Shown in pieces: positions 1 through 64,000 of a DNA stretch of 64,000 nucleotides. Origin of the DNA: Pseudovirgaria hyperparasitica. Taxonomy: Eukaryota. How positions within the stretch are numbered: the stretch's first letter is position 1; each line of letters starts with the position of its first letter. The stretch lies in NCBI GenBank assembly GCA_010093815.1, contig ML996573.1. One strand, 5' to 3'. Below the pieces are notes generated by a model that was not told where the DNA came from, made no database searches, and worked only from the letters and a program-made list of their open reading frames with translations. A program made the position numbers and the translations under genes.

Positions 1-2046
1 GATGACGGGGTACTGTCTCCTGTCAATGCCCTTCTGGCCACCTCCTGCTGTGATATAGGAGGCATAATGAAGAATTGCAGGTAGTCACCAGGCCTGAATG
101 TTGCTGAGGCGTTTTCATCTTCGCCTGCAAGATCTTCGAATGAGAATTTACTCTGCTTCGAATCCTGACAATCTCTATCAGAGTCGAGCATTCCAAGGGG
201 TTTTTCATCCATCGGCAGCCTCTGGATTTTGTAGGGATCGAGAGACAGTAGCCCAGCCTTGTTGCCCCAACCACCTCCTCCGCTCATGACTCGATGTAAT
301 GATGCACCACGGTTGAGTGCGCGCATGATGTGGTCGTTCCAAGCAGTGTGTCGCCAGAAATCCACGAAGCTCTCTTCCTGGGTGAGTGCGATTTGTGTGA
401 TCGCTCTTCGACTACGCCCATTCAGATATCGATTATAGGTAGAGACTACGCGTAAGGCAAAATCGGCTGGATATGGATAGAGCAATGCCCAGATTGAGAC
501 TGAACAAGGATCTGTTCGCGTCACGTCGAAAAACTTGTGCACGCCTTGCTCTACGTGAAGCGAGGCCGGGATAACCGAATTGTGCTTGTTCTCAAGTCGA
601 CTGATGATGTTACCCATTACATCCAAGATCTTGAGAGACCCGGTCAGAGGTAGTAAAGGACATGCCAGCGACGTTGACGAGTTCCGACCTCTTCCAGAAA
701 TATCGAACGGCCAAAGAATTGAAGCACGTTTTAATTCATGCTTGATGGATACGACTTCGACTGGCGCCGAACTCTCTGGTTTCTTGATAGTGTATAAAGA
801 CATTGTGTATTCGTAGCCATTCTGGAAAAGAGTATTGGCGAGGGGAACGTGGACTTGGATATTCTTGCGAGGGCTTCTTCTCCTTAAGGATTCATTCATA
901 TGGAAAGACAACGTTGGCGTGGTTGCTAAGTCTTCAGGAACATCGGTATCGAAACGGTCCAGCTGTGATAGACTTGTGCTGGAGGAAATGTGTCGCGAAT
1001 CCATGACGGCATAAGATATACCATCGAGTCCGTCTTCTAAAATCGGAGGGGCGCGTGATGGTGGGCCCATTTCGTAGTCTCGTGGTTCCGCAAGACGATC
1101 CACTACAGCCACTAGAGTCTTAACAACATCGGTACTGTTCAACATCGAGTGGTTTCGAAACAATCGTTCCCGAAGTATCTGCAATTCCTCCACAAGACCT
1201 TGATTCAGGGCTTGTGCATAACACGGCGTCAATAAGAGTAGGATTGTGGGCGAGCCCACGAAGGAGTTCGATGGTATAGCTGGAACTTGTCTGAGTAGAT
1301 CTTTTAGCGTCTGCGATATATGATCAGCTTTATGTGGGGCAGTACGCAGCAGATCAACTTACTGTGGCCGTTGCGTTCTGAGTTGTCACCATGCCGTAAG
1401 TCCCACAATGCTCCACGGGGTGAGACAAGCTCACAGAATCATCGACTTTGACGTATCGTGTTTCGCCGGATGCTGGGTACTTGTGAATTCCGGAAAATGG
1501 CAACGTCGACTTCTGCACGAGCGGAACTTCAAGAGGTATCCTTCTGATAGAAATACCCTTTTCCTTCTTCTTCTTAATGTGACGTCCATGTCCGCCATTC
1601 GGTTCAGTAGACTTTGTCGAAGAAGGGATCGTGGGCGGCATTGCGCTCTGCAGTGCCGGGATCGCAGAAGCAATTCTTCTGATGGGAACCGTCACCTTCT
1701 TCTTGACGCGACGTATCACGGGTCTATATCTACCATTCGGTTCAGTAGACTTTGTCGAGAAAGGGACCGTGGGCGGCATTGCGCTCTGCAGGGCCGGGTT
1801 CGCAGGAGCAATTCTTCTAATGAGAACCCTCTTCTGCCTCTTGACGTGACGTATCACGGGTCCACACCCGGAAGTCGGCTCATTGATGTTCGTCTTCGGC
1901 GGAGAACGGGCGATGAAGCGTATAGGTAGCTGCGAGCCATTGTGGACGGCGTCAAGGAGTGTGGTAGAAACATGGATATATCTCCGGGTGAAAAGCGCAG
2001 CATTATGCGACGTGTACAAAGCACATGGCTTCAAAGCGCATAGCAT
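1..2046 (-). CDS. Conserved Pezizomycotina hypothetical protein, possibly mitochondrial; runs off the left edge of the window; intron 1311-1362
   Basis: ORF 1354..2046 splices in frame (GTAAGT at 1362, GCTGAT branch, CAG at 1311) into a long frame. Hand translation gives LVAVVDRL, PLANTLFQNG, PLT..GNII..PAS and LHRVMSGGGGWGNKAGLLSLDP, motifs I recall from a conserved fungal family of unknown function. The N-terminus (..FTRRYIHVST) resembles a mitochondrial presequence. Confidence 0.75.
1540..1890. repeat. Coding tandem repeat, 138-bp (46-aa) unit, about 2.5 copies
   Basis: CCATTCGGTTCAGTAGACTTTGTCGA occurs at 1595 and 1733, with a degenerate third copy at about 1871. The unit translates as STEPNG..PVIRRVKKK..IRRIA..PALQSAMPPT. 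Confidence 0.9.
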
Positions 2047-3097
2047 CGCCGTCTGAAGCGTGGTGAGACCTCAGCATTAGCATGAGCGTCGTCAAAGTGA
2101 AAGAGGTGCTTCCTTCCGTCATGAACATAAATGATTCGGCTTTCCAAAAGGTTCGGCCGTGCAGTACTAACCTGATCCATCAAGAGGACTGAGCTAACCC
2201 CAAGTGGGAAGCTTGCCGACGACAACTCGACTTTCCAGTACATACATCATTCACTTTGGATCTTGAGGTGTTCCATTGCGGAAGGACTGCGAGAGCTCTT
2301 AGTACTCGTCTGAATCATGTTGTAGGAGGTTGTTTACGAAACCGTGCAGTCGTTCATTCTCTTTACTATTTTACCCTCCTGCTAGTATTACCCCTATCAC
2401 ACGCGACATATAACGATCGCATGCTTAAAGGACTTTAGGTGGAAGACTTATATACCACAGCAAACACTATTAGCTACTACAAGTGCTTGAGATCTGATGC
2501 CATTCCAGGAAAAGCATGAAGCTCAACCCCTTGGTGCTTGTAAGAACATAGATGTTACCTTCATATAGCTTACGCTTAATAACAAGTAGAAACAGTCCTA
2601 CAACCAAACCATCCATATAAAGTCCACCGTCAGGTTATCCAACGCTAGCATAGAGCTTAGTGCACTTGAGATCATCATATGGGCCCGTCCAGCAGGGGCG
2701 ATACAAGCAAGTAGGAAGGTGCTTGTGTAATGGCTACTTGTCGAACGAGATACCTGTAGTCAAAGGGGAAAACGCTATCTAGACCTCGAATGATACCATT
2801 CAGCTAGCAACTGATACCTTTGTCGATGTGATGACGGAAGGAGCCATGAAGATTTGCCGTTATCATGTTCCTTGTACTTCGGTTTAGGCCAATGGCACTA
2901 CGAGACTTGATCAGGGTCTATAAATACAGTGAAGGTAGATAACACACAAGACCAATTTAAATGCTGTAAAGTGTATATACTTAGTCATACTCAGAAACGC
3001 CGTTATCACTACAGTATAAACAATAAGCCCGCTCCATGCATCGCCCGCAGGAGATACATTACAATCAACTACTCTGATAAAAAAAGCTTTTGGCTTT

Positions 3098-4334
3098 CTA
3101 CTCGTCCTTGAGCCACAAACCCAAAGCATCTCTCCGACTCTGGCTGGCAGGGTCCAGGTATGGTGGCTCACCGATGCCTACAGCACGTTGGCCGAAGCGG
3201 GGACCCTGTCCAGCAGTGTCCATTGTTGCGGTGTGGAATGTACTTCGGTTGTCCCAGAGAGCTGATATATGATTAGGGATATTTACGGTCAGATAGTGTG
3301 AAATGGGAGAACATACCGACATCGTTCGGCCCATTCCATCGGAACCTTACTTGCGCATCATGGTTCTCGAGAAGGTAGACTTCGAGAAACTCGTTCATGC
3401 GATCGCTTTCCAGCTTCGTTAATTCATTGAAACGAGGACGCTGCTCAGCGTGGCCGATACCATATAGCGCCTTCCAACCTGTTACTGGGTTGGTGCGAAC
3501 AGCGGGATGCGTAGCACCGAGCGTTGAACCAGCGTTAAGAGGGTGTCCACGAGGGTCGGTGTACATGTCGAAATTCCATACCTTCATCATTGGTTCAAAT
3601 CCGGGGTTGCCGAAGTGACATGTGAGACCCTCGAGAAACTTTTGCCATGGCTCGGAGAAACGGTCGTATAGTTCGTAAGCATTAGCCCACAGAGTGTCAC
3701 CGCCAGTAGGACCAAGTTTTTCCAAACGTAGGCATGAGTAGTCAGCTGGCACCTTCTCGAAGGCAATATCGCTGTGCCAGTATGCAGTTTTAGCCTTCTT
3801 CTGCAATAGTCTGTCCTTCTTGAGGGCATCATAGCGGTGCTTAAACAAATGCGCAGTCTCCTCGGAGCTAATGGTACTGATTTCCTCGTCCATACGGTTG
3901 TGATATTTTTTGTCATAATTGATGCTCGGATGGATGTATAGCTTAGATTCTTTGGGCTTGTTGACGAGTTCTCCCATACGCTGAACGAGTTCTTTCTGGG
4001 TCTCGTTGTCGGCATTGTCCTGATTACGGAAGAAGCATACGCCACGCTCAGAAACTAATGTTAGATTAGTAAAGGAGTGCGGGAATTTGTTTTGAAACGT
4101 ACCAGTAACAGCAAGGTCACGAATGAGGTCGTCAGAGTTTGGTGCTCGTAGCAGTTCCTTCAGGTTAATGTTGGTATACTCACGACCAATCTGTGGAGTG
4201 ACTTCGATGTAGCTGTATCCGTCAAGATTTCCTTGATACTTGGTCGGCTCGCGGATGAGTCCGCTCTTGCTCTTCTTGATTCCATTGATCCCTTCTGGGA
4301 CGAGGACCGGGGTCTCAATAGCCGACGGTGCCAT
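3098..4334 (-). CDS. TauD/TfdA-family Fe(II)/2-oxoglutarate dioxygenase (JLP1-like sulfonate dioxygenase); introns 4055-4102 and 3262-3316
   Basis: Motifs TPQIGREY, SERGVCFFRNQ, WHSDIAFE (HxD), GGDTLWA, HPAVRTNPVTGWK, VRFRW and, after splicing, ALWDNRSTFHTAT. MAPSA start at 4334; canonical splice sites. Confidence 0.92.
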
Positions 4335-6496
4335 GTTGTAGTGCCTTCCACTTTGTCTGATGTTGAAGTGTATCTGTTGAAGGTTGCGTTGTAAAAGTTG
4401 GGAATCGTAGTCTCTTCTGAAGTTTGACTTGAATTTGATGTTATAGCTTAAGCCAGATACAAGAGGGGACTGCCCAGCATTTAATATACATAGCTTGGCC
4501 GCCACTTTTGCTCCTATCGTATAAAAGAGAGCAACACCGAAGCCGAGCCCGCCAATTATCCTGGTATGGTAGAAACTAGACCTCGAGGATCCCAAAACTC
4601 TATTCATCCTTTGAATATCCCGAGGAGCTGATTGGTGATTATGTATTCCGTATTCTGATTGTGGAAAGACGCGAGGGGCTCCGAACGAGAATAACTGCGA
4701 GACACGAGGCCATGGCTGGTGCCGCAGAAGACCAGCCGTTACACCACATAGTGGATGGCTGAAGCTGGTATTAGCAACTGGAACGAGCTTCAGGTTGCAC
4801 TCATTGGTGGATGGATTAGATCTGATAAGATTTATGGGCTGATCGTCGTTATTCGCCGTTGTTCCACGTGTGATCTGCCTTGATTCCACGGAGATTTAAC
4901 GTCGTGAAGCTTGGGGGCCAACGGGTGCACCCGGAAGCAATGCCTCGGAAACTGAGCACTTTTCAAGTTCTTGATATTTTCGCACACTCCATTTCGCGGT
5001 CATTGATCCTTTTGCTGGGAATTCTAGTGTTGCATTGGTTGCGGTTCAGTGTCTGAACACGCCAAAGTACATCCAGCGCCGAGACAGACTTTGTGGGGCT
5101 CTAACGGTTGAATCGAAGCTTCGCCCTCTTTGACAGCTTGGCAGAACTTAGAGCGGAAAAGTCAAGAAAGCCCCGAGTCTCACCTGTTCGCGAGATACGA
5201 AAACAAGATATGATGACATTCAAACATGCTGTCGTCGGACATGTTCAGCTCAGTATGACTACAACATTTCTCCACATGCCCAATAATAGAATATGTTTGT
5301 CCCTCAAACAACAAAGTAGGTGCTTAGCCCCTACAACTTTGAGCTGGTTTTGTGTCTAAAACTGTCAGCGATGCTCTAAAGTCAGAACATTAATTTGCGC
5401 TCGGATGATTACTGCATCCTGCAACATTCCAAAGCCTATGATGAAACATCGCCTCTATGACTGTCTACATCATATCTCGATGGCCGTGAGTGTCAGAAGA
5501 GTCTATCCGTCTTTGTCAAGGTCCAAATCTCAAAAGCTTGGTGACATGAGTTAGAAGCCACTATACTAGTGATCCGGATTGGCCGTGTCGAGCCATACAA
5601 TTTGTTCGAAGGTCAGACGAGCAGTCGCAAGGCTGAGAGGTTGGTCCGCTAGCAACAAAAGAGTGCAATCATGGTTCATGTTGGAGAAGCTGGGGAAAGA
5701 CGAAAAGCTCCGTGGTATGTCGGCAGAGTGGGGCGTTGATGCCGTAGCGATTCCGGAGCTGTCTAACCACCTACGTCATAAATCCGTGCAATAATTTACA
5801 ACCGCCTTTGCGCGCATAGTCGGATGATCTAAATGTAGAATCAGTTCAAGCCAGGCGAATGTAATACTTCAACGATACCTAGCAGGCTAGCACGGAGACG
5901 CACAGAGTATGTCTAACAGATCATTTTCAATTTAGCAACAAATACAAGCAAGTAAACTGCCCGACTTCTCCTCCATTGAAATCAAGAATAAAGAGTGAAT
6001 GCTCCACCTACTGGCAGAGTGGTAAGATCTTCAACTGTGAGCATGTACTATGGACGATTGGGCATACAGATAGTGTAGTTGGCGACCACCGACAAGGAGA
6101 GATTCTGTCTGGCTTCAGACACCACTTTTGTCGGAGGTTGAATATTTCTTGCCAAGATGTTGACATGGTTTTGCATGCATATTGTCGATTTAGGGCTTCT
6201 TTCGAGCCTGTGTGGCCTGACAAGGCTTGATGTCAGCACTGTGTGGGCGGGCTCGCGCAATGCTGGACGATACCAGCGGATAATGATGTACGATCCAGTC
6301 TCCTGCCATGATCGCACGTGATGGAGATGACGCCTCTTAAGCTCGAGACCAGGTACGTCCAGTGAGCTTTCGAAGGCTGATTGTCGTTGACGCAACCGGT
6401 ATTTGAGCCAAAGCTCGGGCGACTAGGGTCGACACCACCATTTGTTACGGTTCCATGGATTCAGGAGAACATTGTGGATGCTTAACAACAACGCCA

Positions 6497-9400
6497 TCAG
6501 TCATAACTCCCGAGTCCAACTTGACTTTGGAATGCTGTCGATATGCTTCGAGCATCGTCATCGTCGAATCTGCCATTGCCTCCGCGAAGGCCTGGTCCTT
6601 GAAAGCCGCCGGCTCCATCGTTGCGATTGCTTGCCTCGACAAATCTCTTCAATCGATCAGATTGGCTCAGGCTGGTGGGCCTGTTGTAGTCATTGAGACT
6701 AAGGCCTGCCAAACTGACTCCGCCTTGACCAGGAGCGCCAGTGGCATCAGTGACTTCGCTTGCGGCTACTGACTCACCAGCGACACTGCTGGCTACGCCG
6801 TTGCCTTTTCTGGATCCAGGGACGCCTCTTGAACCTGGGAGCGGCCAAGCTTCACCAAAATTGGAGAACATCTGAGGATAGTTGGAGACACCGACGCCAC
6901 CAATAGCAGAGGAATGGACTGAAGAGACATCATCTGGAATGTATCCCACGATTGAGCCGTTGTCGTACTCTTGCCTCCCCTTGCCATTTGTGCCACCTCT
7001 AGAGGCAGCCATATTGGCAGCCTGATAGGCCATCTGGTACCGCTGGGGTCCGCGATAACTTTGCTTAGGGCGGGAAAACTGAAGAAGTGAAACTTGCAGG
7101 TTCGAAAGCGGGCCTTCAACAAGACAACCACGTTCCTTAAAGTGCAGTAGCAAGTAGTGCCAGAGAGGGTGTTTCGAGAGAACTTTTGGGTTGCCGAGAA
7201 TGACAAGACCATACTTGGCACGAGTAAGGGCGACATTGAGACGACGAGGATCGCTTAAAAACCCAATACCTTGGTGGTCGTTTGATCGAACGCAGGAGAG
7301 GACAATGAAATCCTTCTCACGACCCTGGAAGGCATCGACAGATGCAACCTCGACCTCTTTGTAATTCTCTTTCTTGAAGCTTCCCGTGGCTTGCATGGAG
7401 CTGACAACAAAGCTGCGCTGACCCTCATACGGTGTGATGATACCAATCTCCGATGGTTGTACACCAGCCTTAAAGAAACGTGTAACGATCTTTTCCACAT
7501 TTGAGGCTTCTGTACGATTCAAGTAGGAGGTTCCAGACGCCGAGATCTCTTCATTGCCGAGATTGGACCAGAACATCATAGGCGCATCGATTATTGGCCA
7601 CGGGAAGTCGACCTCACGACGAAGACGCTCTTGCTCGTTCACACCGTCCTGAAGTGAACCTTCGTAGAACATGTTGGAGGGGAATCCCGAAAGGCAAGGG
7701 TGCATGCGATATTGCACTTGGAGTCGGATGGGAACACAGCCCAATATAACAAGTCGCTCAAAGAGAGATTGGTTGAGGCCAGCTTTGGCCGCCTTCTTAT
7801 TCATGATGACGGGTCCAAGTTGCTGGTGATCACCTACAAGAACGACTTGCTTGCAACCCAATACTAATGGGATCATACATTCTGGTTCGGCAGATTGTGT
7901 AGACTCATCAATAAGCACAGTCCTGAACTTGAACTTTGCAAGACGGGGATCGCCAGCACCGACACACGTACAGCAAATGACATCAGCGTTCGTAAGAATC
8001 TCGCGTTCCGCAGCTCTCGTGAGCTGCTTAAATTTCTTCTCATCCTGACTGGACAGCTCACCAAGCTCGTTCTTGAGCTGATTAAGCTTGTTGAGTTCTA
8101 CGTTGGTGTCATTCATGCGCACCTGCTCGTGCAAGGACAGGAACCCGATTGATGATTCGACATCTTCACGGGATTTGGCTGTGATTCTCACTGTCTTCAG
8201 CCCTGTCAAATGAATACGCTCACAAAGCTGATCGACAGCAACGTTCGAAGGCGCACAGACAAGAACCTGTCCGCCGTTCAGTTTTGCAAGGTGGTAGATG
8301 ATTGTAGCAGAGGTAACGGTCTTGCCAGTACCAGGTGGCCCTTGAATCAGACTCAGTGGTTTTTGAAGCACACTTTTGACGGCATTAACTTGAGATGGAT
8401 TAAGCTCTGGCAGGCCTGGCACGTTGAATTTCTTGGGCAGTGTTGTCTTCATAGGAGCTGCGGCGACATCATGACCTAGGAGACGGTGGAATATGTAGCC
8501 TGAAACGCTCATCTCGTCCACTGCGAAAGACTTCATAGCGTGCTGCATACGGTCGAACGAGGTCGCCTTCCAAACGTAATCCGCGCTAAAGTTGTGTGTA
8601 CATTCTGTGGGCACTGACTTGTGATCACCTTTCGTGCGTAGCTCGATGCTGACTTCGTCTGACTGATTGTTCGGGATCTTGATGACATAGCCGACTCCTT
8701 CCCAGTGTGGTCGAAGTTCTCCAGTGTATCGAAGACGCATCTCATCACCGACTGCAAGTTTCACATCTCCAAGCTCTAACTTTGGTAAGACAAAGCTCGC
8801 CAAGTGCTTATTGTTGAGACCCAGGTCCCATCGAACAATGAGGCCATCTTGCGATTGCGACTCCTTCAATTTTCGGTCGTAGTCGGCTTCGATCTTGACA
8901 AGGGGGCCAAAGACATTCTGGTATTGGAACGCGTCATCGTAGCGGAGTAGCACGGGTGCTGGCTCATCGTCAATACCAGCTCCCTTTTCCAGATCGGCAA
9001 TGGTGGCCTGGGCATTATCCTTCCACAATTCTTCCAGTTTGGCGATCATTTGAGGGCTCAGGTGGCGCGCGCGGAGTTGCTCTTGGTCAGTTGGTGCCGC
9101 AACAAGCCATGGTAGGAAGGACCTGTCTTCAATCAGGGGTTGCCATCGTGATGTATCCCATGTCATGTCCTTTTGGGAGGGCATGGCAGCGCATGGTTGA
9201 CGACAAAGCAGAACGACGACCGTATCGGACTTTGCAGGGATGAAGCCTAGTAAGAAGACGTTTTTTATGCCGCAGTTGTAGCACTCCAAAACTGTATCTC
9301 CCAGTGAGGAATCGGGGTGAAGCTGGACCTCCTTATGTCTTGCGCGGACGAGATGGTTGATGATATGGGAAGACGACGTATTGCCGCGAGCGCTACAGAA

Positions 9401-9783
9401 CCACTTGTTGCAGGCCAAACATTTGACAACGCTCTGTGAAGCATGGATCCCACAGTATCTTCACGAGGTGTTGTGTTAGCTAAAGGTCTCCCATCTGAAA
9501 GTACCTCAACTCACGCGCATGCATGTGCCGGTAGCTCCACCTCTTCTTCAGGCTTAACTCTGCCTTTTCCATTCGTGCCGTCGACAGCCATACTGGCCAT
9601 ACTTTCCATATCATCATCGTCGAAGACATCCGTTTCTTCATCGTCGTCCAGCCTCCTTCGGCGACCGGCAAGGTGACTCCGACCAAGATCCCCATCTAGT
9701 ATGCTTTCATCATCACCTGCGTTGATGGTGGGTCCAGAGTCGGAAACTAGGTGGTTTCCTAGGTGAGTGAAGGCGCCTTCCAT
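6497..9783 (-). CDS. UPF1: ATP-dependent RNA helicase UPF1/NAM7 (regulator of nonsense transcripts 1); intron 9459-9514
   Basis: CH zinc domain ([36 protein letters not shown]) and helicase motifs [46 protein letters not shown]. Confidence 0.98.
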
Positions 9784-10178
9784 TGCACAAGATGGCTTGA
9801 CGGCGCTGCGCCAACTCTACGAAGAGCGATTTTTTGGCGCTTCTGAAGCGATGATTGAGTAGGTTCCTCTGAAAGAGGACGGGTTTGGATTTGTGGAGCG
9901 CCAAAGGCTCGTAGGGTTTAGAGATCAATATCTGAGTCTAGTATCTCATGTCATATCGTCCAGGACGTCTGGCTTCTTCGTGTTGCCAGGCGGTGGCGGC
10001 GGTGGTGGTGGTGGTGAAGTTTGGCGATGCGGAGGTAAGTATTCTAATGTGCGGGTGCGATTTCGACCAGTCCGCCGCACTTGCCCTGGGTTCAAAACTC
10101 TTGGCATCAGGCTCTTCGAAGGAAAAATTCTAGATCTTCACACACCAACAACAAATTTCACACCGTACGACATAGAAC
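9784..10178. promoter_or_regulatory. Short bidirectional promoter shared by UPF1 and IMP4, with an RRPE-like element
   Basis: Divergent ATGs 395 bp apart; GAAAAATT at about 10122 upstream of a ribosome-biogenesis gene. Confidence 0.5.
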
Positions 10179-11119
10179 ATGATTGTAGGTCAACTGCCTT
10201 CGCAAGAGAGTAAAATAAATCTGACATTTAATCACAGCGACGACAAGCCCGTGAAAGGCGAGACTACGTCTACCGGCGAGCACTGACGCTCCGTGATGCG
10301 GAAACGGCAGAGAGAAGAGCAGCGTTGAAGGCATCGCTAGCCAGCGGCAAGCCTCTGTCCAAAGATATCGCAAACGACAAAGATCTTCGTAACGATTACA
10401 AGTTTGACGAGACCATAGCCGACCGAGATGCACAGGAAGAGCTCGGTCTAGACGACGAATACGCACACCTGTCAGGCGTGGTAGATCCTAGAGTCCTCGT
10501 AACCACATCCCGCGACCCATCTTCGAGACTTGGAGGGTTTGCAAAGGAGGTCAGACTACTGCTACCGACTGCGATCAGATTGAACCGCGGAAATCTCGTA
10601 CTGCCCAATCTGGTTCAGAGCGCAAAGAGCTCTGGACTGAGCGATGTCATTCTTTTGCACGAGCACAGAGGTACTCCAACTGCCATGACGGTATCTCACT
10701 TTCCCCACGGACCTACGGCATCTTTCTCACTACACAATGTTGTACTTCGCCATGATATCCCCCAAGCCTCGCGCGGTACCGTCTCCGAGTCGTATCCACA
10801 CCTCATCTTCGAAGGCTTCACCACCAAATTAGGGAAGCGCGTCGTTCAAATATTGAAGCATCTGTTCCCGCCTCGTGAAGGTACGGCAAAGGTTGGTAAC
10901 CGTGTAGTGACTTTCAAGAATATCGAAGACAGCATCGAAGTGAGGCATCACGTCTTTGTGAGGACCGGATATCAAAGTGTTGAACTTGCAGAAGTCGGGC
11001 CTAGGATGACGATGCGGTTATTTGAGATCCGTGGAGGTACTCTGGAGAACAAGGACGGTGATGTCGAATGGCATATGACACATTACACTCGAACCAGCAA
11101 GAAAAAAGACTACCTATGA
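10179..11119 (+). CDS. IMP4: U3 snoRNP protein IMP4 (Brix domain); 6-nt first exon, intron 10185-10237
   Basis: Spliced N-terminus [50 protein letters not shown] Brix motifs. Confidence 0.96.
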
Positions 11120-14100
11120 AGGCTGGTATGAGCTGGTGCACAATCTGGAACTACCACAGAGGCGAAGACGCCGACAAAGGCCACCACCATAATTATTGCA
11201 CGAATCATGAACTGCAGGGCTCTTGGCCGTACATTCTGGAACAAACCTTATCCAAACAACAACACATACCACTGTGTCATCCGCAATCCTGTAGCCCCCC
11301 GGCCACCGGACACCTACATTTGAACGCCAGGGTGTGCATCAGATTCGAAAAGGCGGCTAATACTTCTGTTGTCGAAGGCAGCCATGAAGCTTAGCCTCCA
11401 CGCACCACCTTTGATGGTCCAAGAGCGCACCCACCAATCTCGCCAAACGAGATGGCCGCAGGAAAGCATGTATCAGACGTTGGAGGTAGACCACTTACCT
11501 ATTCGGGCCACGTATGATTCAGTGCATCGTACCAGCGTCTCCGGAGCCTCACCTCGTAGAGTTCCATTAGGTGTCCTTCATACTATATCTGAAAACTCTG
11601 ATTTTTCTTCAAACTCTGTATTTTCTGGTCTAGACTCCCAAGTCCTTCTCTCGTCTCATGTGCCCGTTCAGCAAGGATATTCCGTCTCCTTGTTCCCCTC
11701 CCTGTTCAAGGTCTAACCTCTCGCGCATTATACTCACAATACCGACACCACTCCCTGCGGCCAAACGCGCAACGCTCTTCTTACACTTCGTATAACGAGA
11801 CCGGCGCCAGTAGATGAACACGCATCCGCCAGCATGCGCGCCGACGCTGGCGCACTACCACGGACTCTACCACTTCTCTGCAGTCGCCAAGTTCCCCCTG
11901 TGAAGTTTTTCTATACGGTAAATTACACATGTCAGCACGTCCCTTCGATATCTGGTCCACTACTCAAGTTCCCGCGCGCCATTGACTCAACGTACCACGA
12001 GGGAAGCCCGCGGGATGCTGAGCGAAGTTCTCGGGTCCCGGAATATGGGACGATGGGACCCAAGGCAGGACGCCGGCGAGTACAGTGCTTTTGTCGTGCC
12101 TGGTATCATGACAACGACTCCTTTTGATGCCTTATAGAGGCTGGGCGTACTCAAAGGCACACGGGGTCCCACAAACCTGTCTTGTGTGCGCGCAAGACAA
12201 CATCTTGACCTGCCTGCTCTCCAGGCATGGCAAATCGAAGTAATCTACACAGGACACAATTTGTTCCGAGCGCGGTTTCGGACTCTTTGCGCGACCGCAC
12301 CAGCAGTTAAATCACCCCCTTTTTTTTTTCCCCAAAGTTTCAGGTCTGAAAGCGCGACGCGATATTAGGACGTCTTTCGTACAGTGACATTTCGCGACAC
12401 GTCCGCGCTCCCGATTGAGTTTGCCCATTGCTTTCCCTCGCGCGACCTTTCTCCCCCCCTCCCTCCTCTTGGTAAACATGGACCACCACCAACCAGCCAG
12501 CCCGCCAGCCTAGGCTTTTTGCGCAAACTCCTTTTCGTCGGGCCACCGAACGTTTCGTCGTCGTCGTCGTCTCTCTCGGAACCATGCGGCTCGGAATAGG
12601 CATGGCATCCCCGCCCGCCGCGCGCAAGGCTAGGGGGGGGACGGAGAACCCCATCCCCGTACCCAGGAACCCAGGGCGCGCCGTTCGAGAAAAAGGGCCC
12701 CCCCCCTTCCCTTTCTCCCATCCTGCCTCCCTCCTCCCTTTCTTCCTCGAATAGTAGCCAATTCGCAGGGTGGCTGGCTGGCTGGCTGGCCGCAGTAACA
12801 CAGACACACACGTCACGTCGCGTCGCACATTGTTGCAGGTCGCGATATGTCGTCCCTTTTTCCCCCGCGAAATCTCCTAAGAATAGCTCACTTATTTTGC
12901 TCGGTGGTAGCACACAAGTTTCAACTGCTACAAAGGGAGGGAGGGAGGAAAATATATGAGGCTGGCTAGTGGTAGTGGTGCAATGATCAACAACGGGGGT
13001 AAGGTGGGATTTTATTTGGCTGGGGGTCCGGGGGGCGAGCCGGGTGTTCGACGCACGATGACATGATTGCCCCCATCAGCGACCGCCGCGGCTGCCCAGT
13101 CCTCTAGTACACTCTAACTGCTACTAGGCTAGGCATGTAGATAGGTACGTACTACTACTTCCACTAGCAGTCTACCCTCTACACACCCGGCGGCCGGTAC
13201 ACTAACTGCTACCACTACTAAATAATTCCCAAGAAAACTTAAAAAGAATCTTCCCAACCCCACAGGTAATTTAGGCTAGTTGGTTGGTTAGTTGGTTAGT
13301 TGTTTAGGCAGGGCAGTCTTGGGGGAGAGGGGGGGCCGGGGGGGAGGCGGGTGGATGCTAGGCGCAAGGTTCGAACGTTCGAAGCGCAAAACGCTAAATG
13401 AGGCTTCTAGAAGGGGGGCGGGAGATTTTTAAGTTACCCGTTTCTAGAAAAGAGAGAGAAATGAAGGGGAAGGAGAAAAGCAAAAAAAAGTTGTCGGAAA
13501 TCGAAAACGTACGATGCATATGGTATGGGTTAAAACTCTCTGTGTTTTTTTTTGGTTTCCAATTGTTTGATATTTGATTGTTTAGGGACAGGGGGGGCCG
13601 GGCGGTGATTATTCGTTATGGGACCCACGGTGTGGGAGTTGGTTGTATGTGTATGTGTGTTTTGGTGGTGAGATGTGGGGATTGGGATTGGGATGGGGAT
13701 GGGGGGAGAGATGGGGCTGGGTGAGGCGGGATGTTTCGACGATTCATGTGGGGAAGTAAGGGATGATGCATCCAGGAAAAGGGAAAGGAACAAACCATGG
13801 CTGGGGGATTTATTTTCCGATGGATGGATATGATATTTTGGGATGTGGCTGTGCTGTGTGCTGCTGTGTGTGCTGCTGTGTTATGGCTATCTAATATTAT
13901 AATGGAATATAAGATGTTGGAACTAAGAATAGGTCTGCTTGTGCTGTGCTGTGCTTGCTTACTGTCTAACCGACCATCTAACTTGATGACTTTGGCAATC
14001 ATATGTATAGATAGATGTAGTGTCTATAGGGTTTATTGCTTCGCTCGTTTAATGGGTATAACGGGGACTTTGTGTTCTACTAGGATTAAAAACTCCACTT

Positions 14101-14359
14101 GCGCTCTTGTATGTATATATGTATGTATATAGACATGTATTAGGGGTAGGCACTTGTACCATACGATCTCTACTTCTATGTATATGTATGTATACATACA
14201 TACAACCCCGAGGTATAAACTATCCTCTCCCCTCGGACTACATCTGTCTAGCTAATAGATAGATAGATATAAACTACGAAGAGGTTCATTCGTTAGTCTA
14301 TCAATCCATCAATGAAGTAGTCAAGCAGTCACGAAAAGGTCAAAGTATAGTGCGTATAA

Positions 14360-14490
14360 TAGTGGTAGTAGTAGGTAGTGGATAGTAGATAGTAGGTAGT
14401 AGGTAGTAGGTAGTAGGTAGTAGGTAGTAGGTAGTAGGCAGTAGGCAGTAGGCAGTAGGTAGTAAGTAGTAGGCAGTAGATAGTATAAGT
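14360..14490. repeat. (GGTAGTA)n microsatellite, partly degenerate
   Basis: Directly visible 7-mer repeats. Confidence 0.9.
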
Positions 14491-15484
14491 ATATAGAAGC
14501 GAACTACGATATAGGAACATGATAACGAATATAACGATAATAACGACTACAATAATAATAATATGGTTGGTTCGTTAGTCAGATGGCAAGGAAGTATAAG
14601 TGTAAGTGTAAGTGTATATATACTATACATATACCATGCATGTTAATTGTCATTGTGGTTACAATGCTGTACGTGTATACACATCCATCTATCTCCCTGT
14701 AATCAATCTTCCCTACCCATCTATTCATCTCCCTCCCTCCCTCCCAATCATCTACCCATCCCCCTCCCCATCCCCAATATACCCCTTACTCTTCACGAAT
14801 ACTAAGTTATCCGTCAGACGTCGTCAAAGGAGGAGGATAGGCCCTGACCTGACTTCAACCCGACTCGACTTCAACCCAACCTGTCATTCCTTCAACCCAG
14901 ACTTTTAACCCTCAAGCCAGACCAAACATCCGTTTGACACCCGACTTATCTTTTAGATCCGACTCGATTTCATTCATTCCAACACCAACACCAACACCAA
15001 CTCACCAACTCCAAAACTCCAAAACTCCAAACTCCAAAACTCCTTACGTCCCGCCTTTCCGCACCACACACACAGTCCACACCCTTCCTCACCCTTCCAT
15101 ACACACACACATACATACATAAACATACCCATACAAACTCCCCCTTCTCCCCGTCTCCAACCCCCCTGACTCACGACCACGACCACGACCACAAAAACAA
15201 CCCACGCCTCCCCGGCCCCCGCCTCCGCCTCCCCCGCCTTCCCTTCCCTCTCCTCTTCGCTTCCCCTTTCCCCCGGCCAGCTCTTCCCCTCCCCGCCAGT
15301 CCTTGCCCCGCACACAGCATAACGGCGTAGCATAGCACAGCACACTATCACAGCACAGCACAACGGCGCAGCGCAGCGCAGCACAGCAAAGCAAAGCACA
15401 GCAATCACCGACAAGGATGAATAGACAGACAGACAGACAGACCCAAATCAATCCATCCACCTTCCACGCACGCACGCCATATAC

Positions 15485-15546
15485 CACAACAACACACAAC
15501 ACAACAACACACAACACAACAACACACAACACAACAACACACACAA
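15485..15546. repeat. CA-rich minisatellite, (ACAACACACAAC..)n
   Basis: Directly visible repeats. Confidence 0.85.
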
Positions 15547-16372
15547 ATCGAGGACGTGACTGACCCTAAGACGTACTAGACAGATAGATAGATAAATCAA
15601 GCGAGCGAGCGAGTGAACCGGAAAAGGTCAACAGCCAAGAAGTAGTAGTCACAGTCTCACACGTATACAGCTTCAAATGTCAAAATGTCAAGAACAAGTA
15701 AAATCGTTTCAACAAACTCCACAAGCCCATTGTTCAAAATGCCATGGTCGTTTTTATAATATATATATAAATGTATATATGTGAAACAAACACACACATC
15801 CCATCATCATCATCTAGTACAAGGAGCCGCCACCAAACCCCCCTTTTCCCCCAATCCTTGTCCCCACACCCCGCCCCCTTGTCCCCGTCGAGAGGGGGGG
15901 CGTTCAATCATGGATATTGGTATCAAAAAGGAAAAAAAGAAAAGAAAAAAAAAAGACAAGGAATACAATACGCAGCCAGCCATTACTGCTTGGCTTGGCT
16001 GTCGCGCCGACCCAGAATCCATGTCCCATGTCCCATGTCCCATGTCAGAGCGAGTGATAATACAACGAGTGAGCCTTCGAGGCGTAATGTGTCTATAGTA
16101 TGCATGCGAGTGGCCAACACAGACAGGAGATTCGTCATGGGCTGTGCGTGCGTGGTGAGGAAAATATTGGAAACAAGTAACGAAGTGGATCCATGTCTAG
16201 ATTTGGTTCAAGAGCTTGATGTCGAGGACCTTGTGCCTCAAGAGGTAGAGCTCGAGTAAAATTGCAGCCACTTTCTGTAGCGGGCATCAAGCCGGGTATA
16301 TGAGAGAAAGGGAATAAATAGATAAGAAAAAAGGGCAGTAGACGAGAATAGAGTGTGTTTGTGAAACTTTTT

Positions 16373-19300
16373 TTAGCCCCGGCTGAACGAAGAGTCCGTA
16401 TCAGTGCGGATCGTGGTCGCGCGGCTGATCGGGAGGGAAGGAGTTTCGCAGTCCCCGCGCGGCCGTGACTTGTTCCTTTTGTTTTGCGAGTTGGATCTGC
16501 TTAGCACTCGACTGAAGATGCCTCGATGGCCGGATCTACCGTCAATCGAGGGCGAGTTGGGGTTGCTGTCAAAGTAATTCGTCTCGTGAATGGGCACGTG
16601 ATCAGCCTTTTCAATCTTGCAGAACAGCGTCGAGAAGAGGTATTGCTCGCCGTTGGTGTTGTACAAGGGCAGATGGCGATAGCCCTCTTGCAGAGTGCTC
16701 AGCTTAGCAGTGAATATTGCAAGCGGCTGGCCGCTGGTGTTCGCATTCGTGCCATCCGGCGAGTTCCACACAGACCACCGTACGAATACGAGGCTGGGAT
16801 ATTTGGTCTCCAGGGTCATGGTGATGTTTTCGCTCCAGTTCGGGTCGTAGCCGTTGTTGCCGACTGGGCGGGTTCGCTTGCGAAGCGGAGATCCAATCCC
16901 CGAAATGCCGTCCCGAGATGACGCGTCGAGGCCACCTTCTCCACTTGCGATGCCGCGCCGCTTGTCGTCTGCGCAGAACATCTCAAACTCGACGTACGGG
17001 TTGATGTTCGTGTCCGTGCTGACATTATAGGGACGTGGAAGCTGCTGGGCCGAGATGATGTTGACCGAGAAGCTGACTTGTTTCTTGGGCTTGTTCTTTG
17101 GGCCGGCAAACTTCCCAAGAAAGTCGCTATCCTCATATCGAAGCTCGGCAGGCTTCAAGACGTAGCCAGAACGATCGCTGCCTGTAGCGAACATGGCGTC
17201 GTTGATTTGACGTCCCACATCGTATGTCTGCCAATTGAGAGCGGCCATCTGGACACCCTTGCGCCAATATTTCAGAGGATCAAAGTTGGACGAATTGATG
17301 CGCCTGGGCCCCGGATAGACCCGCATCAGGTGCAACATATTGTGTGCCTCAAGGAGTGCCTTGCTCTCAGATCCCGGCTTGCACCGTGCCTCAAAGGTTC
17401 GCTCGCCAAAGGAGAAGATGTGATTGTAGCTCTGTGCTGCCGGTGACTTGAAATCCGTAAACTTGAGTCCCTGAGTGTACACGGCCAGCTCTCCAAGGAC
17501 TGATGCAATCTTGCTGGTCTTCTTTCGTGCTCCCTTTTCCGACTTGAACGATGGCGGGCTGTCACTGTCATCGGCGGAACTGGCCAACGTCAACTGGGTT
17601 CCTGCCGAGGTAGCTGCTGATGTTCGGGGCGAGGAGAAGAATGAGGTGGTGCGCTCGGGCGGGCTTATCGATGTCGGGCTGGCGGCCAATGGGGCGTTTG
17701 GAACGAGGCTATTGTCCATCGCTACAGGCCTTGACCATGGCGAGCTGAAGCTCCTCTGGCGCCTGTGTGGTGGGGCTGACGGGGTTAGGATGGTCTCCTT
17801 GATGACTGGCATCTCGCGTCCCTCGAGCGTCTTTGCAGTTTGCGGCTCACGGTTCTCGACTGCCGACTTGACTTTGATGAGGATCTTGTTCCTCAGCCGT
17901 TCGGGAGAAGGCAGTTCGTCGCGGTCGTCGATTGGGCGTAGTATCAGTGCGTCGCCAAACTCCCTCTTCATCGTTTCAGTCATGACTGCCTGTTGTTGCT
18001 CATTGCAGTGAACCTCGAGTGAGATGATGAGTGGGTACGGAGATGCTACAAAGGCGTATTTGTTGACAACCTTGATGCATTCAGCAAATGAGCAGCTCGT
18101 CGTGAAAGTGCGGCCATGGGAGACTATCGGCTTTCCGTCACTGCCATCCCAGCAGTCGATCTCGATGCACCTGCATCCTCTTTGAAGCGGGAGAATGTAT
18201 GCGTCAGGGCTAGATTCGCCAGCGACCTGTCGGCCAAGAAGGTATGTGTTGTGCGAGCTCGAGACAAAGTACTCGTTGAGTGGGCGATCCAACGTGTATT
18301 CCTTTGGTGGCGGCCGGAGTATGGAGTTGTAGGAAGAGGTCAAGAACTGTGAGAAATGTTGCCACGACATCAATGGCATAGACTCGCTTGCTCCTTCACT
18401 CTTCTTTGGAACGCGCGAGCATTTCGCAAAAGCCTCATTCCAGTGTTCGAGATTGGCGTCCACGTCAACTTTCTGTATGTTGCGGAGAAAGGAGAAGAAG
18501 CTCGCACGGTCCAGTCCTTCTTGATCCTGACCCTTGATCTCACGGTACAGGCTCTTGATGTCCTTTCTGTCCTTGAGGCGCCGCACAAATGCCAGGAATT
18601 GTGATTGATCCAGATATCCAGAATTGTCAGCGTCTGCTTTGTCAAAGTGCCAGCGAATGGCATTCTCGGTAGAATTGATGTGAAGTTTGCGACAAATTTG
18701 AAGAATGCTCGGGTAGTCAAGCTTCTCCTCGGACTCGTCATGCGACGTGCTGCCAAACTTCTGATCCATCGTATTGCGCCAGAATATCTTCGCGCTCTTC
18801 TCTGCAGTGCCGGCGAGGCCTGCCATGAGGTCGATGCGACGTCGCGACACCGAGTCAAGTGTGCTCGTCCATAGGGTGAAGGTGGCCTCGTCAGGGGCAA
18901 TGAGGTGAAGGAATTTCGTCTTCTTTCCTTTGGACCGGTCGCCGTCGCAGGAGTATGTGATGGTGAACCAAAACGGTTCGTAGGCAACGTCGACGCCGCA
19001 CTCCTCGCGGAAAGATCTAGCTTCCGCGCGTGTTCGAATGTCCTTGATATCGTCGATGAAGAATTGCTTGGTTTTGGAAAAGACGTCCCACGAGACCTTG
19101 GCCAAGACTTCATCCAGACAGAATCTCACATTCTTTCTCTTCTTCTTCGTGACCTTGGACAGCAGACTGCCAATCTGGAGTCTCGAAGAACGTACTGGAG
19201 CTTCGGCGCGCCCTTCTGGTATCGATTGCATCATTGACTTTGGAGCAGTGATGCCGAGACCGTTCAATTGCGTGGTAAGGGGTGAATGTTCACCGCCTTC

Positions 19301-19843
19301 TCCGTCGTCACTGTCCTCGTCATCATCATAGTATTCCAGCTCCAGGTCAGAGATCTCATGATGCTCCGTGAAGCCTCTGCTGTCGCGTCTCCTTCTCATA
19401 ATTGTTGGACCCAAGCTATTCTCGCGTTGTTGATTTGTAGCAGAGCCCCGACGACGAGGCATTCTGGCGCGATTCGAGATTCGGCGGAAGAGGTTCCCCT
19501 TGGAGATGGGAGCTTCGGAGTGAGCGGAAGGAGAGGCGGCAGGCGGTGGTGACACGGCGGGCGACTGCCATGGTTCAGGCAGGGTGAAGGAGGTTGGTAG
19601 AGAGTGAGGGACCAGATCCGAAGGCGCCGGGCCCTCGGGGGAGGTTTGTAATGAGCTTCCCATGTCTAGCATAGGACTTGTTCGTGAAGACGGTATGCTT
19701 GTAGCGGAAGGAGGCTTTGTAGCGAGAGGGATTGCAGTGATGAATGAAGTGATTGAGGTTGGGTATGGTTGTTTCTTAAACTGTAGTAGAGCAGCATTCT
19801 GCAATGACTCTTGCGAGGCAGGTAATAAGGTCGGTAGATTCAT
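16373..19843 (-). CDS. PLC1: Phosphoinositide-specific phospholipase C (PH, EF-hand, X, Y, C2 domains), intronless; start codon uncertain
   Basis: X box EYFVSSSHNTYL..GCRCIEIDCWDG..HGRT..PYPLIISLEVHC; Y box LMRVYP..RINSSNFDP..GVQMAALNWQ..GYVLKP; C2 IISAQQLP..NNGYDPNW..GYRHLPL; EF-hand DADNSGYLD. Confidence 0.96.
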   Translation of the reverse strand: MNLPTLLPASQESLQNAALLQFKKQPYPTSITSFITAIPLATKPPSATSIPSSRTSPMLDMGSSLQTSPEGPAPSDLVPHSLPTSFTLPEPWQSPAVSPPPAASPSAHSEAPISKGNLFRRISNRARMPRRRGSATNQQRENSLGPTIMRRRRDSRGFTEHHEISDLELEYYDDDEDSDDGEGGEHSPLTTQLNGLGITAPKSMMQSIPEGRAEAPVRSSRLQIGSLLSKVTKKKRKNVRFCLDEVLAKVSWDVFSKTKQFFIDDIKDIRTRAEARSFREECGVDVAYEPFWFTITYSCDGDRSKGKKTKFLHLIAPDEATFTLWTSTLDSVSRRRIDLMAGLAGTAEKSAKIFWRNTMDQKFGSTSHDESEEKLDYPSILQICRKLHINSTENAIRWHFDKADADNSGYLDQSQFLAFVRRLKDRKDIKSLYREIKGQDQEGLDRASFFSFLRNIQKVDVDANLEHWNEAFAKCSRVPKKSEGASESMPLMSWQHFSQFLTSSYNSILRPPPKEYTLDRPLNEYFVSSSHNTYLLGRQVAGESSPDAYILPLQRGCRCIEIDCWDGSDGKPIVSHGRTFTTSCSFAECIKVVNKYAFVASPYPLIISLEVHCNEQQQAVMTETMKREFGDALILRPIDDRDELPSPERLRNKILIKVKSAVENREPQTAKTLEGREMPVIKETILTPSAPPHRRQRSFSSPWSRPVAMDNSLVPNAPLAASPTSISPPERTTSFFSSPRTSAATSAGTQLTLASSADDSDSPPSFKSEKGARKKTSKIASVLGELAVYTQGLKFTDFKSPAAQSYNHIFSFGERTFEARCKPGSESKALLEAHNMLHLMRVYPGPRRINSSNFDPLKYWRKGVQMAALNWQTYDVGRQINDAMFATGSDRSGYVLKPAELRYEDSDFLGKFAGPKNKPKKQVSFSVNIISAQQLPRPYNVSTDTNINPYVEFEMFCADDKRRGIASGEGGLDASSRDGISGIGSPLRKRTRPVGNNGYDPNWSENITMTLETKYPSLVFVRWSVWNSPDGTNANTSGQPLAIFTAKLSTLQEGYRHLPLYNTNGEQYLFSTLFCKIEKADHVPIHETNYFDSNPNSPSIDGRSGHRGIFSRVLSRSNSQNKRNKSRPRGDCETPSLPISRATTIRTDTDSSFSRG

Positions 19844-21532
19844 GATTGTGGGTGTAGTCGTGGAGCACGGAGGCAGACAGGCTGCTGGCTAAGAAGGGCG
19901 TTGAGACATGACTTTTTGTATTTTTTGGATTGCGAATGAATAGTTGGATGAGTCGCAGCGACAAGACCAGCGAAAAAGAACGTGGCAGCTCTTATGGGCT
20001 TCAGAACATGGTACAAGGATTGGCGTGGTATCGGAAAGAGTTTCAGAGAGGAGGAGAGCTGCTGCTGCTGCTGCTGCTGCGGAGAAGCAGGCGGGATTGT
20101 GTGTATGCAGGCAATGGCCTAGTGACGGCAGCGTTGGTGATGAGCGAGAGAGTGAGAGAATTTGTGGTGGTGGGCCGACACGATGTCGCGATGCACCCTG
20201 CAGGACTGTACGAAAGCGGCAACAGGATCTGCTTTGTCGTGAAGCGGAATGAAGGACGTGGATTTTTGAAACCGAAACCTGAGCGTACAGGTATTCACCG
20301 GCCGAATGGTGAGGGAGAGTGAGTGTGTGTGTGGTGACGGCAGGAAAAGCCAGGATATGAGCAAATGAGCTGCAAGGACGGGCGGGCGGGATGTACAGCG
20401 GGCTTGGTGTGGTGTGGCGTTTCGTTTGAAGGCAGTGTGTGTGGAGGAGGGTGGTGCAGCAGTCCTTTGAGCAAACACTGATTGAGGTGACAAGAGACAG
20501 TGGATGTTGAGGCGTTTGTTGTGAACGAGACACGAATTGGAGCAGTATAAGGAGAGAGAGAGAGAGAGTGTGTGTGGATGGATGATGGAGAAATAGAATA
20601 AATTTGGGAAGTGTGTGAGTGAAATTGGGTAGAAGTTAAGAAAAGGGAGGGTCAGTCTGAGAGAGAGAGAGTTAAACATGAGGAAGAGGTCATCCTTTAC
20701 CCCCCCCCCCCCCCCCCTCCCCCTCCCCCCCTAGCCTTTCTCTCACATACACACTACCACTACAGTCATAGCCACCCTAGATCCCTTCCATGCCTCTCCT
20801 TCTTTTGTCCTTCCTGGGCCCCGTCGAACGGCCATGGATTGTGTGTGTGGACTGTGTGGAGTCGTGTGGACAGCGTGGACTAAGTGGACTATTAAGGTAT
20901 ACGTTGTCTTGTCTTGCTGCAAACAGACTAATTAGAGAGGGCCAGGAAATCAAAACGGCTGCCCCCCCTCCCCTACGCCGATACCCCAATACGCCAATAA
21001 CCCCCCCCCGGTCTCGCCGCCCAGTTTTGCTGCCTACCCACCCACTTTGCAGCCCACACCCAGCCCGTTTCTCGCCCGTTTGTCGCCCCGTTTTGCTGCC
21101 CGTTTTGCTGCCCACTGTTTGCCCACTGTTGCCCACTGCAGCCCACTAAAGCCCACTAATCAATCATATGGCCCGCTACTTACCTACCTACTACTATGCC
21201 CACCACCGCCCACCACCGCCCACTCTCTCTCGCCCACCGCTGTGGTCTTGGGTCTTGTCCGTCTCCCTAGCTAGCTAACGTCCATCCATTCATTCATTTA
21301 TAACCCCAAACCACCCTATTATCCCCGGTTCTTTACCTCCTCCATCACTGTAATTAATTAATATATACATTCATCTCCATCCCAGTCCCATATATCTCCA
21401 CGTCCACGTCCATCTCCACGTCCGGATCCGGCTTCTCCGCCTTCCCCTTCAACGGGCCTGTAAATCCATTTTAATCCCGATTCCAATCAATTCCATCAAA
21501 TTGAGCAATTATCAGCTTGGCCCTGTTGTATA

Positions 21533-21625
21533 TATGCTACTGTCTATGTTACTCTGTATGCTACTCTGTATGCTACTCTGTATGCTACTCTGTATGTTAC
21601 TCTGTATGCTACTGTGTATGTTACC
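21533..21625. repeat. 12-bp minisatellite (TGTATGCTACTC)n, about 7 copies
   Basis: Directly visible repeats. Confidence 0.9.
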
Positions 21626-24600
21626 ATATACCTATGTATTATAATAATAATTCTAAGCAATGGCATACGTAAATACGCACATCATTACACATCCACGCAC
21701 ATACATACAGGCACAGGCACAAAAACACACAAACACACACACTGCATCCCATACCATGCGCCATACCGCACAACATCCTCGCCAATTCCTGCCCATCTAC
21801 AAAAACACACTCACACACACACACACATACAAACAAGGACCTCATCCTGCGCTCCGTGTGTCCGGCGTGCGTGTGTGCACCTTATACATATGACTCAGTA
21901 CCCTAATTACAATACAGCAAATCATTCTACCAAGAAAAACATCACCACTTTCTGCGTTTCACACCATCACTAACAAAAAAAACACCAGCACTCGCCAATG
22001 CGAAATAGTCTGCGCTGGCCAGCTAGCTTAGCCTTGTGTGATACATATACAAAATTTTAGGCTTCACCGCCGCCCAACCCCCCCTCCCAAAGACCCCGCG
22101 AGACTGCAAAAGCGGGACTCTAGAACAACGTTAAAATGACTGACGGTGATGATGATAATGATGCTACATTACTACTACTACGCATCCGGGGAGGATAGGA
22201 AGGCCGCGTGCGTGCGTGCGTTTATTACCGTCTTTTTTTTTCTTCTTCTTCTTTTACTTTCCCTCTGGGTGATAGATGCACACTCTGGACGGAACATACG
22301 CATATGTATTGTCATTCAAAGAGAAAAAAGAGAGAAAAAAATGAATTGCTGGTGTAATACAGGGCACCTTGACAAGGCAGTCGTCGTAGGTGTGCCGTAT
22401 TGTATTATATGTGTGTATGTATGCACGTATGCATGTATGCATGTATCTATGTAGGTAATTAGCCGTTACCAAAACACGCAAGCAGCTGTAATTTAATTTT
22501 AGTGCCTGCCTGTCCCGCGATGCACGTAATCCCCTTCTTGGGGTTGAGGAAAAGCCAGCCAGCCATTCTCGTCCTTCTTCCCTCCCAGCCCAGGCACAAA
22601 AAAAAGCAGCATTCTTTTAATTCCTTAAACTTCGATTCCAAAACAGAAAAATTCGACGAAACAGGTAAACGGCTCCCCCTCCCCGACTACTTAAAGTACT
22701 GGAGTGAGAAAGAGTGAGAAAAATTGTGGACTCTCCTCCCTATCATTCCGCCCTTGCCTTTCCCTCCCCCCCTTGCCCGTTGTCCGTGTGTGGGAACATT
22801 TTTCGCTTTGTCCACACTGAAAACTGCATTCCGGCATCCACGTCTCCACTGTGCCGACAACGGTGACTGTTCCTCGGTGCATCGCATCAGCATCATCATC
22901 GTCATCAGTCCACTCGCACGCACACCCGCTCCACCGTGGCCTGATTTGGATACGACCAGCACCGTAACAAGAAGAAAAAAAAACATTCCGGTGGCCGTAA
23001 GGTTCAGCTGCGTCAGCCCGTTGAACCTATAGTGAGTAACACGGTCCGTGTGTGGTCTGTCTGGCCTGCAGTCAGACAGTCAGTCAGTCACTTGTCGCGG
23101 CAGACTAGCCGTATTATCCCTGCTGAATTTTTGCTCGTTTCAGAAATTAGAATATCACCAATCCAACGTCATAGCCTCGTGAGCCCAGAGCATACCAGGG
23201 GAGGGGGACCAGGGAACCAGGGGAGGGGGGGGGTCAAGCCAATTCCCTGACCCCTGTATAGCCCATGTCTTGGGTAACGCTCTTCCCGTGATGACTGGTA
23301 CTTACTACTTCGCGTCTGTGTTCCATAATTAATTATTCTTATTCTTCCTAAATCGTAAACATCTCCTCCCTTCACTCCCCCAAACATCCAACGATGCGCT
23401 CCACTTTCATTCGCTGCCGTTGTCGCGTTTCGCCTGCTGCTCTGCGGAACCTTGTGATGTGACTTGTCGCCTCGACGCTCGACTACGGGCTGTGCTGCTA
23501 CTGCTGCTACTGTTGCTTTGTTACTTTCTGTCGACCTTAGAGGGGGGTGTTTTTTTTGGTGGCCGTCCATAGCAAGGGCGGTGGGTCCGGAAGCTAGCAA
23601 AAAATAGGAGGGTGGAAGAGGCTGATGCGTGTGCTGCGTGATGCGTGATGCCCAAAACAACATATCTTCATGTTGCACAGGCTGCAACACCACCAGTGTC
23701 CACCGTATAGCCTTGATGACCTGTCTCTCTCTGTTTGGACAGACTCACGCCCCGCTGCAGCTCAACAGCACTCGCCGGCGCCGGACTCTGCTCAGTACTT
23801 GTCATCTGCCAGAATCTGGCTGGATTAGGCCATGTACTGCAGCTTGGATTGATACGCCTGACGATTTAGCCTTGCTGGCTACGTGCATGCTTCCGCAACG
23901 CAGTCAGATTCGGCGCTGTTGTTGTTACACCCTCTGGAAATAGCAGAATGGACCGCAGCAAGCGCGGCCAATCTGACTGGCCAGCCTGCTGCTTAGACGA
24001 AATGTTGCGTTGGTCAGATAGGATGCGTTTTTTGTCTGCCAGCCCATCAGGCCAGCCAGCGCAGCCAGCATGGTGTTTACTCCTGTTGACGATGATTTTC
24101 CTTCCCCTACGCTGCGCCGCAGTCGCCAACACCGGCAAACAAAATAGATGGCGTTTCATACCTGAGCCCGTCAGTCCGCATTCACGGTATAGGCTCGTGG
24201 GAATATGTGGGCCAAGCCAGGGGGTTGCCCAGGTCCGGCCTTACACCACGTTTTTCTCGCTGTTTCTGCTTGCTGCGCCTACGCCCTCCACACACACACA
24301 CACAACCACACCCACACACACACAAAACACCTCCACCACACCCTCCTCCAGTTGTTCCCGCTTCCATCCGACGGCTGTCGAGCCTCTCCGCCCGTCCAAC
24401 GCGCCCGCCAACACTAGGCAAAAATGGTTGCACACCCAATTGCCTTGTTGACGTGCTCGACATCCGGTGACCATCTGGTCCAGAGTTCAGGGCGCAAATG
24501 TGATGGCTCTTACTGCTGCTGGCTGCTGCTGCTGCTGCCTGTTCGTAATACCACGGCATATTAGATGTGTTGAAAAGGCAAGACTCGGACAAGGGTCTTT

Positions 24601-26618
24601 TGCATGCATATAGACATTGGCAGGGATAGGCATGCATGGTGGTGCTGCGGCACGCTGCCCTGCCATGTGCGGATCCAAGGGAATGATCATCATGAATGTA
24701 TGTGTGTGTGTGTGCTCCTGAAGCTGCCGTCAGACGCCTACGACCCCAGAATGATCTCAGACAGAGGCTCAGGACCTCCTCATTGGGGGCCCACGGCCGT
24801 GGTACGTTATACAGCACTCTTCCCGAGCCGAAGCCGGCATATCGTGCTGCTGCTTGATATGTTGCTGCGACGCGACGTTTGAGGAAACCGCTCTTGCCAT
24901 GGCCGGCAGGCTAGAAAGCACATCCCACGCTATTGGCAATCAATGCTGCATACTGATGAAGGAATGGAGATTGAAGCATCATGCGGTTGCGTTGCGTGGC
25001 GTAGCGTCGCGTCGCGTGTGAATGCTGTAAGACCACACGGCCAGGGAGGATGCAGATGCAGCAGCAGAGCGCTCATTGACGGCACAAGGAAAGCCGAGTA
25101 CCAACTAGTACGCACTACGTACTATGGCAGTATGACTGAGTGAATGAGAGTCTGGGGGGGTCTGATGAGAGAGTCTGAGAGTGAGAAGCTGGCCGGCTGC
25201 TTCTGCCAGTCTTCTAGAAAGCAGCAGCCAATCAGGCCCATCTCCCCCGCAATCCGGCCGACACAGTTTTGTCACGCGAAACCGCCTGGCGGCGATTGTG
25301 CGCAGAGAGCGTCGACGGCCCTGGAAGACTGCTGCAGTAGTAGGAGGAGCCTGGAGGGAGGGAGGTTTGCGGTCCAACCCGTTGTCAGCCGTCGTGCCTT
25401 GGCGCCCCTAATTGGCGAGCTTGTCTTCCAATTGTTGCCCTCCTATCATGCCTAAATCCACCGCCATTCATCCCATCCCCACGATAGACAACTCCATCCT
25501 ATTCCTTCGCTACCATCAGATGACCCGTCTGTGACCGACGCGTGATGCGGCGGCCAGATACTATGTATGAGCGGTGAGAACGGCATCCGCGGCATCTCCA
25601 ATCATGGCTATGACAGCCTCTCCGAGAGCCTCATTCCTCCTGTCACTCGTGATGAAATCGTCGCTTCGTCTCTCCGTGCCTGTCTCCAATCACACTGCCC
25701 AAGTACCACTCGTCCCTTGTACGGTGTACGTACCTCCCTGTCCTCGGAGATCCGCCGGCGATTTTCAGGCCATGACAACGCAGTCAGACGGGTGCGCAGC
25801 ATTTCGAGCCGTCTTTCAGCTCTGTGATGATTGTGCAGCATTAATCTTCGCACGCACAGTCAATGTGCATTGACAGGAGCAATATGTATGTACATAAGTC
25901 ATCCTTCGATTTGCCATGGCCCTGCAGTCCCATCATTCTGGTAACACTGGGCCTGTGTCGTTCTTGGCCTGTTTGATAGGTCATGATGCGAACACCTGGA
26001 TGTCTTGCATGCATGCAGGCGCACCTCATCCCAATCCGGTGAATCTGTACGAGCGCTGGCAAACCGCTCTATTTGCTCTCGATATCGCCTGCAGCCTCAG
26101 TCGATCAGTTGCTTCGGAGTTGGCAGACCTAGCATTCTGCATCTTCCGCATCGCGGTAATCCTCATATTGCCATAAGAGTGAGGCGACCAGTGTCCATAA
26201 GAACAAACAGTCTTGAGATTTTGTGTGAGCTAGCTAGGGTGGAGCTACCTAATGCTGGGTGTCTGTAGACTGTAAGGCAACAGTCACAACTTGCATGTTC
26301 CCCTTCAAAGTGTAGGAAGCGACACAATCCGACACTCTAGACATGGCAGTCGCAAGATTTGATCGAGTGGACGAGCTACAGCACGCTAGCATTGTCCCCT
26401 GCCTCAGTCTTCGATGTCATCAAGATCATTCGAACCATCCCTCAACGGAATGTCAAATATCGATCGAGTTGCTGTCCTTATCTGTGCCCTACAAATCCTC
26501 CTCTTCTGTCTTTAGATGGAAGCGCTCGTGCCGCGGGGTTGATACGAAAACCGGGGCTCTCTCTGGTGCTCACGAAGTCTGGAGGCTTACAGACAATATC
26601 CCGCTGCCCGGGCGTCCG

Positions 26619-28694
26619 TTATAGGACCCCAAGATTTTTCTCGAGGCTTGATGAGAAAGAGCTGAGATTCTGTCGCGGTAGGATGGTTGAGGCGCTCCAT
26701 GTGGGTGCTCTCGCAGATTTGCTGTTCGGGGTATCGTCTTCCGGTAACGATGCCTTCTCGTATCGCCGGGATTCTAGCGCATATGGCGCGTCGTCCTGTG
26801 AGGCATGGTTGTACATGGAGTCGGACGCGATCACGTACATTCGTTTCTTACTTGTTCTCATGGCTGACGTCGAGACGAGGTCATATTGCTGTGCATGCCT
26901 TGCATGCATGTCACCATGAAAGCAGCCCAAACTGACCGGCGACATGTCGCTGTCTTCTTCAGAAGTGACGATCATTCGTTCGCTTGCAGAAGGTGATAGA
27001 GAATGGGAGATAATTGATCTCGCTGCTTTTACTACTGTTGCTCCATCCGTCGCCACTACACTGTGGTCCTCCACGTCAGTTCCTTCAGCAGAGTCGGTAA
27101 ATGATCGATCGCTAAAGACAAATTTCCTCCACACCTCGTCGCCAGTGGCAGCACCAGCTACTGCTAGGTGGAGTCGCGGACTGTCTAGTCCTTCGCTCTT
27201 CCGCCGGGGACATGAAGGCATTGCCGCGGTTGCCTTTGGTGGTGTTGGTGATTTGCCCATGTCAGGATATATCTGATTGCGGTGGGTCCGTTCACACCAG
27301 CTGTCAACGAACAAAGACGTGGAAATAGACTCAAGAGGCTTGGCCGAGCATGGAAGACTGCTTGTTGGCGAAGAATCCTCAGACCTTTGACGAGAACGTC
27401 GAGGCGAGGCTGAATGCTGGGAAGGCAGCGCCAGGAAGTCTCTCCAGTCAACATTAGAGTCGACCCGCGACACGCTCGGGGAGGCATTCTTCAGTGGCCT
27501 CGCTGAACTGGACGGGAAGTATGCACGTACAGGGCCATGCAAATGTAATTGTGGTCCGTGGCCCACACTGTCTAACACATCACGCACACCAGGGCCGTGA
27601 GTAATTGAAGAGTTCAACTTCATCCGAGGAGGCTGCAAAACTCCCCTGTCACATTTGCGGCCAGCATTCCAGGTTTCTGCAGCTCGATTAGACACGTCGT
27701 CTCCTTGCTCGCCCAGGATTCGACAACCTAAGCCAGGGGTTGATACTGGAACAGGTGAGAACGCAACTTTGGCATTCTGTTGTGATATATCACTTTCTCG
27801 GTAAAAGTTGGATGTTCGATCAGCAATGCACGGGCTCACCATGGACCTTATCTGGTGATTCTCAGTTGTCGGCTCAGCATCTAGCAGCATGAGATCGCTT
27901 CTAGGACTGGTAGTTCGCCGACAGCGCTCAACTTCTGGGGATTGCCAAGGGAGTGCATCAGGCCCGATGCGGATGCTGATGTCCTCATCGTCTATGCTGC
28001 CTGGTGCATATTGAAATTGGGGTACTGAAAAGTGGATCATTTCTTCACAACTGAGGCCGTGCCGTGCTCGCATATTTACCGCGACCTTTCTTCGCTTTCC
28101 TACCCTGCTCTTCTCTCGACGAGAGCGAAAGTGCATCTGCAGCGGCCGGCTCGGAGCTATTCCTACCCAGTCATCCTGTTGAAGGAGCCTTCGTCTTTCG
28201 TCGTCGAAATTGCCATCGTCAGCAGCATGCATATCTTGTGCATTTCGATCTGGTGGGTTCTGGTCAGTGAGGCGAGCATGGGGGTCATACAGCTGGCCCT
28301 GCTGTTTGAAGGGCCGCTCTACATGCAAGGTTTTCTCTTTCGATACAGCTCTTTCCCGAAGAAGCTTGGGTTTCGGAACTTCAGTTTGACTGCGGTAATG
28401 ATCAAGATTACGTCCAAGATACCATTCCGTGCTTAGGGGCGTCCTTTCAGTTGGACGCTCATGTATGGCGTCCAGATCTGGTTTGTCACGCCTGTGAGGT
28501 CGGCCTTGGTAAGCCTTGCGGCCGACAAGACGGTCCTGTTCTGCCTGTGCAAAGCTTGGAATGAAAGGAACTGTTGGAGACGCGGTGCTCTGTAGCTGCG
28601 CTCGGACGCGTGCAAAATGCTGCTTTTGTCGGCTTACGACCGTGTTCGTGCTGTTCTTAGAATGTCTTTGCAATCGTCCTCCAGTCCAATTCAT
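26619..28694 (-). CDS. Largely disordered protein with a HEIP1/REDIC1(C12orf40)-like N-terminal motif; putative meiotic crossover factor
   Basis: 691-aa ORF starting MNWTGGRLQRHS..RQKQHFARVR, which resembles the recalled REDIC1 (MNWVGGSR..KQKEYFEK) and plant HEIP1 N-termini; a second block RRRLLQQDDWVG. Confidence 0.7.
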   Translation of the reverse strand: MNWTGGRLQRHSKNSTNTVVSRQKQHFARVRAQLQSTASPTVPFIPSFAQAEQDRLVGRKAYQGRPHRRDKPDLDAIHERPTERTPLSTEWYLGRNLDHYRSQTEVPKPKLLRERAVSKEKTLHVERPFKQQGQLYDPHARLTDQNPPDRNAQDMHAADDGNFDDERRRLLQQDDWVGIAPSRPLQMHFRSRREKSRVGKRRKVAVNMRARHGLSCEEMIHFSVPQFQYAPGSIDDEDISIRIGPDALPWQSPEVERCRRTTSPRSDLMLLDAEPTTENHQIRSMVSPCIADRTSNFYRESDISQQNAKVAFSPVPVSTPGLGCRILGEQGDDVSNRAAETWNAGRKCDRGVLQPPRMKLNSSITHGPGVRDVLDSVGHGPQLHLHGPVRAYFPSSSARPLKNASPSVSRVDSNVDWRDFLALPSQHSASPRRSRQRSEDSSPTSSLPCSAKPLESISTSLFVDSWCERTHRNQIYPDMGKSPTPPKATAAMPSCPRRKSEGLDSPRLHLAVAGAATGDEVWRKFVFSDRSFTDSAEGTDVEDHSVVATDGATVVKAARSIISHSLSPSASERMIVTSEEDSDMSPVSLGCFHGDMHARHAQQYDLVSTSAMRTSKKRMYVIASDSMYNHASQDDAPYALESRRYEKASLPEDDTPNSKSARAPTWSASTILPRQNLSSFSSSLEKNLGVL

Positions 28695-30806
28695 ATTGCC
28701 AGCGACACTGCGTCAGTAGCACACATGTTTGTCAACGTGAGGTTGGAGATTGGGTGACTGGTGAACGAAGGCGGGGTCGTGACGACTGCCTGAGACGTCA
28801 GGAAGGAACGTCCTCTGCAGCTGCCCTTGCCTCATATTTTGCCTACATTCTCGGATCAGCTTCGATCTGTCAGGTTGGAAGTCGAAGGACGTATGTCAAG
28901 GCATTAAATAAGTCTGTTGCAGAGCTTCTCACTAATGTGAGACTGACGGCTTGAGCAAGCACGAAGCGCTCCGACCCACGCCAGAGGTACAGCCCAGCTT
29001 CAAGATTGAAGAAGAGATCGAGACGGCCAAGTAAGCTTGCTATCAGGAAGAGATACTTATGGAATCTGTAGACAATGGAACGGCTTCGCGGCTCAAGCGT
29101 TTGCAGAAGATCAAGAGCTTGGAAAACGAAGGGTCGTCGAGGACTAATTATGCTAAGAGATTCACTGCCAATCGTCTGGCCAGGTCAAACATGATAGGGC
29201 CCTTGTATTCAGCCGCAACATCAGTGTTACACAATACTGATGTCGAAGGATGTGGGCATTGCGCGCATAAGACATCTACCACTCTTGAACATGATTCAAA
29301 TTTCGCTCAGAAGTGGCATCGTTTCAAAGAGTATTGGGCTGTCTTGGAGTGTATGTCGAAGTAACACCAAGGTTCAGCCTGGAGTGGACTGAGATGGACT
29401 TTTGTAAAGCACATCAAGTCTAAAATTCCATGACACGACAGCATTTCCTGGTGGTTCGATCTTTGTTTAAGGGATCGAGCAATCGGCAAGCTGCGAATAC
29501 TTCCTCTCCAACATGCGCGCGAGACTACATATCATCAAACCTCTGGTTACCGCTAGCGTGCGAGAATGCTCGGCGGTGAGCGTAGTCAGCAATTATCTCA
29601 AGGCAGGATCTAATGAGAGCATATCTCCGAGATGGTAGTATAGCAGTGTCGCGCAGCAAACCGGCATATCTGACCATTGTCCAGGGTAGAAGGTCAAGAG
29701 CGAAACCAAAACCAACAGAGGAACTACCATATTTAGTTGTGGAGCTGTAGGATGATGTGTAGGTGCATTTTGTAGACGGCATAAGACAGTGATAAAGTTT
29801 GGTCATATGACGGAATACGGTCGCAACCGAGCGTGGTAGTCGAATGGATAGAGTGGGCCATTGCAACTTCTGACAGTATTGCCGGAGGGAAGCGATGGCG
29901 CGATACAGGTAAGTGTTCAACAATGGTTGAGACGACAGGGCTTGGAAGCACGGTGATGTCAAGTCGAACAACGGTGTGAGATTGGCGATTCAGAGTGGTA
30001 GGATGAGAAGGATGATGGATGTTGCGGCGGTGTTGTTGCAAGATATGAAGCCTGATAAGGTTGTGCGACAATGACAGGCAGCCTCGTGGCTATTGTGAGT
30101 GTGGTCGTTGCGGCAGGATGGCATGTGAAAGAAGGTTCTTTAGTCGCTGCTTATCACTTACCGGTCGGGTGGATGATTGGCTTGCGAGCGGCCGCATCCG
30201 CATTCCACATCACACACACACACATATATTTGCACGATCACGATCTCGATCCGAAACAGACAGGTGGAAGTAAAGGGGAACTAATTAGGTGCAGCAGAAG
30301 TGGATCCGTGACAAGCAGAAACGACACCATCAAGCGGTGGACAGCGAGCGGCGTATAGCGTCGCTGGAACGGTAAGAAGTACAGCAGGCGATGATACATA
30401 TGGCAAAGATTGAGGCGAGTACCAAGCTTTGACAGTGCATCCGGCCGAGAGCAGGAGAGCAGCAATCGGGTGGAAGAGATTTCAGGGGCGTCGCTGCAAC
30501 CCCCAGGGGACGGTGGAAGAGAGATAGATGGATGGATGGATGGATGTAAGATAGATTGTATGGAATATGCTCATTGTGATGAAGTGAATACCGTGTTATT
30601 GATTGGTGTATCTCACAGCTCAGCTACATCTACCATGCTGGCTAATACGTTCCTGCCGGTACAGTACGCGACTACCTAATACAGCTGCAGCGTTAATTAT
30701 TGTTATGATTGTGAATACTAACGTGTGCGGAAGGAGCGGGCGGTTCGCCAATCCAAATTCAAAAGTCAATCTCGGATCGTCCCTACCTATTCCAGCGAGG
30801 GATGCC

Positions 30807-30816
30807 ATGACGTCAT
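30807..30816. promoter_or_regulatory. Perfect CRE-type bZIP palindrome ATGACGTCAT about 1 kb upstream of the HAD gene
   Basis: Exact palindrome in the sequence; function inferred (Atf1/CYS3-type site). Confidence 0.35.
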
Positions 30817-31470
30817 ATTGCGCACCCTCGTCTCTCGAGTCTGCCCCACTATTAGCGCGTCCCGTCTGTTATGGGAAGGATCCCCTCACTATTTACATGT
30901 TACTGCCTCAGGCCCTCAAGCTTCAAGTCTCAGTTCACCAGCAGTATTCATATTATCATTGTTCTGGATGGAGGAAGATGCAGAGATGAAAGTATGCATA
31001 TCAATCTTTTCAGGCACTTCTCACGCCCGTTTATGATTTCTTATGCCGCTCTTGGCGCCTGCTCGCAGCTGAGGGTCCCACTATGGCTACCACTAATATC
31101 CTCTCATACAGCAGTAGTATATGGCCCCCCTGACCAATCACCAGCCCCAGATTTGCCCATGGTTTTTGGCTGCGCGCACTGCCGATGACGAAAGGGTATG
31201 TAATGCCCTATTCTTATGATGTATGATGCATCATGTTGTCGTGCCTGTCCTGCCGCCTTTCACACTTGGCCCCTGTCCGCTTCCGGTCGCCACTACCACC
31301 AATCCTTCCTAGCCCAACTGTCTATTCCCTCGATTGTTGATGCTAATCCTGATGCTCCCACTGATTCTGATGCGATGCTGCTACGGATTCTGATACTGGG
31401 GGCTGGGATTCTTCTGATAATACCGCTGCCGTTGTGAAAGTCATGTTTACCTATTAGCAATGCTGCCAGA

Positions 31471-31477
31471 TATATAA
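31471..31477 (+). promoter_or_regulatory. TATA box of the HAD hydrolase gene
   Basis: TATATAA followed by a CT-rich leader leading to the ATG at 31834. Confidence 0.55.
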
Positions 31478-31833
31478 TCCCTCATTCCCTTTCTTCTCCT
31501 ATCCGCCCTCTTCCTCACATCTTTACTCTACCAGGAAATTCGGAGTCAGTCCGTCCTCACCATTCCACTTTTATCCACTTTTTCGCATCCGACTCGAAAC
31601 CAGGACCGTCCTGACTTCTGCACGTACACATCCATTCACACCCGTGCCACGCCTCCTGACCTCCAGCTTTGAATAAAAAGCCACCGCCGCCCCAATCTTC
31701 CCTCGAACAGTACCCCCGATCTTTACTTTGAATAGCCTCTAGTCTCTCCCTGAGGCCAGCCCACCAGTCGACTCACCTACGGAGCAAACTCTGCATTATT
31801 TTCACAAGCCCACAGACCTACTGCGCCTACAAA

Positions 31834-33135
31834 ATGTTGACTACTTCCACTGCCGTACCTCAGACTGAGGTCAAGCCCCGTCGTCTTAGCAACGTCGACG
31901 CTGCTATCATTAACGCTTCAAACCAAAACATCGATCAAGGCCCAACTGTCGTTGTTCCCCCAAAGCACCTCATGGCTCCCTCAAACGCACACGAAGTCGC
32001 CTCGGCCATGGAGACTGCCAGGCACGAGATCGAAGACGCCATTTCCCGCAAAAGCACTCCAGGAACCCCACAAGAGACCATCGTCACTGACAAATTCGCC
32101 TTCGCCTTCGATATCGACGGTGTCCTTATCCGTGGCGGCGAACCAATCCCAGAGGCTGTAGAGGCCATGAAGGCTCTGAACGGTGACAACGAATATGGCA
32201 TCAAGGTGCCATATATCTTCGTTACCAATGGTGGCGGCAAGACCGAGCAGGAACGCTGCATTCAGCTAAGCAAGCAGCTCGAGCTGGAAGTGTCTCCTGG
32301 CCAGTTCATCTGCGGTCACACTCCCATGCGGGAGATGGCCGAGCGCTACAACACCGTTCTCGTCGTTGGTGGCGAAGGCGAGAAGTGCCGTGAGGTCGCC
32401 GAAGGTTACGGCTTCAAGGACGTCGTCACCCCTGGAGACATCATCAAGGACAATGCCGACACCACGCCCTTCCGGATGCTCAACAGCAGCGAGATTGAAA
32501 ACTCCCGTGCCCGCAACTTTGGCGAGTGCGAAATCGAAGCCATCTTCGTCTTCGCCGACAGCCGTGACTGGGCCTGCGATCAGCAGATCATCCTCGATCT
32601 TCTCATGTCGAAGAACGGCCGTCTAGGGACGCGTTCCGAGACCTTTGACGAGGGTCCCCCAGTCTACTTCTCCCACAATGACGTCGTCTGGAGTACATCC
32701 CACGACCTCACCCGCATCGGCATGGGTGCTCTGAAAGTGTCCCTTGAAGCCATGTTCAAGGCCGTAACCGGAAAGGAAATCAAGACTACCGCATTTGGCA
32801 AACCCCAAATCGGCACCTTCCAGTTCGCAACCCGTCTCCTACAACAATGGCGCAAAGACACACACGGCATCAACGCCCCGCCGGAGACTGTGTACTTCGT
32901 CGGCGACACCCCCGAGAGCGACATCCGTGGCACCAACCTTTTCAACGAACAGGCCGAGAACACCTGGTACTCGATCCTCGTCAAGACGGGCGTGTACCAG
33001 CCCGGCACCACCCCCAAATTCACACCCAAGGCCACCGTCGACAACGTCCTTGAGGCTGTCCGTCACGGCATGGACCGCGAATACAAGCGCCAACTCTCCC
33101 AACTCGCAAACGGCTCCGCCATCACCGAGGAATAG
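31834..33135 (+). CDS. HAD-superfamily subfamily IIA hydrolase (CECR5/HDHD5-like)
   Basis: Motif I FAFDIDGVL, VTNGGG, FGKP, YFVGDTPESDIRG, SILVKTGVY; strong codon bias. Confidence 0.93.
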   Translation: MLTTSTAVPQTEVKPRRLSNVDAAIINASNQNIDQGPTVVVPPKHLMAPSNAHEVASAMETARHEIEDAISRKSTPGTPQETIVTDKFAFAFDIDGVLIRGGEPIPEAVEAMKALNGDNEYGIKVPYIFVTNGGGKTEQERCIQLSKQLELEVSPGQFICGHTPMREMAERYNTVLVVGGEGEKCREVAEGYGFKDVVTPGDIIKDNADTTPFRMLNSSEIENSRARNFGECEIEAIFVFADSRDWACDQQIILDLLMSKNGRLGTRSETFDEGPPVYFSHNDVVWSTSHDLTRIGMGALKVSLEAMFKAVTGKEIKTTAFGKPQIGTFQFATRLLQQWRKDTHGINAPPETVYFVGDTPESDIRGTNLFNEQAENTWYSILVKTGVYQPGTTPKFTPKATVDNVLEAVRHGMDREYKRQLSQLANGSAITEE

Positions 33136-33779
33136 ACAATTCCCCCTTTTCATCCCTCTCTCTTCCACGTACGTCTACGTCCACTTGATCTGGACACGCA
33201 TCGACCAGGAGTTTTTTTCCCCCGCTTCTCCATTGAAACATTTACAGGCGTTATAATAATTGGAACTGGTCGTATTATGATATCCTCACCGCATCTTTCA
33301 TGAAGCAAGATGCGCGTAGTATGCGAGGTATACAGGCAGCATGAATCAACCCCTACACGGCCGAACAACATCGACTGCATAGACCGGATATAAATGCATG
33401 CATGCTGGATAGAAAGTCATGACGGAATACAATAACAAGAACAGAACAAGAACAGTAAACCCATCACGAAACCATAGAGATCTCATTGCATTACACGGGT
33501 AGACGATGCTGTTGCGCTGGACTCGATGACTGCGTTTCTTGGATATACGGGGTTTTCCTTTTCTCACTGCCTCTCCTTTTCTTTTGTCCTCCTTCTCCTC
33601 CTTCTCGTCGTCGTCGTCTTCTTTTGCTAGATAGATGGATAGACAATCATCGAATCGTTCAAACATTACCTTTTGAAACTACTTGACTTGTATCTGCTAC
33701 GAGCTTCGTGACTGCTCGTGTTTCACTCTGCCTCCTGTGTTGCTGTACTTTTCCCACACTTTCCTCCCCAGATCTCCCA

Positions 33780-34030
33780 AGACTTCACCACCTCATTGAC
33801 CTTCAGTTCCCCAGAACTCATCATCTCATCGACCCTCAGTTCGCCAGACCTCATCAACTCATAGACCCTTAGTTCCCCGCACCTTACCTACCCCGTCTGC
33901 ACCATCATCTCCCCTGGTCATTCCCTCATTCCCCCATACCTCGTCTCCTCAGGATTCCCCCATACCTCGTCTCCCCAGAATTCCCCCATGCCCAATTACC
34001 CATGCCCCATTACCCATGACCCATGACCCA
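33780..34030. repeat. Adjacent C-rich minisatellites: 33 bp x3 (33792, 33825, 33858) and about 26 bp x2.5 (from about 33928)
   Basis: CTCATNGACCYTYAGTTC at 33-bp spacing; ATTCCCCCATACCTCGTCTCC duplicated. Confidence 0.8.
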
Positions 34031-34504
34031 CGCACATCCATCATCCCTCATCCAACTAACATCAAACTATCCACCTCACCCCAATTCGCACATCTTTACC
34101 ACGTGAAAAAGAACAAGTCTCTGATATGTCTCGTCTGTTCCTTTGCTTCGCTCCCTTATAGCTATCTTGTTCCCATCCCGGCTCAAGTGCCTGTCTCCAG
34201 CTTGAACTCACGGGGTACTTGCGGTTTGGAGACTTGGGTGCTGGATACGTGCCTGCAAACTAACCTGTGATGCTGGTTGTTGGTACTGCGGCCGTGGTTT
34301 GCGTATGTGTATGGTGTGAAGTATTGTTTTGTTCGTGTCGGTGTCGAGATCAGTGTTAGTTTTGTTCTGTTGGTATCAGTGTTAGTCTCAGTGTCAGTGT
34401 TGCTACGCGTGTTATCTTGCTAGGATGTGGGTACAGTGTCCGTTAGTAGTTGTTGGAGAGAGTGGGGAGAAGAGACGGGAGGAGAGTGGATTCTTGTTAC
34501 GGAG

Positions 34505-34680
34505 TTTATGGTTTGGAGTATATAGTTTGAAGTGTATAGTTTGGAGTGTGTATAGTTTATAGTGTATGGTTTGGAGTGTATGGTTTGGAGTGTATGGTTT
34601 GGAGGGTATGGTTTGGACTGTATGGTTTGGACTGTATGGTTTGGACTGTATGGTTCGGAGTGTATGGTTTGGAGTGTATG
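34505..34680. repeat. 14-bp minisatellite (TGTATGGTTTGGAG)n, about 12 copies
   Basis: Directly visible; the left-hand copies carry G>A changes (TATATAGTTTGAAG). Confidence 0.92.
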
Positions 34681-34744
34681 TTCATCTACTTTGCTCTGCA
34701 ATTCAAGCTCTGAGGGGGGGGGAGGGGGATGTATGAGTGCACAT

Positions 34745-35290
34745 CTCGCTTTCTTTTGTTATCTGGTACTTGTCAGGGCGGTCCTCTCGTCCGCCGCCAC
34801 TGGTGTATCGCGTTCCGCGGTTCCCACGAAAGTAGTTGTCGTTTCCGACTTCTTTTTCTTTCCGAGGATAGCGGTTCGACTAATACTGTCCTTATAACGT
34901 TCTGCTAGAAGGGGAGTCGAACTTACTCTGCTTATAGAGTTCTCGCTAGGTCTGTGACTTCTGTTCGAGCTGTTCATAAAAGGTATCTAGATCTGTGTTC
35001 GATCTAGGCTCCTCTATACTTACTCTAAATCTCGGGTTAAGCTTATTCTAAGCTTGAGCCATTATAAGTGCTTCAGACTTTAAATTTGCTTGTTTATAAG
35101 CTCTAAGTACCTTCATGACATAGTCGGTAGTGCTTTGGCCTCTATATAGGTTCTCCGGGCCATAAGTTATGCCTTAGAGTCTTTTTAGGGCGGCGCTTGG
35201 GGGTGTGGAGAATCTCTTTTCAAGTTTCTCAATCCAGCGCTCAAGCCCATCTCCGCTGGTCAGACTTGACTTCGTGGCGTCGCTCAAGCA
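34745..35290 (-). mobile_element. RIP-inactivated fragment of a Ty3/Gypsy-like retrotransposon gag (capsid C-terminal region)
   Basis: Hand translation: LSDATKSSLTSGDGLERWIEKLEKRFSTPPSAALKRL*GITY..DYVMKVLRAYKQANL..AQA*NKLNPRFRVSIEEPRSNTDLDTFYEQLEQKSQT*REL. This matches the recalled fungal gag pattern (W..L..RF..PS.AL..L; W..LD..LR..I.EP...T...F..QL..K..W), with TAG/TAA at expected W/Q codons. Confidence 0.75.
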
Positions 35291-35489
35291 CACAGCAGGC
35301 AGTTTCTACATTGAAAATTTGGCGCGGAAAGGGGTGTGCTGGTTATTTTTTCGTAATATGTGTATATATGTGCGATTACTACCAAGATTATACCTGTAAT
35401 AGACTTAGACTTAAGTGATGACCGCGAAGAGGGGATCTAAGGGATGGGCAGTGAAACCAAAAGTACGTACCAAGACTTACGACTTTGTC

Positions 35490-36200
35490 TTATATAATCC
35501 ACTCGAAAATGTACATGATATAGAGCCATATACCACCCATCCAAGAAGTCAGAATCAATAGACTAGCTACTACATAGATTCTGCATAGCAAGCTTAACAG
35601 GGATAAACTAAGATATTACACACATGTTCATGTATCTAGAGTAGAAGGCATAACACGAAACTTCTCTCTATACTACTAGACACTCTAATTTACATATACC
35701 TAAGTAGTTAGAATCGATAGATTAGCTACTAGATAGATTATATATACTATAATTTAGAGGCCTAAACTAGAATATTATCTAGGAAGCTATTAATTTTAAG
35801 TTAGTTATATAGAGTAGAACTTCTTCCTATACTACTAGTTATTCTAATTTCTATTTATCTAAGTAGTTCGAATTAATGAGTTAGCTACTAGATAAATAAT
35901 ATATAGTATACTTTATAGCCCTAAACTAGAATATAACCTAGAAAGCTATTAATTTTAAGTTAGTTATATAAAGCGAAACTTCTTTCTCTACTTCTAGATA
36001 TATTAATTTCTATATATCTAAGTAGTAATAACTAATAGACTAGCTACTAAGTAGATTATATACTAAATATTTACTAAGTCTAAACCAAGATACTATCTAG
36101 CTATTCATATATTTTACATGAAAGTAAGAAGGGAAAACGAAATTATATTCCGTGCTATTAGGTATTCTAATTTCTATATATCTAAATTATAAGAATCTAC
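35490..36200. repeat. AT-rich RIP-mutated tandem array, 159-bp unit, about 4.5 copies
   Basis: Anchor (C/T)TAGCTACTA at 35563, 35722, 35881 and 36040 (exact 159-bp spacing); strong TpA excess and CpA/TpG scarcity, which extends to about 36500. Confidence 0.9.
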
Positions 36201-36978
36201 TTTCTTCGCCTTTCGTAGTATAGATATAAGTATAGTAGATTATAGAAACCGGCAAAGGGCTTAATAGATAACACATCTCTAAATACATAACCTCTAATAT
36301 CTCTAATAACTTCATCTCTTAAGACTAGTCTTAATCTATACATATAAAAGAAATCCTAAAAAGCTACTCTATATAGCAATTAATATCCATGCCTAACCCG
36401 TAAAAACATAAATATATCCATCTAGATATAAGAATAATACTACTATCATATCCTTAAAATCCTAGTATATCAATATTATAACTACTTAGTATATCTCTAT
36501 ACTACATGAAAGCAGGAGGAAAAGAGGGATTGATAGGGATGTAGTGGTATTACTAGCCAAAATGAACTGCGAAAAGTGTAGATGGGTAGTTTTAAAAAGC
36601 GTGGGTCTATGTAAGAGAATCCGTGTATGTGTACGAGTAGAACGTGGCTTTATAGTATATCGATCTGTAGGAGCCCGTATAACTTTCAGATGGCATCGGA
36701 AAAGGCGTGTTTAGCAGGTTATGTCGGTATATACACTCACTCGTGGAGAGTAGAACATTAGCATCACGACGCTCAGAATACTCTAGAACCTCTAATGGAT
36801 ATAATATAATCCATACCTCAAACCTACGAAAACAAGACATATTCACGCCTGTCAAGCCGATCAATAGCATACTCAACCTCAAAATCACACGAGAAGCGCT
36901 GTTGAATATCACAAATCACGACGTTCAATACGGGCAGCAGCTTTGATATCTTCCATTGGCTATACTCTCCCACACGCC

Positions 36979-38817
36979 CTACTTCTTGACCAGCCTCTTG
37001 TGGATGTAGAGGCGAACCAGCTCGCCGGCTGCCCGCGCATCCTCAAGGCTGTCGTGCCCCTCCGCCCCACCCATCTGGATGTCCTTTTCCAAATGTAACC
37101 GCGCGAGGCCCTTCAGGCTGTTCCTGAAGGGGAGACCCCGGCTGTGCGGAAACACGAAAGCCGTGTCCACGATGGTGGGGTGGCAGAGGCGCAGGGCGTG
37201 CAGGTCGTTCTCCAGGCCGTGGCCTATGAGGGGGGTGGTGGTGGTGATGAGCCCGAGGAAGAGAGCTCTCGCCTCTGTGAGGCTTTCTACGATGACGAGG
37301 TTCGCAGAATCCGTTAGATCCTGCGGTGCCGACGGGGTGTATGAGGGGGCCGAGGAGAACTGGTCTCCTGTCACGCCAGAGAAGCGCGTGTTGAGGTCGA
37401 GTACGGCGCCGCGCGGCCGCACGAGTACGTCCAGGATACACTCGCCCAGCGGCCACGATGTGGCAGTCAGACGGATGAGTTCAAGCCCGTAGGCGGTGTA
37501 TCCCATCTCGCAGTCGAAGCAGACCGCGCGGCCACCGGGTGCGTTGGGGTTTGGTGGCGTCTGGATGAATGGTTCAATCAATGCAAGGCGCTTTGCCTCG
37601 CTGATTTTGAATACGTGGGTTGCTGCAGACGTGCAACCTTCCGAGCCGATTACGTCTTGACAGCAAGACCACCTCATCTCATTCGATGGCATTAGTGATG
37701 AGAATTTCGTGACGGGCTGGGATACCTTCTTGCCATGGTGATATACGCACTTGCCGCCTGTTGTGAGTGATCCGTCTTCGCGACGGTCCGGGAATGCTTG
37801 GAATCGACAGCCGCACCGGTTGCAGATTTCCCAACAATTAGCAGCCTCAACACCCCTTCGGGCTTTCCCAATATCTTCTTCTGTAGGTACAGATACAGTA
37901 TATCCATACTTGGAGCATTGTTCTGGCGACGCGATACAGCGACTGAACTTATCAGTAAGGAGTTTCACCTCTTCTGCAGGAGTCATCTCAATATCCGCCA
38001 TCGTGATGGGAGGTGAGCCCACGTCTCCAGCACTGGCATTGTCATCCAAGCTCTTTCGCTGCGTGACCCAGTCCCCCAGCTGCATCTTCCTCAGAGCTGT
38101 GATCCGGAGTTTGATGACATTCTTATAGACAGACTTTTGGCTGCCACTCGCAAATCCATATTCTTCATCTAGGGCCCATTTGATAAGTGTCTGATCCGAA
38201 ACTTGGAGCGCCTTGATCTCGGGATCGCTGTTATTCTTCAAACCGTCATTCAGTGTCTTGTACGAAGCATATAGAGCTTTGAGCAGCTTAAGTCGTAATC
38301 CGTGACCTTCGGGAGCATGTCCCATCGATATGGGATTCAGTTTCAATTCGTGTCTACGCCTTGCTTGAAGGGCGACGAACTCCTTCACTTCTTCAGACAT
38401 AGGCGGATACTCATCTCGAGGATCAACTTGAGCAGATGGCGCACCACGTGATGGGGGTGAGACTGGCTTAGTCTCTGTCATGAGTGTATGTTTCGAAGAT
38501 GATCCTACGCTTGGAAGCGGGCCACTGGCAAGCACGAGAGGCTTTACACTTCGCTGGTCCATACTATCACCCTCCAGCTTTCTGCGTTTGCGAGAGTCTG
38601 TCTGATCTGGAGAAGTCTGGTGTTTAGTTGTAGCTGCAGCATCAGGCTGCTGTCGATCAACGAAAGAGGGTGTTGTTGCTGAGCTCACTTGCGGAGCTGC
38701 TTGTTGATCGTGATGTGTACTGTGAGAAAAGAGACAATTGGGCAGATTGCAGTGTGCAAGTCCCTCTGGACAGATGCACGGAACCTCATTGTAGAAACCT
38801 TTGGTGCTGGGAAACAT
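36979..38817 (-). CDS. REX3: RNA exonuclease 3 (DEDDh family, Rex3-like)
   Basis: AVCFDCEMGYT, DLNTRFSGV, LIGHGLENDL, IVDT, GHDSLEDA; N-terminal C-x5-C-x4-C-x3-H and Elf-1-like CNRC..CVYH..CC..GC. Confidence 0.9.
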   Translation of the reverse strand: MFPSTKGFYNEVPCICPEGLAHCNLPNCLFSHSTHHDQQAAPQVSSATTPSFVDRQQPDAAATTKHQTSPDQTDSRKRRKLEGDSMDQRSVKPLVLASGPLPSVGSSSKHTLMTETKPVSPPSRGAPSAQVDPRDEYPPMSEEVKEFVALQARRRHELKLNPISMGHAPEGHGLRLKLLKALYASYKTLNDGLKNNSDPEIKALQVSDQTLIKWALDEEYGFASGSQKSVYKNVIKLRITALRKMQLGDWVTQRKSLDDNASAGDVGSPPITMADIEMTPAEEVKLLTDKFSRCIASPEQCSKYGYTVSVPTEEDIGKARRGVEAANCWEICNRCGCRFQAFPDRREDGSLTTGGKCVYHHGKKVSQPVTKFSSLMPSNEMRWSCCQDVIGSEGCTSAATHVFKISEAKRLALIEPFIQTPPNPNAPGGRAVCFDCEMGYTAYGLELIRLTATSWPLGECILDVLVRPRGAVLDLNTRFSGVTGDQFSSAPSYTPSAPQDLTDSANLVIVESLTEARALFLGLITTTTPLIGHGLENDLHALRLCHPTIVDTAFVFPHSRGLPFRNSLKGLARLHLEKDIQMGGAEGHDSLEDARAAGELVRLYIHKRLVKK

Positions 38818-39841
38818 GGTCTTGAACGTGATTGAATGTGTATGCTACGGAGATCTTTCAATTAGCATTGTTGTAGGGACTAATATGGATAGAAACGCAG
38901 GAGCTTATAGGGCATAGTGGATCAACCACATTGATGGTGCAGGCTGCGCCAGGTGACCGTGAGGTCTCGACTCTTACCGTGAGAATTAGAATTCGTATAT
39001 AAGAAGCAGGCTGTGCTTTGTCTTCCAAAGAAGAGGCGGTACAGTCCTGTGTGTTGCTATCGTATCGTCTTGTAGATCTCAGTGAAGTTGTTAAGGTTCG
39101 CAGAGAGTTTGCAATTGAACTTGACCAGCGGTTTCGTTCGCGTGTAGAAATCTGAGCTCACTGGCTGACAGCGACGAAAGTTTGATCTGTAGCTGAATGA
39201 TCACAGCGAAGAGAGCAATATCCAACCAGGTAGATGCTGGACGACCAGGATGAAGGTATATGGAAGCTTGTTACAGATTCAAGATCTGCATGTGAAGTGC
39301 CAATTGGCAGTCTGTCATGGAACAGGATTTGATCTTCGTACTTGTAACGATCCGGCAATTGTAAGGACGATAATGACAACGAGACGGCAGTCAGACTTCT
39401 CGAGTATTATCGTTGGCTTGAACAAAAGAGCCAAAAGAGGAAATGTTTTGTGATGATGGTGGAGTCTGCGGGCTTGGAGACGGGAACAGATTAAAGTGTG
39501 TGGCCCGGTGCTATTTTTGCGGTAAAAGAGTGGGAACCCAAGTAGAGCCACCACGCCATCAGCTCTCAGCCTTACCGAGTGCAGGATAAGCCCCCAATTT
39601 CATAATTGGCGGACGGACAACTTAATGGCCCCGACATTCCGGCTCTCTTAGAACTGGCACGGAGTCAACGTCACCATCTTTGGCCTGCTCGGCCGTCTCG
39701 GACCAGTTCTGGACTGGCAGTCATCATCTCTGCTCTACTATATATATACACTCTCACGAATCCCTTCCTTATGCGACTTCGCCTCTATACACTTCGTCTC
39801 CGGTCTCATACACGCACGATCACCATAACATAACCTCCACC

Positions 39842-41334
39842 ATGTCATCCACGGATGCTCCCGTCGGTCCGCCTGGCCATCTTTGTGTCCTGGTTCACGG
39901 GTTAGTCTATCCCCAGCTGCTTATCCCTTGCGCCCAGGAACATGCTCGCCCATCGAGAGCCTGTATAAGATCTATATCCTCAGGGCTCGCATGACTGACT
40001 TCTCCTCCAGGCTGTGGGGCAATCCAGGGCATCTCAACCAGCTAGTCTCCGCAATCAAAGACCAGTTCGCAGAAGAGCAGCTCCATGTCCTCGTCCCGAA
40101 GACCAATGCCGGAAATTCCACATACGACGGCATAGAATTAGGGGGCGAGCGCGTCACGCAAGAGACCGAGGCCGAGCTGGACAGACTGGCGAAGGAGGGA
40201 CACAACATCACAAAGATCAGCATGATAGGATACTCGCTAGGAGGCCTAATAGCACGATACGCAGTCGGCCTGCTATACAGCAAAGGATGGTTCGAAAGAC
40301 TGGAGCCAGTGGTGAGTAAACCCGCCAGTACATACAAGAAGCGTCTATACTAAAACCTCAACCAGAACTTCACCACCTTCGCAACCCCCCATCTCGGCTC
40401 CCGCACACCTCGCATCGGCGTCTCCAGCAAGATATGGAACATGCTAGGCTCACGCACCCTCTCCGTCTCCGGCCGCCAACTCTTCCTGATCGACCGCTTC
40501 CGCGACACCGGCCGCCCGCTCCTCAGCATCCTCGCCGCCCCCTCCAGCATCTTCATCCGCGGCCTCAAACGCTTCAAGAACCGCTCCCTCTACGCCAACA
40601 TCATCAACGACCGCTCCGTCGTCTACCACACCGCCATGATCACCAGCACAGACCCCTACGTCGACCTCGACCCCTACACCCCAAACTACCTCCCCGGCCT
40701 CGCCCCCATCCTCCTCGACCCGTCCAACCCGCTCACCCTGAAGCAAGACCGCACCCCTCCCACCTTCTACGCCCGCAGCCAGACCTTCGCCGCCCGCCTG
40801 CCAATGTACATCTTCTTCACCCTCTTCCTGCCCGTCGGCGCGTCCATCTTCCTCGTCAACGCCGCCGTGCAATCCGTCCAGTCGCAGCGCCGCATCCGCG
40901 CCCACGATTCCGGCTCCTCGTTCGACTTCTCCCCTTACCGCATCCCGCTCCTGGCCTCGGCCAATCATGCCGCCGAGCGCGTCTTCGAGCGTGCTAACAG
41001 CGTCCACGGCGAGGATTTCCTGCCGTCGTCTGTGTCCAGTGCCAATGCCGCCGCGGCGCGCGAGAAAGCGTATCTGGATGCGGAGGCAGCGAGTGGTGAT
41101 GACGATGAGGCCTCGGAAGGGGGTGCAAAGAAGCCGCAGTTCCCCACGCTGGCGCTGCATCCGGAGCAGTTTAGGATGATTGATAATTTGGATCAGGTTG
41201 GCTGGAGGAAGTTTCCTGTTCACATACACAAGGCGACGCACTCGCACGCTGCGATAATTGTGAGGATGAAGCAGAGCCGGTTCGACGATGGGAAGGTCGT
41301 CATTAAGCATTGGCTGGATAATTTTGAGTTATAG
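39842..41334 (+). CDS. DUF676 putative serine esterase/lipase (Rog1/Lpl1-like); introns 39901-40010 and 40312-40365
   Basis: HLCVLVHG|LWGNP, TYDGI..GGER, nucleophile motif GYSLGG, NFTTFATPHLG, LYANIINDRSV, HSHAAIIVR. Confidence 0.92.
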
Positions 41335-41696
41335 GTGCGAAAGGGGAGGAAGTATGGTTCAGTGATGTTGTCCGGCAAGGGGCGGCATGGGGTTTGTGGC
41401 AGCATTCTTTAGACTTTGGCTTGTGGGAGTATGTTCGAGCATTGAACGGTTGCACGCATAGTATTGGCGTTCTTTTTTTTTTTGGCGAATATGAGCATTC
41501 TGGCCGTATCACTTGAGATCATATGGGCATAGAGGAGCGGAAAGCGAAATGCTGATAGATAGAGCAAAGCGGGCGTAGAATTTCCTAGAGCCGTATAATA
41601 TTTTTCAATAATCAAAAAGAGTTTTACATTTTTCATATTGAGACAGATATGCTTGCAGCCCGTCATCCCCTCTGCGTAGGAATCTATCGTATCTAT

Positions 41697-43532
41697 CTAA
41701 ACATCAAAAACACCACCCATACCGGCCCTCACATGCACCAAATCCACCCTCCATCCCTTCCAATCAACCAGTCCCCGCTTAATCTCCCTCACCCGCTCCA
41801 ATCGCCGCATATTCTCCTCTTCCTGCGCCCGCTTGAACTCCTCCTCGTCAAACGCAAACTCATCCCCGTCCTCACTGACATGCCCAAGGCTCTGCTTGCG
41901 CACACTGCTTCCCCTCCTCCTCCCCCCTCCAACCCCTGTGCTCGAAAACGCCTTAATACCACTATTAATTACATCCGTCAGGCTCGACGACCCCCGCGTC
42001 ACCCCCGGTCGCGCCGCCCGAGGACTCGCCCGCCCGGTCAAATCGACATCGTCAAACGAGGTATCCGCGTCGTTGTCGTCGTCGAGCCCCGGCTGCAGCT
42101 CGCGCCGCCGGTCACGCCATACGCCGCGCCGCAGCTCTGCATTTTCCTCCTCTAATTCGCGCACCTTGCGCCGCAGCGTCTCGCGCGCTTCGTCGACGAG
42201 CTCGTCCACGCTGGTGCCGTCGTCGTCCGTGACACCGTGACTGGCCGTGCTGCGCAGCTTGCTGTTCTCCCCGGCGAGAAACGAGACGCGGCTGCGCAGC
42301 TCCTTTGCTTCGCGCTCGGTCTTTGAGAAGTCGCGCTGGCGGGCGGCGTGGGCAGTTGAAGCGTCGCGGTGGAGCGTGGTCAGGGTGGAGACTTTTTGGT
42401 CGAGGGTGCTGGCGCGTTTGGATGCGGCGTCGGCGGTTCGTTGTGATGCCGCGAGTGAGGCTTCGAGCTGGGCGATTTGTTTGGTCAGAGCGGATTTGTC
42501 TGTGTCGCTGGACTCGGCGCGCGTGGATGCAGATTCGAGGTTTGTGCGTAGGTCGGCAAGCTCTTTGGCGGTGGAGGAGTGGGCTTCACGCTCTGTACTG
42601 AGGGCATCCTCCAGTGTGGTGAGCTGCGAGCTTAGATCGGTGTTCTTGGATTCGAGCGTGGAGAGTTGCGTGTGGAGATTGAAAAGCTCGAGCTCAAGAG
42701 AATCTATGGTGTTGGCTTTGGAGGCCAGTTGTGAGGTGAGATCGTCTGCATTCGCAGGGGACGATGTGGAAATACGGCGAGAACGAGAGGCCTGCGATTG
42801 GAGTTGAGGGATTTGCCGTTGGAGTGCGGTGATCTCCGTCTTCTGTTCGTAGAACGTGTATCAGTACTATTTTGAGAATGAGAGTGAGAATGAGCGTACC
42901 AGGTTCTCTATCTCGTTGTCCCGTTCGTCTGCCTTTCCAGCCTTACTTTTCAGCTCTTCTACCTCACCCCTCGCCTCCCGCAGCTCCTCCAATTCGTCTT
43001 CCGTCTTTCTCCACTTCTTCTCGTGTGCCTCGCTTTCACTTTGAAGTTTTTTGTTCTCCTTCTCCAATTGTTCGATGCGTTGAGCCTGCTTGCGATGTAT
43101 GTCCTGTGCTGTCTCGCCAGCTGGACTCTTCATCCCGGTATCACTAGAGACCTTGCGCGTAGTGGATATTGATGCAGTTCGGCCATGGGAAGGTTTAGAT
43201 GTGTCTTTTGACACCTCGTGAGGCGCGCCTTCGGCTTTGGAGGCATCAATGGCTGCAGCTCCAGGACCGTCTGCACCATCATCCTGCTCATCAGCTGCAG
43301 CTTCGTCTTGCTTCTCTGCTGCACTTGAGGCTTCGGCATCGGCGTCTGCCTTTACTTTATCGCCTTTCTTCTTTGCCCCGCCTTTCTTGTTCTTCTGCTT
43401 CTTCAGTTCCTCGAACTAAAATAACAGCCATTAGTTAGCGATCTTTAGCACATGGCGGTTCGTCGCTGCACTTACCCGCTTCTTCGCGGCGGCGAGTTTT
43501 TCCGCCTTCTCCTTGTCCTCTGCTTCCGTCAT
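41697..43532 (-). CDS. BUG1: Bug1-like cis-Golgi coiled-coil tether (GM130 analogue); introns 43416-43475 and 42843-42899
   Basis: Spliced N-terminus MTEAEDKEKAEKLAAAKKR|FEELKKQKNKK, a long coiled coil, and C-terminus WKGWRVDL..GGVFDV, resembling the recalled termini of yeast Bug1. Confidence 0.72.
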
Positions 43533-43632
43533 GTCGCCTTGTATAGATAATGTGGGGGATGTTGACCAAGGAGATGCGACGTGTGTCTGGAGGCCCTAGC
43601 TTCATCTCTATGATATATCCGCGGCTGATCTG

Positions 43633-43644
43633 TGTCACGTGACA
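43633..43644. promoter_or_regulatory. Palindromic E-box TGTCACGTGACA (Cbf1/bHLH-type) about 100 bp upstream of the BUG1 ATG
   Basis: Perfect 12-bp palindrome. Confidence 0.45.
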
Positions 43645-43966
43645 TGTATCTGCACGGGCTGTGAACGCAACATGGGTGATCAAGTCGCACGACGAACATG
43701 TTCTTTAGATGGAGGCGTGTATATAGATGTATATTGTATACCCTCCGAGATTCATTCAAGAGGTATTTAGCTATCTAGCTCTGCCTATGAGATTCTGCAC
43801 ATTCATAGCCATGAACATGCATTATGCAACACAATCCAGTTGCATACGTTCCAATGTGGTCCACCAAAATAAAGCTGAGTGTGAAGGGAAATCATAACCT
43901 ATCCGGCAGCAGATGACAGCGGATGCACAGAAACGCCTTTAAAAATCCAATGAAATGGCAATGTAT

Positions 43967-46705
43967 TCATGGTTTCATGAATTGAGGTGCATCTTTCGCC
44001 CTCCAAAGATGCGTCATGTATCTGCTAAGACGTCGTATCGGTGTTTTCTTGGTCTTCGTTTCCTTGTCCTTGAGATCCATGTGCGCGGATTGAGGTCGTT
44101 GCTCGATGTTTAATTTACTTCGCTCTCCGAACCCCGAGCTTCGCTCTATCAGGCGGGAAAGACTTGCAATACTAGATCGCTTAGCCCGTCGTTGATCCGA
44201 GCCGCTACTATGTGTCGAAGAGATTGAGTAGGCCCGTGAGTTGGATTCGCGTTGCAATGTGCCGAAATGTCCGGTTGACCTGCTGCTACTCGTGAGAGAA
44301 GGTGCATCATCCACCGACATTCGCAGCTCTGGGCCTGGCTCTCCGAATTGTGAATTGAGTGTTCGGTTGTCCGTAATGGATGATGCTGCAGTTCCAAGCC
44401 TGGGAGTGTCGAGAGAAGACTGACTGCGATTGTAATTCGGCGAAGAGAACGAAGAGTTCGTGACAAATGTATCGGGCGTGCGGAGTGGGGGATCTGGAAG
44501 AGGAAGTAAAAGATTCATTTGTGGATGGCGTTGCTTTGGGTCAAGCTCAGTAGGAGTGATCGTAGACTCAGAGGAGTGGGTGAGTGACGAGGTTCTTGGC
44601 TCTTCGTGATCCTCAACCACTTCGACCGCACCATAGTTCGGATTACCAGGCAATCGAGACAGGCTTGGCAACAGCGAGGAGTGTGTCTCTAATACCGGTG
44701 ATGGCTCGTCGATCGCAGGTTTCTGTATGCGGAGGCCGTCATCGAAATTCCATTTGATGGCCGAACCAGTCGCCATATCCGATTCCACAAGCTGAATTCC
44801 GACACCTCTGACATCTTCCTCGTCCATGGGCTCCTTGGCATCGACTGCTCCAACCTGCTTATTGATACCTTCACCTACGTCTCTCTCAGATGCTGAGGTG
44901 ATACTCGCTTCTTCCTCTGGTTCTTCTTCCTCAAAGACATCGGCCATGACATTCGTAGCGATAACCGTACTTCGGGCTTCGAAGGGTACAAGAGCTGGTG
45001 CACTTTCGGTGCGGCGATGGTTTTGCTGCAGTCCATTCAAGAAGGTGGCGCTGTGTAAAGCCCGGCGTTGTCCACGAGCGCTCACGCCCCAACGATTTTC
45101 AGCCTCAAATGGTCCGAACGCAAGATCGAGATCGATGATTGGGCTTCGAGCATCGGTCTCAGGCGCTATGTGCTTCGGTTTCCATGTCGCATAATCCGTC
45201 TGTGTCCTGGGCTGAGCGGTCTCGATCTCCATGGGCGAGACAATCGTGACAGTATTGTCCGCATCAAAATCCGGGGTCATCTCGGGTATAAAGTCGGGCA
45301 AGGCCGGCACTGGAGGTATATCATCGTGAGAGCCATCCTTCAAGCGCGACTGTGGTTTGGACTTTCTGATAATCGAATTCGCCCATGACTTTACCTTGCG
45401 TGGCTTCCGAGATGTTTTCGGCTTTATGGCTTGGATTTTTTCGTCGTCCCCTTCCGACAAACCGTTTGCTGAGTCTTTTGTGGGCGAAGCAGGCGGAGTC
45501 TCAAGACTGACTGCGGGAAGCGAGGGATCAGAGCAGCTCGTGACAAGTTCGTGGTTGTCCAATGTTTTCGAAGAGAGATGAAAAAAACTGCGCCTTTTGG
45601 GCGTACCGGGTGATGGACTTGTCATAGATAATGGTGAGTCAGGAGATTGTGGTAGCAAGACTGATACAGGGCGCTTGCGGCCTTGGAGTCCTCCACCAAA
45701 GCCAAAAGTTCCCTGCTTGAGATCTAGAACAGCACCAGCCGTCTTTGGGCGTACAAGGGCGGCTTCGGATTCTGGCGAAGCACCGAGGGTTGGTCGGTGC
45801 CTGCGGCTAGGCGGGCTTGGAGCACTAGTGCTCGCAATAGATGACAGACTGTTGGTCACAGAATGACCACGTATTGTAGACATTGAGCTTTCTGTCTCTG
45901 AAGAGATGGTGGATAATGGCCTAATGTACTCCACTCTGTCAGAGAAACCAACGCGTGCCCTGGAAGGAGGTCTCCGAGGCGATGACTCTGGATCGTCTAC
46001 TGGCGATGAAGTTTCATCCGTAGAAGTTGATTGTGGGACTGGCTGGGACACTGCCTTGTTAATTTGTGATTTATCCCATGAGCTCGGGTCACTCTCCAAA
46101 GGAGTCGGAGGCGCGCTTCCACCATTTGTTGGTGTATGAGCATGGCCAGGTATCATTATGCTGCTAAGATCATGGCTAGAGATGGCTCCTGATCGTCGAT
46201 GGGCATGGCCTCGGCGTCCGGCAGGAGGGCCTGATTTGAGTCCACCGATGGGCGTTGGCAGGATACCATCGCCTTTTGTCGGACTTGTGCTCATCAAACC
46301 AAGTCCTGCCCTGCCATCGCCACCAATAAACTCACTTCCTCCTCGTCTATGACTAATATTCATACACGATGGTGAAGTGGGCGTAGTAGGTATAGATGCG
46401 AGAGGCGTAGTGGCCGCTGACACGGTGGCCGTATCGCCAGCAGGATTGAAGGAGAAGGTCGGCAGTAAATTTGCCGACTTCCCTCTGTTGTGACTGAATC
46501 CGCGCCTGGCGGTTGCTGGTGGCTGCAAGGAATGTGGTCTACGGTTTGCGACGGGGACAGGATCGGTAATGGATGGTGACGACGCGGGTAGTGGAAACAC
46601 GAAGTCAGGATTGGGAAGAAGCTCCACAGGACCGTTGTTGGTGTACAACGGTGTCCCAATCGTCATTGTCTCCTGCGTGGTCGACATTGAAGCAAAACGC
46701 GCCAT
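43967..46705 (-). CDS. Conserved fungal Ser/Pro-rich disordered protein (family often labelled 'cell wall proline-rich protein')
   Basis: Long intronless ORF with blocks LLPNPDFVFP, HRRGGSEFIGGD, RRGHAHRRSGAISSHDL, ARVGFSD, PIIDLD, HRRTESAP. First ATG at 46705; an alternative at 46687. Confidence 0.8.
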   Translation of the reverse strand: MARFASMSTTQETMTIGTPLYTNNGPVELLPNPDFVFPLPASSPSITDPVPVANRRPHSLQPPATARRGFSHNRGKSANLLPTFSFNPAGDTATVSAATTPLASIPTTPTSPSCMNISHRRGGSEFIGGDGRAGLGLMSTSPTKGDGILPTPIGGLKSGPPAGRRGHAHRRSGAISSHDLSSIMIPGHAHTPTNGGSAPPTPLESDPSSWDKSQINKAVSQPVPQSTSTDETSSPVDDPESSPRRPPSRARVGFSDRVEYIRPLSTISSETESSMSTIRGHSVTNSLSSIASTSAPSPPSRRHRPTLGASPESEAALVRPKTAGAVLDLKQGTFGFGGGLQGRKRPVSVLLPQSPDSPLSMTSPSPGTPKRRSFFHLSSKTLDNHELVTSCSDPSLPAVSLETPPASPTKDSANGLSEGDDEKIQAIKPKTSRKPRKVKSWANSIIRKSKPQSRLKDGSHDDIPPVPALPDFIPEMTPDFDADNTVTIVSPMEIETAQPRTQTDYATWKPKHIAPETDARSPIIDLDLAFGPFEAENRWGVSARGQRRALHSATFLNGLQQNHRRTESAPALVPFEARSTVIATNVMADVFEEEEPEEEASITSASERDVGEGINKQVGAVDAKEPMDEEDVRGVGIQLVESDMATGSAIKWNFDDGLRIQKPAIDEPSPVLETHSSLLPSLSRLPGNPNYGAVEVVEDHEEPRTSSLTHSSESTITPTELDPKQRHPQMNLLLPLPDPPLRTPDTFVTNSSFSSPNYNRSQSSLDTPRLGTAASSITDNRTLNSQFGEPGPELRMSVDDAPSLTSSSRSTGHFGTLQRESNSRAYSISSTHSSGSDQRRAKRSSIASLSRLIERSSGFGERSKLNIEQRPQSAHMDLKDKETKTKKTPIRRLSRYMTHLWRAKDAPQFMKP

Positions 46706-49700
46706 GTTGCAAGGAACCAACGGATCTTCTGGTTACTACAGACGACAGTGCCTTCTTAGAAGTGAGGTGTCTCGACGAAGTTCCAGGGAATGTTTGTGAG
46801 GAAGTCAAGTTTTAATTCTCACAGTATGAATAGGCGGCTCAGTAAGAGTATTCGTGACCGTCTTCCACGGAACGCAGGAGTCGGTAGGATAGGAGCAACG
46901 CTAAAGAGACGCAAACGCAATATTCATTACTGTAAATCGCGATCGTCAGTTACTTGTCATAGTCTTGACAGTTGAACGCTGGCGATACCTACAAGCAACG
47001 TAGATTCAAAGACTGAGGGAATGCAAAGGGAACCACGAGCGCAGTAAGATCCAGGCGAACGTCGACAGCCGATAAGGAATGACAGTAATGAACGGACGGC
47101 GACGAAGAAACGAGTAACACTTCTGAGAGCGTACTCGATATCTAGGAGCCTGATGTAGTGGAGAGGTTGGGATGGTAGCGGTGGAGGAGGTGGTGGTGGT
47201 TAGTGGGTGGTGGAGGATTGGCGGGAGGGTGGGTGAGGAAGTGAAGAAGACGAAGCAAGGAGAGTAGTAGATTGATGCGCTGAGGCCATTAGACAGACAG
47301 AGACCGAGAGAGAGAGACCACAGACCTTGGACGGGCAAGCAACGCTAGCGCAGGACCCAGCGACCAGAGCGTGAGATTAGGCCGCTTGGCTACGTGTCCG
47401 CCGCCCAGATGCAGCGAGGGAATAGCGGGTGCTAGGCAGCTAGGCAGCTATGGTTTAGGGTGTTTAGGGTGTTTAGGTGCGCCAGGGTATTACTGTAGGT
47501 GTTAGGCTGGCTGGGCTAAGCAGGATGAGGAAGCAGTACCTGGACTAGGCCAATTTGTGCATACAGAGAGAGTGTGAGAGTCATTTCGAAATCCTTTGGT
47601 GCTGCCTCTGCCTGTCCGGAACAACACGCCAGCGAGAGCAATCTCAAGAAACTACAAATGTATAGCAAAACCATCCCTCCCACTGCATCCAAAAGTCCGT
47701 CTTGCTAACCGTCAACAGCAGGAGAAGAATTGCTCTCGTCTTCCGTACGCACACGCACAGGGACCGACCAAAATACACACAGGCCGGACGCAAGAACAAA
47801 GAATGCGTGGGTCTTGTACCAGCTGTAGTGTCACCCTCATTCCTCAACCCGTCGCCGCCTCAAGGGCGTCCAAGGAGACAGAATCGCAAGAGATCACAAT
47901 GACAGACAAGCCAAGTCCAGGGTGTCCCTCGGACAACAGAGCAAGTCGCAATCTCAGGAGATGGCCCAGAAGCCGGGCAGTGAGCCAATTGCAGGCAGCT
48001 GGCGCAGCAGCCGTAGCTGGGCTTTCGTAGATCCGAAATCACCAATGATAAAGCCTCCAGCCACGCTTCTTCATTTCCTGCCATGCATAGCATACCGTAG
48101 CGTACAAACAGCTAGTACGCTCTGAAGGAGATTGTGGGGCTTTCAATTGCTGCGTTCCAAGCTTTGCTCTTGTTGCGTGGCTCACCACTCTCCACGGACT
48201 GCTGACTACTGGTGCTACGACGACGACGACACCCACTCTCTCTGCAGCAAAAAGTCTCCGCTGCGACCTCAGCAAACCTCCCTATCTTACAGAACGTGCC
48301 GTGTCGACCCTATCTCGTGTCCTGAAGATCTCGACCCGTCGCAGTGCTTCGAGCCGCCCGCCATCTGCAGGCTACTCTGCCGGAACAAGGGAAGGCAATG
48401 ACTAGCATTGCGGAGACGTAAAAACCAGCATGCCATTCTTTCGTGTCACGTTTGATCTTGGCGACTGTATACCTCACTACATAAGACCGCTTATCCATGT
48501 CTAGCAGTTGCTCCTGGCCAATCATTTCTTTTATCGACCCAGACACGAACGGTACGCGACCGGTACCTCCGCAAAGCAAGGACACCAGGTTTAACGACTA
48601 CGCGTTAGAAAAAAAATATTCTAGTTTGGTACACAATAGAGGCGTGGAAAGACTTCACCCTGCTAGAGACTTGAAAGCTGAGCGGTTGCGTCGCGGAAAA
48701 CATGACTTGTGCACAGCACTCAGCAAAGATGCAACAAACAGGAGAGTCAAGTCCTGAATATTGCACTGGCACTGCAGTCGAAGCTTGGACACAAGGCTTG
48801 GGAGTTTCGAGCGTAGTTGATCCCTGATCAACACTTTTCGCTTCCTTCCAGCTCCACTTCCGTGCATTGGCTTTCCCCTCTCTAGATCCTGCGCCAAAAG
48901 AATGGCGTTGGCATTGCTATCTTCGTCGTCAGTTCTGAGCGATTGGTTACCGGCAGTGGCTAAGATCTGACTGTATACTCAAACTTTATCAACTCCTATG
49001 TACTGGCAGGGGTCGCAGATCTTGTACACGAACTCGGCTGACAGAACAACAAAAACGTGCCGTACACCAGCATATGCAATCAGCCATCCATCGTGGTCTG
49101 GATAGGTCGGCGCGAAGTGCTGTCAAATGGCATGTTCTCCTCACAAACAATCCTCAGTCACATTATTCATGTACAGTTGCGCCTCCACAGAGGCCCATGC
49201 CCTTTCATTTGTTTTTTAAGGACTCAAGGACCACGCCTCGCCTCGTCTCCACGTTTTGGCTTCTGGACGCCGCTCATTCCCCAAGTCTGCATATTGTTTG
49301 ACATATTGCTTGATCCTAGCCCTGTGCAGCCTCGGAAGGAGAGACTTGCCACATCCTCCTACATACGTCGGCACCATCATTGAGATTTGCATCTCTTTAA
49401 CGAAATGCCACCCCGCAAACACCATTTAAACCTCCGGTCTCCCCAGAGATCAACAAAAGGTCTGTTATTGACCCGTCATTACCCGGCAGAGTTGTAATAA
49501 TGGTCCAGTCGGCACAATACTAAACGGCCAAGTGGTTGCCAGAAAAATATAGAAATGAGCCAATATATGAATTCGCAAAACTACGAAATACTCATTCCCG
49601 ACCACAAAATCAACCAATAGATTCGGACTGTCAGGTGGAAATCCAAACCTACCGATGATGACCTGCCAGTGTATTTCAGTGTTCAAAACAGGAACCGCCA

Positions 49701-50404
49701 TGCGATCATCGCAGCAGCAACTGCGTCAAATCACTCGAATCCTGTTCGGCGTTTTAATCGTCTACGGTGACGCTAGTACCACCACTGCAGGTACCAGTCT
49801 GTCAACCCGCTTGTGACGCAACGCACCACCGCTGTCTCACCATTCTCTGGCGACCTCGTGTGGGCTTCCGCTTGATGACACCAGGTGCCTAAGATCCTCA
49901 TCTTCTCCATGTTGTGGTACAAAGAGTCAGTGCGAGCGGCTGCCACTTTCCGGTTGCACGGCGCTCCCATAAGCAAGCTCGAGGCTCGGATGTTAAGTCT
50001 TACATCAAGACCTTGAACACGTACGTCAGTTCATTCTTCTCGCCGACTGAGATCTGCGTAGATACCGTTTCCCTTCATCGGACTTGTACGACATAGCTTT
50101 GTTGTTACTAACATGGCGTTCGACTTCCTAGTTGGTACGTACGCGATGCAAGAAATGACCGGTCACCTGATGATAGACAATTCCACCCATCTCGTTTGTG
50201 ACACAGGTCTTCGAGTGTCTGTATAGTACTTTATCAATGACACACTTCAGCTGAACTGAAATTCGAGGAGTCACAAACCAGACATATACCATCGGGGGAT
50301 TCACTAAGCAAGATCAAATGCAGCAGTATTATTCACGAACATAGTATGAGCTTCCTAGGCACATTATCCTGAGCGCTGTGGGAATCGTTAGAATTGCTAC
50401 ACTA

Positions 50405-51874
50405 CTAGAAGAAACATATTGTACGAATCTCCACGCTTTCCCGCATCGGCGCATCCTTGGGACTCGTCGGATCAACGAACGCTGTATGCCCAACGAAACG
50501 CGCCCGTCCATCCATCGCCGAGTCGAATGTCTTCAGCAAGATGACCTGGTTGGGCGACATACGCGAAAAGTAGTACCATTTATGCTTGTTTGAGTAATTT
50601 AAAACGTAGTTCTCCCCCGTGCGTTCCCGATATCGCAGGTACAACTTGAAGAAATCTTTGTCTTCGCACGATTCCACGTCACACATGGCTAGCGGCCGCT
50701 CCTCGACGACACGATTGATCGGTTTCCACACGTTGATGAAGGCGACACGGCGAGACAGGAGGTCTTTGGACTCGTCGGGTAGCAACTGCTCGACCCGCTT
50801 TGGGCCAGATTCGGCGGTGTAGTCGCAGTGCACAAGCATGACAGGAGAGCGCTGAGACGTATTCTTCTCGTCGGTAAGCGCCTTTTGTGAGTTCCGCTCG
50901 GAGCGTATTGTGTGATCGAAAACAAGAACACGCGTTGCGCCCAAGGTTTTTTCAAGAAAGGAAACAACGTCCGGGTAGAATTCAGACCGCACAGCCTCAT
51001 CATTCTCCCAGTCGTTGGAGTAAGAGGTATTGAAAGAGTGTAAGGAAAACCCGTTTTTGTCCAGGTGGAACTTGTCCCATTGCTGCCAGCCGTCCGTCAC
51101 GGTGATTTCGCGCGCTAGGTCCCCTGGTTCGTGGATGTCTTTAGCCTTCTCGTCCTCATAAAAGTACAGCTCTGTGAGCCGGTCTACAGCTTTTGTGTAG
51201 TTGACAGTGGTACGTACAGATGGAGGGCCGTTAGGGAGCAGGGCCTTGTTCACTGCACCCTGTGTCTTCTTCCACGCCTCGAGCGGCTCAATGCCCTGCG
51301 TGTACCAGCGTTTCAGGTTCGGGTACTGGTCAAGAGGCAGACGTTGCGCAGCGTAGAGGTGCATGGGCGAGGCAACCGCAATGTCGGCAATGGTAGGCGT
51401 GTCGCCTACGAGGTACTTGGTCTTGGACAGCTGGGCCTCGAGGATGCCGGCGTATTTGCGGAACTTGGGCTCCTCGGCGTCAATCACGGCCTGATCCGGG
51501 GTTGCCTTGAGCAGAGGCTTGGCCACGAACTCGACAAGGTAGACGTAGCAGCTGGGAAACCACGCAGAGGCTTCCCAGAGCAGCCACTTGTTGACCTGGG
51601 CGCGCTGTCTGAGGTCTTTGGGATAATATGCATCGCTCCCGGCTGTGTCGGCGGCGTACTGGAGAATCGCATTGGACTCGGTGATGGTCAGGTCTCCATC
51701 CGTCGCCGCGGGCATAGTCTGCATGGGATTGATCTTCGTGAACCAGTCGCTCTTGTGCTCCCCCTTGAAGTAGTCGACATTGGTTGACTTGTACTCGATC
51801 TTCATCAGGTCGAGGCCAGCGAGCACCTTTCGGCTGTTGACCGTGCACGGATCCAGATACAACTCGATACCCAT
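50405..51874 (-). CDS. Fusion protein: N-terminal glutathione S-transferase plus C-terminal CmcJ/NvfI/AsaB-family Fe(II)/2OG oxygenase
   Basis: GST half: INP..TMP, ITESNAILQY, YLVGDTPTIADI, YPNLKRW. C-terminal half: FHLDKNGF, YP....L...LGATRV.VFDHTIR, VHCDYT, FINVWKPI, PLAMCD, HKWYY..M.P..V.LLK.FDS, HTAF.DP..RESVEIR. Confidence 0.92.
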   Translation of the reverse strand: MGIELYLDPCTVNSRKVLAGLDLMKIEYKSTNVDYFKGEHKSDWFTKINPMQTMPAATDGDLTITESNAILQYAADTAGSDAYYPKDLRQRAQVNKWLLWEASAWFPSCYVYLVEFVAKPLLKATPDQAVIDAEEPKFRKYAGILEAQLSKTKYLVGDTPTIADIAVASPMHLYAAQRLPLDQYPNLKRWYTQGIEPLEAWKKTQGAVNKALLPNGPPSVRTTVNYTKAVDRLTELYFYEDEKAKDIHEPGDLAREITVTDGWQQWDKFHLDKNGFSLHSFNTSYSNDWENDEAVRSEFYPDVVSFLEKTLGATRVLVFDHTIRSERNSQKALTDEKNTSQRSPVMLVHCDYTAESGPKRVEQLLPDESKDLLSRRVAFINVWKPINRVVEERPLAMCDVESCEDKDFFKLYLRYRERTGENYVLNYSNKHKWYYFSRMSPNQVILLKTFDSAMDGRARFVGHTAFVDPTSPKDAPMRESVEIRTICFF

Positions 51875-53456
51875 GTTGACAATCTTCAGACTATGGTTTC
51901 AGGTAGGGTAGGGTGAGGTATTATTATTAGAAGCCTTTGTGAATGATCTGCTCAAGGTTAAGCAACCACAAAAGAAGTATACCGAGACCCAAGCCCCTTC
52001 CCAACCCTCAAACCAGACCGCTGAGAGGATATAAATACACATTTCGGGAACAAGAGCTTCTACCCCGCCTTGTCAATCCCCCCCCCCTCCAAGACAATTC
52101 CTGTCGCCCGATTACGAAGCAGGACGGTTTCCACTTGTCGACATACAGTACACTCCGGAGCGATGTGGCGTATGATGGTTGGCAACACCTCGGGTGGACA
52201 CCTGCGCAGCCAAGACGCGTATGACCTCACATCCATCTATCTGTCTGCACAGCTTCCCATGCCCAGGGCATTTTAGAAGATCTGCGGGGTCTGTCCCCAT
52301 GACCAATTTGCACGAAGAAGACAATCACATCTACTTCCTTACTTCCTACACAGCTGCGCATAATCCAGTCCTGTCATATTACGAAGTATAATGCCCCCTC
52401 CCCATCCATGTAATGTCTAGACCCAACCTATATTCATGCCACAACCCCCACCACCCTCGAACAAAATCATGATAACCACCCCCAATGAGACATTACAGAT
52501 CTTGAAACATCAGCAGTCTTCTGACGGCATTACGTGCATGCTTCCCCGTCTGCCACGTCCAGTCATAGATGCAGATGTCTGTGCAAGCAAGCATCCATGT
52601 CCCGCATGGATCCCCTCCTCTCTTCCCGTTACACCGAGACTAGGCTGGATACGGACACGGACGCTGATATGATGTGATGTGATGTGATATGATACCTATG
52701 CTCGCCTGCTTGCCTTCCTGCCTGTCTTCCTGCCTGTGGTCCTGCCTTCTTGGAGCTTGGATCATGAGTACAAACCCAAACACCAGACCATACCCCGCGC
52801 AGAAATAAACATGATACATACGCACATGTACATACCGGTGTGCGTGCATGCATGCGTACGTATCCGCGTCCCGCCTCCACAGCATAGTAGAGAATAGCGA
52901 GATATGTGAGTGATGAACACGGGGTGTTTGTTGGGGGGGGGAAGAGGGTTAATAGATGGTTTTGAGAGGAAGCGTTTTCTATGTACAGAGTCCTAGGGGT
53001 CGTTTTAGTGGCTTCGGGTAGTGAAGTGAGCTTTCTTCAAGACGTGTGGGTATTGGGACAGCTGACGTTCGGCGCATGGAAGGTAAGGTAGGAAACGAGG
53101 TTGGGGGGGGGGCGTCTATTGGGTTTTTCTGGAAGCAAGCGGCATGGAAGAGGTCAGGTAGATAGGGGTGAGCAGCCTAGAGGATTGGTCGGGTTGTTTT
53201 CAGTCTGGTTCACTGTTGTCAGGAATTCAAGTAGTGCCTGATAACCACCTTCTTTGCAATCTGTCTTTTGATGCAGGTATCTTCAGCGGACGTATTTGAA
53301 TTTCAAGGCAAGATTTGATCGTCACTTAGACGGGGTTGGAGGTCTTTCATGCATCATGTACGTATACTACGGGTGGTATGGTATATAGGTCAATTTTCAA
53401 TTACAGTATGGCCTCGACAGCGTAGTAAGGGAGATTCCTCGACCGAAGTTGCTTCT

Positions 53457-55059
53457 CTACTCGATACAAGCTACCAGAATCTTTTCAAAGTCACCGCTTG
53501 TCTCGCTCTCGATGCGTTTCCGTAGCGTCTTTCCATACAGCTTTATGAATCGATCCTTCACAGCATGCATGTGCTGTCGGTTCCAATGCATACGGACAAC
53601 ACGGTTCATGAGCATGGTGTCCCTGGTGCCTAGACCCTTCATCGTTTCCTCAAGTTGAACTGCGTCCGATTCCACTCTGTCAACGGCACGGTTGACAAAC
53701 AACATTAGAGTGGCTTCCATGTGTCCGGAGAATTGCTTCTTGATCGCATCGACCAGCTTCTGTGAGAATTGATTTTGAAACTCATAGGCGATGGCGCGGA
53801 CTTGAGCGTCATTCTTGAGTAGCAAAATGTTGCAGAACTGTACTTGGTTCTTGATGCCAGTCATAGCATGTCGAAGCGCCTTTGCATCCTCGCGAGCTTG
53901 ATGCAGATCGACTGGAATAGAATCCTCGTTACGTCGCGCACTGATGATTATCATGAACATCTCTTCCGTAGCCGCCGACAAGTCGCTTCTAAGGTTGCTC
54001 TCCAAGGACTTTTTCTTTGTGCCCTGATAGTGAGCTTTGATAGCGTTCATGTCTGCATTCGAACGTCCCACCAGCACATCGTCAAGAGCACTCTCCTTTG
54101 TACCTATGCCTACCAAGGCATTGTCAAGAACCTCAACATCATGCGTTAGTGGACCTTGTACAATCGCAATGAGAGTTTCCAGGGACTTTGACAGTTTCCC
54201 GAAAACAGCATGAGCTTTGATATCTAAAATCAGATAATCGTGAGTCTGGGGATCGCCAGTCTTGGAATCGCAAGTCTTGGATAATTTTTCGGTTTCGAGG
54301 CGTTGTTTACATTCGGTGTCATAATCTGCCCGAAGCTTTGCGATTTGTAGTGGATCCAGTTTACTTAAGGTACCGATCAACGCCTTCTCGTCGATGCCGA
54401 TACTACCACGTAAGGCCTTGTAAATGATTGGTAGCTTAACTGTCATTTCATATGGTGCCATCTGCCCCTGAATGTATCCTAGCGTGGGAGGAGTTGGCGC
54501 TCCGGGAGGTACTCCCCATTGTCCCTGAGGGGCTCCGTGTTGTCCCTGTAGGCTGTTAAAAATCAACACGCGCGATGGGCTGATACCATCTTACCGGAGG
54601 AGGAACACCATAGTAATGGCCTGGTGGAGCCCCGTACGGCTGTTGCTGAGACGGAGGATACTGGCCTTGCCCCTGGGCAGGAGGTGCTTCGTACTGTGCC
54701 GGCGGAGCGTATCCTTGATGTTGGCTATAGCCTGGTTGCACGTATTGACCTTGGGGTGGGCCTGGTGCATATTGAGGAGCTGGCGCATATTGACCTTGAG
54801 GATGAACAGGCGGATATTGAGCCTGTGGAGGGACTTGCGTGTATTGAGGCTGTGGGGGATACTGCGAGTGTTGACCTGGCTGTTGATATCCTGGTTGTGT
54901 ATAAGGTTGCTGAACGTACGGCTGTTGATTGTACCCAGGCTGGGGTGGATCTGAATGTTCAATTGTCACTCACCAGAGGCAGTGGTATCAGAAGGACTTA
55001 CGGCTTTGGGATGGCGGATAACCTGGATATCCGCCTGGTGGCGGATACTGATGAGACAT
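53457..55059 (-). CDS. Fungal annexin with a P/Q/Y/G-rich N-terminus; introns 54951-55001 and 54546-54594
   Basis: Annexin repeats GIGTKE..L.GRSNAD, FSGHME, MKGLGT..RVVRMHW, ETSGDFEK; exons join in frame. Confidence 0.9.
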
Positions 55060-56020
55060 AGGTCGTCTGAATGGTAGTATAGAATGATGTTGAAATTACG
55101 ACCGTTATGTGTTAGCAGGCGGATTGAGGGAATAATGTGTCTGGAAGAAGGCTGAGATCATGGACAGTTGCTTAAAGCTGAGTGAGCCATTGTACGAGAA
55201 ACAAGATGGACTGCAAGTGCTTATAGTGGGGGCGGCTGTGTTACTGCCCCGCATGGATGGATCGCACCCTTAACTTGTCGACTCGTCAACTGTGGCGGTG
55301 AAGTGCACTGCAATAGGCTGGTCAATCGGATGGCATGATTAGCTCGAAAGGCCTAGTGTAAGTGCCAGTTGGCATAATCTGCTCTGTAAACTGGTGATGT
55401 TCGTATGAGGAGATCAGTAGAACAGACGTCATACTCCACAACTACAGTCAGAGCCCATTCGATGCGACAGTATCAAAGGGCATATTTTCAAGGGCGAACG
55501 AATGAATCCAGTGCCCTAGTCCATCCAATAGCCGGTAGACAGCTTCACAGTACAAGTCTTGGACAGTAAGTTTCCATTCGGGGACGACCTTGAGCAAACG
55601 TTGTGAATATTCAAGGCTGTGAGGCTGTAGTCCCGCGTATTACCTGCGCCACCTGCGCCACTTCCACCTATCTCACCCACCATAACTACCATCACAACCA
55701 ATGAGACGTCCAGCTTGAATTACCGCCATACTGTATGCACGCCAAGGCATAGAACAAGCGCCGTCCCTGACCGTCTCTCTCAGCACGTCAGTCGAAGCTT
55801 GAAAAGATACTTGGACATCTGGTGGGAGTTCCTGCTCTCTATGTGCAAATCTCAATCCTTACGTTGTGGTCTTTGCGGTTTGGAGCCTCATACCGCGACA
55901 TTGTCACGATCTTCGGATAGCTTCATGTTGAACTACATGCCTAGCGCAGCCCTCGAGCAATGTGGATAATATTCCAAGCATACATCGCTACCACCGTGCT
56001 TTAATCAACTTCGGCTCATA

Positions 56021-58180
56021 ATGGAGGAATTCCCACACGATCCAACCCTTTGCAATGAGGAGGAGTCGGTGCTCACATTTCACAGCGACGACAGGCTCTG
56101 TATTTACTGTTCGAAAGCCATTGAGGGAATAATCGAGCCAAATGAGGAGCCCTGGGAAATTACCATGGGTGCCTTCGATCAACTAAGGCATCCGAACCGC
56201 AGGGCCGCCGGCCCAGCAATAGGGTATCTTCACATACATCACGATGGTACTGTGCGTACCTTGCGGCACGAGAGGCATAAATGCCCAATGTGCTTTGTTG
56301 TGGAGGGATACTTGTCGCTTAAGATTAAGATGGGAGGACCCCAGTGGTCTTTAATAAATGATGGACATTATCGTATCGTCTTTCAACAACACCTAAACAA
56401 GTTGGAAATCGCCCTTGAAATCAGAATCGACGCGCCCCCGCCCCCGAGCGATCGCATGACTGATTGGAGATTTAAAACATTCATTTACGACTTATATGTG
56501 CTGGAAGAACCCAACGACCCTTTTTGGGAATCCGACGGAGGGTTTCAAATTCGTCCTAAGAACGTGGACCGGCCTTGTTTTCACACAAGATTTAATACCC
56601 ATCCTAGTTCCGATGCAACGTTCAACGAAGTCAAGGTCTGGCTCCAGCAATGCAAAGACCAGAAGCTCCATCCCCGTTGTCAATGGAAAATGCAGGAGCT
56701 TCCAAAACGTATCATTTATCTTGGCATAGAAACGCCGCCCGAATGGGTATATCTACATGACGGATGCGGCAGAATCGAAGAATATGTGACATTAAGCTAT
56801 TCCTGGGGCTCATCACCGCCATTCCGTACCACTTGCGATAACATAACAAGTCATTTCAATGGTATAGCAACCTCGACTCTTCCAAAGACGCTGAAAGACG
56901 CAGTTCTTATCGCATCCCGTTTAGGCTTTCGCTATATATGGATAGATGCTCTATGTATTGTTCAAGACGATAAAGACGACTGGGCTGAGCATGGTCCTGT
57001 CATGGCCCAAATCTACAGCAACTCCGCACTCACAATATCGGCGACGGGTTCCGCAGACTGTGAAAGCGGCATATTCACTGATCTAATGAAATATGGCACA
57101 GAAATCGGATCATTCCGCCATAGGTCAGATGTAAAATACCGTCGCTCGGTGTTCTTCGACCAACGAAGGGACTTCGGAGGGCCCGCTGGTCATCTTTTCA
57201 CGCGAGGCTGGACATTCCAAGAACACCTCGTCTCACCTAGAGTCTTACATTACACAGGCTCTGGGGTAACGTGGGAATGCTTCAGCATCTTCCATCGGCA
57301 AGGCAGCCCCGAGAACCTGTTCCGAGTCAATACTTCAACAGAGTCAGAGTGGGCAACGCAAAATGCCTTATACAAGAGGATTGCCGAGCCACAATCGCAG
57401 CATACATTCGAGAACTACGTGAACAGAATGGAAGCATATCACAAATGGCATAAGTGGGTTGTCGATTTCTCCTCACGCGATCTCACGCATGTGAATGATA
57501 AGCTACCTGCAATGGCCGGAATCGCAGCCCATTTCTCTACTAATATGCAGAGCACTTACCTTGCTGGTCTGTGGAAGGAAAACTTCGTAAGTGATCTGCT
57601 CTGGGAACGCAGGTCGCTACAGCTACAACACCATACCGGGATTGCACCGTCTTGGAGCTGGGCATCGGTCTCTGGGTGGCTAGACTATCATTTTGACAGC
57701 TTTGAATATGTACTGACAGGGTCGCGGTACGACATAGCGATTTCGAGCGTAGATGTACAAGAATCTGTTACCGGGTCGTTTGGGCGCGTAACCGACGCAC
57801 GAATCATAACACATGGCTGGCTCCAGGAGGTAAAGCTGGTCCGGCTCACTTTCCTTCGTAAGCGCAATGAACATAGCGCTGAGCACGGCTTCGTGGAACG
57901 TACGGACGTCGCGTGCAAATTGGACCACCTTGAGGATGTCAGTATGGAGCCCATATGGTGTTGGGCATTGCGAATAGGATTGTTTGTTCCAACGGGTCTA
58001 CGCTCCCCTAACGATGCTCGCATTGCAATGCTGCTCCTTGACAGAGTCGGTCCGCCGCAGGACAACACATTTAAAAGAATTGGGTTAGCATATACCGTGT
58101 CCTGGTATGATGACAGAGGCCCTCCTCTACCGGAGGACATTTGTGTTTCAGGATCCTGGCAGAAAATGGTGTTGATCTGA
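56021..58180 (+). CDS. HET-domain (heterokaryon incompatibility, TOL/HET-6-like) protein, intronless
   Basis: HET motifs YVTLSYSWG, LPKTLKDA..LGFRYIWIDALCIVQDD..DW..MAQIYSNS.LTISA, LFTRGWTFQE; downstream DKLPAMAGIA, YLAGLW, APSWSWAS, FKRIG. Confidence 0.93.
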   Translation: MEEFPHDPTLCNEEESVLTFHSDDRLCIYCSKAIEGIIEPNEEPWEITMGAFDQLRHPNRRAAGPAIGYLHIHHDGTVRTLRHERHKCPMCFVVEGYLSLKIKMGGPQWSLINDGHYRIVFQQHLNKLEIALEIRIDAPPPPSDRMTDWRFKTFIYDLYVLEEPNDPFWESDGGFQIRPKNVDRPCFHTRFNTHPSSDATFNEVKVWLQQCKDQKLHPRCQWKMQELPKRIIYLGIETPPEWVYLHDGCGRIEEYVTLSYSWGSSPPFRTTCDNITSHFNGIATSTLPKTLKDAVLIASRLGFRYIWIDALCIVQDDKDDWAEHGPVMAQIYSNSALTISATGSADCESGIFTDLMKYGTEIGSFRHRSDVKYRRSVFFDQRRDFGGPAGHLFTRGWTFQEHLVSPRVLHYTGSGVTWECFSIFHRQGSPENLFRVNTSTESEWATQNALYKRIAEPQSQHTFENYVNRMEAYHKWHKWVVDFSSRDLTHVNDKLPAMAGIAAHFSTNMQSTYLAGLWKENFVSDLLWERRSLQLQHHTGIAPSWSWASVSGWLDYHFDSFEYVLTGSRYDIAISSVDVQESVTGSFGRVTDARIITHGWLQEVKLVRLTFLRKRNEHSAEHGFVERTDVACKLDHLEDVSMEPIWCWALRIGLFVPTGLRSPNDARIAMLLLDRVGPPQDNTFKRIGLAYTVSWYDDRGPPLPEDICVSGSWQKMVLI

Positions 58181-59037
58181 GGATGATGCTGCATTTGCCT
58201 CCCGTGTTCGAGCTGAGCTGGATTCTTATAGACTCGTAACCTTAACCTCGGAATGTATGTACAGCCAGCGCAGTCCGTCCGGCTCGGCAGAGACACAATC
58301 CCAGGAACCAAACATAGCGAAGAGCGAATTCGTTCAGATCCATGTTGCACATCCCAGCATTCAGACGACGGTTATGGGCGCACAGCATGATGCACACACA
58401 GCCACTGATTTCATGTCACTCCAAGGGCGTTGAACAGCCTCCTCAGGGCACAAAAGCTTATCCTGACGGCATGTTTCACGGATGACAGAATGGAGAGAGA
58501 CGATGTATAGAAGTGCCGAGTCAGTAATGGCTTCTTTGGTAACAGAACGTTCACGACCATTCTCCGCGGTCGACACCGTCGCTCATCCATCCATTTATCC
58601 ATCCATCCATACGGTCACACCTCTCTCTGCGCTTTCACATCCCCATTCCCGGCCTTGAGCAAAGTCGCAACTCTCCACAAACCAGTGACACAGCAACATC
58701 ACCATGGTTATGGCGAAGAAAGAACAACAGAATCATGAATCGCCATCCAGACAAAACCCCCGGTCAAGTACACTCCGGAACGACTGGGCCGCCGCCGCCG
58801 CCGCCGCCGCAGCGGAGGAAGGAGAGACTGCGCCACGTGTGTGGACGGGCAACACGGGCAGCAAGCTAGGGAGTTTTACCAAGCAGCCGATAATTATTAC
58901 CCATCCATGGGAATGGAAGATCCGGAATATTACTAAAGGGCCAAATCTCCTGGCTGGCGCCGCCACAGACATGGCGCATAGAATCATATGCAGCCCTTCC
59001 GAGGCTCGCACACATACATGCACGCATACATATTTCG

Positions 59038-59124
59038 CAGTCAGTCAGTCAGTCAGTCAGTCAGTCAGTCAGTCAGTCAGTCAGTCAGTCAGTCAGTCAG
59101 TCAGTCAGTCAGTCAGTCAGTCAG
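59038..59124. repeat. (CAGT)n perfect microsatellite, about 21 copies
   Basis: Directly visible. Confidence 0.97.
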
Positions 59125-60696
59125 GCACAGCCTGCACATTCAACCCGTGTGTGATGACTTTGTGATGTCTTGCTTTTCTGCTGCAAGGGACGGACTGACT
59201 GGCTCGCTGGCTGGCTGGCTGACCGACTGACTGGACGGCCCAGATCGCCTGCTCCATCCAGACATCCAGCCTTGTGCGTTCCAAGGGATCGTATATGTAC
59301 TGTATGCATTAGACGTGCCTCGGTGGGGGGCGTCCGTCGTCGTTGTCGTCAAACCAAATAATGCCAACAACAATCACAACCCTCCGTCTAAAAATACTCC
59401 CAAGCCAGCTGCTAACCAAAGGGGTGAGAATCCCAGACATCATCTGCCCTCCTCCCTTTTTCAAACATCTGATGAGGCATGTCTGTCTGATGGATGCAAT
59501 GTGCTCATCACAGCCGATCATGCATGCATGCATGCATGCATGCCGCACATCTCGTGTTTCGCAAACTCCAGCCCTACCAACAACAGCAACAACAATAACA
59601 ACTTCTTCTCGCCGAAAATAATCCCCCGCAGGACAGTAAGGAAGGATAGGAATAGGAATAATTATGGCGCTAATGGAGCTTGCCATGCCCACGCTTCCGT
59701 CGCTTGTTTTAGTTGGTTGTCTCGAAGGGGTCTTGCAGCGAACTACTGTAATTACTGTCTGGCAATACAGTACATACCGATCCATGGGTGATGTAGGTCG
59801 CGGTATGCTAATTCGGTACCTTAGTTAATTATGCAACGGGGCAAGACGTCAAATGGATGGGGGCTGGGCAGGCAGGCAGGCAAGCGGGCGCGCGGGGAGG
59901 CTGTGCAGGAGGGAGAATTGATCGTCTGAGTCGATACGAAACCGGCGGCGGTCGCCTTGCTGAATGAACCCACCGGGACGAGGATTGTCTCATGTACCGA
60001 TGTTGCATGTTGCATGATAATGCACAGCACGACGATGAACGAAGACTGGGACGATATGGCAGCAGAGCAATGTCACATCGTCCGAGACCCAGACGAGGCT
60101 TCTCTCAATATTGTTGGGAGGCAGCCGGAATAGGCAAAGGATAGAGGTGTGGCGTCACGCAGCGTCTAGGCCCTAAAGCAAGGGGAAATTGGGACGCGTT
60201 GATAGCCCCCCATGGGCGCAAGACCGAGACCCCGTTTTAGCCTCATTTAGGCGCCACCCACACCTCAATAGCGCTCCGTTGCCCGTTGCGTTGCTTTCCT
60301 ATACTACGCTTACGCTTTACCTGTCTACCTTATCCACGGGCTGCCGCTGTCCCGCGCCTCCTGACTCAGCTCAGCCGCGTGAGGTCTGCTGTCGCCCTGT
60401 GAGTGTGTGATGATATCTATGGAAGCTGTCGCCCACCCCCTTCTCAGCTGCTTCATCTTCACATATTAACAACAACTACTACAACTCCCATTCACACCTT
60501 ACGCCTTTGTTTTTCGGCTCCTTCTGCATATTCTATCCACTGTCGCTTTCTCACACTACTATCTCCCGGATTTGCTTCGCTGCATATATCTGCGAGACAC
60601 CACCGTCGTTTTCTGGCATCATCGTTGTTGTGTTTGCTTTTCTCAACCTTGCCCCCCTATCGCTTAACACAAACATCCTAGCTATACCATACTACC

Positions 60697-61964
60697 ATGG
60701 CTCTGCGTTACTCGACTGCTGCCCTGGCAGCTCTCCTACCTTTCGTCTCCGCACAGACCTTTAGTGCTTGTAATCCCATGAAGAAGAGTGGTTGTCCAGA
60801 TAACCCCGCTCTACCCCAGACTTTCGAGTCCGACTTCCGCAAGGGCGAGAGCGCCTTCGATGGCTGGAATGCTATCGCTGGACAGCTCAGCTACCAAGGA
60901 GATGGTGCTCACTTCACCATCGAGAAGCAAGGCCAGTCTACCACTATTCAGACTGATGGCTATGCCATGTACGGTCGCTTCGAGGTCCGGACGAAGGCTG
61001 CTGCGGGTACCGGCATCGTTTCCAGTATCGTTCTACAGTCAGAGTCCCTGGACGAGTTCGATTGGGAGTTCCTTGGCTCGTCTCCCAATGAAGTCCAGGT
61101 CAACTACTTTGGGTAAGACCTACCTATGCCATACTCATGTAGCATCACTCTAACGATCCACACAGCAAGGGAGACACGACCACATATGACCGTATGACTC
61201 GCAACCCTGTTGCCAATGCCCAAGCCAACGTTCATACCTACATTGTTGACTGGAACGCCGAGCGTGCCGAGTTTTGGATCGACTCTACCCGCGTGCGTGT
61301 CATCACCCGCGCCGAGGCCAACGGAGGTGCAAACTACCCGCAAACACCCATGAACCTCCGCATCGGTATCTGGGCTGGTGGTGACCCAAACAACGAGGAG
61401 GGAACCATTGCATGGGCTGGTGGCAAGACAGACTTCAGCCAGGCGCCTTTCACGCAGGTCCTTGAAAGCATAAAGATCACCAACTTCAGCCCCGGCAGTG
61501 CATACAAGTGGACGGACATGAGCGGCAACAGCGACAGCATCGAGGTCGTTGGTGGCGATGCGGTGCAGTCTCCAAGCAAGCCGGATGAAGAGGCCCCATC
61601 TTCCACACCCACTCCATCTGCGGCGCCTTCATCGTCCGGCGCAGAGTCTTCATCTGCTCCTGAGTCTGCTGGCCCGAAGGAATCGGCCGCTTATGCCCCT
61701 GGTGGTCTTGGTGGTGGCAATGGTGGTGTCACACAGCAAGCCACTACTCTTGCACCTGAGGCTACCGCAGTCGTCAACTGCTCAGCGGGTGCAACTGATA
61801 GCTTCTGCCAGACCGCGGCCGTTGTCACTCCTGCTCCTACTCCTTCTGGTGCTGGCAATGGCGGTGCCGGAACCCAGCCAACTGGCACTGGTGCTGCGCC
61901 TAGGGCCACTGCCATCGGCGGTATCGCTGTCGCGGCTGGTGTTGTCGCAGCTCTTCTTTCATAG
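60697..61964 (+). CDS. GH16 Crh/Crf1-family chitin transglycosylase, secreted and probably GPI-anchored; intron 61113-61165
   Basis: Signal peptide, QTFSACNP..CP, catalytic DEFDWE, NYFG|KGDTTTYDR, YPQTPM..GIWAGGD..GTIAWAGG, S/T/A-rich tail and hydrophobic C-terminus. Confidence 0.93.
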
Positions 61965-63290
61965 AGCATAGATGTTCGAGCTAGAAGGATGGAAGAGGTC
62001 TTTATTTTTTTCTGCTGTCAGAGTAGAGGTTGCATATGTGGTGTTGGGTATCTGTCTTTTTCCTCCGTTGATACAGATCCGGAGATGTATGAGTATCATC
62101 AGAATGTGAGCATCTGCTTTAGACGTCTAATATCAAGTAGAACATGTTATGAGTGTGAGACAATGAAAGAACTTTCGACAAGCGGCGTGTGATATGGCTC
62201 CAGTGACAGTTCGTGGACTCGCGTCAATTGTATGTGATGGGTGAAGAAGCGGGGCACCTGTCCTGTTGATGGATGGCAGCAAATGCTGACTCGGACGGCG
62301 TTTCACTGCTGCAGCCTGAGGCAGAATTGCTCCGCGGGGTAGGCTCACGGGCGTACTTGTGGCTTATTAAGCGAATGCTGGCTGGCTGATGTTAGTGCAA
62401 GTGAGGTCGATCAGTGCATCGGAACAATCTACATACAGGTCGCCTGACTGTTATGTACAGTATGAGAGGCATATCTAGTAGTAGTGTTTGTGTTTGTGTA
62501 TGTATCGCACAATGAACTCTGTCACTTTTCCTGTCCTGTGCAAGCTCGTGTATTCAGTGCGGCGACGGGCACGGGCAGTAAAACACGTTCTGTAACTAGT
62601 TATTCCTCTTTTCTACACAACACTTGGAACTCAGATCTGGCCGGCCGATCCCGGAGCTTGGTACATGTCACAATTTTGATTAATGGCCAATGTTTTTCGA
62701 TTGGCACATGCTCGAAAGTCTTAGCTCACTCAATTCATTAACCTATGTTATTACTCAAAACTTGAGATCTTACAGATAGTCCTCCACGAGTTAGGCCAAA
62801 CGCCCCCATTTTCGGTTCTCTCGGTTTTTATATCAATACAATGTTGTCTTCCTTGCCATAACTTTATAAACCCGATAATCTCTCATTTCTTTGACGACCT
62901 ACCTGGGCATTCCTTCTCTTTGCCCCCCCCGGCTCTTTGATCGCCTCGTTACCCAAATCATATCCCGCACTCACTATCCAACGCAAATTTTGGATCTTAC
63001 AAAGATGTATCAGAGCGCATAGCTCTGATTCTAGCTCACCATTGCAAACTCTCTCTGAGGACGCCCCCACCACGAATTTCAACGTCATTTCCAGGTGCAG
63101 ACAAACCGAGCTATCACACGCGCATCCATAACTATACCTCCGCATACCTCCGATCCTCTAGTCGCAGCGTCGCGACACACTTACAAGACGTCCAGTCTCC
63201 ACTCCGATCTGGCCGTTATTCTTTCACTCCAGGACTGATATTTCTCTTTCCAACACATTCTCATCGCCTTCATACCGGTCTTCGCCAATT

Positions 63291-64000
63291 ATGAAGCCCC
63301 AAATACCGAGACTCGAAGACTTTGGCATCTCTCCCGAATACGGTTTCCTTCCACCCGAATTGCCTCTGCTCCGCCTACCCAACCCGTACTATGCACAATG
63401 GGAGGCTGTGATTAGCAACCTGCAGGGTCTGGTGTTAAGCAAACGCCTGCGTGAGGTTGTACTCCGTCTACCAGTCCTGTCCACCGAACATCTCGAAACA
63501 GATTCCGAGTGGAGACGTGCATATGTAGTACTAGCATTTCTGTCGCATGCTTACATCTGGGGAGGGGACGTTCCGAGTGAGGTAAGTGCATTGCCACATA
63601 CTGTTTGGTTGCATTTTCAAGCAGAGCCCTGAGATCATGGATTGACCAATGATGTAGATCGTACCACCGCCGATCTCGCTACCCTTTCTGCAAGTTTGTC
63701 GATATCTGGAATTACCACCCGTCGCAACATACGCCAGCGTAGTCCTGTGGAACTGGCGACCGGTATTCGACAACGAACCTATCGACACTCTGTCCAACCT
63801 CGCTACACTCAACACTTTCACTGGCTCTCTCGATGAATCATGGTTCTACCTTGTGTCCGTTGCCATCGAGGCCAGAGCGGCCCCAATTCTCCCCATGATG
63901 CTTGATGCGATATCAGCAGCTCGTCGTGGAGATACATTGGTGGTTACAGACTGTCTTCGTGACTTCGCAGAGCGACTCGACGAACTCGGCACCTTACTAC
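63291..64000 (+). CDS. Indoleamine 2,3-dioxygenase (BNA2/IDO-like), 5' part only; intron 63582-63657
   Basis: GFLP..PL.RLP..Y..WE, EWRRAYVVLAFLSHAYIWGG, spliced PPPISLPFLQVC..LELPPVATYA..LWNW, TFTGSLDESWFYLVSVAIE. Confidence 0.92.

Follow-up and report, generated by a model that had tools for sequence, protein, structure and literature searches.

The gene studied here joins a glutathione-linked enzyme, a GST, to an Fe(II)/2-oxoglutarate (2OG) oxygenase in one open reading frame. The locus raises the question of whether such a two-domain protein is really encoded, where the joined gene came from, and what the two activities could accomplish together.

The reading frame and its two domains

The window, by which we mean the whole 64,000-nucleotide stretch of Pseudovirgaria hyperparasitica DNA that was analysed, carries the gene on its minus strand, which the earlier note had left unspecified, with the following features.

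50405..51874, minus strand: GST-oxygenase fusion ORF (P0001), 489 codons plus stop, uninterrupted
51233..51874, minus strand: GST half, residues 1-214, with a thioredoxin-like N domain and a helical C domain, assigned by Pfam, by phi and theta matches in the PDB and by fold
51842..51844, minus strand: Thr11 codon, at the serine position of phi-class and outgroup bacterial GSTs
51218..51241, minus strand: linker LLPNGPPS, residues 212-219, variable in length and sequence among homologues
50408..51217, minus strand: CmcJ/NvfI-type Fe(II)/2OG oxygenase half, residues 220-489, assigned by NF041278 and by likeness to NvfI and CTB9 in sequence and fold
50822..50830, minus strand: codons of H349-C350-D351, the HxD metal ligands by alignment with NvfI and by conservation
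50486..50488, minus strand: codon of H463, the distal His of the triad, by alignment with NvfI and by conservation
50441..50443, minus strand: codon of R478 in RESVEIR, the presumed 2OG-binding Arg, invariant in alignments

The fusion protein begins with MGIELYLDP, and an in-frame stop lies 24 nt 5′ of the ATG. Contigs from two public runs, which come from one sample of unrecorded kind that is possibly the sample behind the window's own assembly, showed zero letter differences from positions 50300-52000. A stop or an assembly error at the junction, whose absence was essential to the earlier note, was therefore not seen, and the observed fusion ORF is confirmed as real. The same note had described one intronless 489-aa ORF. 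The ORF is indeed uninterrupted, but a second form found in these contigs is shorter by 94 nt with GT..AG ends (51124-51217), and the gene is thus probably not intron-free.

Domain searches bore out the claimed architecture. Pfam GST_N matched residues 13-75 (47.7 bits, cut-off 20.9) and GST_C matched residues 125-192 (49.2 bits, cut-off 20.7), while the NCBIfam model NF041278 (CmcJ_NvfI_EfuI) matched residues 222-489 over positions 2-263 of its 263 (257.7 bits, cut-off 80, E 1.3e-76), which places the C-terminal half in the CmcJ/AsaB-like family as had been proposed. At the level of sequence, these matches establish that the gene encodes a two-domain enzyme composed of a GST and a complete CmcJ/NvfI-type Fe(II)/2OG oxygenase.

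The N-terminal half has the thioredoxin-like N-terminal and all-helical C-terminal domains of the cytosolic GST superfamily. Its closest PDB entries were phi- and theta-class GSTs (E 1e-25 to 1e-21), namely the plant phi enzymes poplar GSTF7 (5f06) and maize GST I/III, and human theta-1; the N-terminal motif is collinear with theirs and the fold likeness to phi GSTs was high (TM 0.87-0.90). The GST half was only 25-31% identical to the best-matching structures of these two classes, whereas members of one GST class usually have more than about 40% identity. In the tree, the fusion's GST belongs to neither class but to a distinct bacterial-fungal family of its own, whose members have the motif DP[CI]T[VI]N[SC]RK in common.

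The putative active site of the GST half differs from that of its nearest structural relatives. Where cytosolic GSTs have a catalytic Ser, Tyr or Cys close to the N-terminus, this half has Thr11, which was present without exception among the 113 fungal and 40 bacterial members aligned. It falls at the position occupied by serine in poplar GSTF7, in maize GST III and in outgroup bacterial GSTs, a serine that we take to be catalytic. Because a Thr stands where the Ser is usual, catalysis by the GST half is unproven; the Thr hydroxyl might replace that of the Ser. Cys10 was considered as a catalytic cysteine and rejected: it is Ile in Burkholderiales-type members, and there is therefore no conserved catalytic Cys. 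In the same 113 fungal and 40 bacterial sequences P55, E66 and S67 were invariant or nearly so, as was a Lys/His at 40-41. Pro55 is presumably the cis-Pro before strand 3 and Glu66-Ser67 the start of helix 3, which together with Lys/His 40-41 we assume to be glutathione-site residues; judged by sequence, the cis-Pro and Glu-Ser elements of that site are present.

The oxygenase half aligned with NvfI at each expected motif (VHCDYT with VHCDHT, GHTAF with AHCAF, RESVEIR with RESIDVR). H349, D351, H463, R478 and R484 were invariant among 113 fused homologues, as were E235 and Y237. The HxD..H iron triad and the Arg were thus found intact, as the earlier note had read them; the 2OG-binding role of R478 is a presumed one, carried over from the family. 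NvfI (the novofumigatonin endoperoxidase, PDB 7de2/7emz) and CTB9 (of the cercosporin pathway, PDB 7eus) belong to the same NF041278 family, with E values of about 1e-25 over residues 259-488 and conservation of the triad and RESxxxR. Identity to them was only 23-26%, and in trees the oxygenase half formed a clade with proteobacterial operon genes, separate from NvfI and CTB9. These two enzymes also stand alone and lie in metabolite clusters, whereas the fungal gene described here is fused to a GST and lies outside any cluster.

An AlphaFold2 model of the fusion (mean pLDDT 92.0, pTM 0.67) agrees with these assignments. The predicted oxygenase half adopts the double-stranded beta-helix fold of NvfI (280 columns, TM 0.88 by target) and CTB9 (TM 0.80 by target), with Foldseek E 1e-25, TM values by target ranging from 0.77 to 0.88 and an rmsd of 2.3-3.6 Å for the NvfI and CTB9 structures, and the predicted GST half superposes on poplar GSTF7 over 214 columns (TM 0.87). 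Confidence fell to a pLDDT of 76 at residues 211-220, around the linker, and the pTM of 0.67 gives no confident answer on how the predicted domains pack together. None of the PDB chains among the fold matches spanned both halves.

Fungal, bacterial and algal relatives

The earlier note knew of no characterised enzyme with this architecture. No description of a GST-oxygenase fusion was found in the literature under domain or family names, family accessions or orthologue locus tags, and in that respect the claim of novelty held, but the fusion itself is widespread, already deposited and not rare. The best 119 relatives among 1348 database matches shared 62-74% identity and the same architecture; the best 120 all carried GST families together with PF27522, and 117 of them covered 100% of the query. 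Relatives among the matches listed came from at least five classes of Pezizomycotina and 27 named ascomycete species; taxonomy was checked for three fungal lineages, and the remaining named fungal sources among the top 120 are presumably Pezizomycotina as well. Judged by sequence comparison, the fusion is the Pleosporales member of a family conserved across Pezizomycotina, deposited before this work and uncharacterised throughout. The fungal gene tree did not follow class boundaries cleanly.

Bacterial loci were found by a pattern search built on an 8-sequence alignment, and at least 588 loci encode relatives of the oxygenase. The origin from a bacterial gene pair suggested by the earlier note predicts adjacent genes, and these were found: a proteobacterial GST lay directly upstream of the oxygenase in 86 of 89 informative loci, with 48-64% identity to the fungal GST half and 48-59% for the oxygenase. 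Among loci fetched with the oxygenase, the GST was the immediate upstream neighbour, in the same orientation and as a separate ORF, at 75 of 80, and at none of these 75 did a single ORF span both genes; three of the five loci without a GST end at a contig edge. Conversely, when the closest bacterial GST was used to fetch 12 loci, the oxygenase lay directly downstream at 11 of them; at the 44 loci with other GSTs it was never within 3 kb. The two ORFs are spaced by -4 to 101 nt, with the GST first in all 86 pairs.

These bacterial pairs have company. A divergent LysR gene was present at 62 of 92 loci, and an orthologous short-chain dehydrogenase (SDR) followed the oxygenase immediately in 34 of 48 bacterial-type metagenome contigs and in nine of the ten Acetobacteraceae-like loci where the sequence extends far enough to hold it. 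Against NCBIfam, the SDR gave generic matches of the KduD/gluconate-5-dehydrogenase type, mostly below cut-off. The view that no third gene is conserved beside the bacterial pairs had arisen because shadow ORFs had merged clusters, and was refuted by direct search for LysR and SDR genes. The earlier note's idea of a one-gene system thus finds no support, for in the bacterial relatives a conserved SDR or LysR regulator is added. Proteobacterial GST-oxygenase(-SDR) modules, such as those of Acidisphaera rubrifaciens (L086), Pseudaquabacterium inlustre (L057) and Hydrogenophaga sp. (L020), are orthologous to the fungal gene in both halves and share its order and invariant residues. They differ in consisting of two ORFs plus LysR or SDR, whereas neither the regulator nor the SDR was seen beside the fungal gene; neither the window nor the flanking sequence of 32 fungal-type contigs yielded an SDR orthologue. 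A search for a described function of the bacterial modules found none. A complex prediction for the Acidisphaera GST and oxygenase scored 0.00, which is evidence neither way.

Maximum-likelihood trees recovered the paired family (100/100) and within it a fungal clade (100/100). The fungi grouped with the Acetobacteraceae-like pair at 100/98 for the oxygenase and 100/99 for the concatenation, with the Burkholderiales type outside, and in the GST tree they were nested among alphaproteobacterial-like sequences with bootstrap values of 83-88. The trees of the two halves agree. In AU tests, a single clade of all bacteria, a group named after the tree had been seen, gave p = 0.0496 with the oxygenase alone, p = 0.219 with the GST alone and p = 0.08 with the two concatenated. 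Since the bacterial clade is not firmly rejected, the direction of transfer rests on ML topology, distribution and operon structure. On this evidence, an ancestor of the fungi that carry the fusion very probably acquired the pair from a bacterial donor close to the Acetobacteraceae-like lineage, and the genes were then joined into a single one. A partial analogy is offered by yeasts, in which a bacterial siderophore operon was acquired by a eukaryote; there too a bacterial multi-gene unit is at work in a fungus, but its genes stayed separate whereas these would have fused.

Algae and protists also have GSTs joined to oxygenases of the same broad family. Prymnesium P0194 (Prymnesium parvum KAL1520033.1) has the order GST-oxygenase, P0261 (an MMETSP transcript) and P0158 have the order oxygenase-GST, and P0199 is a tautomerase-oxygenase. 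These sequences formed a separate oxygenase clade (100/100), and their GSTs belong to a different lineage with a branch length of 2.9. The separate clade, the other GST lineage and the presence of both domain orders, unlike in the fungi, indicate that the algal fusions were independent events. The earlier proposal that the two activities are functionally coupled gains support from these independent fusions.

Probable splicing at the junction

The 94-nt segment lies at the seam between the two halves.

51124..51217, minus strand: 94-nt GT..AG segment (GTACGT...CCAG), coding for residues 220-251 if retained and skipped in one contig path per run
51115..51117, minus strand: TAG reached after the skip; the spliced product would be a GST alone, of 221 aa, made up of residues 1-219 followed by Gly-Thr

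The contig joint runs from 51122 to 51217 (cut +1), and a retaining unitig of 153 nt and a skipping unitig of 59 nt were both present in both runs. The segment begins exactly at the first oxygenase codon. Because the skip shifts the frame onto a stop two codons further on, the gene would yield a 221-aa GST as well as the 489-aa fusion. The predicted 221-aa product is of the size of the bacterial GST. No oxygenase-only product could be made, and no Met that could serve as an oxygenase start occurs between residues 172 and 345. Internal segments of coding exons that have GT..AG ends and whose removal alters the product are called exitrons, and both forms, as well as GT..AG ends on the gene's strand, were found here. 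The likeness to exitrons and other truncating alternative splicing lies in the internal segment and the changed product; the difference is that the splice site here falls exactly on the seam of two formerly separate bacterial genes, and that splicing there brings back a GST as long as the bacterial one.

In our judgement the skip is likely to reflect RNA splicing in part of the messages. The segment starts with GTACGT and ends in CAG on the gene's strand, and a branch-like CTAA-type motif lies 20 nt upstream. The contigs are short and uneven in depth along the gene (31.7 against 65.2; 173.5 against 121.1), a pattern that fits RNA and is unlike haploid DNA. L138/L139 carry the same 94-nt element, and in transcript-like short contigs from three other organisms (L171, L178, L179/L208) the same region is absent with the same frame shift. 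An independently annotated P. minitans model, P0358, departs from the fused P0009 at the same Val codon and by the same donor. The sequences that share the skip or donor (L138/L139, L171, L178, P0358) all lie in one clade with support 98. Against this reading, some relatives with a continuous junction, such as L137, L140 and L143, do not keep the donor GTACGT.

A deletion allele in the DNA, a mixed sample or an assembly-graph artefact could also have produced the skip, in which case only the 489-aa protein would be made. The data are contigs rather than reads, from which neither RNA level nor strand can be read; both runs come from the one sample whose kind is not on record, and none of the public runs for the gene is listed as RNA. 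Splice-like ends on the gene's strand, uneven depth along a single gene, and recurrence of the skip with its frame shift in three organisms and of the donor in P0358 nevertheless make this explanation improbable.

Other fungal lineages have solved the junction differently. L160/L162 have a stop-containing intron (ALLPG|GTACGG...TGA...CAG), whose removal in silico restored a single frame of about 492 aa, while L176 has two ORFs overlapping by ATGA. These cases, together with the GST-only models of 212-251 aa in databases, could suggest that the fusion is an artefact of reading and that a GST and a separately translated oxygenase are the true products, but this is scarcely credible, given the missing start Met in the window, the conserved oxygenase residues coded by the skipped segment (E235 and Y237), its match to the N-terminus of the bacterial enzyme, the restored frame in L160/L162 and a continuous junction in 20 of 32 fungal-type contigs.

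Returning to splicing as the source of the two forms, one can go a step further. We regard it as possible, though doubtful, that a spliceable seam is what made a single fungal gene out of a bacterial operon of two genes, that splicing at the old spacer sets the ratio of free GST to fusion, and that the module is a glutathione/2OG pathway of proteobacteria, ascomycetes and, convergently, algae. In lineages of the L160/L162 type, the old GST stop and spacer would survive in the junction intron, so that an unspliced message would give a GST of bacterial length and a spliced message the fusion. In Pleosporales, including the window, the seam would now be continuous coding sequence, and the frame-shifting 94-nt exitron would re-create the GST-only product. 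If this is true, junction splicing is the eukaryotic substitute for the two separate cistrons of the operon. With a splice site exactly on the seam, and a junction solved differently by different lineages, the family is a clean candidate for how a bacterially acquired operon is made workable in a eukaryote.

The seam also bears on annotation. Many deposited GST-only models of the family, 212-251 aa long, end at the junction. P0358 is the first exon or a spliced isoform of the fusion, and P0367 and P0299/P0302 end in tails that can be read in L162 and L151; where checked, the fungal 'GSTs' of this size are, by their sequences, first exons or spliced isoforms of the fusion. Because such deposited GSTs end at the junction, GST inventories misclassify the family. 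In the parts consulted of one such inventory, PMC4401685, 24 GSTs are described as full-length, in classes that include Ure2p-like, and the oxygenase half goes unmentioned; a homologue of the fusion's GST is placed there under 'Ure2p-like', the 212-aa record P0368 being equated with its Ure2p9 by database name only.

Candidate chemistry and genomic setting

Taken as a whole, the explanation that we prefer, and hold with moderate confidence, is a fusion derived from a bacterial pair, spliced at its seam, whose two activities act in succession on one small metabolite. A more tentative part of it, to which we give rather less than even weight, is that the oxygenase acts before the GST, both working on a single, specific small metabolite that lies outside secondary-metabolite clusters. 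Hydroxylation or desaturation of this metabolite by the oxygenase would come first; in bacteria the adjacent SDR would turn the alcohol into a carbonyl; and the GST domain would finally apply glutathione to the activated product by addition, substitution or isomerisation. We infer this chemistry from family membership and gene neighbourhood. The more specific scheme of the earlier note, in which oxidative activation or dealkylation precedes glutathione capture, and the part that it would play in detoxification or organosulfur salvage are candidate readings. In the Sphingobium beta-etherase pathway the SDR LigD makes a ketone, and the GSTs LigE/F attack the neighbouring carbon with glutathione; LigG belongs to it as well. 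This pathway may serve as a model for a module of GST, SDR and hydroxylase, but it contains no 2OG oxygenase and the comparison is an analogy only.

The reactions could instead run in the reverse order. The GST would make a glutathionyl thioether by displacing a leaving group, the oxygenase would hydroxylate the carbon beside the sulfur, and the resulting hemithioacetal would fall apart into an aldehyde and free glutathione, a logic like that of TauD/AtsK. In its favour, the GST gene comes first in all 86 bacterial pairs, the fungal fusion has its GST domain at the N-terminus, and strong conservation of the helix motifs of the GST site between bacteria and fungi points to a single, specific substrate. 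Gene order, however, tells little of reaction order, since both arrangements are found among the algal fusions. In addition, we know of no CmcJ/NvfI member that acts on thioethers, and the conserved SDR better suits an alcohol intermediate than the release of an aldehyde. We consider the reverse order unlikely.

Slightly less likely again is a GST half without catalytic function, whose task would be to hold dimers together, to bind ligands as ligandins do or to sense glutathione, while the oxygenase does all the chemistry. Consistent with this, each of the aligned sequences, 113 fungal and 40 bacterial, has Thr where the active-site Ser would be; GSTs are dimers, and a GST-only isoform could titrate dimer partners. 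The Thr retains a hydroxyl, however, and Pro55, Glu66-Ser67 and Lys/His 40-41, which we take to form the glutathione site, are invariant from bacteria to fungi. The use of another GST lineage in the algal fusions also argues for a need for GST chemistry over that for one particular scaffold.

A scan of 28 large ORFs from across the window found no PKS, NRPS or transporter, as the earlier note had stated, and no terpene synthase either; the neighbours include annexin, HET, GH16, IDO, UPF1, Brix and PLC genes. Within the window, the gene is thus not located in a biosynthetic gene cluster. It could still be a tailoring enzyme, as are NvfI, CTB9, AsaB and GA4 desaturase, in a secondary-metabolite pathway with its remaining genes at other loci, and the nearest solved structures are in fact NvfI and CTB9; GSTs also occur in some fungal clusters, for example GliG of gliotoxin. 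We judge this very improbable, in view of the window's gene content, of an identity of 62-74% across at least five fungal classes that is unusually high for cluster tailoring enzymes, and of bacterial homologues that sit in small LysR- or SDR-linked modules in otherwise variable surroundings.

Both enzyme families are well known, and their pairing seems undescribed. It occurs in bacteria as an operon, in fungi as a fusion and in algae as independently formed fusions of either domain order, and this recurrence points to a conserved glutathione- and 2OG-dependent pathway, for which the dedicated LysR regulator or SDR of the bacteria provides direct experimental handles.

A single chain with an intact GST and an intact oxygenase

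The gene under study is an uninterrupted ORF, preceded 24 nt 5' of its ATG by an in-frame stop codon. Its position and those of three ORFs in its surroundings are as follows.

50405-51874, minus strand: GST-oxygenase ORF, uninterrupted, 489 aa
53457-54590, minus strand: annexin gene with three annexin repeats, the directly upstream neighbour of the GST-oxygenase gene
55970-58180, plus strand: ORF of 736 codons with a HET-domain (heterokaryon incompatibility) match
3273-4895, minus strand: ORF of 540 codons for a TauD/TfdA-family 2OG dioxygenase (domain at residues 280-529, E 1.5e-24)

The N-terminal half matched Pfam GST_N (residues 13-75) and GST_C (residues 125-192), each above the cut-off. 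The oxygenase half was assigned to the CmcJ/NvfI family, as the earlier note had proposed, by a match of 257.7 bits (cut-off, 80 bits) between residues 222-489 and the entire 263-position NCBIfam model NF041278, 'CmcJ/NvfI family oxidoreductase'. When compared with the sequences of solved structures, the GST half matched plant phi-class and human theta-class GSTs, and residues 259-488 matched NvfI and CTB9 (E about 1e-25), with the motifs VHCDYT, GHTAF and RESVEIR aligned to VHCDHT, AHCAF and RESIDVR. In an AlphaFold2 model built with 113 homologues (mean pLDDT 92.0, dropping to 76 in the linker; pTM 0.67), the N-terminal half superposed on poplar GSTF7 (TM 0.87) and the C-terminal half on NvfI (TM 0.88) and CTB9 (0.80, both by target), and no chain found in a PDB fold search with the model spanned both halves. 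The domain matches, the motif alignment with NvfI and the modelled folds all confirm the description of the protein made from the sequence alone: in one chain, the GST and the 2OG oxygenase are both intact.

The fungal fusion belongs to a conserved family. When 5.8 billion proteins were searched, 1348 matched; the best 120 of these all carried GST domains together with PF27522 and were 62-74% identical to the query, and 117 of them spanned the whole query. The named sources among these 120 were 27 ascomycete species of the Dothideomycetes, Eurotiomycetes (Chaetothyriales), Lecanoromycetes, Leotiomycetes and Sordariomycetes, with three lineages confirmed by look-up; every entry was labelled either 'hypothetical protein' or 'glutathione S-transferase'. 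Across the 113 aligned fused homologues, the oxygenase residues H349, D351, H463, R478 and R484 and the GST residues D8, P9, T11, N13, K16, P55 and S67 were invariant. The Thr11 column has a serine, the presumed catalytic residue, in poplar GSTF7, maize GST III and the outgroup bacterial GSTs. Cys10 was ruled out as a conserved catalytic cysteine because position 10 is Ile in one bacterial branch.

In terms of surroundings, a domain scan of 28 large ORFs spread over the 64-kb window gave UPF1, Brix, phospholipase C, HAD hydrolase, a TauD-family protein, DUF676, annexin, a HET-domain protein, GH16 and IDO. Genes for a PKS, an NRPS or an obvious transporter were absent from this set, in keeping with the earlier note, and the GST-oxygenase gene thus lies outside any biosynthetic cluster. 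The TauD-family ORF, whose long N-terminal extension had no Pfam match, is the second 2OG oxygenase of the window and is unrelated to the GST-oxygenase gene.

The bacterial gene pair and the probable origin of the fusion

The oxygenase half had 5174 relatives in an exhaustive search, among which the fused family is one 50%-identity representative; the next matches, which include a Cupriavidus necator protein, were stand-alone and about 270-290 aa long, with at most 46% identity. When bacterial genomes were scanned with an oxygenase pattern, at least 588 loci were confirmed, 80 of which were retained for analysis. At 75 of the 80, the gene directly upstream, in the same orientation, was a GST with its own ORF and 48-61% identity to the fungal N-terminal half, and none of these 75 pairs formed a single ORF. 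The paired genes encode 211-220 aa (GST) and 269-301 aa (oxygenase) and are spaced by -4 to 101 nt. Three of the five loci without an upstream GST end at a contig edge; the gammaproteobacterial-labelled contigs L042 and L064 have the oxygenase and lack the upstream GST. In the reverse search, with an Acetobacteraceae GST 62% identical to the fungal N-terminal half as query, the oxygenase (48-59% identity to the fungal C-terminal half) lay directly downstream at 11 of 12 close GST loci, so that the adjacency of the bacterial matches suggested earlier was found from both sides. At an alphaproteobacterial locus, L092, the GST is followed instead by a luciferase-like monooxygenase ORF. No oxygenase was found within 3 kb at 44 control loci with other GSTs, and the pairing is specific to the GST family of the fungal N-terminal half.

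Further genes accompany the bacterial pairs. A divergent LysR-family regulator just upstream of the GST was present at 62 of 92 loci, every one of the Burkholderiales type. A classical short-chain dehydrogenase (SDR) followed the oxygenase at 9 of the 10 Acetobacteraceae-like loci with an oxygenase and enough downstream sequence. A metagenome scan gave 80 contigs, 48 of a bacterial two-ORF type and 32 of a fungal type; the same SDR was present in 34 of the 48, lying between GST and oxygenase in three (L182, L197, L215). A family scan gave the SDR no specific assignment, and neither the window nor the short flanking sequences of the 32 fungal-type contigs contained an orthologue.

The GST-oxygenase fusion is orthologous to the bacterial operon. 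In the oxygenase tree, bacterial pairs and fungi formed one clade (100/100), within which the fungi (100/100) were joined by the Acetobacteraceae-like sequences (100/98), to the exclusion of the Burkholderiales type. The GST tree, rooted with 11 other bacterial GSTs and 2 algal GST domains, recovered the family (100/99) and nested the fungi (100/99) amid alphaproteobacterial-like sequences with bootstrap values of 83-88, and the concatenated tree joined fungi and the Acetobacteraceae-like pair with 100/99. The trees were built on a subsample of 25 of 113 fungal sequences, 15 of 70 usable Burkholderiales-type pairs and 8-12 Acetobacteraceae-like loci. AU tests of trees with all bacteria in one clade, a group picked after tree inspection, gave p-values of 0.0496 (oxygenase), 0.219 (GST) and 0.08 (concatenation); the nesting of fungi within bacteria is therefore favoured but not proven. 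Together with the wide bacterial and narrow fungal distribution and the operon structure, the trees make transfer from bacteria to fungi very probable.

Within the fungal clade, the gene tree departs from the fungal classes. The Chaetothyriales Lithohypha and Neophaeococcomyces group with Pleosporales, with Exophiala and Cladophialophora placed elsewhere, and the Sordariomycete Conoideocrella lies amid Dothideomycete references. Old paralogy, fungus-to-fungus transfer or weak resolution could account for this.

A probably spliced junction between the two halves

Two public runs contain the locus; both come from the same sample, of a kind not on record, and are stored as contigs. Over 50300-52000 their contigs show zero differences from the window, and the stop or assembly error at the junction that had been considered earlier was not found in these runs, which may be the sample behind the window's own assembly. 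At 51094-51246 the contigs fork into two paths, in which 94 nt are either kept or skipped. The joint runs from 51122 to 51217, and with the cut placed one base to the right the skipped segment has GT..AG ends on the gene's strand. Its 5' end, GTACGT, encodes Val220-Arg221, with which the oxygenase domain begins, and its 3' end is ...GAACCAG. Skipping causes a frameshift with a TAG two codons on, and the product (residues 1-219 plus Gly-Thr, 221 aa) is equal in size to a bacterial GST. The depths of the two paths were 37.1 versus 62.6 and 80.7 versus 176.6, values that describe contigs and are no measure of RNA level. The shortness of the contigs and their varying depth over the length of the gene suit RNA more than haploid DNA, and the skip would then be splicing. 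The gene had been called intronless; the 489-aa ORF is indeed uninterrupted, but in view of the second path the gene is probably not free of introns.

Twenty of the 32 fungal-type contigs are continuous at the junction and two are cut. Five (L151, L160, L162, L164, L181) have a junction intron with a stop or frameshift; in L162, a 62-nt intron (GTACGG...CGCAG) follows ALLP-G, so that the unspliced frame ends ALLPGTVA-stop at 218 aa and in-silico removal restores a single frame of ~492 aa. In four others, which are short and transcript-like, the junction region is missing and the frame is shifted: L171 and L178 miss about residues 216/223-251 and have tails ...ATRQ-stop, and L179 and L208, from the same organism, miss residues 216-239. 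The last has two ORFs:

L176, 690-760: transcript-like contig of the fungal clade, nearest the Conoideocrella reference; GST and oxygenase frames share ATGA

This overlap resembles bacterial translational coupling, and L176 may reflect either fungal genes that are not fused or an error of 1 nt in sequencing. Further introns occur in the GST half of L144/L145, L141, L148 and L208, near residues 27, 65, 96 and 171; the family is thus not generally intron-free.

The window's 94-nt element (GTACGT...CCAG) is also present in the genomic contigs L138 and L139, whose protein is 66% identical to that of the window. A 236-aa Paraphaeosphaeria minitans protein model (P0358) equals the fused P0009 (501 aa) until the same Val codon and then ends VTPR-stop. 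Every line of evidence for the window-type skip comes from a single clade (support 98), which also includes Pleosporales references. Many deposited fungal 'GSTs' of the family, 212-251 aa long, stop at the junction with tails such as ALLPGTVA, ALLPGGGV and ...TRQ, and the ones checked correspond either to a first exon or to a spliced isoform of the fusion. A 212-aa entry of this kind is the Exophiala pisciphila record 'Ure2p9'; in the paper apparently behind that name, 24 GSTs are treated as full-length (PMC4401685).

Independent fusions and possible modes of action

Fusions of a related oxygenase were also found in algae and protists.

P0194, Prymnesium parvum, 586 aa: GST-oxygenase
P0261, transcript of the MMETSP collection: oxygenase-GST
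P0158: oxygenase-GST
P0220: partial GST-oxygenase
P0199: a tautomerase in place of the GST, joined to the oxygenase

The oxygenase domains of these proteins fall into a clade of their own (100/100), and their GST domains belong to a lineage very different from the fungal GST half. That fusions arose separately and in both domain orders argues strongly for joint action of the two activities.

The module would convert one specific small molecule by an oxidation coupled to a glutathione-dependent step; the order preferred here is oxygenase, then SDR (in bacteria), then GST. Two serious rivals are the reverse order, in which glutathione would be recycled, and a GST domain that is non-catalytic. 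The tautomerase fusion of the algal clade hints that the partner of the oxygenase may isomerise an oxygenase product instead of conjugating it. Organosulfur salvage in particular, one of the roles suggested earlier, received no support from any test in this analysis. The GST-only isoform may tune the balance between the two activities or, through GST dimerisation, associate with the fusion, or it may be no more than a sign of unproductive splicing.

No paper on the fusion architecture or the bacterial pair was found in the open-access full-text literature, in keeping with the earlier note, which knew of no characterised enzyme of such architecture. The fusion sequences are public and both domain families are known; what is new is that the pair forms a conserved module, that it was probably transferred and fused, and that its seam is apparently spliceable. 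A Stachybotrys protein (P0134) joins an amino-acid permease to an oxygenase domain and may be a merged gene model.
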